NCBI RefSeq assembly: GCF_026210795.1
Contig: NC_089433.1
Span: 5,456,001-5,520,000, forward strand
Direction: 5' to 3'
Origin: Rhizophagus irregularis
Lineage: Eukaryota
Length of the DNA stretch: 64,000 nt
Below the pieces are notes generated by a model, which was not told the origin of the DNA, ran no database searches, and worked only from the letters and a program-made list of their open reading frames with translations. Shown piece after piece: positions 1 to 64,000 of the stretch. Both the position numbers and the translations under genes were made by a program. Within the stretch, counting starts at the first letter, position 1, and each line of letters begins with the position of its first letter.

Positions 1-2129
1 ACTACATCATAAAATTAATTTATAATGGATACTTTCATACTTCATATTTTATTTTACACTTCATTGTTACTCTGGATATTTTTTAAAAATGCCAAAAGCC
101 AAATCTGTAAAACCTGGTAATAAACAACTTAATGGAATCCCCAGAAAACGTAAATCTCTTATAGCAGCACAAAAGAAAGAAATTTGTTTGAAAAAAATTT
201 CTACTCCCTCCTTAAAACAAAAAGAACTAGCCAACGAATATGAGGTTAGTGAAGGAATGATCAGTGATATTTTAAAGGAAAAAGACCGTTGGCTTGTTGT
301 AGATCTTGATTCACATCAAGCTGGATTACGACGCGAAAAAAGATTCCTTTTCCTATCATTGAAGAGGCTTTAACTCTTTGGGTAGAAAGTGCACTTCAAG
401 CCAGTCTTATCATCAATGATGATATTCTTTCAAGCAAGGCCTGCCTGAGCTTGCTTTTTTGTGTGGAGAAGATAAATTCAAAGGGTCAAATGGTTGGGTT
501 GACAATTTCAAAAAGCGGCACAATCTTAGGCAATACAACATGCATGGAGAAGCAGCAAGTGCACCTGTTCAAGAACTTGATACAATGCGTGAAGAAATTC
601 GTAGAGTTTTAAAGAATTATGCCCTGAAGACATCTTTAATTGTGATGAGACAGGTCTTTTTTGGAAAATGCGACCTAGTCGTACAATTTCTAATGCCCCA
701 ATTTCTGGAACAAAACAGTCAAAAGATCGTGTAACTGTTTTGCTTACTTGCAATGCAACTGGGAGTGAAAAATTATGTCCATTATTCATACACAAATATG
801 AAAACCCTCGAGCCCTCAAAAACATCAATAAGAAAACTCTTCCAGTAGATTATCACTGGAATCCAAAAAGTTGGATGCAAGTTTCGATCTGGGCCAATAT
901 CTTAAAAAACTTGATGCTCGAATGAGAACACAAGGTCGAAATATTCTTCTTTTAGTCGACAATGCTCCAACTCACGCCCTATTTGAAACCACACGCCTTA
1001 CAAATATCACGCTTGAATTTCTTCCTCCAAACACTACTGCACACCTCCAACCATGTGATCAAGGTATTATAAATAGCTTCAAGCGTAAGCTTCAATTAAT
1101 GAACATTCAATTCAGAATGTAGTAATGTTTTATACTTGAAATTTTAAAAATTCGTTGTTTATTTTAGGCACAATATCGAAAGCTATATTTACACAATCGA
1201 GTCAAATCATATGATAATTTTAATGAATATGGCACTGAACCCGTTGAAATTAATATTAAAAAATGCATCAAATATGTTGCACGTGTATGGGATAGTGTTA
1301 CAAAAACTACCATTGAAAACTGTTGGCTAAAAGCGGATATCCTGCCTAAAGATGATGATGGAGACGAAGTTAGAGATGATGATTGTGAGCATGATGATCA
1401 TGTCCATGATGACCATGACTCCAATGACCATGCCGATACTCAAATTTATCTTACACATATTAAGGAATTGGAAGAGATTCAAATGTTGATTGATAAACTT
1501 GATTTTGAAAAACCTTTTACTGCTGAAGAATTTATTCAATGTGATAGGGAAGAAATTACAACGGAAATGATATCCAATGAAGAAATTTTGAAAACCGTTC
1601 TTCCCAATAATAATCGAAGAGGAAGTAGAGGAGATTCCTTTACCTAGTATCTTCTATGTGTATTGAATTTTATGATAAGGTGATTTTATATTTGGAGCAA
1701 CAGGAAGACGGTTTTGATACAAAAAAAGAAGAGTTGAAATTTGTTAAAAAGCTAAAAAAAGAAGCTTTAAAACAACGGTTTATTTCTGCAAAACAGACTA
1801 ATCTTGATAGTTATATTAATATAATTGAGTAAATTTATTCGTGTAATTAAGAGGCTCAATTTTTGTTACATTTTCATAAATAATTCAGTATAATAAAATG
1901 TTGTTAAAAATTTAAAAATCGCGTAATTTATTATTTATAGTTATCTCTTAAAATAAATAATAATAAATTTTTAATGAATATTCGGTATAATATAATGAAA
2001 ATTCGTTATAGTGGCATACCGATTATTCGCTATGATATACCGAATATTTCGTTATAGTGTTACCAAATTTTTGTATTACGAAGGCCTGATCGGCCCGGAC
2101 ACCAAATTCGTTATATCGAGGGCAGACTG
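1..2129 (+). mobile_element. pogo/Tigger-type (Tc1-mariner superfamily) DNA transposon; left end lies outside the window
   Basis: Holds a CENP-B/DDE transposase relic. The right end reads ...AAATTCGTTATATCGAGGGCAGACTG followed by TA (2130-2131); its reverse complement CAGTCTGCCCTCGATATAACGAA is a pogo-style TIR. Subterminal TTCGTTATA-like motifs recur at ~1980-2115. Confidence 0.8.
89..1832 (+). pseudogene. Frameshifted pogo/Tigger transposase (CENP-B HTH + DDE_1)
   Basis: Fragments in several frames: HTH (QKELANEYEVSEGMISDILK), FKGSNGWVDNFKKRH, SKDRVTVLLTCNATGSEKL, ILLLVDNAPTH, FLPPNTTAHLQPCDQGII. Multiple frameshifts; probable intron at ~1085-1168. Confidence 0.9.
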
Positions 2130-3084
2130 TACTACCAAAAATATTATAAATACTAGCTAGTAAATTGGAATAATATTAGCTAATCTCTATATATATATTT
2201 TATAATTTTTTGTTACTAATTATTTTGGTTATATAGTGATTATATATTAATAATATAATACATAAGATAATTTTTATATGTACAAAAGAAATGACATTTT
2301 GAATATGATATTTTAATTATTATACTTTAATTATCACATAATATTATTTATAAATATACTGTATATGTAATATTCTATTATATATTTTATTATAATATCC
2401 TCTAAAATAAAATGACAAAAAAAAATTATAATACATCAATATATAATATTAAAAAAAAATAATATAATAAATGTATTTTTGCCTTCTTTACAAATTTATT
2501 AAGATAACAAAAATGGTTTTAAATGTTATTTTTTGATTTATTTGACAAAAAGCATTTTTTTTATCAAGTAATCTGCAAAAAAATTTCCTTTTTAAAAAAT
2601 TGTAAATTTCAGGATTTGTATAATATCATGTGATATGAATTGATCAATAAGAATGTGCCCATTTCAAGATATTACAGATAAGAGAATGTATATTATAATT
2701 AGGTTGGAAAAAAATCACTATAAAGCTAGAATTATATAAATTATATAGTAAATAAATTTTGATTGGAATGCTATAATTAATTTGGAATTTAAGATTTATC
2801 TTGGCAACATGTTTAGTTGCATATTAACAACTCTGATATCTTAGTGCTGCACTAATCAAACTAAATAATACAATTACTCAAACTTAATTTTGTTAAGCAA
2901 AAGATTTTATCTATTATTCCATACTTCTTTGAGGCAATTTGCCTATTTATTTTTTTAAAAGAAAAAAAAAAATTTTTTAAAAATAAATTAGAAAGCAAAT
3001 AAATACTGCTTTTAATTAGATTACATGCATAATCATGTAAACACTAATTATACTAAAGAATTTGCTTTCAGGAAAATTGACCAG

Positions 3085-5058
<1,974 letters not shown>

Positions 5059-5360
5059 GGCTATTGATTCCAAGAGAGAGTTTTTTCGGGAGAATGAATA
5101 ACTACGAAAATACGGCTATCACGATTTTACCGTTTTTCTATCATTATATCATTACGTATTTATTAGATCATTGTCAAATAAAGATTGAAAAATTGAAGAC
5201 AATTATAGGCATCGATCATCTAGTTGCAGAAATTTCTCATGTCAAGTAACTCTTATTTACGTCATACGAATTTTGGGTAACTATGTACACTGCAACCTAG
5301 ATGTGACATCACTGCCATGCAAATACGAAGATACGAAGAAAAATCAACCGAAGAGTATAA

Positions 5361-8758
<3,398 letters not shown>

Positions 8759-9093
8759 TCGAGTATCTATAAGTAAGTAAATTATTTTTATTTTTTTCTC
8801 TACTAGAAATTGTCATTTTATTTTTCTTATAAAATTCTCGAATTGATGATTTCGTAGTAAGAATTTATTGTGAACGTATTTATAAAAAAGCCGTGTTTAA
8901 GTCTCGTGCTGATTTCTTTTTGATAGATCCTAATTCAATTTGCAATAAATAAAAAAAAATTTTGAAATTTGATATTCCTTTTTGTGTTACCTAATTAGAT
9001 TATCAATTATTATATTGTGATCTTTTTTGTTTTTTTTTGGTTTTTTTACTATTATACCGAATTATTTAAGAAAAACGGTCTGTCCTTAAAAAG

Positions 9094-12168
<3,075 letters not shown>

Positions 12169-14931
12169 TAATTTATATAGGTAATGTAACTGAAGTTACA
12201 AGAAATTCTATATAAATATAAATAAGAATGAATAAATAAGAGTAGCGTATATAATGATTGTTTTGAACAAATAATGCGTTAAGAAAAAGTTGCGGTGATA
12301 AAAAATTATATATAGTCATAACGATTCGGGATAAACCGATTTTGGCCCATAACGAACTTTTCCTTAAACCAAACTCGTCTATAATTAATTTATTACTATA
12401 TACGACTTTATTATAAATTTCGCGATATTACATTAACGAAGTTTGATTATAAACCAAGTATTTGCGATAAACCGATACTATCCCAATTCCGGCCGGAATT
12501 AACCCGGTACTACGTCTCAATTTTAAAAGTTCTATAAACGTATTTTGAACGATAAAACATGACTTTATAATATATATTTGAATTTTTTATATAAATCGGT
12601 ATAAGATTTGATACGATTTAGATCTGAAAAAGTTAATACACTTTTATAGCGAACACATTTAATAATCAAATATAAAATGATATAACTTTATCAGTTACTT
12701 TTTACTTTTTACTTTCAATAGGAAGGTTGCTTCGATATAAAAATGAATATAATGAAAGATAACGGAATAGTGTTTCAAGAGGAAAAATACTAATACAAGT
12801 CAATGAAGTCAGATCAAAAATTTACTATTAGAAGTACGCATTTCCTTTCCTCTAGTCGCAAATCACGTGATTTAACAAATTAAGTGTTAAACCCTTCTTT
12901 TGATTTCTAATAAACGACAATAAACTGATTTTTGTTTGTATAATCTTGAATTTGAAATTTTTTCAATAACTTTATTACTTTTTTTTATATGCATCCATTC
13001 TCACACATACTGTATTTCTGATCAATTTTCAAATTAATGCCTATAAAAACTTAGTAAATATTTCAAATTTAGCAACGTAACTTTGTTATCCTGGAATCAA
13101 AATTAGTTTATAGCCTTAAACAATCTAAATTTAGTATGGGAAATTACAAATCATATAAATGAAAAAGTCTAGCTCGGAAAGCAGCCCAAGAAGCTAGAAA
13201 ACGGCACAAATATCACACAATGTTTCCCATAATAATACCATCAGTCAATTAATTATCCATGGCTTCATTTACCCTTATCTTGGAGATTCTGCACATGCCG
13301 ACAGTATGATCTTAAGAAGTGATTGGAATAAACCATAAACAGATAATACGGATATGAAATTAAGATTTACAAAAAATGACATTAATTAATACTTTTGATC
13401 TGGTCTACAAAAATTTTATTAGATAACAAAGAATTTTGCAAGGCTGATAATCTTATATTATATTAAAAAACATCTCTATTTTATTATTATCCACTAACAA
13501 CAAGTTGAGGAGTTGAGGGACTTTTTAATAATTAGATTTAAAAAAAAACTCATGCAAACATGGCATTACCTTTAAACAAGAAGTAGCTGCGTCAATCCTT
13601 TTTAACTTGTATAATAGGCAATAAAATTACATTAGGAAATATAATGGGATTGACATGTGAAAAATCTTATTTTACATGACATAGCTGATAGTTTTGATTT
13701 ACATAAGTGCACCCTCTATAAGTGCACTCCCACTTCCTCTATGTGCAAGCAATTCTGAATCCCCGGTATATTGTAATGCATTCACGTGACTTTGGTAATA
13801 TTATACGAACTACTAGATACTGTTAACACAAGTCTGATTATTAAAAAGGTGTTCAAATTGCGTCCAGCTGACAATTAAAGACAAAGAAGCTGAAATTGCC
13901 CAACTAAAAGCAACAATAAGCATAAATTTTACTAAAATTTTATGTAGTAAAAAATCCTCTAAAAATTTTTATATTTGTGATGAAGCAATTGATTGAAACT
14001 TTAAAAAATAATAATTTCATTTATACATTTCGTACTATATAGTAAAATTGTCAACCCTACTTTCTTTATTTACTGTATACAATTTATTTGATATTATGTT
14101 ATATTTTCTTTTACTTAAACATGCAAAAAATTGCTATCTAAATTTATATAATTATAGAACTCTTTTATCATTCTTTTACAAAAATAAAGTCATTCTTCAT
14201 AATTTTTTAAATTTTTCTTACAAATGGATCAAATTCTAATGGTTCGTTCAATCGAATTCAACTAAATTGAAATCAGATAAATCAATCGTAACATCAATAT
14301 TAACTCAATAATAACATTTATTGGATCATACCCATTCCGGCCATTCGTACGTTAATAGTACCGTTCACTACCGTACCTTCACACTCTAATCACACTCAAA
14401 GGGTTATTTATGTGATATTATGATTCCTTGGTGTTTCAGTACGATTGGCATCGTACCTATATATGATTCTTCTTATATGGTATATCATATCGTAGTATCG
14501 TACCGTACTATACTATATCAGAATTCAAATATATCCTTTTGTACCTGTAACCACATCTGCATCGTACCTGTACCAATTAAATATGCGTGTTATATGTGCA
14601 AAATGCTTCCTATAAAAAATTTTATCCGGTACGAATGAGCTTTATTCACGGAAAATGTAAATAAGTCGATAAATTCCGTGATATAAGGTTATTAATTAGC
14701 TTTTTACGGAAAAAAGACAAAACGGATCGACAGGGGCTTCGAAAAAGGAAAATTTGTTTGGAAAAATTCTGTTTATTTTGTTTAGCTCAATAAAACTTAC
14801 AATTTTTGAGATTAAAATAAATTTTTTTTTGAAAAAAAAAAAAAATAATAATAATATTTTAAATATAAATACCTCTTAAATTCCTTAAACACGTCAATAA
14901 AAAGATTTCTTCACAAATATTATTATTTCCA

Positions 14932-15804
14932 ATGGAAAAGTGCACAATTATAGGTGATTCTGATATAGTAGGACCAGGAGTAAGATTTTCAGTTTACCTT
15001 CAATGTATAACAATACTTATTAAAATACTAGCGGATGAAGATGAGATTTTAGAATCAGTAAAACTTGGAGCATTAACATCCTTCTCCTTGATATTATCCG
15101 CTCTAATCAGTGACTTAAACTATGTATTATTATTAGAAGTATCTAAATTTGTATCGATATTGACACTAACATCAATAATAATGACATTACAAAGTCCATT
15201 ATTCATAATAAAGAACTTTGAAAATGTTAAAAATTTTAAAAATACGTATTCTACAATTCTGTTATGCTTGATAGCTAATTTAACAGCTTTAATTTATAAC
15301 GTATGGTTATTTACAGTGCTTAAATGGAAGTTGCCCAAAGAAGAGTGCGGAGACCAAGTGAAATTTTATTTTTATGCTGTTCCTGTTAACCCAATTGGCG
15401 GGTTTCGAATCTTCATGTTAATAATGAGCTATATTACATCGATATATTTATCAATATGGTTAATAAGCTTAATTATCGCGGGATTCGTATACAGAAAGGA
15501 AATTAACTTTATTCGAAAAGTTACACCAGATTCAGGGTCAGAAGGGTCAAAAGTATTAACCCGAGAAAATCCAAAGAAAAAAAAAGGTAGAATGTTTTTT
15601 ATATTACCAATGGCAGTTGAAATAGTTTCAACTGAATTATCAGTGCAAAGAAATTCGATATCAGGAATCTGGGACTGGGGGTTTGGTCAAATATTAGCTA
15701 TGGTATTGGCTGTGTTAGATTTGTTAAGAACATTTATTGTAGTTTATAGAATTATTTGCGATATATTTGAGAAGTTGACAACACAAGATCGACTCAAAAC
15801 CTGA
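14932..15804 (+). CDS. Intronless multi-pass membrane protein of unknown function
   Basis: Intact 290-aa ORF with about 7 hydrophobic segments, N-terminal DIVGPGVR and C-terminal WGFGQILA motifs typical of an uncharacterised fungal membrane family; TATAAA at ~14864. Confidence 0.75.
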   Translation: MEKCTIIGDSDIVGPGVRFSVYLQCITILIKILADEDEILESVKLGALTSFSLILSALISDLNYVLLLEVSKFVSILTLTSIIMTLQSPLFIIKNFENVKNFKNTYSTILLCLIANLTALIYNVWLFTVLKWKLPKEECGDQVKFYFYAVPVNPIGGFRIFMLIMSYITSIYLSIWLISLIIAGFVYRKEINFIRKVTPDSGSEGSKVLTRENPKKKKGRMFFILPMAVEIVSTELSVQRNSISGIWDWGFGQILAMVLAVLDLLRTFIVVYRIICDIFEKLTTQDRLKT

Positions 15805-16013
15805 AGAAAATGAAATCAGAAGATCTCATAATTGGTCGAATTTGTAACATAACACGTAAATTTTTTATAGTCCAATTTATAATTATTTTTTTTTATTATA
15901 GTTATAAAGATGTTTTATTAAAATCATCTATCATTAAAAAAAACTTGTGTTGTCTTAAAAAACTGTTATCGGTGAATTTTTGCATGCATAATGTCGGGCC
16001 CTTAAAAACTTTA

Positions 16014-16680
16014 TCATCTAGCATATTCCGTAATGTTACAGTGGCAGATATTTATCTTCTCATTATTGTCTTGCACCGGTGAAGAATGACGCGAATGCGA
16101 CGTTGGAAGCTTGTTCATTTTCTGGGAAGAGGTAAAGTAATTAAGTTTGTAAATCTTTCTGAGATCAATAGTTCCATGCTGTGAAACAGTAACAAAGTAA
16201 TTTCCATTATCCAACAAACTTCTATAATGTAAAAAATTGTTTAGTTTTTTGTAAATAAATAAAATTTTAATATAAGTTAAAGTATTGCCTGGCTTGGCTT
16301 CTATATCGTTTATCAGGTTGCCTTCTAATACGTCCCATTCTTCAATAGTATTATCGAACGAAATTGATATGAAAATTATATGCAAAAAAGATTTGAAATA
16401 ATATAAAATTAAATGATAGAAAAGACAAAATCAAGTAACCATAATAATATCTGTATAAACGGTAAAAGCTAATATATGACCCTCGAGAGTACGATAATGT
16501 TCCCCAGATTGCGCTCCCCTAATTCAAGTATTCCTTAGAGTCATACAGTATATATATACATACAATTTTTGCAACAATAAAAAAGTTGCGAACCAGATTT
16601 TAATCTCATTATCTAAACCTCCAGAAGCGACTGGTGGCTAACGAACCGACCATACTTGTGATTTATGTGCTTACATAGTA
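16014..16680 (-). pseudogene. Degenerate WD40-repeat gene fragment
   Basis: Minus-strand pieces HKSQVWSV*..VASGGLDNEIKIW, HYRTLEGH, ISISFDNTIEEWD and VTVSQHGTI, broken by stops and frameshifts. Confidence 0.6.
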
Positions 16681-17907
16681 TAAATTAAAAGAAAATACTT
16701 GTGGGTAGCATAAATATTGGTTTTTCATCAAAGGATACAAATTGTAAACTCTATAATAATGAAATAAAAGATTTTTAGATAAGGGGAAAAATATAGATAG
16801 AAATAGAAAATAATGTTTGTAAAAGCAAAGAATGAAAACTATTCAATATTACTGAGTTGTCCACGAAAAAGAAAAATGAACTAAAAAAAAAAATATATTT
16901 TATTTACTATTTTAACGCTTTATTATTAAAACTAAGTAACAGGCGTTAATATATACATATTTTTATATTCTGCGTTATAATCACATGATCATTAAAAAGA
17001 AAATTATCGCAATACATTTTTATTTTAATTAAAATTATCGATTTGTTTTGAATACTGTATTAAAAAAAACTAATTGTTGCACATTACAATAACTGCACTC
17101 AACACGTGTACGGACAGACATCACATGCATGATAACGCTTCGGGGTTCGGGAAATAAACGTTTTCATCCCACGCATGAAGAAATTATTTTTTAGGGAGTC
17201 ATATAAATTTATCAATAATTCTCACAATGTGATCTTGAACCTCTTTAATCTATTTAAGAGCTTCGTAACGCTCTGTCTTTAAAATATTTTACATTTCTAA
17301 CTATTCATTTTGCCAACATACATTTTCTTCATTTGCCATTAATACGTCGTGAACTTTACGGGCATAAATCAGAAGCTTAGGTGTGCTAAAAACGACCCAG
17401 GACAGTCAATAACTAGGTGTGATGAATCAGAGGCTAGGCGCTCAAAGTATTATGAATCAGAGGATAAGCGTGACGAAAACAGTTCAGAAAGCTGTAACCA
17501 ATTTTATGTTTATTACAAAAAAAAGGAAATTTTTATTTTTTTTTTAGAGGAACTTCGTTCAATAGCGAGAACAAAAAATTCACTTCTTCGTGGAAAAGAC
17601 TAAAAGGTCAAATTATTATATAAAGATGCTGGAACATTGCCAATGCATTATCCCATGAAACTTGAGGATCTCTTAATAAAGCCACTAGAAGAGGATAAAA
17701 TCACTCCTAATCTTCATCTTTCACTTCATTTGAATGAATGTACGTATGATTTGACCCTTATACGCGCGTATGAACGGAATATTAGACAAATTATTGTTTA
17801 TATATTTAACAAATTAAGATCATAATTTTAAATGGTTAATCGAAATTTTTCTATATGTATTCTATTCTAAAAGTTAAATCATTACAAGGATTATTTTTAT
17901 ATGTACA

Positions 17908-18287
17908 CAGTGAAATTCGATAAACCGGATCTATCGGTTCCACTAAAAATATATTTCGATGTATTGAAAATCTATTATACTGATTTTTCATGCTAATTAA
18001 ACTAATACACACTATATTTTAATTTTTTCATCATAGTTTTAAGTCATAGAGATCATGAAAATAAATATAAAAATATTTTTAATTGAATATATAAGTAATT
18101 CATAACTTCAACCGGAATTAATATTTTTATAATTCTGGCCAAAATTAAGATTTACCGCATCAATTTTATTGGTTCATGATCACGTGATACGGTTTATCGA
18201 ATCATTTTTACTATAGCTGGTTAGAACATTCGTTATAGCGAATATCAAGCTTTTACTAGTAAATTCCCGGTTTATCGAATTTCATTG
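17908..18287. mobile_element. 380-bp MITE, Tc1/pogo-like
   Basis: 21-bp TIRs CAGTGAAATTCGATAAACCGG (17908-17928) and CCGGTTTATCGAATTTCATTG (18267-18287) with 1 mismatch; no ORF; TA target duplication eroded. Confidence 0.8.
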
Positions 18288-21171
18288 TTGTATTATGTAA
18301 TCAATTGTAAATGATCAGCAATTATATTTGATGTGTTATTTTAATGTATAATAATAAAGTCACCTTGTACCACAATAAAAATTTCCGAGAAGGTTTTCGC
18401 TATATTGATCCTCAAATAACTTTTCTTGATCCCATTACAGTTTAAACTTCGTGTAATGGTAATGGTAAGGGTAAATTTTCATCAAAATAGTGGTCCTTGT
18501 ACTGTATGTGGTCGGTAAATTCCTGAAGAAATATATACCAGAACGATAAAAAGTTCTGCTGCACAACAAATTACTTTTGAACTTAAATTTAATGATCAAT
18601 CGTGTCAGTTTCATTATAATAATTTTGATATTTATAATCGAGGAATAACTAACACGAAACAAAAGAAAAATTCAGATCTATCATATTATCCAAAAAAAAA
18701 ATAGAAAAGGAAACATATGATGAACTTATACAACAAATAGAAGATTTCAATTAAATCAGATGGAAAGAGCAAAAGAACCTGGTAATTTTTACTTTTTCTT
18801 AAATTTAAATTAATTTTATTCTTAAATAAGGATTGAATGAATTCTCTGAGTTTTTTTTTTTCAGATAAAATACAAATATTTTATATAGATATTTTCGTGA
18901 AAAAAATTTACCTGTTCTGAATTTGAAGAATACATTCTGGGCGTGAAATTTTGGGTAGTAACCAGCAACCATTTGTAAACAAATTTTAATATTCGATATA
19001 AATTAAACTTGAAAAAAAATTTATTATTAGAATTTTTTACGGCACATTGCGAATTTTTTAAAAATATAAATTCTTTAAATCTTATTCTATCAATAAATCA
19101 AAAATTTAAAATAATTTAAAATACAATGTATTGTAATAATATTATCTCCATATGAATAAGCAAATTACAGTAAATTGCCATTATTTAAGCTTTTTTTTCG
19201 CGACATCTGTAAAAAATTATATATTTCAATCAGTCATTAAAATTTCTCAAAATATTTCCAATTTCGTTCTAATCCTTTAAATAAATTCTCGGGAACAAAA
19301 AGCAATCTTTTCCAGCAAATATAAATGAGTCTTTATTATTTCTATTATTTATATAGAAAATTTGTATGTTTATAATAATATTCTGTAATTCATGCAGACA
19401 AATATCGTACAATTCTTCGTACGTGGACTCCGAAAATCTTTATTTTTCCTTTGCTTTCAGATTTCATGAATAATTGAAATTGTCAAATACTTCATTAATG
19501 AATATTCTTTTATTATAGGAAGGAAACAGACGTTTGTAAAAAGTGAGAATATGAAATTAAAGGGAGGATGCATATAAAAGGAATAATAAAAAGATTGTGA
19601 TGAGAAGAATGATCCTAAAATGAAATTTATAATAATAATATATATTTATTAGATTTGGTCTTTTGTTTTAGGCTGAGGCGCAACTTTGTCAACTACGTAA
19701 AGATCGCGACAAAACAAATGGTTTTATTGATATCTGAGACCGCTAAAGATCGTTTAATGTTATTCCTTTTCTTCTTATATAATAATATGAAAACCCGACA
19801 AAAAAAATATTACTATTAGAAAATTCGCAGTAAATATGAATATATTTTAAAGTATATAAAAAAAGTCACACAATGATATGCACAACTTAAAGATAAATAA
19901 TGAATTAACTTTTTAGAGAAGCTATAATAATTTGATATTTACGCCAAGTGTGTGTACAAAATTACAAATGCAGGAATAATTAACTACCTAAAATAGTATA
20001 GGTAGGTAATATATTCGTGAATTGCCGAGTGGACCGTCTCGAATTCAAATTATTCTGTAAATTTTCAATCCGTATAATTTATTCAAACTTTTACATACGT
20101 TAAATAAATTCAGTCATTTATTACAATTATTAAAAATATTTAGAATTTAAAATTATGAGATCTTTTAGATCATTAAATGATTCGTTGATATGTTCTATTG
20201 TAACTTATTTTGCCAATAAATTAATAGATACTGCAATAAACTTTACCGTTTATTGATACTTCACCAGAATTTAAAAAAGCAGAGAAAATATTTTATAATT
20301 TTTTTCCATACATAAATGTTGGTAATCATACAACGAAAAAATGTAGAAGTAAAAGTGCTTATCAAAAAAAATAAGGAAGAAGTGCATTAAGGTAAACTCA
20401 AAATGAAGATGCTTCTTTTGTTATGTCTAAATAAATCACCGATGACCTTAGCATGACTACAAACGAAATATTTCATCAGTAATTCGTATTACTCGATGAA
20501 TGTGACACGTATTTTTTATTTTACAAAGGGCAACTTTTATTCGAAGAATTATTATAAATATCTACTTAGCAAGGGCGTGCAAGCATTTCACGAATATTCT
20601 AAACACATATATTTTTGTAACGTTAATCAGAGTTATCCTCTCGAAAAAAATGCAATCGAAATAAAGGTCTCAACAAATAAATTGAGAGTAGAGTCTTTTA
20701 CAAAAGCACGTACCACTGTATTTTTCCTAATGAAAACCCTCCTAAGTATATATGGAAATTTGACCTCAGCTAATTGATCATGATATTTTGTCACGGGTTT
20801 CACATCCTCTGAACTAGCTTTACCAAAGGAAAGCAATTTAACTAGAGTATGTCAATGCATTGTCAGAGACGTGATCAAGAATATTATTTAAGGAAGTGAC
20901 TACTTCGTATGGAGAAGGGATTGGATTCGTATAACTTTAGTATGCATTAAATTTTTCTGAAGTGAAAGTATAACAGATAATCTTTTTTATTAAAATTAGT
21001 GTTAGCTAAAAAATTTACTTTGAGAAAAATTTTCTACTAATGATGATGATTAAGTTGTCTCGCAAAAAAATAAATAACATTGCATTCTTACACTAATATG
21101 TAATACAAATTAAATGCAATAGACTTTTTTTATTAATGCTTTTTCAGCCAACCAAGTTCACACCTATAAAA

Positions 21172-21915
21172 TTATATGTGTCGTCGTATTATGTCTTGAA
21201 CTTCCCAGAGATCCAAATTAAATCCGGCAGCAAACCCTGCAGGAGGTGTATTTGGTACAATAGGAAACCCTGCGGGAAGTAAATGTGAACTCCATCAAAT
21301 ATTTCTGGCCTAGGAATATTCATTTGGTAATCTGGAAGATTTGCCGCATTGCAAGGAGGAAATTTATTATTATTATTAGGATCAGAATGTCCAACACCAA
21401 TAAAAGCTACCAGAAGGAACACCCATTTGATTAATAATATATTTTACAATATTTGTATCAGGATTTGCTGTCCCAAAAGAAATGAAAAAATGACACTAGT
21501 TAGAATCAGTGGGGTTGTGCTTGTACGAAGGTACAATGCAGAAATTAGTGCAATAGTACTAGTGTTTGTATTAGTGTTTATACGTTTTCCAAATATCTTG
21601 ATGGTTAACACAATCTGGATTGTGGTTCGTCGATTAAAGTAGAGAGCGGCTATTTGATGAGGATCAGGCGGGAGACTCTGAGAAAAACCAACTTCAATCA
21701 TCATTGTTGGATATGCTTTATCCTTTCCATCTACGCCCTGACCTGATCCAGCTGGTGGATCGGGACGATGTCTTGGTCGAACCCAAAAATCAGATTCCTT
21801 TGCAATGTTTTGACCCAGAATTGCGGTTGCATCAGTACCATAATCCAAATCCTGATCATTCCATCTACCCATCAATACTGTGATACGTCCTATTACTGTT
21901 GAACGAACAAAGGAA
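21172..21915 (-). pseudogene. Uma2/PD-(D/E)xK restriction-endonuclease-fold protein (Crinkler-C-terminal-like), frameshifted and 5'-truncated
   Basis: AKESDFWVRP...AYPTMMIEVGFSQSL, QIVLTIKIF, FPPCNAANLPDYQMNIPRPEIFDG, LDLWEVQ spread over three frames. Confidence 0.7.
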
Positions 21916-23279
21916 GGTACTTTCTTCCACTTCTTCCCCTTCTTCTCGGGCTTTTTTAAATGTGAGCAATTTTTCTCTTGCTGAATTAATAGCCACGGAG
22001 GATAAGTGCTCTTGTGTAGGCTGGAGAGGAAGTTGATTAGAGTCACTAAGCTGAGAAGTAAGTTGACTAGACTGTCGAGACTGGGAACACGTGATACGAT
22101 AAGGAAAATAACGAACTCCTGAGTCTGAAATTACAGCACTAGTTAATAGACTTTATAATGATAAAACTGGTAAATTTCTATAATCTTACCATCTGCTGTA
22201 TCGTTGCGAGAACTTGAGGTCATAATTTATATATTTTAAGAGCGATTGTTGAGATATTTCTTTAAAATAGAAATATTTATGATATTTATAAGAACGATTG
22301 TCGCACAGATTTGGTAATAATCACAATATCAAACATAATCAATTGTTTAGCAAATATATCGTTTTGATTAAGAAGATAATTATAGAAGTTAGTTGTATAA
22401 TATACTTTATTTTTGATTATTAAAAAAAAAAAAATTGTATCGTTTTTGATTATTCATTGGTCCAAATTAATATTTATTAATTTGCGTAATATCTTAGAAA
22501 AATTTTATCGCATCTTTAATATTTATAAACTAAATTTGATTTTCCTGCGACCATTAAATCATAAGATATCAGAAAAAAGGTGCTTAATAATGGTCAAATA
22601 CGATATTTTGTACTTTATGCTATAACTTTAAGATAATATATACTGTAATAACAATAGCTCGGGATAGCTATGGGAAATCATCTGCAGCTACTTACGGGAG
22701 CTCTAGCGTACCTACAACCTTTAATTTTCGCTCTAAAGTATCTCAAGCGTTTGGGATGTGATAATAAATAACTAAAGTCTAGTAATTAAATTAAAGTAAT
22801 TAAATTGTAAATTATCAAATTAGAAATAATAAATATGGCTTGATATTTACATAAAAGAGCTCGTATATTATCCTATTGTTTTTGATTCACCAATTTATTA
22901 CTTGGATTAATATAGAAAATGTCTAAGCTCTAAAGTTAATCACAATCAACATTATAGCATTAAGGCATTAAGAATTAATTTCACAATGGCAATAGGACGT
23001 ATGACGTATGATATGTCGAAATTTTATGTATAATTAAATTAAAAAAATTAAAAATGGCATTGTGGTATGAAAATAGCTATGGAACAATCTATTTATTACT
23101 CAAATTAAATAAGAGTTATTGCGTCAGTCACACAAGATCATGTTTTAAGAGTATATATTCAAATACGTTTTATTATTAATAAGAAATAATGTGTCACATG
23201 TTTTGGCAATTTGAAAAAAATATCAAAAAAAAAAGAATAAATGAAATATTTTTAACATTTCTTTAAATACAAGCTGTCA

Positions 23280-24190
23280 TATAATCAAAGATTGGTAATC
23301 ATTCGTTAGATGTATCTTCATCAAACCATGAATACAATTTTTCTTCTCGGATTTCTTTAGATTTTTCTAACCATTCTTTCATTAAATTTTGATCTCGACG
23401 AAAACAAATATATTTTGATGATTGTAATGATTTATATAAATCCGCACCATGAAGTCTTTAATAAGTCCTGATCGGAATATTAAAAGTCCGTGTTTACCAT
23501 CTTCTTTAGCTTTATTAAACGCATCACTATATATGTAAATATATATTATTTAAAGGTTAAATAAATATTTATGAATAATATAATAATATAACTCTTTAAT
23601 AAATACATATAATAATATTACATATTTATTATACATGTAATTCATAAAAAACTTATATATAAAAAAGCGTTAAACATACCATTTCAAACCAAAGTATTAA
23701 GGTAGTTACCGATGTTAAAAGAATAATCCATTCACTTTCAATTCCAGAAATTATTAATGTTTACTACATAGATCAAATGTGTGTAACATTGATAAAATAT
23801 TTTTCATCTGCAAAAACTGAACAATGAATAAATCAAATCCAAGGTAATAAAATATTACGATCATAACTACATTTGGTGTTTTGCTATAATTTTCATTATT
23901 TTTTAAAAAAATTCGAGAAAGATAAGAAAATAGAACTAAAAATATAAGATATTTAATTAAAAAAATCATCCAATTAGTTTTTGCTTGTTTCCATCTTGAA
24001 TTTATTACTGCTTCCATAGCCGGAATATAAAAAAATGGACTATCGTATTTTTCAATTTGAAGAAATGGACTAAATTGTTCATCTTAATAATTTTGCACAT
24101 TTTTCAAATTTTTCAATTTCTTCAGGATAATTCTTCCCATATCATTTTGCTTTTCTTCCATATTTACAGCAACACTCATATTTCTTTTTT
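23280..24190 (-). pseudogene. TRP-like ion channel gene remnant
   Basis: SPFFYIPAMEAVINSRW followed by hydrophobic segments, then SDAFNKAKEDGK further on; heavily deleted and frameshifted. Confidence 0.55.
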
Positions 24191-24632
24191 CTTATATAAA
24201 AATATGAAAAAGCGACAAATTCTAGTAGAAAAATTTTCTTTTTATAACAGATCACTTAAAAAATTATTGCAGTAAATAATGAATCAACTTTTTAGAGCAG
24301 CTATAATAATTTGAAATCACACCAAGCAAAATTACAAATGCAAAACCACCGTTACCTTCGTGCCGAATCTTTGGCAAAACAAGTTTGGGAGATGGTAAGA
24401 AATGACGATACTCCTGATGTTAAGAAGTTTTTAGATATTGTTCCTCATGGTAAAACATATTTAAGAGTAAAATGTTTTTTACGCTAACCATTTTTAAATT
24501 CATCAAAGAGTATAGCAGCGCTGTATTTACAAATATAGTAATTTTAAATAGTATAAGTCGACTAAGTTTAAATTTTAAATCTTTATTTTCAATTATGGTA
24601 AACGGTGCGCAATGAGTTCAATGTCTATAACA

Positions 24633-26560
24633 AATGAAAACGATTCTATAGTTATAGAATCACCGCCTCAACCTAATCCTGTAAAACATACAAAGGAAGA
24701 TGTCTCAAAACCAGGTCCGCGAAAAATAAATTTTAGAATTTTATTTAATTAAATCATTTGTTAACATTTTATTTATATTTCAGTCAGTGCCAAAATTTTA
24801 AATAATTGGCTTGATGGCGATTCTTTGAATTTTTATGTAAAAATTACTTGTTTATCTAGTGGTTTTGAATTTTGCAAAACTCATATCTGCAATGACATCA
24901 ACCCAGAATGGAATCAAGAATTTTATATTCCAATTTACGACATTGATAAAAAATTCAAGATTCGAGTTTATAATAATAATGCTTTCTTTAACCATGTAAG
25001 TTTATCCTTGATCCTAAAGACCTAATTAAAGGAAAGAAATTGGATCTTGAACGCGATTTAATAAAACCAAAAAATAGATTTTTACACATACCACCCAGAC
25101 CTAATAAAGGACAACTTCGTTTTGTTGCCAACTTCTATTCCTTTTCAAAATATCCAAAAACAACAAAATTTTTTAAAACTACTATTACTCTTTATAATTT
25201 ATATAATTTGATAAATTACCAATGTACAGATGGTAATTTCGAACTAACAGACAAATTAGCAAAATTATTTAATTTTGATTCCAAAAATGAATTGAAAAAA
25301 AGCATTCACTGCTACTATAAAGGATGATGAAAAAGTAAAATCTCTCCACAATGATATCTGGGGCACCGTATTAACTACAGGTAATTTTATTTCTTTCATT
25401 ATTATTAACTTGCGACATTTATAATTTTATTAAAATTACATAAAATATTTTACTCGCATATTAAATTGTCACATATTTCTTTACCTAAAGCACTCCTTAA
25501 AATTTTATATACGGATCACGTGATGTGGACGAATTCATTTAAGGAAGCTGAAGTTTACTTGAAGAAAATCGTTACAGATACAAAACAATTATATGGTTTG
25601 GCTGAAAATTTTGCAAATGATCATTTTAAAATCAATGAAGAGGAAGTATTAGAACTTTCTTGGGCCAGTTGGATTGGTGAAGCTGCTATAGATGTATCTC
25701 AATCAACAACAAAAACTAAAAGCAAATTCGAAGCTACTAAAGAATTTATTGAAAATATTCTTATAGAAACTACTAATAATCTTACTGGAAAACTCCTTGT
25801 GCTTATACCTTGACTAAAGTCCATTTTCAAAAATGCTACTGTTTCAGATCAAGAAGTCAAGATCACTTCCATTTATCAATGTGGTGAAGAAATTGAAATA
25901 ACTGTACCTGAAATTCAAAATAATGGAGAACAATCGAAGATGGTCAAAAATGAAGAGAAACCTACTATAATTGTTAGGAAACAGAAGAAAAAAGATCCTC
26001 AATGTGAAAAGGAAAGCCATGCCTATTGTCACCAAAACCAAGAAAGTGGAACTTACTGATATCATTTATAAAGTAGATTTTCCATCCACTACACCCACCA
26101 TACTACTATTATTGAAATCACTGTCACTTTACCAGTGAAAAGCACCAACACAGTCATTGTTAAATATACAACAAAAAAAGTAATCTTATCAAAAAAATTC
26201 AGAATCTGTAACTGAGGAAGAGTACATTAAGGTTATTAAAACTCAAACTGAAGATGGTTTATTTGATATTTTCAAACAAATCACTGATGATCTTGGCATA
26301 ACTACAAATGAAATATTTCATGAATAATTTGTATTGCTGATGAATATGTCAAAGAATTGAATACTAAAATATTGATCACATTCTTAACATTAGCTTATTG
26401 CAATAAAGTATTATATAAATATCAACAAAAATTTAACTCAAAATGAAAAAGCCTGTTCTTGGTTGCATATCCAAGTTAAAAATGAAAAAGAACTGTTAGA
26501 ATTTTGTGAAAAATTATTGTTGAGAGAGTTTTCAATATAAAGAAGAAAGAAAAATTTTCT
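24633..26560 (+). pseudogene. C2-domain protein pseudogene
   Basis: FYVKIT..KTHICNDINPEWNQEFYIPIYD..FKIRVYN (C2 domain) followed by Q-x-x-DG-x-F segments; many stops and frameshifts. Confidence 0.6.
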
Positions 26561-27370
26561 TGATTTGGCAATATTCCAAAATGATAATTAATAAAAATAA
26601 GAAATATAAGATTATAAAAATCATTATATATATTACTCGAACTTTGATTTTTCTTTAATAGTAAATGAAATGGTAATAAATTTATCAAAAAAAAAAGAAT
26701 GGTAATAAATTAGTACAAAAAGATTTAGTTTTAAAGTTTAATAATTTTAAAAAGTTAAATTGTAATACACATAATAAGATTCATATTATCCTATTGGTAA
26801 ATTTATTTTTAAAAAATGTATATACCTTATGATAGGACCCCGCTTACTTATAATAAAAGTCACTGTAATTCTAAGGTAAAACCATTAAGAAAAAAATTTT
26901 GATGACGATCCTACTATAAATAAATAAATTATATCTAAAAAAGGAAATATTACACTGCATTATTATAATTTTTTTCCTTTTAAATCAATTAACCAATAAT
27001 ATTAAGAATTGGAGTAAGGTAAAATTACTAGTAAATTTGAAATTTTTCCTGGAAACCTTTATTAGAAGTAAGCGGGATCCTCTTATGATTTTAAATTTAT
27101 TAATATTTTTATAATACAGTTTGAAGAATTAGTAGATTGTATGTAACATCATAATGTTTTTCAAGTTTTTGATAGTTGCTTATCAAATTTTTAATTTTAA
27201 GCTTATATACAGTCAACTCTCTTTATAGTCACACATTTGGGACAGTCCATATTTGGTGATTATAAAGAGATGTGACTATATAAAAAATTTCTTATATTTG
27301 TATATCATAATTCCGGCCAAAAATTAACATAATTTTAGCCAGAATTATACTTAAACCTTTATTGTATCGT

Positions 27371-27891
27371 AACTTCGCCAATATTAATCGTAGAGAGATG
27401 ATCTTACCGCCATTCGATTCGTCTTGATGAGACGGTTCTAATGGTATAAAATACGTCGAAATCCAATCACTAGATTAATTTCCGAAATTAAAAAAATATT
27501 AATGGTTTTTGTGTGATAACTCTGTTAATATTGATCCTAGAAAGTCGATCTTACTACCATTCGATTCGTCTTGATGAGACGAATCTAATGGTATAAAATA
27601 CATCGAAATCCAATCACTAGATCAATTTCCGAAATTAAAAAATATTAAATGGTTTTTAAGTAATAACTTCGTCAATATTGATCACAGAGAGATGAGCTTA
27701 CCACCATTCGATTCGTCTCGATGAGGCGATTCCAACGAGCTATAAATCATCTTTTTACAATCACTAGGTACCGAGAAATCTAGCAAAATGTTAAATGGCG
27801 CAGTAAACGTAAATCAAGAAATATTATAATGCCGATGTTTAACATTTTGTTGAATAACTCGTCAGCCAGTGATCGGAAAAGGATAAAACTA
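27371..27891 (+). repeat. Internal tandem repeat with 147-bp period and palindromic core; the 4th unit is split by the insertions and resumes at 37089
   Basis: Units start at 27371, 27518, 27665 and 27856. Each has CCATTCGATTCGTCT..; unit 2 forms the hairpin TACCATTCGATTCGTCT-TGATG-AGACGAATCTAATGGTA (27555-27593). Confidence 0.9.
27875..27891 (+). repeat. 17-bp target-site duplication GGAAAAGGATAAAACTA, copy 1 of 4
   Basis: Identical copies at 27875, 35736, 36068 and 37072; the base 3' of the copies varies (A, G, G, C) and copy 1 differs on its 5' side. Confidence 0.95.
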
Positions 27892-28030
27892 AAAAGAATA
27901 AAACAAAAACTCTCTCCCGTTCTGCTCACTTGACAATATTTACGAAAAAAATAAAAAATTTTTTCGGAGTTTTTTATTACTTTTTCTTTATAATTTCTTT
28001 ATTTTAGTTAACTACTACGACACTTTACAA

Positions 28031-30043
28031 ATGGGTAAAGATAACAAAAAGAAAAATAACCAGTCTAACAAAGATACTACATCTAAACGTCCTGCCTCTA
28101 GCTCTCCAACTGGCAACGTTTCTGGTCAAGGTTCCTCTATGTCTGGTCCTTCGAACACCCCACCTTTGACCACCTCTACTAATAAACGTACCAGAGTCAG
28201 TGCTGAAGACTCTGTCATGGATGTTGATAAACCTCTCACGCCTCCTGGCCCTGTTGAGACAACTTCCGCTGAGCTACCTTCTCAACCTGATACCTCCTCT
28301 CTTGATGCCTCTCAACACGCCCCTAGCGATAAAGGCAAAAGCCCAGATATTACTCCCGCAGTATCCTTCCCTGAACGTGCTGCCTCCCCGGACGCGTCCC
28401 AGGCTGCAGTACAGTCTCAACCTACACTTTTTTACGCCTCGGCTGCTCCTAATGACGTCGAAGGCTTTTGGACTCACTTCGCTTCGAACCGCGACGCGTG
28501 CGACGCGGTTGATAGGCAACTTTCCTTGTTTCCCTCTTATGGTAGTCGTGCCACGTGTAGTGGTTCCAACGATTTGAAGAGGATCATCGTCCACTTCCGA
28601 AAAAAGGATGATCTTGACAAAGCCACAGCTTCCGCTATGGATTCCTTGTTTGGCTTGCATTTCCATGCATATGACCCCCAGGCTATTAAGGCAGATGAAC
28701 ACGCGCGTACCCTGGTGGTTACCGATATCCCCCTTTTTATAACTGACGCTCTTTTGCGTGGTACTTTTTCTCGTTACGGCAATATTACTCGCTGCCATAC
28801 CCGTTTATCTAAACTTTATCGTACTGCATACATTACCTTTGAATCTACTGGTGCTTTACGGGACCTCGACTCTACCTGGGGCGTCCTTTGTGGAGGACAT
28901 TGTTTGCGTATCTGCCCCGCTACCTTCTCACCTGACCAACGTGCTGAAAGACGCGCTTATGTCGCTTTACTTGCCGGTCTTCCGCGTGGTACTATAGCGG
29001 TCGATCTTGCTGAAATTGCCGATGAAATTTCCGCTAAATCTGTCAATGTTCCCTTCTCTATGAATTCCTACAATCCGAAACCTTACGCTTATTGCCATTT
29101 TGCCTCTGAAACGGCTATGGAAAACGCTAAATCTATTTCATGTGCCCTTAAGAAAGTTGGCCTTACCTGGCATTCTCCGGATGAAGTTACTTCTCTTTGT
29201 CATCGATGTGGTCGCCCGAACTGTAACCCTGATCGATGTGGTTCTTCATCTAGACCCAACCGCCCTCCTCGCCCTTGGCAATCTAATGATAAATTACGTG
29301 CTTTATATAACAAGCATTTACCCCCTTCTCATCCTGCTAAACGACATAATCGTTTCGCTCGCCCTGATAACGCTGATGATGGACAAAGCCGTGCCAATGC
29401 TTCTCGCCATCGTTCAAAATCCAGACCCAATACCCGACAACAATCTCGTTCTCGTTCTCAACGTCGCCCATGGAATCGTGACAATCTCAATAACAATAAT
29501 AATGCTCAACGCCGTCGCATTCCTGATGCAAATGAACTTGATTACTATATTGATGGCATGGATGTTACATACCCTGCTCCTCCCACTGTGCTCACTGATT
29601 GGAAATCTATTGGTGCTGCTCTTGAAAAAGTAGTTGAAGAATTAGCCCTTCTTACCACACAATTTGCTTCTATGAACAGCCGCATCACTAATTTGGAATC
29701 TGCTATGGCTGCTCGTACTCCTATTCCTGGACCTTTTGTCGCTAAACCTTCTTCCTACATCCCTTCCTCTATGCAAGGATGGGATGATACAGTGAATCGA
29801 ACTGATAATAATATCCTCGTTGATATTAATTCTCCACCTTTGCAATCAACAAGTGGTTTTTCCCCGATTCCTCATTTTGCTCCCATCCCACCTTCCAATG
29901 TCGCTCCTTCCTCCCCTATTGATATGGAACAGCGTCTCTCCTCTCTTTCTGATACTGTTGCCTCTTTGGCTGGTTCTATTAAAGAAGGAATCCAACAAAA
30001 CAACCTCATCTTGGCTCGGCAACAAGGCCAAGCCAATCAATAA
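28031..30043 (+). CDS. LINE ORF1 (gag-like): RRM-like domains, Cys knuckle, Arg/Ser-rich region, coiled coil
   Basis: Intact 670 aa; RTLVVTDIP..FSRYGNI..TAYITF (RRM-like), KPYAYCHF, CHRCGRPNC, RSRSRSQRR, heptads LEKVVEELALLTTQFASMNSRITNLE. Confidence 0.88.
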   Translation: MGKDNKKKNNQSNKDTTSKRPASSSPTGNVSGQGSSMSGPSNTPPLTTSTNKRTRVSAEDSVMDVDKPLTPPGPVETTSAELPSQPDTSSLDASQHAPSDKGKSPDITPAVSFPERAASPDASQAAVQSQPTLFYASAAPNDVEGFWTHFASNRDACDAVDRQLSLFPSYGSRATCSGSNDLKRIIVHFRKKDDLDKATASAMDSLFGLHFHAYDPQAIKADEHARTLVVTDIPLFITDALLRGTFSRYGNITRCHTRLSKLYRTAYITFESTGALRDLDSTWGVLCGGHCLRICPATFSPDQRAERRAYVALLAGLPRGTIAVDLAEIADEISAKSVNVPFSMNSYNPKPYAYCHFASETAMENAKSISCALKKVGLTWHSPDEVTSLCHRCGRPNCNPDRCGSSSRPNRPPRPWQSNDKLRALYNKHLPPSHPAKRHNRFARPDNADDGQSRANASRHRSKSRPNTRQQSRSRSQRRPWNRDNLNNNNNAQRRRIPDANELDYYIDGMDVTYPAPPTVLTDWKSIGAALEKVVEELALLTTQFASMNSRITNLESAMAARTPIPGPFVAKPSSYIPSSMQGWDDTVNRTDNNILVDINSPPLQSTSGFSPIPHFAPIPPSNVAPSSPIDMEQRLSSLSDTVASLAGSIKEGIQQNNLILARQQGQANQ

Positions 30044-30092
30044 TTGTTCTCTTTTTCCCCCTTCTTTATTACCGATTTATCAGTGTGTAATA

Positions 30093-33000
30093 ATGATGGA
30101 CAACAATAAACATAATTTTTCCCCTCACCCCTCTCCCCTTATTAAATTTGGTCAATTAAATGTTAATGGTTTATGTTCCCCAGTTCGACAACAACATTTG
30201 CTTAATTTTTTTCTTCACTCCTCCTTTGGTGCTTTATCTATTAATGATACGCGTCTTTCCCCTTCAAATGCTAAATTTATTTTTAAAAATGAACACTCCC
30301 AACATCACTTTAAGTCCTATTGGGCTTGTTCATCTTCTTCTTCTCGCCCTCATGATGGTGTTGGTATTTTATTACGTAATCCCCTTCATAAACATGTTCA
30401 AACAATTGATCCTTGGAACGGTCGACTTCTTAAATTAGATTTGTTCTTTCATCAAACTAAAATTTCTATTATTTCTGTATATTATCCCCCTTCCGGCTCT
30501 GTTCATCAATCTATTTGCAATGATCTTATTGCCAAACTTCTTTCTTGGCTCGATTATGCCCGAGCTAATAATTATTTTGTAGTTATTCTTGGCGACTTCA
30601 ATGCTGATGTAATCGCTCATTCTAATTATTCACCTAATCATTTTAAGCTTCTTCGCTTGCTTTCCTCTCGGTTTTTTACCGATCATCAAGCTCACTCCTC
30701 TACAAATGGTCCTGATCCCACTTTCTTTCATGATAATGGATCTTCTCGACTGGATTATATTTGGTCTTCGCCTGGTTTTCCTGCCCCTGGTCTTTTTTCG
30801 CAAGTGGTTACTTGTCCGAATCTTTTTGATCGACCTTTCACCGACCACAAAGTTCTTACAACTGTTTTTGACTTTAATTCTTGTCTGGCCATTTTGGCTA
30901 AATCTCGTCTTAAACAAAAAAAAGAAATGCGTACTATTTTTTCTTATGCTTCCACTTCAGTTGAACAATGGAATAATTTTACCGTTGAAGTAGATGATTC
31001 TCTTGGAGTTTATTTAGATAGCCATTATCGCCCTAATTCTGATTTCTCTTCCCTTTCTCTTGATCGTATGTGGCATGCATTGAAAGCTGCCATAATTAGT
31101 GCTGCAATTGAAACATTACCCTTTCAAAAAGTCTCTAATACACACCGACATTCGTACTCTCCTGAATTAACTAAACTTATTGCTATTAACAAGTTTTTAG
31201 ATCGATTTTTATATCGCCTTACTACTCGTCGCTCTAATCGGCCCGCTCAGATTGCGCAAATGACTGCTGCCTTGCCTTCCCATCTTGAGAACCTAGCTTC
31301 CTTACTTCCTGATTATTCAGTTCCTACCTATTCCACCACCCCTGCATCTGTATTTAAATCGTTTTTACGATCACAGAAAAGTTTAGTTTCTGCCTTTTTG
31401 TCTACTAAATTCGCCCAACACCTTACGGACTCAGTGGAATACTATACTGCACTACGTGACGAACATTTTTCGACTTCACTTGGCTCATTTATAGATTCTG
31501 CCTTATCAGTAGAAAAACGTTCGATTATTCTTGACCGTATCCTGGTTGTTCTGGACTCAACTCCTACTTTATTAACGGATCCTTCGGATATTAAACAAGC
31601 CGCTATTTCTCATTTTCAATCGATTGTTTCTCCCCCGTTGGTCCACTATTCTTCCATCACTTCATTTCCCGCCCGATGGCAACAAGCTTACACTCCTCTT
31701 GCAAATGTGTCTGCTTCATTATATGATCCTGTTTTGGCGCCTATTTCTCTACAAGAATGGTCTGCTGTGATTTCCTCCATGCCAAATAACAAAGCTTCCG
31801 GCCCTTCAAAAATTTCTTATGAGATGATTAAACATCTGTCCGGTGAAGCCTTGGATTTTTCTCTCTTACTTGCCAATACCTGCCTTTCTCGCGGTGATAT
31901 TTCTGCTGACTGGCGTGAAGCTGTGGTTTATCCTATTCCTAAACCTCACGATTTTGATGCTCAACTGAAGAACACTCGACCTATTACCCTTTTGGAAACA
32001 ATTCGTAAATGTGTAGTTAAGGTCGTTACGAATCGTCTTTCTAATATCCTTGCTGATGGTAAAATTCTTCAAGGAGGTAACTTTGCTGGTTTACCTGGTG
32101 GTTCCACTGATGTCCCTATCAAAATGCTCGACGCGATTATTCATCAACAGAAGCATGACTCTACTGATGATCAAGAACTATGGATCGTTTCTCAGGATAT
32201 TTCTAAAGCTTTTGATTCTATGGATCTAAATATGCTTAAATTAGCTTTAGAAAGATTACATATTCCTGCACTTTTAGTGCGATTTATTTTAAATCTTTTT
32301 ACACGACGAAATAATAAGATAATTACTTGTCATGGCGATACAGCTGCTTACAGAGTACGTGTTGGTATCGATCAAGGAGAAATCATTTCCCCTCTTCTTT
32401 GGGTTATTTATTTGGATCCTTTACTTACTGTTTTGAATCAACAAGCACGAGATCCCTTTATTTTAAAATCTTCAGCCCTTTTAAATTATTCTCCACTTGA
32501 ATTTGAACAACATTCTTTACCGGTTTCACATTTAACGTTTATGGATGATTCTACACTCATTGCTTCTTCAAAATCTGGCATAGAAGACCGTCTTTCTATT
32601 ACTGCTGAATTTTATACTTTAAATAATGTTCAAGCTAATTCTGCGAAATATGTTCTCCTTTCATCCTCTTCCCCCTCCTCGAAGATTATTTTTGATCTTT
32701 CCCCTTCTCCTTTAGTTCCCATTCCTTCCCTTTCCCTTTCTTCTTTATCTGTTAAAACTTCGTTTCGTTTTTTAGGAGTATGGTTTTCTTTATCTGCCTC
32801 TTCTGCTTTTGTTCTCAGACAAGTGCGCTCCATGGTTAAAGATATGGCAGCTCTCCTGGGACCGAAGAAATTATTAGCACAGCATGTGGCCTATCTTTAT
32901 AATGCTGTCCTTCTTCCGCGATTGGAATTTCGCCTTCAAACTACCCTTTTTTCTGAAAGTACTATTCAAACAATTGTCAAGCCTATGTTTTCGGTACTTC

Positions 33001-35481
33001 GAAGAAAAGCTGGTCTTGCTGCGACTACCCCGTTACCTTTATTATTCCTTAAACTTCCCTTTTCTATTCAAAATGCTTTTTATCGCTTTCTTTCTTCCCA
33101 TATTGCATCTTGGCAAAAAATCTTCACTCACCCTGATTTCAAAAATTTTGCCCTTTATGCTATCTCCTATCTTCAAGGATATTTGGGTGCTGAGAGTTGC
33201 CCGACTACTATCAACTTAGAACCATGGTCACAAATCGTTTCTTTGCGAACGCACACTTTGTTTAATTCGTTATTGTTTTCTTCGCGTTTGAACATCACGT
33301 GGTCTCTTTCCTTCCGGCCTCCGAGGCATGATCTACAACCTGCTCTGCCACTCCGATCTATTCTACCTCATTCCATCTTTCAATCAAGTTGGAAACTTTG
33401 GAAAAACCTGAATATATTTGTGCTTGCTCAGTTGGTTTCTCCTTGTAGACGTTATCTTATGAATTGGCCTGACCTTCGTTATCTTGGCATCGTTGGTCGT
33501 AAAGGACAGATTCCTAATTGGTTTACTTTTATCAATAATAATTTTCTTTCTTCTTCTTCTTCTACTTTACTTTTATCTTCATATTTTATTAATTCTTCTT
33601 TTACTTTAGCTTTTCCTTGTTTATTAGATCATACTGTTAAAGATTATTCTTTTTATCCTCAATGGGCTATTAATCTTGACTCTGCTACCCAAACTTTATC
33701 TGTTGGTCGTGTGTGTATCACCTACAAGAAACAAAACTCGGCTATTATGTCGCATTGGCTTCCTGTATCTCCCTCGGCTGATGAACGATCCTATAACCCT
33801 TGTCCTGGTTGTGCTCTTAACATTCCTGCCTTATCCAAGAAATCTGCTATCAAACAACGTTGTAATAGTGAGAAGTGTTTTTTCAATATCACCCTGTCGG
33901 AAACTGTGGGTTACCCTACTAGAAACGCCAAAGTTTTTGCGGCCTACCTCCCCATCACTCTTTCTACTTCATGGAGTTATGCCACGTCCTTGGCCCTTGT
34001 TCATTTGATGAACCCGCCCTCAACCGCTTCTTTCACCCTTTCTCCTTCTGTTAAGGACAATTTAGATGATGATGTTTTGCCGTCTTCTGTGCAATCTTTG
34101 TATACCGATGGCTCTTTCCGTCCTGCCAATGATTCTTTATCCTCTTCCATGGCTTCTGCTTGGATTGCGCTCGATGATGATGGATTTATCCTTGAATCTT
34201 CATCCATGCATCTTCCCTCTTGTTTTCCTTCGGCTCTACGTTCTGAAATTTATGCTGTTTTATTAGGATTGACCGCCCTCTCCCGTGATTCTTCAATTTC
34301 TATCTATACTGATTGTAGTCAGTTAATTTCATTATGGACACGTTTTGTTGATGTTCCTTTCTCACCGAAGTTGCTTCGAGAACCTAATCATCTTCTTTGG
34401 CTTTCTATTCGACAACTTATTATGGATCGTAACCTCCATGTCGATTTGATTAAAGTCCCTGCTCATGGCGATGACATTTATAATGTACAAGCGGATTCTT
34501 TGGCAAAAGATGCTCATTCATCTATACAACCTTCTGTTTCGCCTTTGGCATTTTGTCATGCTCCATGCTTGTTAACTTTTAATTCTTTACCTGTTGACAT
34601 GAATATTCGTCACTTTCTTCGCTCTATAGCAGACGCTCGTGCTCTTTTATCTTTTTGTTCATTGGCACGTTTTACTGCTCTTGGTTCTCCTTCACTTTTT
34701 GATTGGGCTGGTATATATTTTTGCCTTTCACAAATCAAAGGTTTTGCTTCACATAAGAATGGTCGTCCGGAATTCTGGATCTTCCGTATCAAACTCCTTT
34801 TGGATATGTTGCCTACCTTAACTACTCTTCAACAACGCAAACCTTACTTATACTCTCCTGACTGGCTTTGTCCGCAGTGTAACTCTGCTCCAGAAGATTT
34901 GAATCATCTTTGGACTTGTCCTTATATTTTACCAGAATTAAACCCTTGTTTAACACACCGGTCTGAAGTCATTAAATTTAGAAATTCTTGTTTATCTTCC
35001 TTTCTATCCTTGAAATCTTTGGATATTTCCTTTCAAACTGAATTTTTTGCTTTGGAATGTTGGAACTATGAAGCTCCTTCTTTATCCTGTCTTTGGCTTA
35101 CTCGAGGATTGTTGCCTGCACATTTAACGACATTTTTGAATCAACACTTCTCTCTCTGTTATATACAAGACTATTTCTCCCCTTCTTAATGACTTCCAAG
35201 TCGAATTATATGGTGAAATTTGGCTATGCCGGAATGTTCTTTTTCATGCTTGGGAAGAGTCGCAGGGTATCTCGGCTGCTTCCAAATTACGTGGCCCTTC
35301 TACAAATTCTTCTTCTTATACTATCTCTCCTCATCGTCACGACTCCTCTTTGGCGACAGTTTCTCAGGATTCCTGGATTTCTTGGATATCCTCTTCTATA
35401 ATTCGGGGTGGATCATGGATCTCGCACCTGGATTTTCTGCGCCGCTTAACAGTTCAACCTCTTAGGATCTCTTTCTGGTAA
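30093..35481 (+). CDS. LINE ORF2: APE endonuclease, reverse transcriptase, RNase H, CCHC finger; one frameshift near 35155
   Basis: APE: NVNGL, GVGILL, GDFN, SRLDYIW, TDH. RT: RPITLL, QDISKAFDS, GIDQGEIISPLLW, FMDD, FLGVWF. RNase H: YTDGS, RSEIYA, YTDCS, VPAH, NVQADSLAK. CCHC: CPQCNSAPEDLNHLWTC. After the TC run at ~35149-35157 another frame continues VIYKTISP..EIWLCRN..RISFW* to 35481. Confidence 0.95.
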
Positions 35482-35735
35482 CGGACTGGATTTTTGGATG
35501 TTGGATAGTTGACTCACACTGGCCTTCGGGTAAAGTTGGGGTATGCGATTCTGTAATAGTTTAGTTTTTCTTTGCTTTAATTTATTTTAGTTTAGATTTC
35601 TTTACTTGTATGAGTCGTGAAGCTACTCTTTTTTATTTTTTATTAGTTTATTTTCTTATTTTTGTAATATTGTTCGATGTTATTTTCGAAGTTCTAAATA
35701 TAAATAAAAGATAAAGTCGTAAGACTGTTTGCACA

Positions 35736-35752
35736 GGAAAAGGATAAAACTA
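35736..35752 (+). repeat. 17-bp target-site duplication, copy 2
   Basis: GGAAAAGGATAAAACTA directly after the LINE 3' end. Confidence 0.95.
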
Positions 35753-36067
35753 GCCTAAAATGGTGGTATGGAAGGGTACTAGATGGTTGATGTTACCTGT
35801 CGAAAGTCCTCCATGAAAGTAGATGCTCTCTAAAAGGTCGTTGAATAAATTGAGTATCGTATCGTACAATGGGTATAGGATGAGTAGGCGGCGTGTACTG
35901 CTTCAGATCGGCCTAAATGGCCCGAAGGGGGATGTCTTATAGTGGTGCTGTTACCTGAGGAATTAAGTACTCGGTTTAATAGTTGCCCATTGAAGATGAT
36001 AGGACACAGACCCGAGATTAGTCGCTAAGAGGCGAATGGGTGGTACGGCCGTAAAAGCACTTGCAAA
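35753..36067 (+). mobile_element. 5'-truncated copy of the structured SINE-like element
   Basis: Aligns by eye at roughly 90% to 36763-37071, shares the CACTTGCAAA 3' end, and is bounded by the 17-bp duplication. Confidence 0.9.
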
Positions 36068-36084
36068 GGAAAAGGATAAAACTA
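36068..36084 (+). repeat. 17-bp target-site duplication, copy 3
   Basis: GGAAAAGGATAAAACTA between the two SINE-like copies. Confidence 0.95.
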
Positions 36085-37071
36085 GGGTTGGTCACCCTAT
36101 CTTGGTGGTTAGTCGAGACCATCCGTTAAGCCTGAGTATGGTGAGGTTGCAGGTTCGATTCCCATGACCACGGAAATAAAAAGAATTTTACTGCGGACGC
36201 TACAACCAATAGCGTGAAGGTACAGGGATTAGTGTAGTTGGTTTACTGCATCATGGTGAATTAGTGTGTACAGTTAGGCCGCGGCATTTCAGGGGCGTAA
36301 GGGTCATGGTGCCTTCTTAACGTCCCTATGAGGCCATTGGCATGTGCGCAGTCCTGTCCATTCGAGGTCGCTACTATACCGGGGTGGGGGGACTTCCTGT
36401 GGGCTGGTGGTCACTCTGCGATGCCGCTTGGGGTCAGTAATGGCTAGATGGTCATCCATAGATGGTAAAGCTGAGGGTGCAATGTCTTAGTGGTAGTTAG
36501 ACTTCTGTTAGGTCTTAGGAACCAACCAAGGTGTTCGTGCACAGAACAGGTAGCATGGCTATGGGGTTCGATTCCCTACTCCTTGGGTCCTGGTTGGTTG
36601 ATCCCTGGTGGTTGATACCCACCATAAGGGGTGATCCTGGACAGATGCCTGCTACTTCCTGTCTGAGTGGTCACTTACAAAGTATACCACTTGGGGTAAA
36701 CAACTGTACTATCGGTGCTAGGTAATCGCGGGCTGTAGTGGCGCTTTGAGTGAGACTTAGTACCTAAAATGGTAGTATGGAAGGGTACTAGATGGTTGAT
36801 GTTACCTGTCGAAAATCCTCCATGAAAGTAGATGTTCTCTAAAGGTCGTTAAATAAATTGAGTATCGTATCATGCAATGGGTATAGGATGAGTAGGCGGC
36901 GTGTATCTGCTTCAGATCAGCCTAAAATGGCCCGATGGGAGATGTCTTATAGTGGTGCTGTTACGAGGAATTAAGTACTCGGTATAATGATTGCGCATTG
37001 AAGATGATAGGGCACGCCGAGATTAGTCTCGCCAAGAGGCAATGGGTGGTCTGGCCGTAAACACTTGCAAA
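36085..37071 (+). mobile_element. Full-length 987-bp tRNA-headed, structured SINE-like non-coding element
   Basis: Box A-like TATCTTGGTGG (36098) and box B GGTTCGATTCC (36152); TGGTCA/TGACCA acceptor-like stem; about 50% GC against an AT-rich background; many hairpins; no run of 5 or more T; no credible ORF; bounded by the 17-bp duplication. Confidence 0.85.
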
Positions 37072-37088
37072 GGAAAAGGATAAAACTA
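37072..37088 (+). repeat. 17-bp target-site duplication, copy 4
   Basis: Followed by CCACCATTCGATTCGTCTC, the continuation of host repeat unit 4. Confidence 0.95.
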
Positions 37089-38023
37089 CCACCATTCGAT
37101 TCGTCTCAGTGAGACGATTCTAACAAGCTAGCGACACATCTTTGTACGATTATTAGATGCCAAGTTATTTAATATATTCTTTATATAACCGTGATTATAA
37201 ACGGTTCTTTTTAATATAAGATTTTTGAGGATAGGTGTGATAGTGACTATAGATAGATTGTGACTATATAGGATAGATTTTAATAATAAAGTGTTTTGAA
37301 CATTCAACTGGTGTGACTATATAGTAGAATGTGACTATAACGGGAGTGACTATAGAGGGAGTTGACTGTAATTGCTTTACTTAATTTTTTACTTAAATAC
37401 AGGATTCTAAAAAATATATGAAACTGGAATCTGATTTTATATAATGAAACTGGTTTAATAACTCAAAGTTTGATTATTTGTATAGTAACCAATTGGCAAT
37501 TTAAAAGTTAGATATTTATTAATAGTTTGTTGATATTAATTAAATTATTATTTTTATATGTAATTTTTATTTTAAATATAATACTAATAAGATTTATAAT
37601 TATAAAAATCAAAATATTAAATATAGAATTTTATGATAATTTTAAATATAATGATTTTCTGTTAATATTAATTTACTTTACCTTAATAAAAATTAAATTT
37701 TAAAGTTTTTAATGAGTGAAAAGTAAGGTAAATTGCATATAACTTAAAAAAATGAAATTTAAAAAACTATATCAATATTTATATTAATGTAATTTTTGGT
37801 GAAATTTAAGGAATTAATCCAGGATATTATACAATTACTGGACTAGCATTATGTATATTGTTTGTATTTTTTAAAATAAGTACTATATATATAGTATTAA
37901 AACTTTACGTAATCTGTTAGAACCCTAAAGATCTACAAATGTGTCACAAAAGAAAAAGGGTATAGGTCGAGGAACCCTTTTTTGTTACCTGAAAGATATA
38001 TTTTAACGTTCCTTTTCTATAAT

Positions 38024-38467
38024 ATGGCAGAATCGGCAGAATCACAAAATTATGGATCAATAACTTCTCCTATCCCGCCACCATTCTCACCAACTTCACC
38101 TACTTCACCTGTTACGGCAGCATTTTCGCCAGATCCAAATATATCTCAACCTATTTCTGATGATAATTCTACTCGTTTACAAAAGATTGATAGTGAACAA
38201 GAAGAAATTAAACAGACTGCTGTAAATGCTTTACATCAAAATTCTATATTAGCTATGCATGTAATTGCAAGTGGTGAGGTAAATCAATTAAATAATTTTA
38301 CGATAGAAAAAAAAAAATCTTAAATCATACATTTTTATTTTATTTAGTCGCCTGCTAGAACTAGATTACGTATGTTGCGTTATTTAACAGGTTTGCCACA
38401 ACCTGAAAATAAAAATTTCATCACATCAACTTCATCATATAATGAAGGACCAAGTACAAGAGATTAA
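38024..38467 (+). CDS. Small two-exon hypothetical protein with Ser/Pro-rich N-terminus
   Basis: Exons 38024-38278 and 38348-38467 joined in frame by a GT-AG intron: ...NSILAMHVIASGE|SPARTRLRMLRYLTG... Confidence 0.7.
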
Positions 38468-38700
38468 AATTGAAGTGGGTCGATGATTATTAAATGATTA
38501 ACTTAATCAATCTTATAATTATTAAACCGTTTATTTCGTTACATTAATAATATATTTGGTTTTATTATTCATATTATTAATCCAATTAAGACAATTATTT
38601 TCTTTGGATTCATAGTTTTTAAATGTATCTTAAATTTAATAAAAAATTTTTTTTAAAATGTAAAATTATATACACTGCAAATTAGCAAAAAAGTTATGAT

Positions 38701-41700
38701 TTACATTTGACTGTTCCATCCCTGGATTTCGGGGACAGCCACTTTCTTCCCCTTAAATTCTGCTATCCCTCGGATCCTCCTACCACCAGCGATTATAGCA
38801 ACCGGCACAGCACTTGGTTGACCGGTGGTCAAAGCCGCTTTCTGTTTTTCATTCCCTTGATCCATTGGCATAATTCTTTCGTCGCATAAGGGACATTTAT
38901 AATTGGCATCGGTATTCTCAACTAATTCTTGATATTTTTCTGATGTGATGTCTTCATCACACCTTATATGGATCCACCTATCACATACATCACAGCAAAT
39001 CATTTCTTTATCATCTTCATTTTCTTCTCCATCTTCGGAATAAGTTTTCAAGCACATTGGACAGAACCTATCTTCGGAGAAGTTGAAATTGCATTTGTTA
39101 CATATCGTTGCCAAGTATATTGGAAATTTTGTTGATTCAGATGTTGCCTCCGCATGATGATAGTTGTTAGCAGCATCATTCAGCGAGATAGCTTTTTCTC
39201 CGCATGAATTGCATTGGGCACAAAGTGAACACAACCATGGGCCTATATTAAAAAAAAAATGTTATGATAAAGACTAAGGTGACTTAAATAAATCCAATAA
39301 ATTTCTTTACCTTGGGGAACTTCGGTAACTTTGGGATCACTACAATCAAGATGCCAGCCACGGTCACAGTCGTCGCAGATTAGAAGTGTTGATTCGTCTT
39401 CAGAAGAATGACATTTAACACAACTTTTGCAATCATTACATAGCCAAGAATATCCTTCCATTGCAATGATAGGTCGTGGGGTTGTAAGGCCTATGCAAAG
39501 CGGATGATACTTTCTTAAGCAATTTGCACATTTGCTCTTATATTCTTTTGAACATGATGCACCAGTACGGGGTACGGTGGCGTCAGGAGCAGTAATTGAA
39601 AAACATATCGCGCAAGAATTCTCAGGGAGAACGGGTAAAGGTTGAGCTACATTTGGAGTAGGTGCAACAACCGCGTAATTTGATGTAGCAACGTCATTTG
39701 ATAACTACAACAATAATTGTATATACTAATTAATGATAAAACGATAAATTTTGATTCACAAATTTAATATATTTTCTTACCGGGACTATACTGGAACCTA
39801 TTACAACAGGTTTAGTTCTTTCTAAGGTATTTCTATCCGAGGTTGCTTCAACATTTATAGGGTCACGCGGGTGTCCCTTATGATACATGCACCTGTCCCC
39901 CTCGAAAGACACCCCGCGTTTGCAAGGTTGTCCAGTTGTTGCGGTCAATACACCACAAATATACTGGGGAGGTGCTTTTCCAGTCGTATACTGAAACCTA
40001 TTCATAATATTACTTGTCTAAAAAAAAAAAAATAGAATATAAATTGTTTGAGAAATTATCATTAATATACTTGAAAAGTCTTGACGTACCGGATCAGGAG
40101 TATAATAGTAACGCTGTTCATATGGAGTCTCATTAGCATCATGTGACATAACAGATGATGGTTGCGGGGCAATTTCTTGGTGAGAGGCAACGGCCGAAGG
40201 GTGGTTTAAAACTCTGGGAAGATCTTGACCAAATCTTGTACGGTGACTATATCCATTTTATAAATCAGAGTATTAAATTAGTTTATAAAGGAAAACATGT
40301 TACAATTAAAAAATAATTACTTACATTGGATACCTATGTTGAAATTGGCCATCCATTAATGTCATAGGATATTTTTCCTCATGAGTTTGTCGTGTCCCCT
40401 CCTCCATTTTCATACTGTCAATAATCTGTCGGATCTCATGAGGTAAAACCTCCAAAACTTCTGGATTTAGCGTGCCAAAAGGATTGTGAGGGACCGTTTC
40501 AAAATGAATATCTGGATCCTTTGTTGCTATCGTAATATCACTTGATAGTGGTAATACTCTCGGCTGTGATAAGGCTTCAACTCGTATGCACGTAGGCTGA
40601 GTTGCCTGAGGTACTTGATCGATATTAGTATGAGGATCATAAAATCTTGGTTTTTCTTTCCTATGAATCTTTAATCTAGTATTATAATCTCTTGTCGATA
40701 AAGCTGTTTGATACATCCAATTTGTCTTATTGACAACTTTACGTGGTTTTGAACCCAAATATACTCGTCTTGAAAGAATATTACTAGCATTATCTGCTCC
40801 TGATGCCTCCCCTTTGTCACTCAGATCATCATCATTAAATCTAATTGATGATTCATAATAATCATCTTTCCTTCTTTTCCCCCCTACAATAATTTTCGAC
40901 CCAAACAGTTTGTACGTAGCTCTAGCTGAAACAAGTGTAATCGCTCTGCTTCTGAAATTTGATGGCAAAAATCCATGCGTGATAAGGTAATCACGTTCTT
41001 GATCTGTCGCATGTATTCGTTTCAAAGTTGGGTTCCGTAAAAAGAACAAATAACTGTCCCGAAAACCTAATAGTTTTGCAGGATCCATAGATAACATGTA
41101 CCAGATGTTTCCTCGAGATGGTAATTGAAAAACCTGTACTTTAAATTTACGACCACCTAATAACTCCCCGTCTTTCGTAATTTTTTGTTCCCCCTTTTCA
41201 TCAAGTTTACCATCATCTTCATCGTTATTGTTTCCTCCTTCAGCTTCATCAGCCTCCATTGGTTGTGTCGTTATCATTTGTTGAATTTCAACATTATTTT
41301 CGTCTGTTGGCTTATTACGTAATGTAGCATCGCCATTAACTTGCTTGCTCGACACTTCTAATTTCTTTCGACGTTTCGTATCAGCGTCGTCTTTCGTTTT
41401 CTTTCTACGTTTTGTGACACCACCATCATCTGCCTTTTTTTTACGTTTTGTGCTAGTAGGTGTGTTAATAATATTGTTAACAGATTCAGGATGCTTACGC
41501 GGTCGACCTGGTTTACGTTTTATCGGAGTTATAACTGTAGCCGTTGGCTGTGAAGGCTCGGGATTAACAGTATAACGTATTCTTAATCTCGGTTGCGGTG
41601 TTGGCTGTTTTTCTTGAGAAGTCTGATCAATGTCCATATCCATATTTGAATCTGTAGCAGTGGTATCTGTAATAGTTTGTGGAGTTTCTACTTGCTCAGT

Positions 41701-42003
41701 TTCAAGAGGGAGTGTAAGTGGTGTCAAAAGGGCTAATTTGTTGCCCTTACGTGCAGCAGAACGTGTTTGCCTTGGAATAGGAACAGGCTTAGAACGTGCA
41801 TTGCGCTTTGGTCTAGCTTCTCTTACTACATTATGTAAAATAAAAAGCGTTGTTAATGAGGTTATTTAGGAATATAGATCGACTATAACGCGAAAAAAAA
41901 GGCAGCACGATCTTAAAAGAATTATTTCATGGATTCGGTTCGTAAAAGTAAAGTAGTAATTAATAATTTGTAAATATAGTGAATACAAACCTCCTTGTGG
42001 CAT
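38701..42003 (-). CDS. SWI/SNF-RSC subunit: AT-hook, Rsc7/Swp82 domain, tandem PHD fingers (PHF10/BAF45-like architecture)
   Basis: KRKPGRPRK AT-hook; GELLGGRKFKV..YMLSMDPAKLLGFRDSYLFF (Rsc7/Swp82 CRC domain); WLCNDCKSCVKC..LICDDCDRGWHLDC and MICCDVCDRWIHIRC PHD fingers; first exon MPQG at 42003. Confidence 0.85.
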
Positions 42004-42871
42004 TTTAATTATGAGTTATTAAAAAATTATGTAAAGAAATGTTACTTTATAGATTGTAAAAGACAATTTGAGTGGCTTTCAAAAAAAAACTACATTATTG
42101 ATTTCTTATTGGCTGTAAATAAATTGAGATAATTACCGTCAAGGTTTCCGTTCAATTTTCCTAAACTATTTTCATTAAGATAAATGATAAATACACGTGA
42201 TGAGAATTACCATAGTAACTGGTTTAACGACTTAACGACTGAACGTAAGAACGATGTTTAATCAAAATCATGTTCATTAAGTATCGAAGTATCGATAAGT
42301 GACTATCATATTGTGTACATAATATAATATAATTATTTAAATAATATTAATCGAATAGAATAATAGAATCGTTTATCGTTTTTCGCCTGTTAAAATAATT
42401 TACTTTTTAGTTTTGCAAATTGTAAGCGGTTTATGTTTATATATATTCTCTCAGTTCATCATTCCCAATTCCCAAATGTACTGTTAAACAGATTTAGACG
42501 CAGAAGTCTTATCAGTTATTGTTTCTATTAATGTAATAAGTTTTTTATCACGTTTCAGGTGGGCAACAATCATTTTAGATTTAGGTAAAATCGGTATAAT
42601 TTATTTGATTTCTTCCATTAATTGTAGATTAGCGCTACCATAAATAAAAATTAGGGAGTTTACATAGTTGTGATTTCACTTACGCCGATTCAAAATTTCA
42701 TGACGCCAAAGGCCGTAGATTGATATTTATAGTGAAATTTTGTGAAACCTTCATCAATTGTTTACATAATTTTTTTGAATGCTCAAGTACGTGTTCTCCT
42801 CCGTTCTTTTGTTGAATTTCAACTACTTAATGCTTACTACTCATTTGAAAAAGTTTTAAAACCTTTGTGTT

Positions 42872-45800
42872 ATGAACGTCTTAAAATCTTTAGGCAAATT
42901 AATTTGGGGTAATTATGGGGGAATTTAGTGTTTGTTATAGCCATTGATCCATTAATTATAAAATAAATAAACATTTTATATAGGAAACCCTGATAACCCC
43001 GAACTCATAAAGATAACAAATGGAGAACTTTATCTTGTTAGACCAAATTTTAGTATAAAGGGAACCCGAGAGTGCATGTACGTGGTCTGATATTACGTTA
43101 CGCGTTTATCATGGAATAAATCCTTATATTTATATTATGAATTCAATGATTTCTTAGTTTTCATACCGCTCAAGCTACTGTTCGACGTACCGGAACAGAA
43201 TGGCAGTATCATATAGTGATCAGTAGGGTATTTGATGAAGGTGAAGAAGAGTTAGAGTTGCAAGATGAAGAAGAAGAACGTACGTGATCATTTTTATATT
43301 TCATTTTAGTTGAAAAGAATGACTAATTCTTTTATGATTGATTAGTCGAAGAAGAAAAGGTGTTCCTTATTGATGAATCTTTGAAGTTTCGTAAAGGACA
43401 AATTGAAGGATTGACCACATTTTCTTGGAGAGACTTATCCGGCGTAAGCATGACAGTATACTAATACTATATTTATGTATAAATATAATGCCTATTGATC
43501 TATAAGTCAATCTAATAAAATAGGATCCAGATGACTTATTCGAATTTGTTTGTGACATAAGTGTTACCGCGCATACTGTCAATGCTTTTGAATACACGGT
43601 ATATAATTGTATGTTTGAACGTAAATATCGAAAATCTAGAGATGAAGCGACTGAACAGGATATTCAAAGTTTTATTTTCGAGTGGGTTTTATTTTTTTAT
43701 TTTTTATTTATTTTTGTAGCTTATATAGCAAAATATAAATATCGCCAATTAATTATTAATTTATCCATTATAGCACAGAACTAAAAATAGATCAAAATGA
43801 TAAATCGCCCCCGTCAACTCCGAAGAATAGGTCTAGTTTTAATAAATCATTTACTACACCGACATCTGCTAGTACTACTCCAATGAAAGCGCGAAACATA
43901 GAAAGTCCATCTACTCCCACAAAGACTAGCATCAAATTAGAACTTCCTGGTGGTAGTTCATCGAAAATGACTTCAATTATAGATGTTGATGTTGAATTAC
44001 ATGTTTTCGATCCGAATACTGCTACGTTCTTAACGCAATCACCTCTAGCAACAGCGAGTATATTGAAAGGGAATAATTACGAATGTATCCTTACCATCTT
44101 TGTTAGAAAAAAATTTTTTTTTTATATACATGATTCTTGACACATAAAATTTATTCACAGATTGGCTTAATATCGAGGATGATAATCAAAGGCATGTAAC
44201 ACAGAAAATAGAGCCAAGAATGAATCCTGTGTTCAATTCAGTAAGCATCTTTGGAGCTATCGAAGGTTTCATTGTTTGGATTGAACATTAACATTTTTTC
44301 TTTATTTAGACACAACATTGTCTTATATGGGTTTACTTCGATGGTAAATTTCTATCGTTTCAATATATTACACAGATTAATGTCAGAATATAATAAAATT
44401 AAACGCTAAGGATATTATTCTGTAGGATTGGATCTGGTCTATTCCTTTTTAATTAAATTTCAGAACTTAGATAACGAAACCAACTTCAAAAAAAAATTTA
44501 CTTTAGCAATGTATGAAACTTTAAATGAAACGAAAGCCAAAGTTTGTATATCTTCAAATCTACGTAATTTATTGATGTTATTTAATGTCATTGACGTCCT
44601 ACTTATATTAGGAAGAAGAACAAGAATATCTTATGAATGCTTATCTAGATGAAGATGTTGAAATGGTCGATGCTGATGAAGAGGACTCGGAAGAAGGTAC
44701 TATGAATAATTACAATATATCATTCTTTTTTTCGGTTTTTATATCTATACTTCAAAACAAAATAGAAACAGGTTCCTCAGATGAAGACGACGATAACGAT
44801 ATTATTAACACTGAAAGTAAAGGAGACAATGTTAATACACAACTTTCTGTTGGGCAAAAGCTTGACAGATCCTTTATTCTTAAGGGCAATAAAATTGGTG
44901 TATTCAAACACACCGATGATGATAAGATAGAATTCACTAACAATATAGACAATATTTCTAAACCTCAGGGGAAGAAATTCAATCCTTCTAAGGTTATATT
45001 TCAATTGATTGTTTGAAATTGTATATTCATGAAGATATTTACGTATTACTTCTTTTTGTTGTAGATGATGTTGCATGAAGGAGATTCCAATATGATCCTG
45101 ATGGATGAAAATGACGAACATAGCCTTTTCAAGATGGACCTAGAATATGGCAAAGTAGTAGAAGAATGGAAAGTTCACGACATAATACCCGTTGAGAATA
45201 TTTTTCCTATAAATAAATTCGCCCAAACAACGGGAGAAAAATCAATTCTTGGTTTATCATATAATTCGATATATAGCATCGATCCTCGATTGCCAAATTT
45301 TAAATTGGTAAATGAGAAACGTCGGCAATATGTTACAAAAAATGATTTTATCAGTGGAGCTACTGACGCGAGTGGTCATATTGCCGTGGGGACTGAAAAA
45401 GGTGATATCAAACTATTTGATTCACTGGGAAAGATTGCAAAAACCAATTTGCCTGCCATGGGAAGTGCCATTAAAGGAATCGACGTGACTTCTGATGGTA
45501 AATGGTTGATTGCCACTACCGATAAATATTTACTGCTGATAAACACAGAAATTAAATCTGATCCTGAGGGCAGAACAGGATTTAAAAAAAGCTTTGCGAA
45601 AGACGAAAAGGTATTTTATTTTGTTAATTCAATATTCAAATAATAATGCAAATTTTATATAATTATTTATTCATTCTGTATTAGCCAAAGGCGAAAACAC
45701 TTCAGTTGAAGCCAGAACATTTAACTATTATGGGACATGATGTAAGCATTCGATCTTGTGTGGCTTGTTCTATAATGCATGATGAGTTCTTTTACTCATA

Positions 45801-46371
45801 TTTACTTTGAAAAATTTTAAGGTCAATTTCACACCTGCAAGATTTAATACCGGAGAACATGCGATGGAAAAAACTATTGTTACAAGGTAAAATATATTCT
45901 AAAAATTCTTGATTTCCATATAAATAATATAATGTAGGCATTTATAAGCTGTCACTTATTAGTACTGGACCATATGTTATCGCTTGGAATTTCCGACGCG
46001 TGAAACAAGGGAAATTGTTTGATTATCAAATCAAGCGTTACGATGATGATATAGTCGCAGACAACTTTAGGTTTGGACAAGATAAATCAATCGTCGTTAC
46101 ATTACCGCATGATGGTAAGTGAATTATTTAGTCATTATTTTACATTTTGATTATATTCATACTTAACATATGTTTTGTAGTTACCTTAACCAAAAAGACT
46201 CATTTATCAACTCCTACAAAATCAGCCCTTTCACCTTCAAAGGTATGTGTGTATATGTATTATTTACATTTGAGCTTAGTAATAATAATTAATTAAATGC
46301 AATTATAAATTTGTTAGAAATCTGCTTCAAGATCAAGAAATAATATTGCAAAATCACATGAAATTCATTAG
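42872..46371 (+). CDS. VID27: Vacuolar import and degradation protein 27 (multi-exon)
   Basis: KVFLIDESL, FSWRDL, DRSFILKGNKIGVFK, LFKMDLEYGKVVEEW, IDPRL, AKTNLPAMG, ARFNTG, STGPYVIAWNF. Confidence 0.92.
44085..44160 (+). other. Probable U12-type (minor spliceosome) GT-AG intron in VID27
   Basis: Donor GTATCCTT, branch-site-like TTCTTGAC at 44134-44141, acceptor CAG at 44160; splicing restores NYEYWLNIED. Confidence 0.8.
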
Positions 46372-46592
46372 CGTTACGATGAACTGATTCATTTGTATAA
46401 TTACTATTTGTGTGATTATAGAATCTAATAATTTTTTAATATTAAATATGATATATTATTCAAGATTCTATTCAAATTATATAATAAATTAAATTTATGT
46501 ATCGTTACACCAACTAAAAATCAATGCAATAGATCTGAAAATTTTTTTTTTTCATTATTTCAACGTCTTAAAATAAATTATTTGGAATAATC

Positions 46593-47783
46593 ATGTCACT
46601 TCCTACTAATCCAACATTATGTGTTCTTGGCTGTGGAACTATGGGTAGAGCTATCTTATCCGGAATTTTAGATAGTTTAAATGTAGCGCCAGCTAACGAG
46701 CCACCAACTTTAATTCCAAAAAAATTTATTGCTTGCGTATCAGGAGAGGAGTCAGCACAGAGAATTAAAGAAGAATTTAATGATAAAATTACATTATTAG
46801 TTGGAAATAATGTTGAAGGTGTCAAAGAAGCTGATATTATATTATTATGGTAATTGTTTTTATCAAGTGAATTGACAGTAAATATAATTCGACTAATTTA
46901 ATGCAAAATTTATGGATAGTACTAAACCTCAAGTTGTAAAAACTATCTTAACAGAGGAAGGAATGCAAAAATCGCTTGAGAACAAATTAATAATTAGTAT
47001 TTTAGCTGGGGTAACAATAGATCAATTAAAAGAATGGGCTCCTTCTTCAACTCGTATTATTAGAGCAATGCCAAATACTCCATGCATGGTAATTTTAATT
47101 TTATTTTATTTTTATTTTACTTTGTAAATGATATGTGACCCTTTGTTAATTTCTTTTCGTTCTTCCCCTTAAACTATTATACAGATTAGAGAAGGTATGA
47201 CAGTACTGAGTTGTCCTACAGATTGCAGTAAAGATGATAGATCATTTAGTATTTGGGTATTTTCTACATTGGGTAGAGCTAGAATCCTAGACGAAAAACA
47301 TCTAGATGCTGTTACCGGTCTTTCGGGAAGTGGTCCTGCATTTGCATGGTTAGTCATTTATTAGTGATCCTTAAATATTTTAATATTTTAGTATCGGGTA
47401 TATTTACTAATTTAATTTATTTTTAAGTGTTGTACTTGAAGCACTTGCAGATGGAGGAGTTATGATGGGCCTTCCACGTGAAGTTGGATTAGAATTAGCA
47501 GCTCAAGGTAATTTATTATTCCTTTCAACGTTTTACATCTTACACGGCACAATTTGTAACTTTCTATTTGTATTATTTAGCACTTCAAGGAGCAGCTCGT
47601 ATGGTACTTAAAACTGGTAAGCATCCAGCCGAAATTAAAGATAGTGTGACTACACCGGGTGGGTGTACAATTGCTGGCTTACTTACAATGGAAGATGGTA
47701 AAATACGTTCTACACTTGCTAGAACTATACAAGAGGCTACACAAGTTGCTTCTACTTTAGGAAATATACAATCTAAGAAATAA
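46593..47783 (+). CDS. PRO3: Pyrroline-5-carboxylate reductase
   Basis: VLGCGTMGRAI, KPQ, IRAMPNTP, AVTGLSGSGPA, DSVTTPGGCTIAGL. Confidence 0.95.
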
Positions 47784-48213
47784 TTCCTTATTTGTTAACA
47801 TATTTATTGATATTGATAAAATAATCTTAATGCTTAAATTTGCAAATATATATATGTTGCTTACCATAGAGAAATTTTAAAATTAATAATAAATACATAG
47901 TAGTAAAAATTTAGAATCTTTGCAATCTTTTTTAACTGTGTTGAGCGAATACTGCGGTCCGTGAAAATAGATGTACACGTGACATCTAATTTGATTATTA
48001 TTTTTTTTTTTAAAGAAAAAAAGAATAAATCAGTTGTTCTCATCATCGGTTGCAATAAGTGGTTTTTTTTTTAAAAAAAAAAAAGTGGAGCATTTATCTT
48101 TTAAAAAAAATTAAAGGGTATTCAAAATCTAGAGTTTATTGTTATTTTTTTTTACTTTTTTTGCTTGAAATTATTTATTTATTTATTTATTTATTGTTAT
48201 AGTATATATAATA

Positions 48214-48947
48214 ATGAATCCGGAAAAACTTGCAAAATTGCAGTCTCAAGTTCGTATTGGTAAGTTAAATTAATACGATTAATTTATAATTTTTAAATCA
48301 ATCGGTAATTTAATTAATTAATTAATATAGGTGGTAAGGGAACACCAAGACGCAAAGTTAAAAAAGTTTATAAAACCGCTACAAATGATGATAAAAAACT
48401 TCAAACTACACTGAAAAAACTTAATGTTCAATCTATTCCGTCAATTGAAGAAGTTAACATGTTTAAAGAAGATGGAAATGTCATTCATTTTACTACTCCA
48501 AAAGGTGTATATATATTCTAATTTATTGTTTTCTTTATTAATTAAAGATTGAACACTTATTCTTATTTATTATTATTTCGATAAAAAGTTCAAGCATCTA
48601 TTCATGCAAATACTTTTGCTATCTACGGTCAGGGCGAAGATAAAGAACTTACTGAACTTGTACCGGGTATTTTGAATCAATTAGGACCTGATTCACTTGC
48701 TTCACTTCGTAAATTAGCCGAATCCTATCAACAATTAAATTTAGATTCTCAACGTGTACAATCCGAAAATACTGGCGATGATGATGATATTCCTGAATTA
48801 GTTGAGAATTTTGAAGCCGCTAGTGAACAGAAAAAAGAGGACGAAGTACCTGCGGCAGCATCTGCTAGTGGAAGTGGTACCGGTGGAACTGCTGATGCCA
48901 CCACTACTGAAAAAACCGAAGATAAAAATGTTGAGGAGGTTGATTAA
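48214..48947 (+). CDS. EGD1: Nascent polypeptide-associated complex beta subunit (BTF3)
   Basis: [70 protein letters not shown]. Confidence 0.96.
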
Positions 48948-49328
48948 AGTCATGTTAAAAAAAGTTATATATATATATATAATAATGTTATTTTCAGGAT
49001 GTTTTGAACGGTTTTTATGATGAAATATAAATATAATTAGCATCATTAGTGCATAAAACTATGTAGAAATTTATGTAGAAAGAAAAAATTGTGGATTTTT
49101 TTTCATTTATATTGTTTTGAAATGGTTTTTTTTTTAAATCAAATTTTAATGACTAATATATATAATATAAATATATAAAATATATATTATGGTTTAAATA
49201 GAGCATTGTAAATTGAGGGAAAAACTTACACCTTTAAATGAAACTCTTAATAAAACATATTTATTGTACATAATGTACATAAAAAGATTAATTAAATGAA
49301 TTAAATGGTATATTATAATAGGTCATTC

Positions 49329-51386
49329 TTAAAAGTTTCTCTCCCCATAAAAATGTTCAATCATTTTCCGGACATTAGGCAAAGCAACATTATGAATTGG
49401 ATGCGTGGAATTCTAGCAGGAATCAAAGTATATAAACACATTAGTAACTTAGTAAATAACACCCAGAGAATTTATGTAATAAAGTTTTAATATTTACAAT
49501 TAAATTATTTGGATCTCCTAGTACAATTCGATTTGTAACATCATCTTTCCATAGTAATGATCTGGCTCCTGAATCTAAATCTTTTCCTTTCGCTCTTTCA
49601 AAATCATAAATTACATGATGTTGAGCAGTAGAAAGTCCACTAAGACAATAGCAAGTATGATAATGATCTGCACCACGCTTTGGCTTGTCAATCAATCCGC
49701 CCTTAGGACTTTGACAAGCGATTAAGATGTATTCTTGAAGTGCTTCTATATTATTTAATCACTGGTTATTATCGCTCTTGCCAAAACAAATAAAAAAAAA
49801 ATTGAAAACGTCATTAAAATTACCTCTGTCAAATAATGATTGAGCTGAATTAAATCAATGAAAAGATTGTTAATATATTTTTAAACAAGTTTTCAATGAG
49901 GATTAATAAGCATGTACCAATATACTTCGAAACTTCGGAGTTACTTTGTTCCACATCTTTCTCGGGAAGATTCCTTGTCATTATCGCTTCCAATAAAGGA
50001 AACAAGCCACCAACCCAGAACGAATAACAACCATCAACTAATTTATTCGGTCGTCCTTGAAAACCACCTTCCAATTGCATTTGAAGAGAGGTTGCCCAAC
50101 GCTAAAGTGAGTAAATACTTTAATATTTTTTTTTTGTGTGAATTCTTAACCTTTTACAATAAGAAATACATCACCAAAAGCAGCGGAATATCAAGTAAAT
50201 CAGTTTTTCCCATAATTTCCATGGCAGCAAGGCCACAAAACGTGTATCCGCCATGTCCTTCAATTCCTGGTTCACCTCCAATTCCTCCATCATAATTTTG
50301 ACATCTAATCGAAAATTAAAGGATTAGAGGATCACTTCAATAACCTTTAGACATCTTTAAACTGTGATACCGTTTAATCCATTCAGCAGTTCCTGCCGTC
50401 AGCTCTGGCGTAACCAAGTTTGTTAGCGTGGCCGCAGATAAGACACAATATGCCCCACTAGTAAATACTATAAATTAATAATAAACTAACGTTTTTAAAT
50501 ATATAAAATGCTAATTTCTTACCGCACATCAACTTCACCTCCCTCATGCATAACGAACGATCCATCTTCCCTTTTCAACTTAAGAAACCAATTATATAGG
50601 GTTTCCCTATATAACATAATAAATAATAAAAAATTTAAAATTATAAACTAAATGTAAACTTATTTTTGATTTTCAAAAATTTCGACCTGTCGATTAAATC
50701 ATAAGCTTCTTTGGTTCCTATAGTCGCCAACGCGTTTACAGCTGCATATGTGGCAGCGGCATGTGATATCTGACCCGGACCTCCTCCAAACCCACCGGTG
50801 GGATTTTGTAACTTAGTAATAGTCGAAATACCTCTACAGGAATAAAAATAATAAATAAAATACATTCGTGACGCGAATTATCTCTTCAACAAAGTCATCA
50901 AAATGTAAATACTAAGATATGGTACTTTTTAACTAAATCTTGAGATAATTCATCACCAAGTATATCCAGAGAATATAACATCCAAAAACATAACCAAGGT
51001 TTACTAGCATCCAATGCCACAAGATAACTAGGCAATCCTTTTAGACCGTCTTTTACATATTTAATATGAGATCCTCTGTTAAGCTTAATTCTACAATATA
51101 ATAATTAAAAAGTGTGGTTAAACGTAAATTCAAAATGAAATATTTTAACAATACTTACGTGTTTATCAATTTCTTGTCTCTTGCATCTTTGAACAATTCG
51201 TATACTGATACCTCAGTATCAGTCTAATATCGCGTATAAATTATTAAATAAACTTAAACTATAGTCGCGAGTGTCAAACAAAATCCTTTATGTTGAAAAT
51301 ACCTGAGCTTTTGAAGACTCGGTTGGAAGAGCATCGGTGTTAGTAAAAAGTTCTTCTAACTTACGAGAACCACTTAAAATTCCCAT
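49329..51386 (-). CDS. RAM1: Protein farnesyltransferase beta subunit
   Basis: LDASKPWLCFW, GGFGGGPGQISH, GEVDVR, EGHGGYTFCG, GGFQGRPNKLVDGCYSFW, DHYHTCYCLSGLS. Confidence 0.95.
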
Positions 51387-51497
51387 CGCATTACTTATTA
51401 AATGTAAAGAACTATTAACAATCCATGCACAATATATAATATTTAAATCATGTGATTTATATTTTGTTTATTTTTGCTTATTATTGTAATTGATATA

Positions 51498-54157
51498 TTA
51501 CATAATCAAATCAATACATAGCTCCGATAATTGATCATTACTTGTTATATTAAGACCCTTCTCGTTTGCTAGATGTAATAAACATATAAAACAAAACGAC
51601 ACTGAAATATCTTTCATTTTTTTTTGAGGGTAGATCTTTTTAAGATTGTTAATTACTCTTGTAAATTTCAGTTCTTTTGATTTATTTTCGATTGAAAGTC
51701 TTTTTGATAATCTCATTTCATTTTCTTGGGGCTATAAAATTTGGAGATTTGTTAAATCCAATCACATTAATAATTATAATTGAAAATCTACTTACACAGT
51801 CAGTACAGTCAGTACAGTCGGTTAATGTTTTCCATATGTTTTCTTTCAATTTTTTAACATCGATCCTTTTCGCTGTCTTTGCGTATTTGATAAACTCAGG
51901 TTTATTCCTCTTTGTCTGAGCTACCAAATTATCTCCAAATTCACCTTCTTCTAATTGGTCGTCATATTCATCATTATAAAAGGTGTCTCCTCCCATATAA
52001 TTCGCTAAATTTTATCGGTTAAATGATTAGGAAATTATCTTTTTTATTTTTTTATTTTTTTAAACGAACAATAGTACTTACTAAAATCTGGAAAAGACGT
52101 TTCTACTGGATCATTAGAATAATTAGTTTTGTCAGCCCAGAAATTCCCTACATAATAAACGTAAAAATTTTATTAATTTATTAAATTTATACCAAATAAT
52201 TTATACAAAAAGTGCTTACTATCGTCAAGTTGCGCTTCATATCGACGTTTCGAGTTTAACTACGATAAAGAGCAAAGCGTATATCATATCTTAAAATTAT
52301 TGGGAAACATAATAAGTAAGTAGATTAATAATTACCATGAATTGAGGTTTTAAGAATAAGTTAAGTAAATTTTTAGACGAAAAATGCATATCCTCAGGAA
52401 GTAGATGACTATGTGATACTCTCTCTGCTAATTTAGGCGCATTTATTATACTTCCCCCAGAAGAAAAAATGATTCGCTCATCCAAATCTTCCGAATCAAT
52501 AAAATTAATAGAAACTGGTTCTTTCTTCTTCTTTTCTCTTGTCCCTCCCTCCATTTCTGTAGGCCCTTTAAAAGAAACAAAGTTATTTTAGTCTCACTAA
52601 AAAAAGAATAGTAACTTAGGAAATTTAATTACTTTTATTAACTTTCTTTAACTTCCAGTGTTCAGGACCAGCCCAATTACGCAAAAATGCAGAGTCGAAG
52701 TAAGAAAACAATTCGTTTTCGTTACTGATCATGGCCATAACATAATCCTTTTCCGTTAATCGTACATTTGGATTTATGTTTTCTTCATCGAATACTTCCG
52801 AGACATCATTGTTTGTATCTAAGTTATCACCTAAGATATCATTAATATTGATATTGGCATCGTCATAGTCGTTGTCATTGTCATTTACAAATAAGTCAGG
52901 ATAATTAACGCCTTCAGTTTCAGTCGATTCAGTCGAAGCATAAGCAAAGTCCAGTACATTATCTCCTGAAAATTTGAAATTTCTCAATGAAGGACAAATC
53001 TCCTTATTAAATATTTGATGAAGTCCAAAGATATACCTTGTTGCTATAAAGTGTAATTCGTTAATAATATTACCTGATTAATGACTTATTGCTCGAATAA
53101 TTAAATATATACTTACAGCGAAGTTTGAAAATTTCAATTTTTGGTTCATTGTCTTCTGTATCTATTCTATTGTCGTTATCCTCATCCGGTATAGCATCGC
53201 TTGAATCAAATATTATTTTACCATCCGTATCAACTGACAAATGATTTAACAATAAACCCTGTGCACCACCTTCATCAAAATCTGCAGAAGTCTTTTTAAA
53301 AAGAGGATCAATTGAAAATTCCAAGTCAAATTTCTTTATAGTTAATGAATTATAATCTTTGACCAGTGTCGTTTCCGATCTTGTATTCTACAGATAAAAA
53401 TATTTCAAATTATTAATATGTTATATTTAATTTTATAGCTACTTATATTATATTATTATTAACCCTTTTACGAGTATGCCTTTCAGGATCAGCATCTTCA
53501 CTATCTCTATCGTCGTCTTCATTGTTATCCCCTTCAAAATTTATGAGCAATTAAGAAATTTTAAGATTTAAATTAAAGATGCAAAAAAAAATGACTAACT
53601 GGAGTTACTGGCTAATCCACTCAAAAGTTTCCCTGTTTCAGTTGCGACAGAATCAACACGTAACGTATAGATCTTTACGCATCCATCCAAAGTACATGAA
53701 GCCTTTTGAAAATTTATTGAATCTCCCTCTTTTAATAATGACATTTCATGAAAGTAGTCAATTAAAGCAAGCTTCCAGCTATTGCTAGCATTGATTTTCT
53801 AGTAAAAAAATTTCTGTGTCAGATAAATTTACGCGAAATGATATAAAGATAACATACATTATCCGTTGCCAGTTTCATCCATTCCTCAAAATTGATATAC
53901 ATTTGTTCGGTGGGTATTATAGGCATGGGAGCGACGACTTCCAAAGGTCTAGGCGCGTTTCTTTCGAAGGCTCTAACAGGAGAAACATTACTTCCCAAAA
54001 AATTTGTTGGGCTCCGCATTGAGTTTGCAGCAGATTTTCTACGAGACCGGATTTCAGAAGCGTCGTCATTCAAGGGAATATTCGTATCTTTGACATTTTT
54101 TAACGAAGATCCGAATGAATGACGACGTTTTGGTGTATCAAAAGATGTAATAGGCAT
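51498..54157 (-). CDS. BRN1: Condensin I kleisin subunit (CAP-H/barren)
   Basis: FEEWMKLATDNKIN, NFQKASCTLDGCVKIYTLRVDSV, DPLFKKTSADFDEGGA, NWAGPEHW, YAKTAKRIDVKKLK, CFICLLHLANEKGL. Confidence 0.95.
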
Positions 54158-54363
54158 GTTCAATCGTTTATAATATAAGGAATGATACGTTCTGGATATT
54201 TGATATTTCGTATTTTGTATTTTGAAATTAAAAAAACGCGTTTGTGTTGTGACGCAATTACCTAAAAGGTGAGTTCACGTGACTACACTAAATTTGTAAT
54301 TTCGTCAAAAATCACGTGGAGTGAAAGATAAACTTTCCTCATTTCTTTATCTAGATTTAAGAA

Positions 54364-54819
54364 ATGCTATCTGAAGCTACTACTCCACGTTTTCAAGTTC
54401 ATACTTATAGTCATTTATTTCTTTCACAACAAATACATTTTCAACTGACAATCCTTCAAGATTCCGTGTTTATATGGATTGGTTCCGAAGGAAACGAAAT
54501 ACTAGGAAATTTGGCGATTGCCATGCCTTCACCTTTACGGAATAATAGTTCTACTTCGTCGTCATCGGGAACAACTGTACTATCAAATGACGTGGATGAA
54601 ACTTCTAAGCAGCTTGGACAAAGACTTGGTAATAATTATTAAAAATTAAATCTTATTTATTATTTATATTTTTTGAGATACTAAACTATTTTTCGTTTAG
54701 CTACTAAGTTTAATAAACAATTCTTTGTCAGCATCAATTTACCCCCAAGCACAGATCAAATGATGCTTTCTTTTGTTGAAAAGAAAGTTCTTGCTATAAT
54801 AAAGGGATTCTTTTCATGA
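54364..54819 (+). CDS. Proteasome assembly chaperone 4 (PAC4/PSMG4-like)
   Basis: LQDSVFIWIG, LGNLAIAMP, LGQRLATKFNKQFFVSINL; two exons. Confidence 0.8.
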
Positions 54820-54920
54820 TTTATTAAATTTAATATATTATCTTAAAAAAAAATTAAATTATGAAAATTTAATTAAATTTTGTTAATCATGTAAATAGTA
54901 AATAATAAATTACACTATAA

Positions 54921-55862
54921 TCAACATTTTTTTTTCCTAATATTTCTTGTATTAGATTGGCTTGCAAGCTTTCTTTTCTTAAAAGTAACTTTACCCGAAT
55001 CATTATCCTTTAAAATGTCTTCGGGTATTTGATCATCCAATGGAAATGTTTTTTCGACTACTTTAAAATTCCTCAAATCATCTGGATCTTCATCTTCCTC
55101 ATCGTCTTGAAGAATTGCTTCTTGAGATGTTGATGTATTGTTTCCTTGATCGGTCTCTAATGCATTGTTTACTGGAGGAGCAGGTGGAGGAGCAGGTGGG
55201 GGAGTTACGGGTCTCCACTCTCCTATAACAGCTTCAGTCCCATCAGCACTTTTACCACTTTTACTTAATTCTGCTAACTCGGTATAATTTGTCGTTGAAC
55301 CTGCATATATAACATCATGTTCACTGAATGAACTTATAACGGGCGGAGCATTTGTATTACTAGTAGATTTTAATGAAGCAATTGAAGCTCCCGGAACTTC
55401 AAGTATGATATCTTTTTTATATTGTTTCATTGCTGCCTAATCATAGAAAAAATTTTTAATGTTAATATATTATTCTCGAGGAAAGGCAAAGATTGAAAAA
55501 TTACTACCCTTTCAATTCTTTCTAATTCTCGTCTAGTTTTTTCTTCTTCTTTGCGATTTTCATGATCTTTACGACGAATATTACGTAAAAATTTTTCAAC
55601 ATTTTCTTTATGTTTTTTGCCTTGTTCATGCATTGTACGGCTCTAAAAAATATGAAATATATAAATAATTAAAATATTATAGAATAAATCTTACATCGAA
55701 ACAATTCTTACGGGCTTATTGTCCGCAATATAAATGCGGCAATATTGGCACCAATGCTTTTGTTGTGATACCCAGTACTCTGACCTGTAAAGAAAAACAT
55801 TAAATTATCAATAATAAAATCAATACCATACAGTTGTAAACTCATAAACTCATAACTTACAT
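54921..55862 (-). CDS. U1-type/matrin zinc-finger splicing factor (WBP4/FBP21-like N-terminus)
   Basis: MSEYWVSQQKHWCQYCRIYIADNKP..HEQGKKHKENV; IGEW; C-terminal VTFKKRK; start codon split AT|G by an intron. Confidence 0.85.
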
Positions 55863-56111
55863 TTTTTGAAATTAAATTTTCAGGAATTAAAACGATTAGA
55901 ACGACCTTATGTCTCTTTCCTTTTGATTGACTAATTAATGTGGTACAGCTGATTCATATTCGTCACGTCACTATTTGTCATCGGTGTGGCTTGGCTTAAA
56001 ACAACGCGTGACGTAATATACAACCAAAATATTCTTATTATTCACATATTCACATATTAAAATATTAATATCTAATATCTTTTGTCAAAACCCTTCTTTG
56101 AATAGTATAGA

Positions 56112-59100
56112 ATGGACCGAAAACAAATTGTTAGCACAACCCAACCCGAGCCGGTTAATAGTAAAGAATATATATCAAATGAACAAAAACTTATACCAGA
56201 GTTCTCTTCATTTGAACATCAAAAAGAGAATATATTACCAATAAAGCAAGGTAGAAGTGCCGCTACCTTATCTCAGATATTTTCAAGTGAACCTTCCACG
56301 CGTAATGCAGAACTTCAAGTTGGCAATAATAAGTTTAATGCAGAGCTTGAAAATCTTGATGAACTTGATGATCCCTTTGACGTGTATGATCGTTACATAA
56401 AATGGACAATGGAGAATTATCCGCAAGCATTTGGTCCTCATTCAAGAGTATGTCAACTTCTGGAGATCGCATCAAATAAGTTTGTAAATGATGCTCGATA
56501 TAAAAACGATCCTAGATATTTAAGATGCTGGCTACAATATTCGAAACATGTTGGAAAACATAAAGAACTTTTCGCATTCTTGAAATCTAATGGAATTGGC
56601 TTAGACCTGGCCACTTTTTATGAAGAATATGCTGAGATAATGGAAACGATGAAATGGTAAGATATTGTTCTTTATAATTTAAAAATTGATAAAGACTAAA
56701 AATATTAATAAAAATGAAAGCTATAAAGAAGCAAACGAAATCTATGAAACGGGAATAAGCCGTGGAGCACAACCGCTTGAACGTCTGAATAAACGCTACA
56801 AACAATTTTTAACGCGTATGACGTTAATGGATGTAAACCTTAACACTAATACTGTAGCAATACCAACACCACCAATACCGCAACAATTGAATCTAAATTC
56901 ACGAACAATTCTTGGCTCTAAATCTTCCTCATCTTCTACCCGATCACAGCCAATGAATGTTTTCCATCAAAGGAACCCTACTTCATATACTGTCTCCGAC
57001 ATTGAAAATGCAAGTTCACAAATTAGCACTTCCGACAACAATGAAAAATTAAATATCTTCTACGATCCTAATGGCGAAATAGGGAATTCTGCTTTGTCAT
57101 CCACAAATAGTAAAACTTCAATATGGAATAGTTACGGAACTTATTTGTCTAGGAAAAAAGAAGATATTCAAGAAGCAGAACAATGGAAAGGCGTAACTTT
57201 GCCTCAAAATAAAAAGGTTCACGCCCCGATGGCGGCCAAGCTTGAAATTTATCACGATAAGGTATACAGAAAAATCATACGTCAATACCTTGTTCTGTTA
57301 ATTTTACGTTTATACTGGTTTTTTTTTAGTCAATTGAATGTAGTTCAAATTCGTCAACAAATATTCGTCAAGCTACTGAACAAGTTGAAATACAGTCATT
57401 GAATAATAAAAACAATTGTTTGACGGAAGCTCTTAAAAAGTTAGTGGATATACAGAATAAACATGAAATATCTTCGGATATAGCTCAAACAAAGTCAAGT
57501 CAGTTTTCGCAGAATGAAAATAGTAACAAACCACAGCCTACATCTTCGGTTTCTCAAGAGAAAAAACAAGCTAAACGATACGAATTAGGGCCGAAAGAAA
57601 AATGTTGTGTAAAAATCGATAATTTTTATGGTGAAAATGGCGAAGAAATTTCCTTTGAAGAAAAGAGAGCTAAAACTTTGGGGTATCTTGAAAGTAATTA
57701 CAGTGAAAAGGTCGAAGAGAAGTTAGGAAAAAGAGAAAGTAAGGTTACGGAATTCAGTGTACCAATTCACGAGACAAGTCCAATACGTAGGTTTTAAATT
57801 ATTTACTCTTTGCAATTGATATGTTTCTAATCCAATTTCTTACGGCAAATCTTAGCTTCATATATAGAAAAAATTGAGAAAAAGCCATCCCCCACGATAT
57901 GTACAAGGGCTGCTTTATCAGACATAATAGAAATGTTTACTTTTACTCAACCGTTAAAAGACCTCCAAAATAATGATGATGATGATGAAAAGAAGACTTC
58001 AAATTCCAATGTATATCAAACAACACAATCTGGTTATCATCAAACCCCTTCAAGGACGAACGGATGTAAGGTAAATGATCAAGAAAATGATGTAAACAGT
58101 ACATCACTAGATTTAATTAACCGTGAAAATAAAGCGAAGTTCTTTGACCCTATGACGCCAATACAAGAAACAAGTCGTGAGTATAAGACTACTCCATTTT
58201 ATACATCCGAAGAATTTAATATTATGAATGTAAGATCTTTTATAAATACACCCAGAGTCGATGATATTAAGCTTGATTTGGCATCTCCAATGAAATTAAC
58301 AGCAGTAGATCACGAATCGAACATGCTAGAACCTCCTGCTTTTCCAAAGCTTTCGAATCCATGTAATCCAATTGATCCCAAAGTTATTGAACAAATTTTA
58401 GCCGCTTTACAACCTCCATTAAATCATTATAAAGGATTTTATGACGCTCGAAAACAGACTTGCAATAATGGATCAAAAATAGAGAAACTTGCACGTTGCT
58501 GGGACACACAAGGCCGACGATGTACAAATGTTTCAGTAAACATTGAAGAACCCGTTACATTCTTTAATGATTCATTTCTTATACGCCAAAAAATCGGAGA
58601 AGGCGGATTTGGCAAAGTCTATCTCGTTTTGGACACAGAAGATTATGCAGTTAACCAAAACGAAAAGAAATCATCACGTGCATTAAAGAGTGAAACACCT
58701 TCAAGTGCCTTGGAGTTTTACATTATACGTAAACTGCAAGAAAGAATCAACTCCCCAACTATTGATTCTATTATTTCTGTACATTCATTGTATTATTACA
58801 AGAATGAAAGTTATATGGTGATGGAATTTGTTCATCAAGGAACGATTTTGGATGCCGTTAATCGAGCTAAAAGGGAGAATACACAGTTAGACGAACTTTT
58901 GGTATTTTTCTTTACAATAGAACTATTGAAAACAATTGAGTCGATTCACGAAGCAGGAATAATACACGGTGATATCAAAGCTGATAACTGCCTGTTGAGA
59001 TTAGAACCGGTAGAAGAGTGGGATATACAATATGATCCATCCGGTGCGAATGGATGGTCAAAGAAAGGAATCAAAATAATTGATTTTGGGCGTTCTATTG

Positions 59101-59552
59101 ATGTGACTTTATTTCCAGACGATATGAAATTTATCGCTGAGTGGGTGACTGATGATCAAGATTGCGTTGAAATGCGTGAAGGTAGGCCTTGGAAATGGCA
59201 GGCTGATTATTATGGATTGGCTGGTATAGTACACTGCATGCTGCATAATCGATATATGCAAATTACTCCAGTATTAGTAGAAACAAATACTTTTATATCT
59301 GGACCAGCGACAATGGCAGTGAAGAAATATAAACCAATACTTTCATTTAAACGATATTGGCAAGGAGAGCTTTGGCAAAAATTATTTGATTTGTTGTTGA
59401 ATCCTTTATTGGTGACGAAAGATGGTCAAATGCCAATTACACAGCAATTAAAAAATATTCGTGAGGAATTTGAACAGCATCTAATACAGAATTGCGAAAA
59501 AAATGGAAAAAGTTTAATTGGAATGTTGAAGAAATTAGAAAGGAATCGGTAA
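56112..59552 (+). CDS. BUB1: Spindle checkpoint kinase Bub1
   Basis: KENILPIKQGR (KEN box), TPR region YKNDPRYLRCWL, GLEBS EEISFEEKRA, PSPTICT, kinase IGEGGFGKVY..HGDIKADN..IDFGRSID. Confidence 0.95.
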
Positions 59553-59773
59553 AATGAATTTTAGTAATGCACATAATGTATATTTCATTTTTGAATATTG
59601 TCAAATATCAAATGATAGTTTATTCACTAAATTATTAATAAATTTAATTAATCCAACAACAAAACAAAAAAATGATAAACCAGTGGATTAAAATTATAGT
59701 CTTTGATTAAAGCATGATAAATTCCCCCTTGATAGCCTGGTTTTGCTGATACAGTAACAAGTAATTAAAGTAA

Positions 59774-60413
59774 TTATTCATCAAATTCAAATTCTTTATT
59801 AACACCAGTGATATTATATAAATCATTAGCAGTAATTCCACGTAATTCGAATCCTTTCATTTTTTTAATTTCGCCAGTTTCTAATTTTTCTAATTCCGTA
59901 GTTTTTTGTTTTATTGTATCTCTTAATGAAGAAATTTCTTTTTCAAGGTTCTTTTGATCTATTTATATTTCACAAGACAGAATTATTCGTTATATTCAGA
60001 TTATGCTACAAAAGAATTGTAAAAAAAGAGCATAATAACCTTTTACCTTTTTCTATATATGTTTTTACATTATCTTTTTCCAGCTTAACAAAGAAGTCTC
60101 CCAGATTTACCCATACATTTTTTTGAGAATTTAAAGGTTCTTTTTTAAGTTTAGCTAACGCTTCTCTATTAGTGTTTCTTGTTCTATCATAATCTATAGC
60201 CTTGAACAAAAAATTTGTAATTAGGCAATTGTAACTAAGTTTAAAATGAAGCACATTTTAAATTACCAATTGCTTGTTTGTTAAAATATCTTCAGCTAAG
60301 CGCTCGCGCTCAGTAAGAACTAAATTGTAACAAATCTATTTAACCATAACGTTTAATAATAAAATAAAAAGAAATTGAATAACAATTATATAAATACTTG
60401 GAATATATTCCAT
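59774..60413 (-). CDS. PDRG1: Prefoldin-like p53 and DNA damage-regulated protein 1
   Basis: ERLAEDILTNK..DYDRTRNTNREAL..VWVNLGDFFVKL..DQKNLEKEI..MKGFEL; four exons. Confidence 0.85.
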
Positions 60414-60587
60414 TGTATTAATTGTATTTAAGATCAAAAAAAGTGAAGATAAATTGCTATCTGAAAAAAAAAACGTAATCCATATACGTAGTACTGATAT
60501 GCATATCAAAGATTTTTTTTTTTGACATTTGCATTTGCACTATAACTTAACCTATTAACCTGTTCTTTTTGAAATATTTTAGTCACC

Positions 60588-61580
60588 ATGGTAAATGATT
60601 CTATTAAAACTTTAAATATAAGCTGGACTTTCTTTTTAACGAAATGTACTATTTTGTATATTATAGTCGATTATGGAATATAATGGTGGGGCGATAGTCG
60701 CAATGGCCGGAAAGAATTGTGTTGCTATTGGATCTGATAAACGCCTTGGTGTTCAATTGATGACTGTGTCAACTGAATTTCCAAAAGTATTTCCCGCAAC
60801 AGATAAAACTTTTATAGGACTTCCTGGTCTAGCTACTGATATTCGAACTTTGTAAATAATATTCACATTTCAGTTCATTACGTTTCAATTTCTTAGTAAT
60901 ATATTTATATAAAAACATATTTTTTTTTACTTTTAATAGATCAGAAAGATTTCGTTTTAAAATCAATATGTATAAATTAAGTGAAGAACGCGAAATTGAA
61001 CCACGTACATTAGCACATATGGTATCCTCAACATTGTACGAAAGAAGGTAGCCATCCAAAAATTCTTAATATTTTTAAATATCAAAGAGGTTAACTTTCT
61101 CTTATTTTAAAATAGGTTTGGTCCATATTTTGTCGAGCCAATAATTGCCGGACTTGACAAAAATAATCAACCATTTATTTGTGGAATGGACTTGATAGGG
61201 TGTATTAACTTTGCAAAAGATTTTGTAGTAGGTGGATCAACTACAGATAGTTTATTTGGAGTATGCGAATCTTTATGGGAACCTGATTTAGAACCTGAAG
61301 ATTTATTTGAAACTATTTCGCAATCTTTATTGAATGCTGTTGATAGGGATAGTTTGGCTGGTTGGGGTGCTGTTGTCCATGTAGTGTATGTATTTAAAAC
61401 AATAGAGTAATTTTGAAGTCATGAATACTAAAGTAATTTTTTATTCATAGAACTCCTGAGAGGGTAATCACTCGTACTCTCAAAACTCGTATGGTAAGTA
61501 GATCTCATATTAACATTATATATTTCTTTTATTATGTATTCTTAATTAATTTATTTTAATTTATTTTATTTTAGGATTAA
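60588..61580 (+). CDS. PUP3: 20S proteasome beta-3 subunit
   Basis: M|SIMEYNGGAIVAMAGKNCVAI, GLPGLATD, RFGPYFVEP, MDLIGC, AVDRDSLAGWG, C-terminal LKTRM|D*. Confidence 0.96.
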
Positions 61581-62428
61581 AAAATTTTCATTCTTTGAAT
61601 AAATAGAAAATGACATATTCCATTATGTATTTTCAAATTTTCGGGGCAATTGAAATATTAAATTCACGATATTAAAAACATATGTAAAGTTTATGATAAA
61701 TAAAAAGATCACAATGTTTTATCGCGTTTAAAAAAATCACACTCCGGTCAATTCCCGTTCCATTAGTAATATTTTTTAAAGTCATCCGATATATCAAGAA
61801 ATCTGATATATCAAGAACAAATTTAATATATTATATAACTCTGTTATACCAAGATTTTACTTATGTACATCGAATTTCATTCATGTGAGCGCTTCCGATT
61901 ATTAAGAGACTAGCCTAGGTATAGAAAATGATAAATAAAAATTTCGCGAGGTTTTGATCTTTTTATTTAGAATAGTTTTGAATTGTTTATATTTTTTAAT
62001 TTTTTTGCTACTTGAAATCAAATAATTATTACAAAAAAGTAAAATTTTATACTAAGATTGAATGAAGTTGTGGATGATCTTTATATAGAAATCAGTTATC
62101 ATTGTAACACAATCTTAGATCTACACTTGGGTCGGATATCTTTCATAATGTAAGTAAACTGGTTTAAAACTTATTGCTATAGTGATTACTAGTTTTGTTT
62201 TTTTTAGAACACTCATATGGATTATTATCAAGCAAAAAAATCTTTAAATAAAAGGGTAAATTTTGAACTTTAATAGTATAAAAATTATTAATGCAATTTA
62301 TTGATTTGTTCCTAGTAAATAATAAATAAAAGGGGTATTGTTTACATATATAATACATTGTATATATATAAAAGTTTATCCCGTATGTAATTTGTAAAAT
62401 TTAACTAGCTGTTAATACATAAATTACT

Positions 62429-63249
62429 TTAAACAATGACCTGTCTTTCTGATAATGCCGAAGCAATTATATCTGTGACTTCTTTTAGTTCATTTCCAAG
62501 ATCCAATAATACTCCTTAATATGATTATAGTCCGTTCGAAACAGAATTTAATTTAATTTTATTAAAATATTTTTTTTTTAAAAAAAAACAAAAAAGAATT
62601 TTATATACAAAACAATCTTCTCACCAGTATTAGACCCCGAATCAGCTACCAAAGTAGTTATCAAAGGCGTATGATTAAATTGTACAATTTGAAAAAGGCC
62701 AAATAAACTCACTATTGATTTATTCTTCTTCAAACCTAATTTTGATGCCTTAAAGATAATTAAGAAAAAGTAAATTAAATTTGCTTCTGACTTATTAAAG
62801 AATATGCTATAATAAATAAATCCTTACCTGATCACTTACTACAGAAAATGTTGTTGATAACGCTGGTTCAAGAACTCTCGGTGATACATCATTTGATACA
62901 GCTATTTAAATTTTAAAAAAAAGGTTATTTGTTATAGTTTTGTAAGAAAAAATAATAGAGGAAAGGAACAACAAGCACATTTTATTAATATAACGCCATC
63001 TCCGTCCGTGACGGTTACAGCTTTCAAACCGTCTATTCTATTGAAATAAGAGAATAATTTTGTTAAAAAAATTTTCAAATGGAAAAAATAAAGATAATAC
63101 GAGAAAAACTTGCCTAGTTAATAACTTATTAAAATAAGTTTGTAATTCCTTTAAGACAATATATATATTTATTTAAAAGCGTCAAGTATTATAAAAGAAA
63201 CCACAAATTACACGATATTCACAATAAAAATTGTAAATACCTCACCCAT
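62429..63249 (-). CDS. LAMTOR3: Ragulator subunit LAMTOR3 (MP1)-like roadblock protein
   Basis: Small exons assemble to IDGLKAVTVTDGDGVIL..LSTTFSVVSDQASKLGLKKNKSI..QIVQFN..ADSGSNTGVLL. Confidence 0.85.
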
Positions 63250-63565
63250 TCTTTCGTTTCTTCTTTGGAATTAAAACGTGTAAATTTTATTTAATGTATT
63301 GAATATCGTAATTGAGGATGGTGAAGAATAATTTTTATAATTTTTAAAATGCTATGAAAGAACGCCAACTTCGTAAAAAATTGATCAAATATTACATAAT
63401 GTACATAATGTTGAACGTCATTACCATAAATCGAAACTAAAAAATCGAACACGTTTTTATCTAATCTAATCATATTACACAATACAGTAAGTATAAAAAT
63501 CTGGATAAAAATCTGGATCTGAAAAAAAAATCCATCTCAAATTGAATTTTCCTTCTTTAATAATT

Positions 63566-64000
63566 ATGTCTTCTCCAAGTAAAATATTACAAATAAGAGT
63601 TCCTTGTTCCTCGTCAAATATAGGACCAGGTTTTGATGTACTTGGAGTTACATTGTCATTATATTTAACCTTAACCGTTAAAATTCTACCAAAACATTCG
63701 AATTTACCGAATTTTAATGAACATATAGTATTAGCTTATAGTGGAGAAGGTAGCTCACATGTGCCATTATCAATTAACCAAAATTTAATCACTAAAACAG
63801 CGTTATTCGTACTAGCTTCACATAATATAAATGGATTTCCTTCGCCAATGATCATAAATATTAATAATGAAATTCCATTTGGTAGAGGTTTAGGTAGTAG
63901 TGGAGCAGCTGTAGTTGCTGGTGTGATTTTAGGAGATATAGCAGGAGATCTCAAATTAACTAAAGATAGATTATTAGATCATTGTTTAATGATTGAAAGA
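63566..64000 (+). CDS. THR1: Homoserine kinase, truncated by the window end
   Basis: IRVPCSSSNIGPGFDVLG and the GHMP motif IPFGRGLGSSGAAVVAG. Confidence 0.92.
   Translation, partial: MSSPSKILQIRVPCSSSNIGPGFDVLGVTLSLYLTLTVKILPKHSNLPNFNEHIVLAYSGEGSSHVPLSINQNLITKTALFVLASHNINGFPSPMIININNEIPFGRGLGSSGAAVVAGVILGDIAGDLKLTKDRLLDHCLMIER

Follow-up and report, generated by a model that had tools for sequence, protein, structure and literature searches.

A 17-bp site in a DNA transposon of Rhizophagus irregularis bounds a stacked LINE and a SINE with a tRNA-like head: a candidate target-specific pair in an arbuscular mycorrhizal fungus

Introduction

The Xenopus elements include the pairs Tx1L/Tx1D and Tx2L/Tx2D. 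Several described systems combine a sequence-specific LINE with a recurrent landing site, and one close to the locus presented here comes from crocodilians, in which Tx1-Mar LINEs and SINEU-3 insert in the non-autonomous transposon Mariner-N4_AMi; tandem copies of SINEU-3 sandwich a 16-bp TSD, and truncated copies show that the insertions were independent (Kojima 2015, PMC4494074). The same paper cites the insertion of Xenopus Tx1L into Tx1D. In Drosophila, R1 and the R2/R1 SIDEs form tandem arrays with a 14-bp TSD between copies and with non-autonomous partners interspersed (PMC3414825), and the endonuclease of the site-specific R1Bm is the subject of PMC1919474. The site-specific fungal non-LTR elements that we found in the literature, MoTeR1/MoTeR2, FoTeR and Cnl1 (PMC7367193, PMC12857005), are of the REL type and associated with chromosome ends; MoTeR1 and the defective MoTeR2 occur in mixed head-to-tail arrays with target repeats between them (PMC7367193).

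The locus described below resembles Tx1-Mar/SINEU-3 in a LINE and a SINE that stand in tandem around a TSD within a non-autonomous TIR DNA transposon, which here, too, they probably co-target. The crocodilian elements belong to the animal Tx1 clade and have snRNA-derived heads, whereas here we find a fungal lineage, an RNase H domain and a 987-bp SINE with a tRNA-like head, and a single host may receive two sister families at separate sites. Tx1L, too, lies within a non-autonomous DNA transposon and is a sequence-specific LINE, as is probable here, but that host is of the piggyBac type, the organism is an animal, and the account of it in PMC4494074 mentions no SINE partner. R1 and the SIDEs are similar in their TSD-separated tandem insertions, non-autonomous partners and, probably, site specificity, and differ in their 28S rDNA target and in a partner that is a ribozyme-headed deletion derivative dependent on co-transcription, not a tRNA-headed SINE. 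MoTeR1/MoTeR2 are fungal, site-specific and arranged in target-separated head-to-tail arrays with a defective partner, but they have a REL-type endonuclease and a telomere-repeat target, and MoTeR2 is an internal-replacement derivative rather than a SINE.

The initial annotation of this DNA knew of no fungal APE and RNase H LINE with a co-targeted partner. We too found none described, but it left unnamed three close architectural precedents, SINEU-3/Tx1-Mar, the R1 SIDEs and MoTeR1/MoTeR2. In the open literature, we found no description of target-specific LINEs or SINEs in Glomeromycota, and a search for the motif text gave one unrelated match. The curated TE library of R. irregularis by Oliveira and Corradi (2024, PMC11075540) includes families labelled SINE, LINE/L1-Tx1, L1-R1 and I, to which the LINE and SINE studied here probably belong; target specificity is not described in the available text of that paper, the main text of which contains neither "target" nor "nested" as a whole word.

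Results

The window, i.e., the whole stretch of DNA analysed (64,000 nt), contains four exact copies of GGAAAAGGATAAAACTA, all on the + strand, at 27875-27891, 35736..35752, 36068..36084 and 37072..37088. With up to 3 mismatches, 6 matches are found versus 0.85 expected, a number that was reached in 0 of 100 shuffles. The copies are separated by inserts of 7,844, 315 and 987 bp, which are, in order and head to tail, a LINE, a truncated SINE (S1) and a full-length SINE (S2), and TTGCAMA precedes every inner copy. Four identical 17-mers in one orientation, bracketing a LINE and two shorter elements, had been described in the initial annotation, and both our exact search and the insert lengths agree with this.

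The first 17-mer ends the left part (27845..27891, +) of a diverged fourth unit in a series of 147-bp repeats; the other three are TSD copies. When the inserts are removed, this fourth unit aligns without gaps with the three upstream units, in the register GATC-[17 nt]-CCACCATTCG. The earlier statement that the insert-free site aligns with those units is thus right about the register, but the units themselves lack the 17-mer: their counterparts match it at just 9, 7 and 8 of 17 positions, so that the target is confined to a single, diverged type of unit. The companion statement, that each insertion regenerates the target, is overstated. After insertion, the left copy retains GATC|GG and the right copy retains CTA|CC; since neither has both original nick contexts, regeneration is partial.

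The array sits in a non-autonomous DNA transposon, which measures 962 bp without the inserts and has 25-bp TIRs and TA ends; the TIRs, intact, flank the whole 10-kb composite. The left TIR with its TA (27208..27232, +) has 25-nt arms that are 92% complementary to 37346-37370. It is followed by the three uninterrupted 147-bp units (27359..27799, +), all of which contain a hairpin (z about -3.2) and have 17-nt counterparts unlike the target. The right part of the fourth unit (37089..37190, +) contains the hairpin CCACCATTCGATTCGTC... and has the greatest depth of all bins in each of the 4 runs described below, and the segment 37240..37370 (+) comprises 5 copies of the subterminal repeat GTGACTATA and the right TIR with its TA (37346-37370). 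TIRs flanked by TA fit a Tc1/mariner-pogo-type non-autonomous DNA transposon, and from the TA and CAG ends we take Tc1/mariner-pogo to be the probable superfamily. The target had been correctly placed within repeat units before, while the TIR-bounded transposon around them was overlooked.

The LINE (family A; 27892..35735, +) is 7,844 bp long, lacks poly(A) and ends in GTCGTAAGACTGTTTGCACA; its 5' end resembles the 17-bp target at 12 of 13 nt. ORF1 (28031..30043, +) encodes 670 aa with an RRM (PF00076, E 9.3e-7) followed by a Cys/His-rich motif. ORF2 (30093..35481, +) encodes an APE endonuclease (PF03372, E 7.6e-10), an RT (PF00078, E 7.4e-18), an RNase H and a C-terminal CCHC-type motif, and matches Rhizophagus irregularis proteins at 94%. 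Its frame shifts in a CT run near 35150-35160, which is why the listed ORF2 ends at 35189, and the conserved C-terminus resumes in another frame to 35481. Given these domains, the TSDs on both sides, the lack of LTRs and the 5'-truncated copies, the element is an APE-type non-LTR retrotransposon. It is not of the REL type of MoTeR, Cnl1 and R2, ORF2 having an N-terminal APE. A direct Pfam scan of the window's ORF2 did not list RNase H; PF00075 follows the RT in close homologues, and a profile match to the RNase H 3h08 (E 2.4e-7) likewise points to an RNase H-bearing LINE. The best PDB match of ORF2 is human L1 ORF2p (profile E 1e-32), but this and the atlas matches indicate L1-like proteins in a loose sense, without naming a clade, L1 being the nearest solved structure. 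In an RT tree without clade-labelled references, the element falls in a lineage rich in Glomeromycota, which a long branch sets apart. Members of the family are numerous and scattered over many contigs, which would also fit dispersed insertion. A search for the ORF2 C-terminus in viral contigs gave 5 candidates, with 0 confirmed.

S2 (36085..37071, +; 987 bp) has a tRNA-like head and a LINE-like 3' end, CCGTAAACACTTGCAAA. The head contains an A-box-like motif at 36103 and an exact B-box, GGTTCGATTCC, at 36152; a second B-box-like motif lies further on, at 36565. ARAGORN found no tRNA, and Rfam gave a weak match to tRNA-Sec (17 bits, E 5.3). S1 (35753..36067, +; 315 bp) is 5' truncated and corresponds to the last third of S2, aligning to its last 309 bp with 288 identities over 306 positions (18 differences). 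LINE and SINE have a common tail-less 3' end, GYCGTAA...TTGCAMA. The SINE has no ATG ORF of ≥60 aa and is non-coding, multicopy and TSD-flanked with a 3' end shared with the LINE, as expected of a SINE2. S2 has no internal run of five T, and no T5 occurs before 37208, so that its transcript would include the 17-mer. The word share in RNA runs is small (0.11-0.13) and is not evidence on Pol III transcription. The partner element had been called structured, which folding does not support: the 987-nt RNA is no more stable than shuffles (z -0.08; 7 of 20 shuffles as good), just 1 of 15 sliding 120-nt windows has a z below -2, and the 3' ends fold no better than shuffles. Within the shared 315 bp, among the variant rows listed, S1 but not S2 has the majority base at 6 positions, and S2 but not S1 at 3; these are too few to call the order of insertion.

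Junctions were also examined in contigs from 4 runs (X1, X3, X5 and X14) of 4 other studies, in which 15 of 46 joints are listed. These contigs are short: none of the listed pieces reaches across the stretch, and a large number of joints carry the mark "between: not known". Among the joints listed, the LINE end with the 17-mer leads to the full SINE head in X14 (side 30) and, ambiguously, in X1 (side 18), to a SINE starting near 36126-36129 in X14 (side 48) and X5 (side 32), and, with the SINE missing, to the downstream flank in X5 (side 24). Two SINE variants with internal 3' deletions run into the 17-mer and flank, each in 3 of 4 runs (36863>37069, side 59; 35990>37052, side 49-53), and every run has thousands of SINE variant contigs. 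Contigs that continue into unlike sequence make up a share of 0, 0, 0 and 0.01 in the 4 runs. Summed depth, which is not copy number, is higher inside the 17-mer (36083) than at the SINE head (36103) in X1 (151,719 vs 104,460), X5 (169,482 vs 106,308) and X14 (123,452 vs 92,547), and about equal in X3 (4,398 vs 4,395). No empty 17-mer site is present among the 24 loose ends listed (816 further ends exist), and those listed before 37087 are of the non-target unit type.

Elsewhere, the SINE 3'-end pattern hit 2 loci in viral contigs and 1 in metagenome contigs, and the junction pattern 1 locus in prokaryote genomes; we dismissed all 4 as chance, there being no similarity outside the pattern. Searches with junction peptides gave no candidate for the left junction and 0 matches for the right.

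A sister family (family B), with about 71% endonuclease identity to family A, is represented by P0017/P0193, one locus in another assembly that reads LINE end, NHQIY, SINE head. Its spacer between the LINE end and an S2-type SINE head is a different one, of 15-16 nt. When back-translated, the spacer matches the window exactly at one place, 27249-27262 on the - strand. We regard this site, which is left subterminal within the host transposon, as the putative family-B target; in a post hoc chance control, 34 of 20,000 simulated host-sized sequences matched. Deriving the spacer from the 147-bp unit was dropped, because this needs mismatches including a stop codon while the subterminal site fits exactly. 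In another family-B model, P0347, ORF1 is preceded by exons that are antisense to the 147-bp unit. The linker of P0347 was rejected as a host match, since P0346 has it too and it is thus LINE 5' UTR; the N-terminal extension of P0346, the second such, has no match to the host element. Head-to-tail LINE-LINE gene models occur at 3 loci. Of 349 proteins, 82 extend to the end of ORF2, and one locus among these supports the family-B reading, as does 1 of the 29 in which an ORF1 start is present; the gene models may be spliced. Judging from the two gene models, family B may insert at another site of this transposon, on its opposite strand, and the same SINE may use both sites. Since the sister-family array has a different spacer, the 17-mer is target DNA and not an element end; that it might be such an end was one of the outcomes that the initial annotation had named as fatal to its own reading.

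Discussion

At this locus, identical 17-bp duplications separate elements with tail-less TTGCAMA 3' ends in an ordered array, and LINE-17-mer and SINE-17-mer junctions recur elsewhere. We consider it probable that the LINE retrotransposes specifically into this target within a DNA transposon and that the SINE is co-targeted, the LINE protein likely nicking the site and mobilising the SINE; stacking of both with one 17-bp duplication would then result from fixed-site insertion by that protein. The junctions in other runs support what was first proposed for this DNA, that a single nick pair was used repeatedly and that the SINE is co-targeted. Indirect support for target specificity comes from the contig joints, the depth at 36083 and the near-zero run-on share; under Kojima's criterion, a non-LTR element counts as target-specific when >20% of its flanks belong to a single sequence type.

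An unlikely alternative reading is that the LINE has a loose preference, with a near-random first insertion and later ones drawn to the existing end or junction and copying the first duplication, whichever sequence that had. The different spacers in the window and at P0017, TTGCAMA before every inner copy, the 3 loci with tandem LINE gene models and the large, scattered family would all suit this, but both spacers map within one 962-bp host element, and in other runs the same 17-mer and flank follow differing LINE and SINE variants with near-zero run-on into unlike sequence. We think it very unlikely that the array arose in a single event in which the reverse transcriptase jumped among RNAs with a read-through 17-mer at their 3' ends. 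Read-through RNA is plausible for a SINE without internal T5, and template jumps of R2 to small RNAs are reported (PMC3414825); however, 17-mer-flanked donors would still be needed, which is site specificity in itself, 18 of 306 aligned positions distinguish S1 from S2, other combinations exist in other runs, and SINEU-3 tandems are read as sequential insertion (PMC4494074, section 14).

Hitchhiking, in which few true insertions were multiplied by the host transposon or by segmental copying of filled sites, could draw on the intact TIRs around the composite and on the joints common to several runs, which may be one old locus. It is nevertheless extremely unlikely, as it leaves three elements at one base position unexplained, and the 17-mer is followed not just by a full-length form but also by forms truncated 5' at two or more points (35753 and about 36126-36129). 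Hardly credible, too, is the notion that the ends of the elements include the 17-mer or that the arrangement is an assembly artefact. The 17-mer-like LINE 5' end and the frame change in a CT run, typical of sequencing errors, may point that way, but copy 1 lies in exact register within a repeat unit, P0017 has a different spacer where an identical type of LINE end meets the SINE head, and the LINE/17-mer and SINE/17-mer/flank junctions are found in independent runs.

Under target-specific insertion, ORF2 would nick the bottom strand at GATC|GG, the nicked strand would prime reverse transcription on the element RNA, and the top strand would be cut 17 nt further on. As the duplicated core would remain usable, subsequent insertions would give a head-to-tail array. 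A read-through 17-mer in the RNA could pair with the nicked strand, providing the RNA-level precision that has been proposed for R1Bm and SART1. A likely benefit is a landing pad that is multicopy and dispensable. A bolder scheme, which we regard as possible but rather doubtful, has sister APE-RT-RNase H families at two sites of one transposon, both delivering one tRNA-headed SINE whose site would be set in part by the read-through target in its unterminated transcript, i.e., a partly RNA-programmed insertion of a tail-less RNA of ~1 kb into a fixed 17-bp site, giving ordered arrays.

What is new here is a probable fungal variant of the target-specific LINE/SINE strategy known from insects, frogs and crocodiles. 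If correct, a target-specific, APE-type RNase H LINE with its SINE in arbuscular mycorrhizal fungi would represent an independent or very old case of the transposon as safe harbour. Families A and B, with their differing targets, would make a compact natural pair for studying what determines the target specificity of APE endonucleases, a question that also matters to gene insertion by retrotransposons and is still open there. The stacked arrays might be useful for telling strains apart, and the proposed targeting would explain how an abundant LINE/SINE pair has spread in R. irregularis without hitting genes.

Results

Exact copies of the 17-mer GGAAAAGGATAAAACTA start at 27875, 35736, 36068 and 37072, as the initial annotation had stated, and allowing up to 3 mismatches gives 6 matches, a number reached in 0 of 100 shuffles. 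The copies bound inserts of 7,844 bp (the LINE, 27892–35735), 315 bp (S1, 35753–36067) and 987 bp (S2, 36085–37071). S1 corresponds to the 3′ third of S2, with 288 of 306 aligned positions identical. Removing the inserts does restore a repeat unit, as had been claimed: the fourth of a series of 147-bp units, aligning without gaps to the three upstream. In these upstream units just 9, 7 and 8 of the 17 positions agree with the 17-mer; the target is therefore a single diverged type of unit, not the 147-bp repeat at large.

The 147-bp units are enclosed by 25-bp inverted repeats (27208–27232 and 37346–37370) with TA at their outer ends, and subterminal GTGACTATA repeats are present. Without the inserts, this host element is a non-autonomous DNA transposon of 962 bp, presumably of the Tc1/mariner-pogo type given its TA/CAG ends. 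A hairpin (z about −3.2) is present in each 147-bp unit. Summed contig depth, which is not a copy number, peaks in every one of the four sequencing runs in the bin that holds the last 17-mer and the hairpin; this peak fits a very abundant repeat. The left end of the host transposon (27203–27285) is an imperfect palindrome (41-nt arms, 76%) containing a putative target of a second LINE family, and about 120 bp to the left of the transposon sits another small TIR-bounded element (26829–27086; 32-nt arms, 84% complementary, 194 nt between). Ordinary host genes flank the array on both sides, placing it in a gene-containing region: UDP-glucose pyrophosphorylase (3326–4063), EF-G (11105–11587), Rsc7/Swp82 (40321–41643), VID27 (45065–45643) and Mad3/BUB1 with kinase (56112–59552).

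The LINE encodes a 670-aa ORF1 with an RRM and an ORF2 with APE and RT domains; RNase H is present in ORF2 homologues. Of 110 homologues, the best 80 all carry the name Rhizophagus irregularis (top match 94%). ORF2 changes frame within a CT run near 35150–35160, and its conserved C-terminus runs on in another frame to 35481; the frame change is either a genuine inactivating mutation or the product of a sequencing error. In an RT tree of 31 rows (3 chosen rows without full RT were left out), the LINE of the window (family A) and a sister family B, which share about 80% RT identity, form separate groups on one long branch whose members are mostly from Rhizophagus. The nearest solved structure to ORF2 is human L1 ORF2p, a match that does not place it in a clade. 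ORF2 residue 52 (counted from 30093) is Asp in families A and B and either Asp or Glu in more distant families; the human L1 endonuclease has Glu (QETH), which binds metal. The first bases of the LINE (27892–27909) repeat the target core at 12 of 13 nt; an older duplication, captured by transcription from upstream, may have left them behind.

S2 has no ATG ORF of at least 60 aa. Within it, an exact B-box lies at 36152 and an A-box-like motif at 36103; its match to tRNA-Sec is weak (17 bits, E 5.3). LINE and SINE have similar 3′ ends (GYCGTAA...TTGCAMA), both without poly(A), and one LINE variant from run X14 terminates in TTGCAAA, identical to the SINE end. The description of the SINE as structured is not supported by fold energy, since S2 RNA has no excess stability over its own shuffles (z −0.08) and 1 of 15 windows falls below a z of −2. 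A second GGTTCGATTCC motif falls within 36520–36600, where several arms, with a hairpin of 7-nt loop among them, are predicted to fold into what resembles a second tRNA-type module; the shuffle z-score is not significant. In each of the four runs, the differences among copies are mostly C>T and G>A, as would be expected for methylated repeats.

Contigs of four runs from four studies were aligned to 35670–37165, and the listing covered 15 of 46 joints together with 24 of 840 loose ends. The contigs are short, and at many joints the letters between the two sides are missing. Among the joints listed are forms that the window itself lacks: the LINE end and 17-mer continue into a full SINE head (X14; ambiguous in X1), into a SINE starting near 36126–36129 (X5, X14) or into the downstream flank (X5), and two SINE variants with internal 3′ deletions, each in three of the four runs, are followed by the 17-mer and the flank. 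An empty 17-mer site does not occur among the 24 of 840 loose ends listed. Scans of viral, metagenome and prokaryote sequence collections for the array elements gave chance matches only.

If the copies were dispersed among unique flanks, many contigs would run on into unlike sequence; the share that does is 0, 0, 0 and 0.01 in the four runs, which favours targeting. Depth in the 17-mer (36083) is at least that in the SINE head (36103) in every run. Joints, run-on share and depth together favour targeting, if indirectly. The initial annotation had also considered that the 17-mer might belong to the elements' own ends. Among 349 retrieved proteins, searched for models that read spuriously through element ends, 82 reach the ORF2 end or 3′ UTR. 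One family-B locus is represented by two isoforms (P0017, P0193), which read, in order, KDKVIRLFAH (LINE 3′ end), NHQIY and GWSPYLSG (SINE head). Their 15–16-nt spacer differs from the 17-mer, which shows that the spacer does not belong to the elements. Back-translated, it has a single exact match in the 64-kb window, at 27249–27262 on the minus strand, in the left subterminal part of the array's own host transposon; 34 of 20,000 simulated host-sized sequences contain such a match (a post hoc comparison). Another family-B model, P0347, begins with exons of two 147-bp units in antisense, the orientation expected for this site; the N-terminal extension of P0346 has no match to the host transposon. 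These gene models, two in number, suggest a different site in one host for each of families A and B, with the SINE common to both. In 5 models from 3 loci, an ORF2 end is fused to the ORF1 of the next LINE, arranged head to tail. The model of a more distant family (P0111) has two ORF2 segments and P0196/P0197 have two LINE 3′ ends in series, suggesting stacking in other branches of the lineage as well.

Discussion

Anatomy, duplications, common 3′ ends and recurring junctions are observed. By analogy with established TPRT, the bottom strand would be nicked at GATC|GG, the element RNA reverse transcribed from the nicked primer, and the top strand nicked 17 nt further on. The proposal of a self-regenerating target holds in part: the 17-mer is duplicated at each insert, but no copy left by an insertion retains the two original nick contexts together. 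Regeneration is thus partial, and one of the nicks has to accept an altered flank. For its bottom-strand nick, the R1Bm endonuclease is reported to require about 5 bp to either side (PMC1919474). A requirement for GATC|GGAAA at the first nick would make the left end the growing end of arrays; private differences in the shared part (6 in S2 versus 3 in S1, among the variant rows listed) lean that way and do not decide. Counting from the SINE start, no T5 run occurs before 37208; a Pol III transcript of the SINE would therefore carry the 17-mer, which could pair with the primer strand. Such pairing has been proposed for SART1 and R1Bm (PMC7265360).

A close parallel is crocodilian Tx1-Mar with SINEU-3 in Mariner-N4_AMi, where SINEU-3 tandems sandwich a 16-bp TSD (PMC4494074). 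Drosophila R1 with R2/R1 SIDEs likewise forms arrays with a 14-bp TSD between members (PMC3414825). The fungal MoTeR1/2 also form mixed arrays, but with a REL endonuclease and at telomeres (PMC7367193, PMC12857005). SINE and LINE families are catalogued in two surveys of AMF transposons, whose consulted text describes no target specificity (PMC11075540, PMC11952901). Our literature search found no description of a target-specific LINE/SINE of Glomeromycota; Repbase, subscription papers and published library sequences lay outside it and may already include these families.

The array is a real, well-formed feature, and we consider it likely to represent a target-specific LINE/SINE pair; a second family at a second site is probable. 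The architecture itself is already known from animals. What would be new is the fungal APE-RT-RNase H lineage, its long tRNA-headed partner and the suggested sharing of one host at two sites.

What the first reader, a model, noticed from the sequence alone, without database searches (positions are those of the whole stretch)
35700..37071. LINE and both SINE copies share a minimal non-poly(A) 3' signature GYCGTAA-N4-6-TTGCAMA
Seen: the LINE ends AGTC-GTAA-GACT-GTTTGCACA (GNRA-capped hairpin), copy A ends GCCGTAAAAGCACTTGCAAA and copy B ends GCCGTAAACACTTGCAAA. None has an A-tail or tandem-repeat tail, and the 3' regions are otherwise unalike. Established: stringent LINEs recognise their own 3' ends and partner SINEs mimic them. 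Inference: this short motif is the RT recognition or initiation signal, and the adjacent LINE family mobilises the SINE.
Basis: partly seen in the sequence, partly recalled or inferred. Interest (0 to 1): 0.7.

Follow-up and report, generated by a model that had tools for sequence, protein, structure and literature searches.

The report
Tailless SINE–LINE pair targeting a transposon
In what is likely a mycorrhizal fungus, one long retrotransposon and two copies of a short hitch-hiking element are stacked at the same 17-base site inside a small DNA transposon and end in a similar tail-less motif; the long element likely supplies the enzymes that copy the short one to that site.

Summary
The motif is real: three copies in 64 kb, each ending exactly at an element's 3' end, none with a tail. 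An identical 17-bp target duplication occurs four times (TSD-LINE-TSD-truncated SINE-TSD-full SINE-TSD) inside a 962-bp TA-flanked, mariner-type non-autonomous DNA transposon. ORF2 is 94% identical to a Rhizophagus irregularis protein. Contigs from four runs show the SINE is abundant and that element-end + same target + differently truncated SINE recurs elsewhere. A sister LINE lineage (64% identical ORF2) has a near-identical last ~30 nt but is followed by a second site of this transposon type, once with a SINE head behind it. Shared targeting, more than the motif, supports mobilisation by this LINE group. The motif needs correction: most LINE copies read GTCATAAG, so the GNRA hairpin and the G of CGTAA are not family features, and end similarity is modest (P about 0.002-0.02). 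The two halves can pair (GUAA/UUGC). Its role as the RT signal is untested; read-through annealing to the target is a live rival. Closest known: crocodilian Tx1-Mar/SINEU in Mariner-N4. New variant of a known kind.

The parts
27210..37368 (.). Host element: non-autonomous mariner-type DNA transposon, 962 bp when the stack is removed, TA on both sides (27208-09, 37369-70)
   Evidence: 23-bp terminal inverted repeats, 21/23 identical, with GTGACTATA subterminal repeats; superfamily from recalled TA/CAGT signature
27210..27232 (+). Left terminal inverted repeat
37346..37368 (-). Right terminal inverted repeat
27235..27262 (-). Second target site, empty here; used by the sister LINE lineage at other loci
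   Evidence: 9/9 aa match of P0136 residues 69-77, directly after the LINE-end peptide; pattern hit at 27247-27262
27359..27799 (+). Three 147-bp tandem units of the host element; a fourth, related unit continues after the stack
27875..27891 (+). Target site duplication copy 1 (17 bp); overlaps the arm of a host inverted repeat
27892..35735 (+). Full-length LINE, 7.8 kb, no tail
28031..30043 (+). ORF1, 670 aa, RRM domain
   Evidence: PF00076 E 1e-6
30093..35481 (+). ORF2: APE endonuclease, RT, RNase H-like, C-terminal Cys/His motif; one frameshift near 35150 in this copy
35716..35735 (+). LINE 3' terminal motif
   Evidence: family variant at 35719
35736..35752 (+). Target site duplication copy 2
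35753..36067 (+). SINE copy A, 5'-truncated, 315 bp; motif at 36048-36067
36068..36084 (+). Target site duplication copy 3
36085..37071 (+). SINE copy B, full length, 987 bp, non-coding; motif at 37054-37071
36086..36171 (+). tRNA-like head with exact B box at 36152
   Evidence: Rfam tRNA clan best hit, 17.1 bits, E 0.41, below gathering score
36526..36586 (+). Second tRNA-like T-arm unit with B box at 36565
   Evidence: 15.9 bits, E 0.99
37072..37088 (+). Target site duplication copy 4

Best explanation
A tail-less LINE and two copies of a ~1-kb tRNA-headed SINE sit between four identical 17-bp target duplications inside a mariner-type DNA transposon, likely because the LINE's endonuclease cuts that one site repeatedly and its reverse transcriptase also copies the SINE RNA. 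Shown: the stack, the duplications, the host element, recurrence of such junctions elsewhere, and a near-identical last ~30 nt in two LINE lineages. Inferred: ORF2p nicks the target, primes reverse transcription at the last base of the RNA element, and makes a second nick 17 bp on; each insertion regenerates the site, so copies pile up in tandem. Inferred: the SINE is taken up in trans by both LINE lineages and inherits each one's target. Inferred, weakest step (about 0.5 on its own): the terminal RTAA-N4-6-TTGCAMA, perhaps as a 3-4-bp GUAA/UUGC stem with a 3-nt overhang, marks where copying starts.
For: Four identical 17-mers with different neighbours on each side. A and B differ by 19 substitutions and 13 gap positions while the duplications do not differ, and truncated A lies 5' of B. 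In four runs of four studies, 6 of the 15 joints shown (26 listed in all) run from inside or the end of the 17-mer to a SINE start at 35994, 36085, 36126, 36163, 36528 or 36714. Depth inside the duplication before the head (169,380 and 125,475 at 36083) is of the same order as in the head (104,281 and 92,547 at 36103) in X2 and X12. Depth over the LINE's last 37 nt is 7-17 times that just upstream, as expected if several lineages share only the terminus. Gene models P0019/P0106 (one locus) and P0136 (another contig) read IKDKVIRLFAH, 9 of 11 residues like the window's terminal frame, then NHQI; P0136 continues into the host element's second site and P0019 into GWSPYLSG, 7 of 8 residues like the SINE head. 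P0019 lies in a separate RT clade (SH-aLRT 99, quick tree; RT 77%, endonuclease 73% identical). Both SINE ends fold GUAA against UUGC in the minimum-energy structure. Precedent: Tx1-Mar and SINEU share a Mariner target and tandem copies sandwich a duplication (PMC4494074).
Against: LINE-SINE end similarity is only 14 of 20 positions by hand alignment (13 with the commoner letter), P about 0.002-0.02, far below the ~50-100 nt of typical stringent pairs. The commoner A breaks the outer pair of the proposed stem, the window's LINE end prefers another hairpin, and no fold beats shuffles (z between -1.2 and +1.6). The second target rests on amino-acid readings of three gene models from two loci; P0136 leaves the window's sequence after 9 residues, so its host is a relative rather than an identical element. 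Contig depth is not copy number and no unbiased count of flanks was possible: no genome is held and collection scans gave only chance hits. This LINE copy is frameshifted, so it is probably not itself the active source.
Confidence: 0.65

Rival explanations
1. Read-through annealing sets the end: transcripts run on into the flanking target duplication, that RNA pairs with the nicked target strand, and this fixes the precise tail-less start; the motif is secondary.
For: SINE B holds no run of five T; the first is at 37208, 136 nt past its end, so a Pol III transcript would carry the 17-mer. Every copy seen is followed by target sequence. R1Bm is described as needing downstream target sequence for accurate reverse transcription (passage in PMC7265360).
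Against: The last ~30 nt are conserved between LINE lineages that are followed by different targets, which annealing alone does not require. It does not explain why the SINE end resembles the LINE end at all. It can act together with the best explanation.
Confidence: 0.2
2. The motif works in DNA: an element's 3' end plus duplication is the preferred landing site for the next copy, so stacks grow by self-targeting.
For: All junctions visible and in P0019 are element-end, target, next element. The LINE is first in both stacks seen whole or in part.
Against: The first insertion needs no motif: host sequence before copy 1 lacks it. The stretch laid could not show host-target-SINE junctions, so the pattern is partly a sampling effect. 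Double insertion with a shared duplication is common without such a signal (10.1101/158386).
Confidence: 0.07
3. The motif match is coincidence and another LINE family, or motif-independent recognition, moves the SINE.
For: Similarity is short, found after the fact, and reached by up to 130 of 6000 random 30-mers. More distant LINE relatives exist in the same species.
Against: A different partner would have to cut the same base and make the same 17-bp duplication, and also the second site.
Confidence: 0.06
4. The stack arose by DNA-level duplication or unequal exchange, not by three retrotranspositions.
For: Identical direct repeats can seed exchange; a 17-mer could stay unchanged at 10% divergence about one time in six.
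Against: A local duplication of B's end would put A after B, not before it. Differently truncated SINEs follow the same 17-mer elsewhere.
Confidence: 0.02

Closest known systems
Crocodilian Tx1-Mar LINEs with SINEU in Mariner-N4_AMi (Kojima 2015, PMC4494074; passages and section 16 read)
   Same: Target-preferring LINE plus SINE in a non-autonomous Mariner; tandem SINEs sandwich a duplication (16 bp there); two hot spots in opposite orientation preferred by different LINE families; partner inferred from shared target.
   Different: Here a fungus, a tRNA-like head rather than U1/U2, about 1 kb, an ORF2 with an RNase H-like domain, no tail, and four still-identical duplications. Phylogenetic link to Tx1 not tested; likely convergent.
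Xenopus Tx1 LINE in the Tx1D non-autonomous DNA transposon (passage in PMC4494074; primary paper not held)
   Same: APE-type LINE inserted at a fixed site of a non-autonomous DNA transposon.
   Different: Tx1D is described as piggyBac-type; no SINE partner is mentioned in the passage seen.
Stringent LINE/SINE pairs (maize LINE1-1_ZM/ZmSINE2-3, tobacco TS, Mg-SINE/MgL; PMC3472496 part 1 of 3, PMC3747384 passages)
   Same: SINE end resembles LINE end; LINE terminus conserved beyond the rest of the 3' UTR.
   Different: Shared part there is about 50-100 nt with a supported stem-loop and usually a repeat tail; here at most 20 nt, 65-70% alike, no tail, no supported structure.
R1 tandem arrays in rDNA (10.1101/158386 passages) and R1Bm (PMC7265360 passage)
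   Same: Site-specific double insertion leaves identical duplications between copies; downstream target RNA may aid initiation.
   Different: Target there is 28S rDNA; here a DNA transposon, with LINE and SINE mixed in one stack.

Membership tests
tRNA-headed SINE (SINE2) | tRNA-related head with Pol III A and B boxes at the 5' end | tested here: inconclusive
   Exact B box at 36152; best Rfam hit is tRNA clan spanning 36086-36171 but 17.1 bits, E 0.41, below cut-off; ARAGORN none; the A-box pattern hit only at 36230 and 36463
tRNA-headed SINE (SINE2) | Non-coding | tested here: met
   Longest stop-free stretch 68 codons in six frames
tRNA-headed SINE (SINE2) | Target duplications and variable 5' truncation with a fixed 3' end | tested here: met
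tRNA-headed SINE (SINE2) | Many copies | tested here: met
   913-5895 contigs laid per run on 1099 bases in 4 of 4 runs, SINE bins up to thousands of times single-contig depth; not a copy number
tRNA-headed SINE (SINE2) | A-rich or simple-repeat tail (usual, not universal; recalled) | tested here: not met
tRNA-headed SINE (SINE2) | Transcribed by Pol III | not testable with these tools
   Only contigs were available; no T5 run inside the element
Stringent LINE/SINE pair | About 50-100 nt of clearly homologous 3' sequence | tested here: not met
   No similarity beyond the last 20 nt
Stringent LINE/SINE pair | Shared 3' stem-loop | tested here: inconclusive
   GUAA/UUGC pairing predicted in both SINE ends, not in the LINE's best fold; no fold beats shuffles
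Stringent LINE/SINE pair | 3' end required for retrotransposition | not testable with these tools
   needs an assay
Tx1 clade / Tx1-Mar | Two ORFs, ORF2 with APE endonuclease and RT of the L1 group | tested here: met
   best solved relative is human L1 ORF2p, E 4e-19
Tx1 clade / Tx1-Mar | Preferred insertion into a DNA transposon | tested here: met
   no genome-wide fraction
Tx1 clade / Tx1-Mar | RT groups with Tx1 references | not tested
   No Tx1 or Proto1 reference sequence was available; the tree holds only search hits
Tx1 clade / Tx1-Mar | Found in animals | tested here: not met
   Tx1 described as an animal group; closest proteins are R. irregularis. A curated R. irregularis library does list LINE/L1-Tx1
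Non-autonomous Tc1/mariner-type transposon (host element) | TA duplication and short terminal inverted repeats | tested here: met
Non-autonomous Tc1/mariner-type transposon (host element) | Matching autonomous transposase element, other copies | not tested
   No second copy in the window; no genome

The most novel reading that the evidence does not exclude
One tail-less 1-kb SINE is carried by two LINE lineages whose endonucleases aim at different sites of one DNA transposon family, and a terminal signal of at most 20 nt is all the RNA needs. That would be a minimal cargo signal with swappable targets, and a native site-specific delivery system for arbuscular mycorrhizal fungi.
Probability: 0.25. 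Interest if true: 0.75.

Novelty: new variant of a known kind. Interest (0 to 1): 0.55.

Why it matters
R. irregularis was reported to lack SINEs (PMC6123716); a later curated library lists SINEs without anatomy or partner in the passages seen (PMC11075540). This gives a defined, abundant SINE with a likely partner, and a fungal parallel to the crocodilian LINE-SINE-Mariner arrangement. With no tail and a fixed target, it is a clean system to separate RNA recognition from target annealing at the start of reverse transcription. If the short signal suffices, it suggests a way to place ~1 kb at a repeated non-genic site in a symbiont that is hard to transform (that difficulty is recalled, not from a call).

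Tried and rejected
No genome is held. Pattern scans for end-plus-target: viral contigs 0; metagenome 3 and prokaryotic genomes 3 loci, all 6 matching only the pattern's surroundings (at most 34 nt), rejected as chance. ORF2 C-terminus in viral contigs: none confirmed. First guess that the second spacer came from the 147-bp unit: 7 hits against 7.7 expected, replaced by the 9/9 match of P0136. A protein search with a SINE-junction frame found nothing among 16 candidates; the representative-protein search never ran. Rfam over 26000-39000 gave no tRNA hit. GNRA tetraloop as a shared signal: rejected. Longer LINE-SINE homology: none. Earlier scan notes: none. Two primary papers were not held. The tree is the quick version, 95 of 135 rows, midpoint-drawn.

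Full report
Observation. None is followed by an A-tail or a repeat. Each is followed by the same 17 bases, and a fourth identical copy lies at 27875-27891, just before the LINE; it is preceded by host sequence that belongs to an inverted repeat, so the 17-mer is a target duplication and the motif is the true 3' end. Upstream of the motif the LINE 3' region and SINE B are unrelated (local score 25, shuffles 26.5 +/- 4.0).

How much more than chance. The composition estimate (0.005 per 128 kb) flatters a motif drawn after the fact, and A and B are one family (287 identities, 19 mismatches, 13 internal gap positions). An alignment anchored at both 3' ends gives a score reached by 2 of 917 SINE-body 30-mers and 45 of 6000 window 30-mers; with the letter most LINE copies carry, 3 of 917 and 130 of 6000. 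The likeness is probably real but modest.

Anatomy. The LINE (27892-35735) has ORF1 with an RRM and ORF2 with APE endonuclease and RT; relatives also carry PF00075 RNase H and the best solved relative is human L1 ORF2p. This copy has a frameshift near 35150; relatives run on to about 35481. The closest protein is 94% identical and from Rhizophagus irregularis; all 82 best rows are named for that species, so the window is likely from it or a close relative. SINE B (987 bp) is non-coding, has exact B boxes at 36152 and 36565 and a weak tRNA-clan match starting at its second base (17.1 bits, below cut-off). A is a 5'-truncated copy. The whole stack lies in a 962-bp element with TA on both sides and 23-bp inverted ends, 21/23 identical; I call it mariner-type from the recalled TA/CAGT signature.

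Other copies in DNA. Contigs of four runs from four studies were laid on 35664-36762. Between 913 and 5895 contigs per run fit, so the SINE is abundant; depth is not a copy number. Six of the 15 joints shown (26 in all) lead from the 17-mer to a SINE beginning at 35994, 36085, 36126, 36163, 36528 or 36714; letters between the sides are not known. Seven others skip from inside the SINE (six internal deletions, one ending within the 17-mer) and two reflect the normal continuity of B. Depth inside the duplication before the head matches depth in the head. So the site is reused at other loci. Depth over the last 37 nt is 7-17 times that just upstream, so the A may come largely from a sister lineage; the window lineage's own consensus is not settled. 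A loose end in X4 (10 contigs) shows a SINE hairpin GTCTC-ATAA-GAGGC about 35 nt from the end whose apex equals the commoner LINE hairpin apex; both window SINE copies have other loops there, so this is a lead only.

Other copies seen through gene models. Of 136 stored proteins, three carry the LINE terminus read in frame. The first block matches the window's terminal frame in 9 of 11 residues and implies the A variant. NHQIWTVPN matches 27235-27261 on the minus strand in 9 of 9 residues, a subterminal part of the host element, and GWSPYLSG matches the SINE head frame in 7 of 8. P0019 is 64% identical over ORF2 and falls in a separate RT clade of 57 rows against 24 for the window's (SH-aLRT 99 and 87, quick tree, 95 of 135 rows). 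Thus a sister lineage keeps the terminus, uses a second site in the opposite orientation, and is followed once by the SINE head after about 16 bases. This rests on two loci and on amino acids, not DNA.

Mechanism. Shown: stack, duplications, host element, recurrence, conserved terminus. Inferred from established TPRT: the endonuclease nicks the target, RT starts at the element's last base, a second nick 17 bp on makes the duplication, and the site is regenerated for the next copy. Inferred: the SINE uses the same proteins, because it lands at the same base with the same duplication and also at the sister lineage's site. Least sure: the motif is the initiation signal. Its halves are complementary (GUAA/UUGC) and pair in the predicted folds of both SINE ends, but not in the LINE's best fold, and no fold beats shuffles. 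The main rival is read-through annealing: B has no T5 terminator until 136 nt past its end, so its RNA would carry the target, as described for R1Bm (passage, PMC7265360).

Comparison. Crocodilian Tx1-Mar and SINEU share a Mariner target, form tandems around a duplication and use two hot spots in opposite orientations (PMC4494074, passages and section 16). This system works like that one, but Tx1 membership is untested and head, size, tail and host differ. It fails the usual sequence test for a stringent pair (PMC3472496, part 1 of 3; PMC3747384, passages). Double insertion with a shared duplication is known in Drosophila (10.1101/158386, passages). R. irregularis was said to lack SINEs (PMC6123716, passages); a later library lists SINE and L1-Tx1 families (PMC11075540, passages and a search of 9,058 characters of supplement). 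Its sequence library was not visible and may already hold these elements, as may Repbase. Nine literature searches (listings only, apart from the papers named) showed no description of this pair, its ends or its targets.

Verdict. Observation partly confirmed, interpretation partly supported, new variant of a known kind, interest 0.55.

Noticed in passing
window 35499-35561: A block of the LINE 3' UTR is kept between the two lineages (19 of 21 residues in a non-coding frame) and is absent from the SINE; a candidate cis-only RNA element. Fold not better than shuffles.
   Followed up: partly
window 35753 and 36085: Both SINE copies begin with a G that matches neither the host flank nor, for A, the homologous base of B; possibly untemplated addition at the 5' junction.
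   Followed up: no
window 36526-36586: Second tRNA-like T-arm with an identical B box in the middle of the SINE: possibly a composite of two units.
   Followed up: partly
window 27749-27884 and 27217-27270: Both target sites lie in arms of imperfect inverted repeats of the host element, next to an RATCAC/GTGAY motif.
   Followed up: no
window near 35150: Frameshift truncates ORF2 of this copy about 100 residues early relative to relatives.
   Followed up: yes
P0037 and P0066: Gene models in which ORF1-like sequence follows the end of ORF2, a hint of LINE-LINE tandems or nesting.
   Followed up: no
P0019, P0106, P0136: Public gene models translate LINE 3' UTR, target and SINE head as protein; P0136 is wholly such an artefact.
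   Followed up: yes
window 27359-27799: Three 147-bp tandem units with an internal palindrome inside the host transposon.
   Followed up: partly
window 38701-39704, minus strand: Cys-rich reading frames with PHD-finger-like spacing, part of a host gene just downstream; judged by eye only.
   Followed up: no
L002 1344-1373 and L003 1553-1582: 34-nt, 88% match to the end-plus-target junction in two 53%-GC metagenome contigs with no other similarity; taken as chance.
   Followed up: yes
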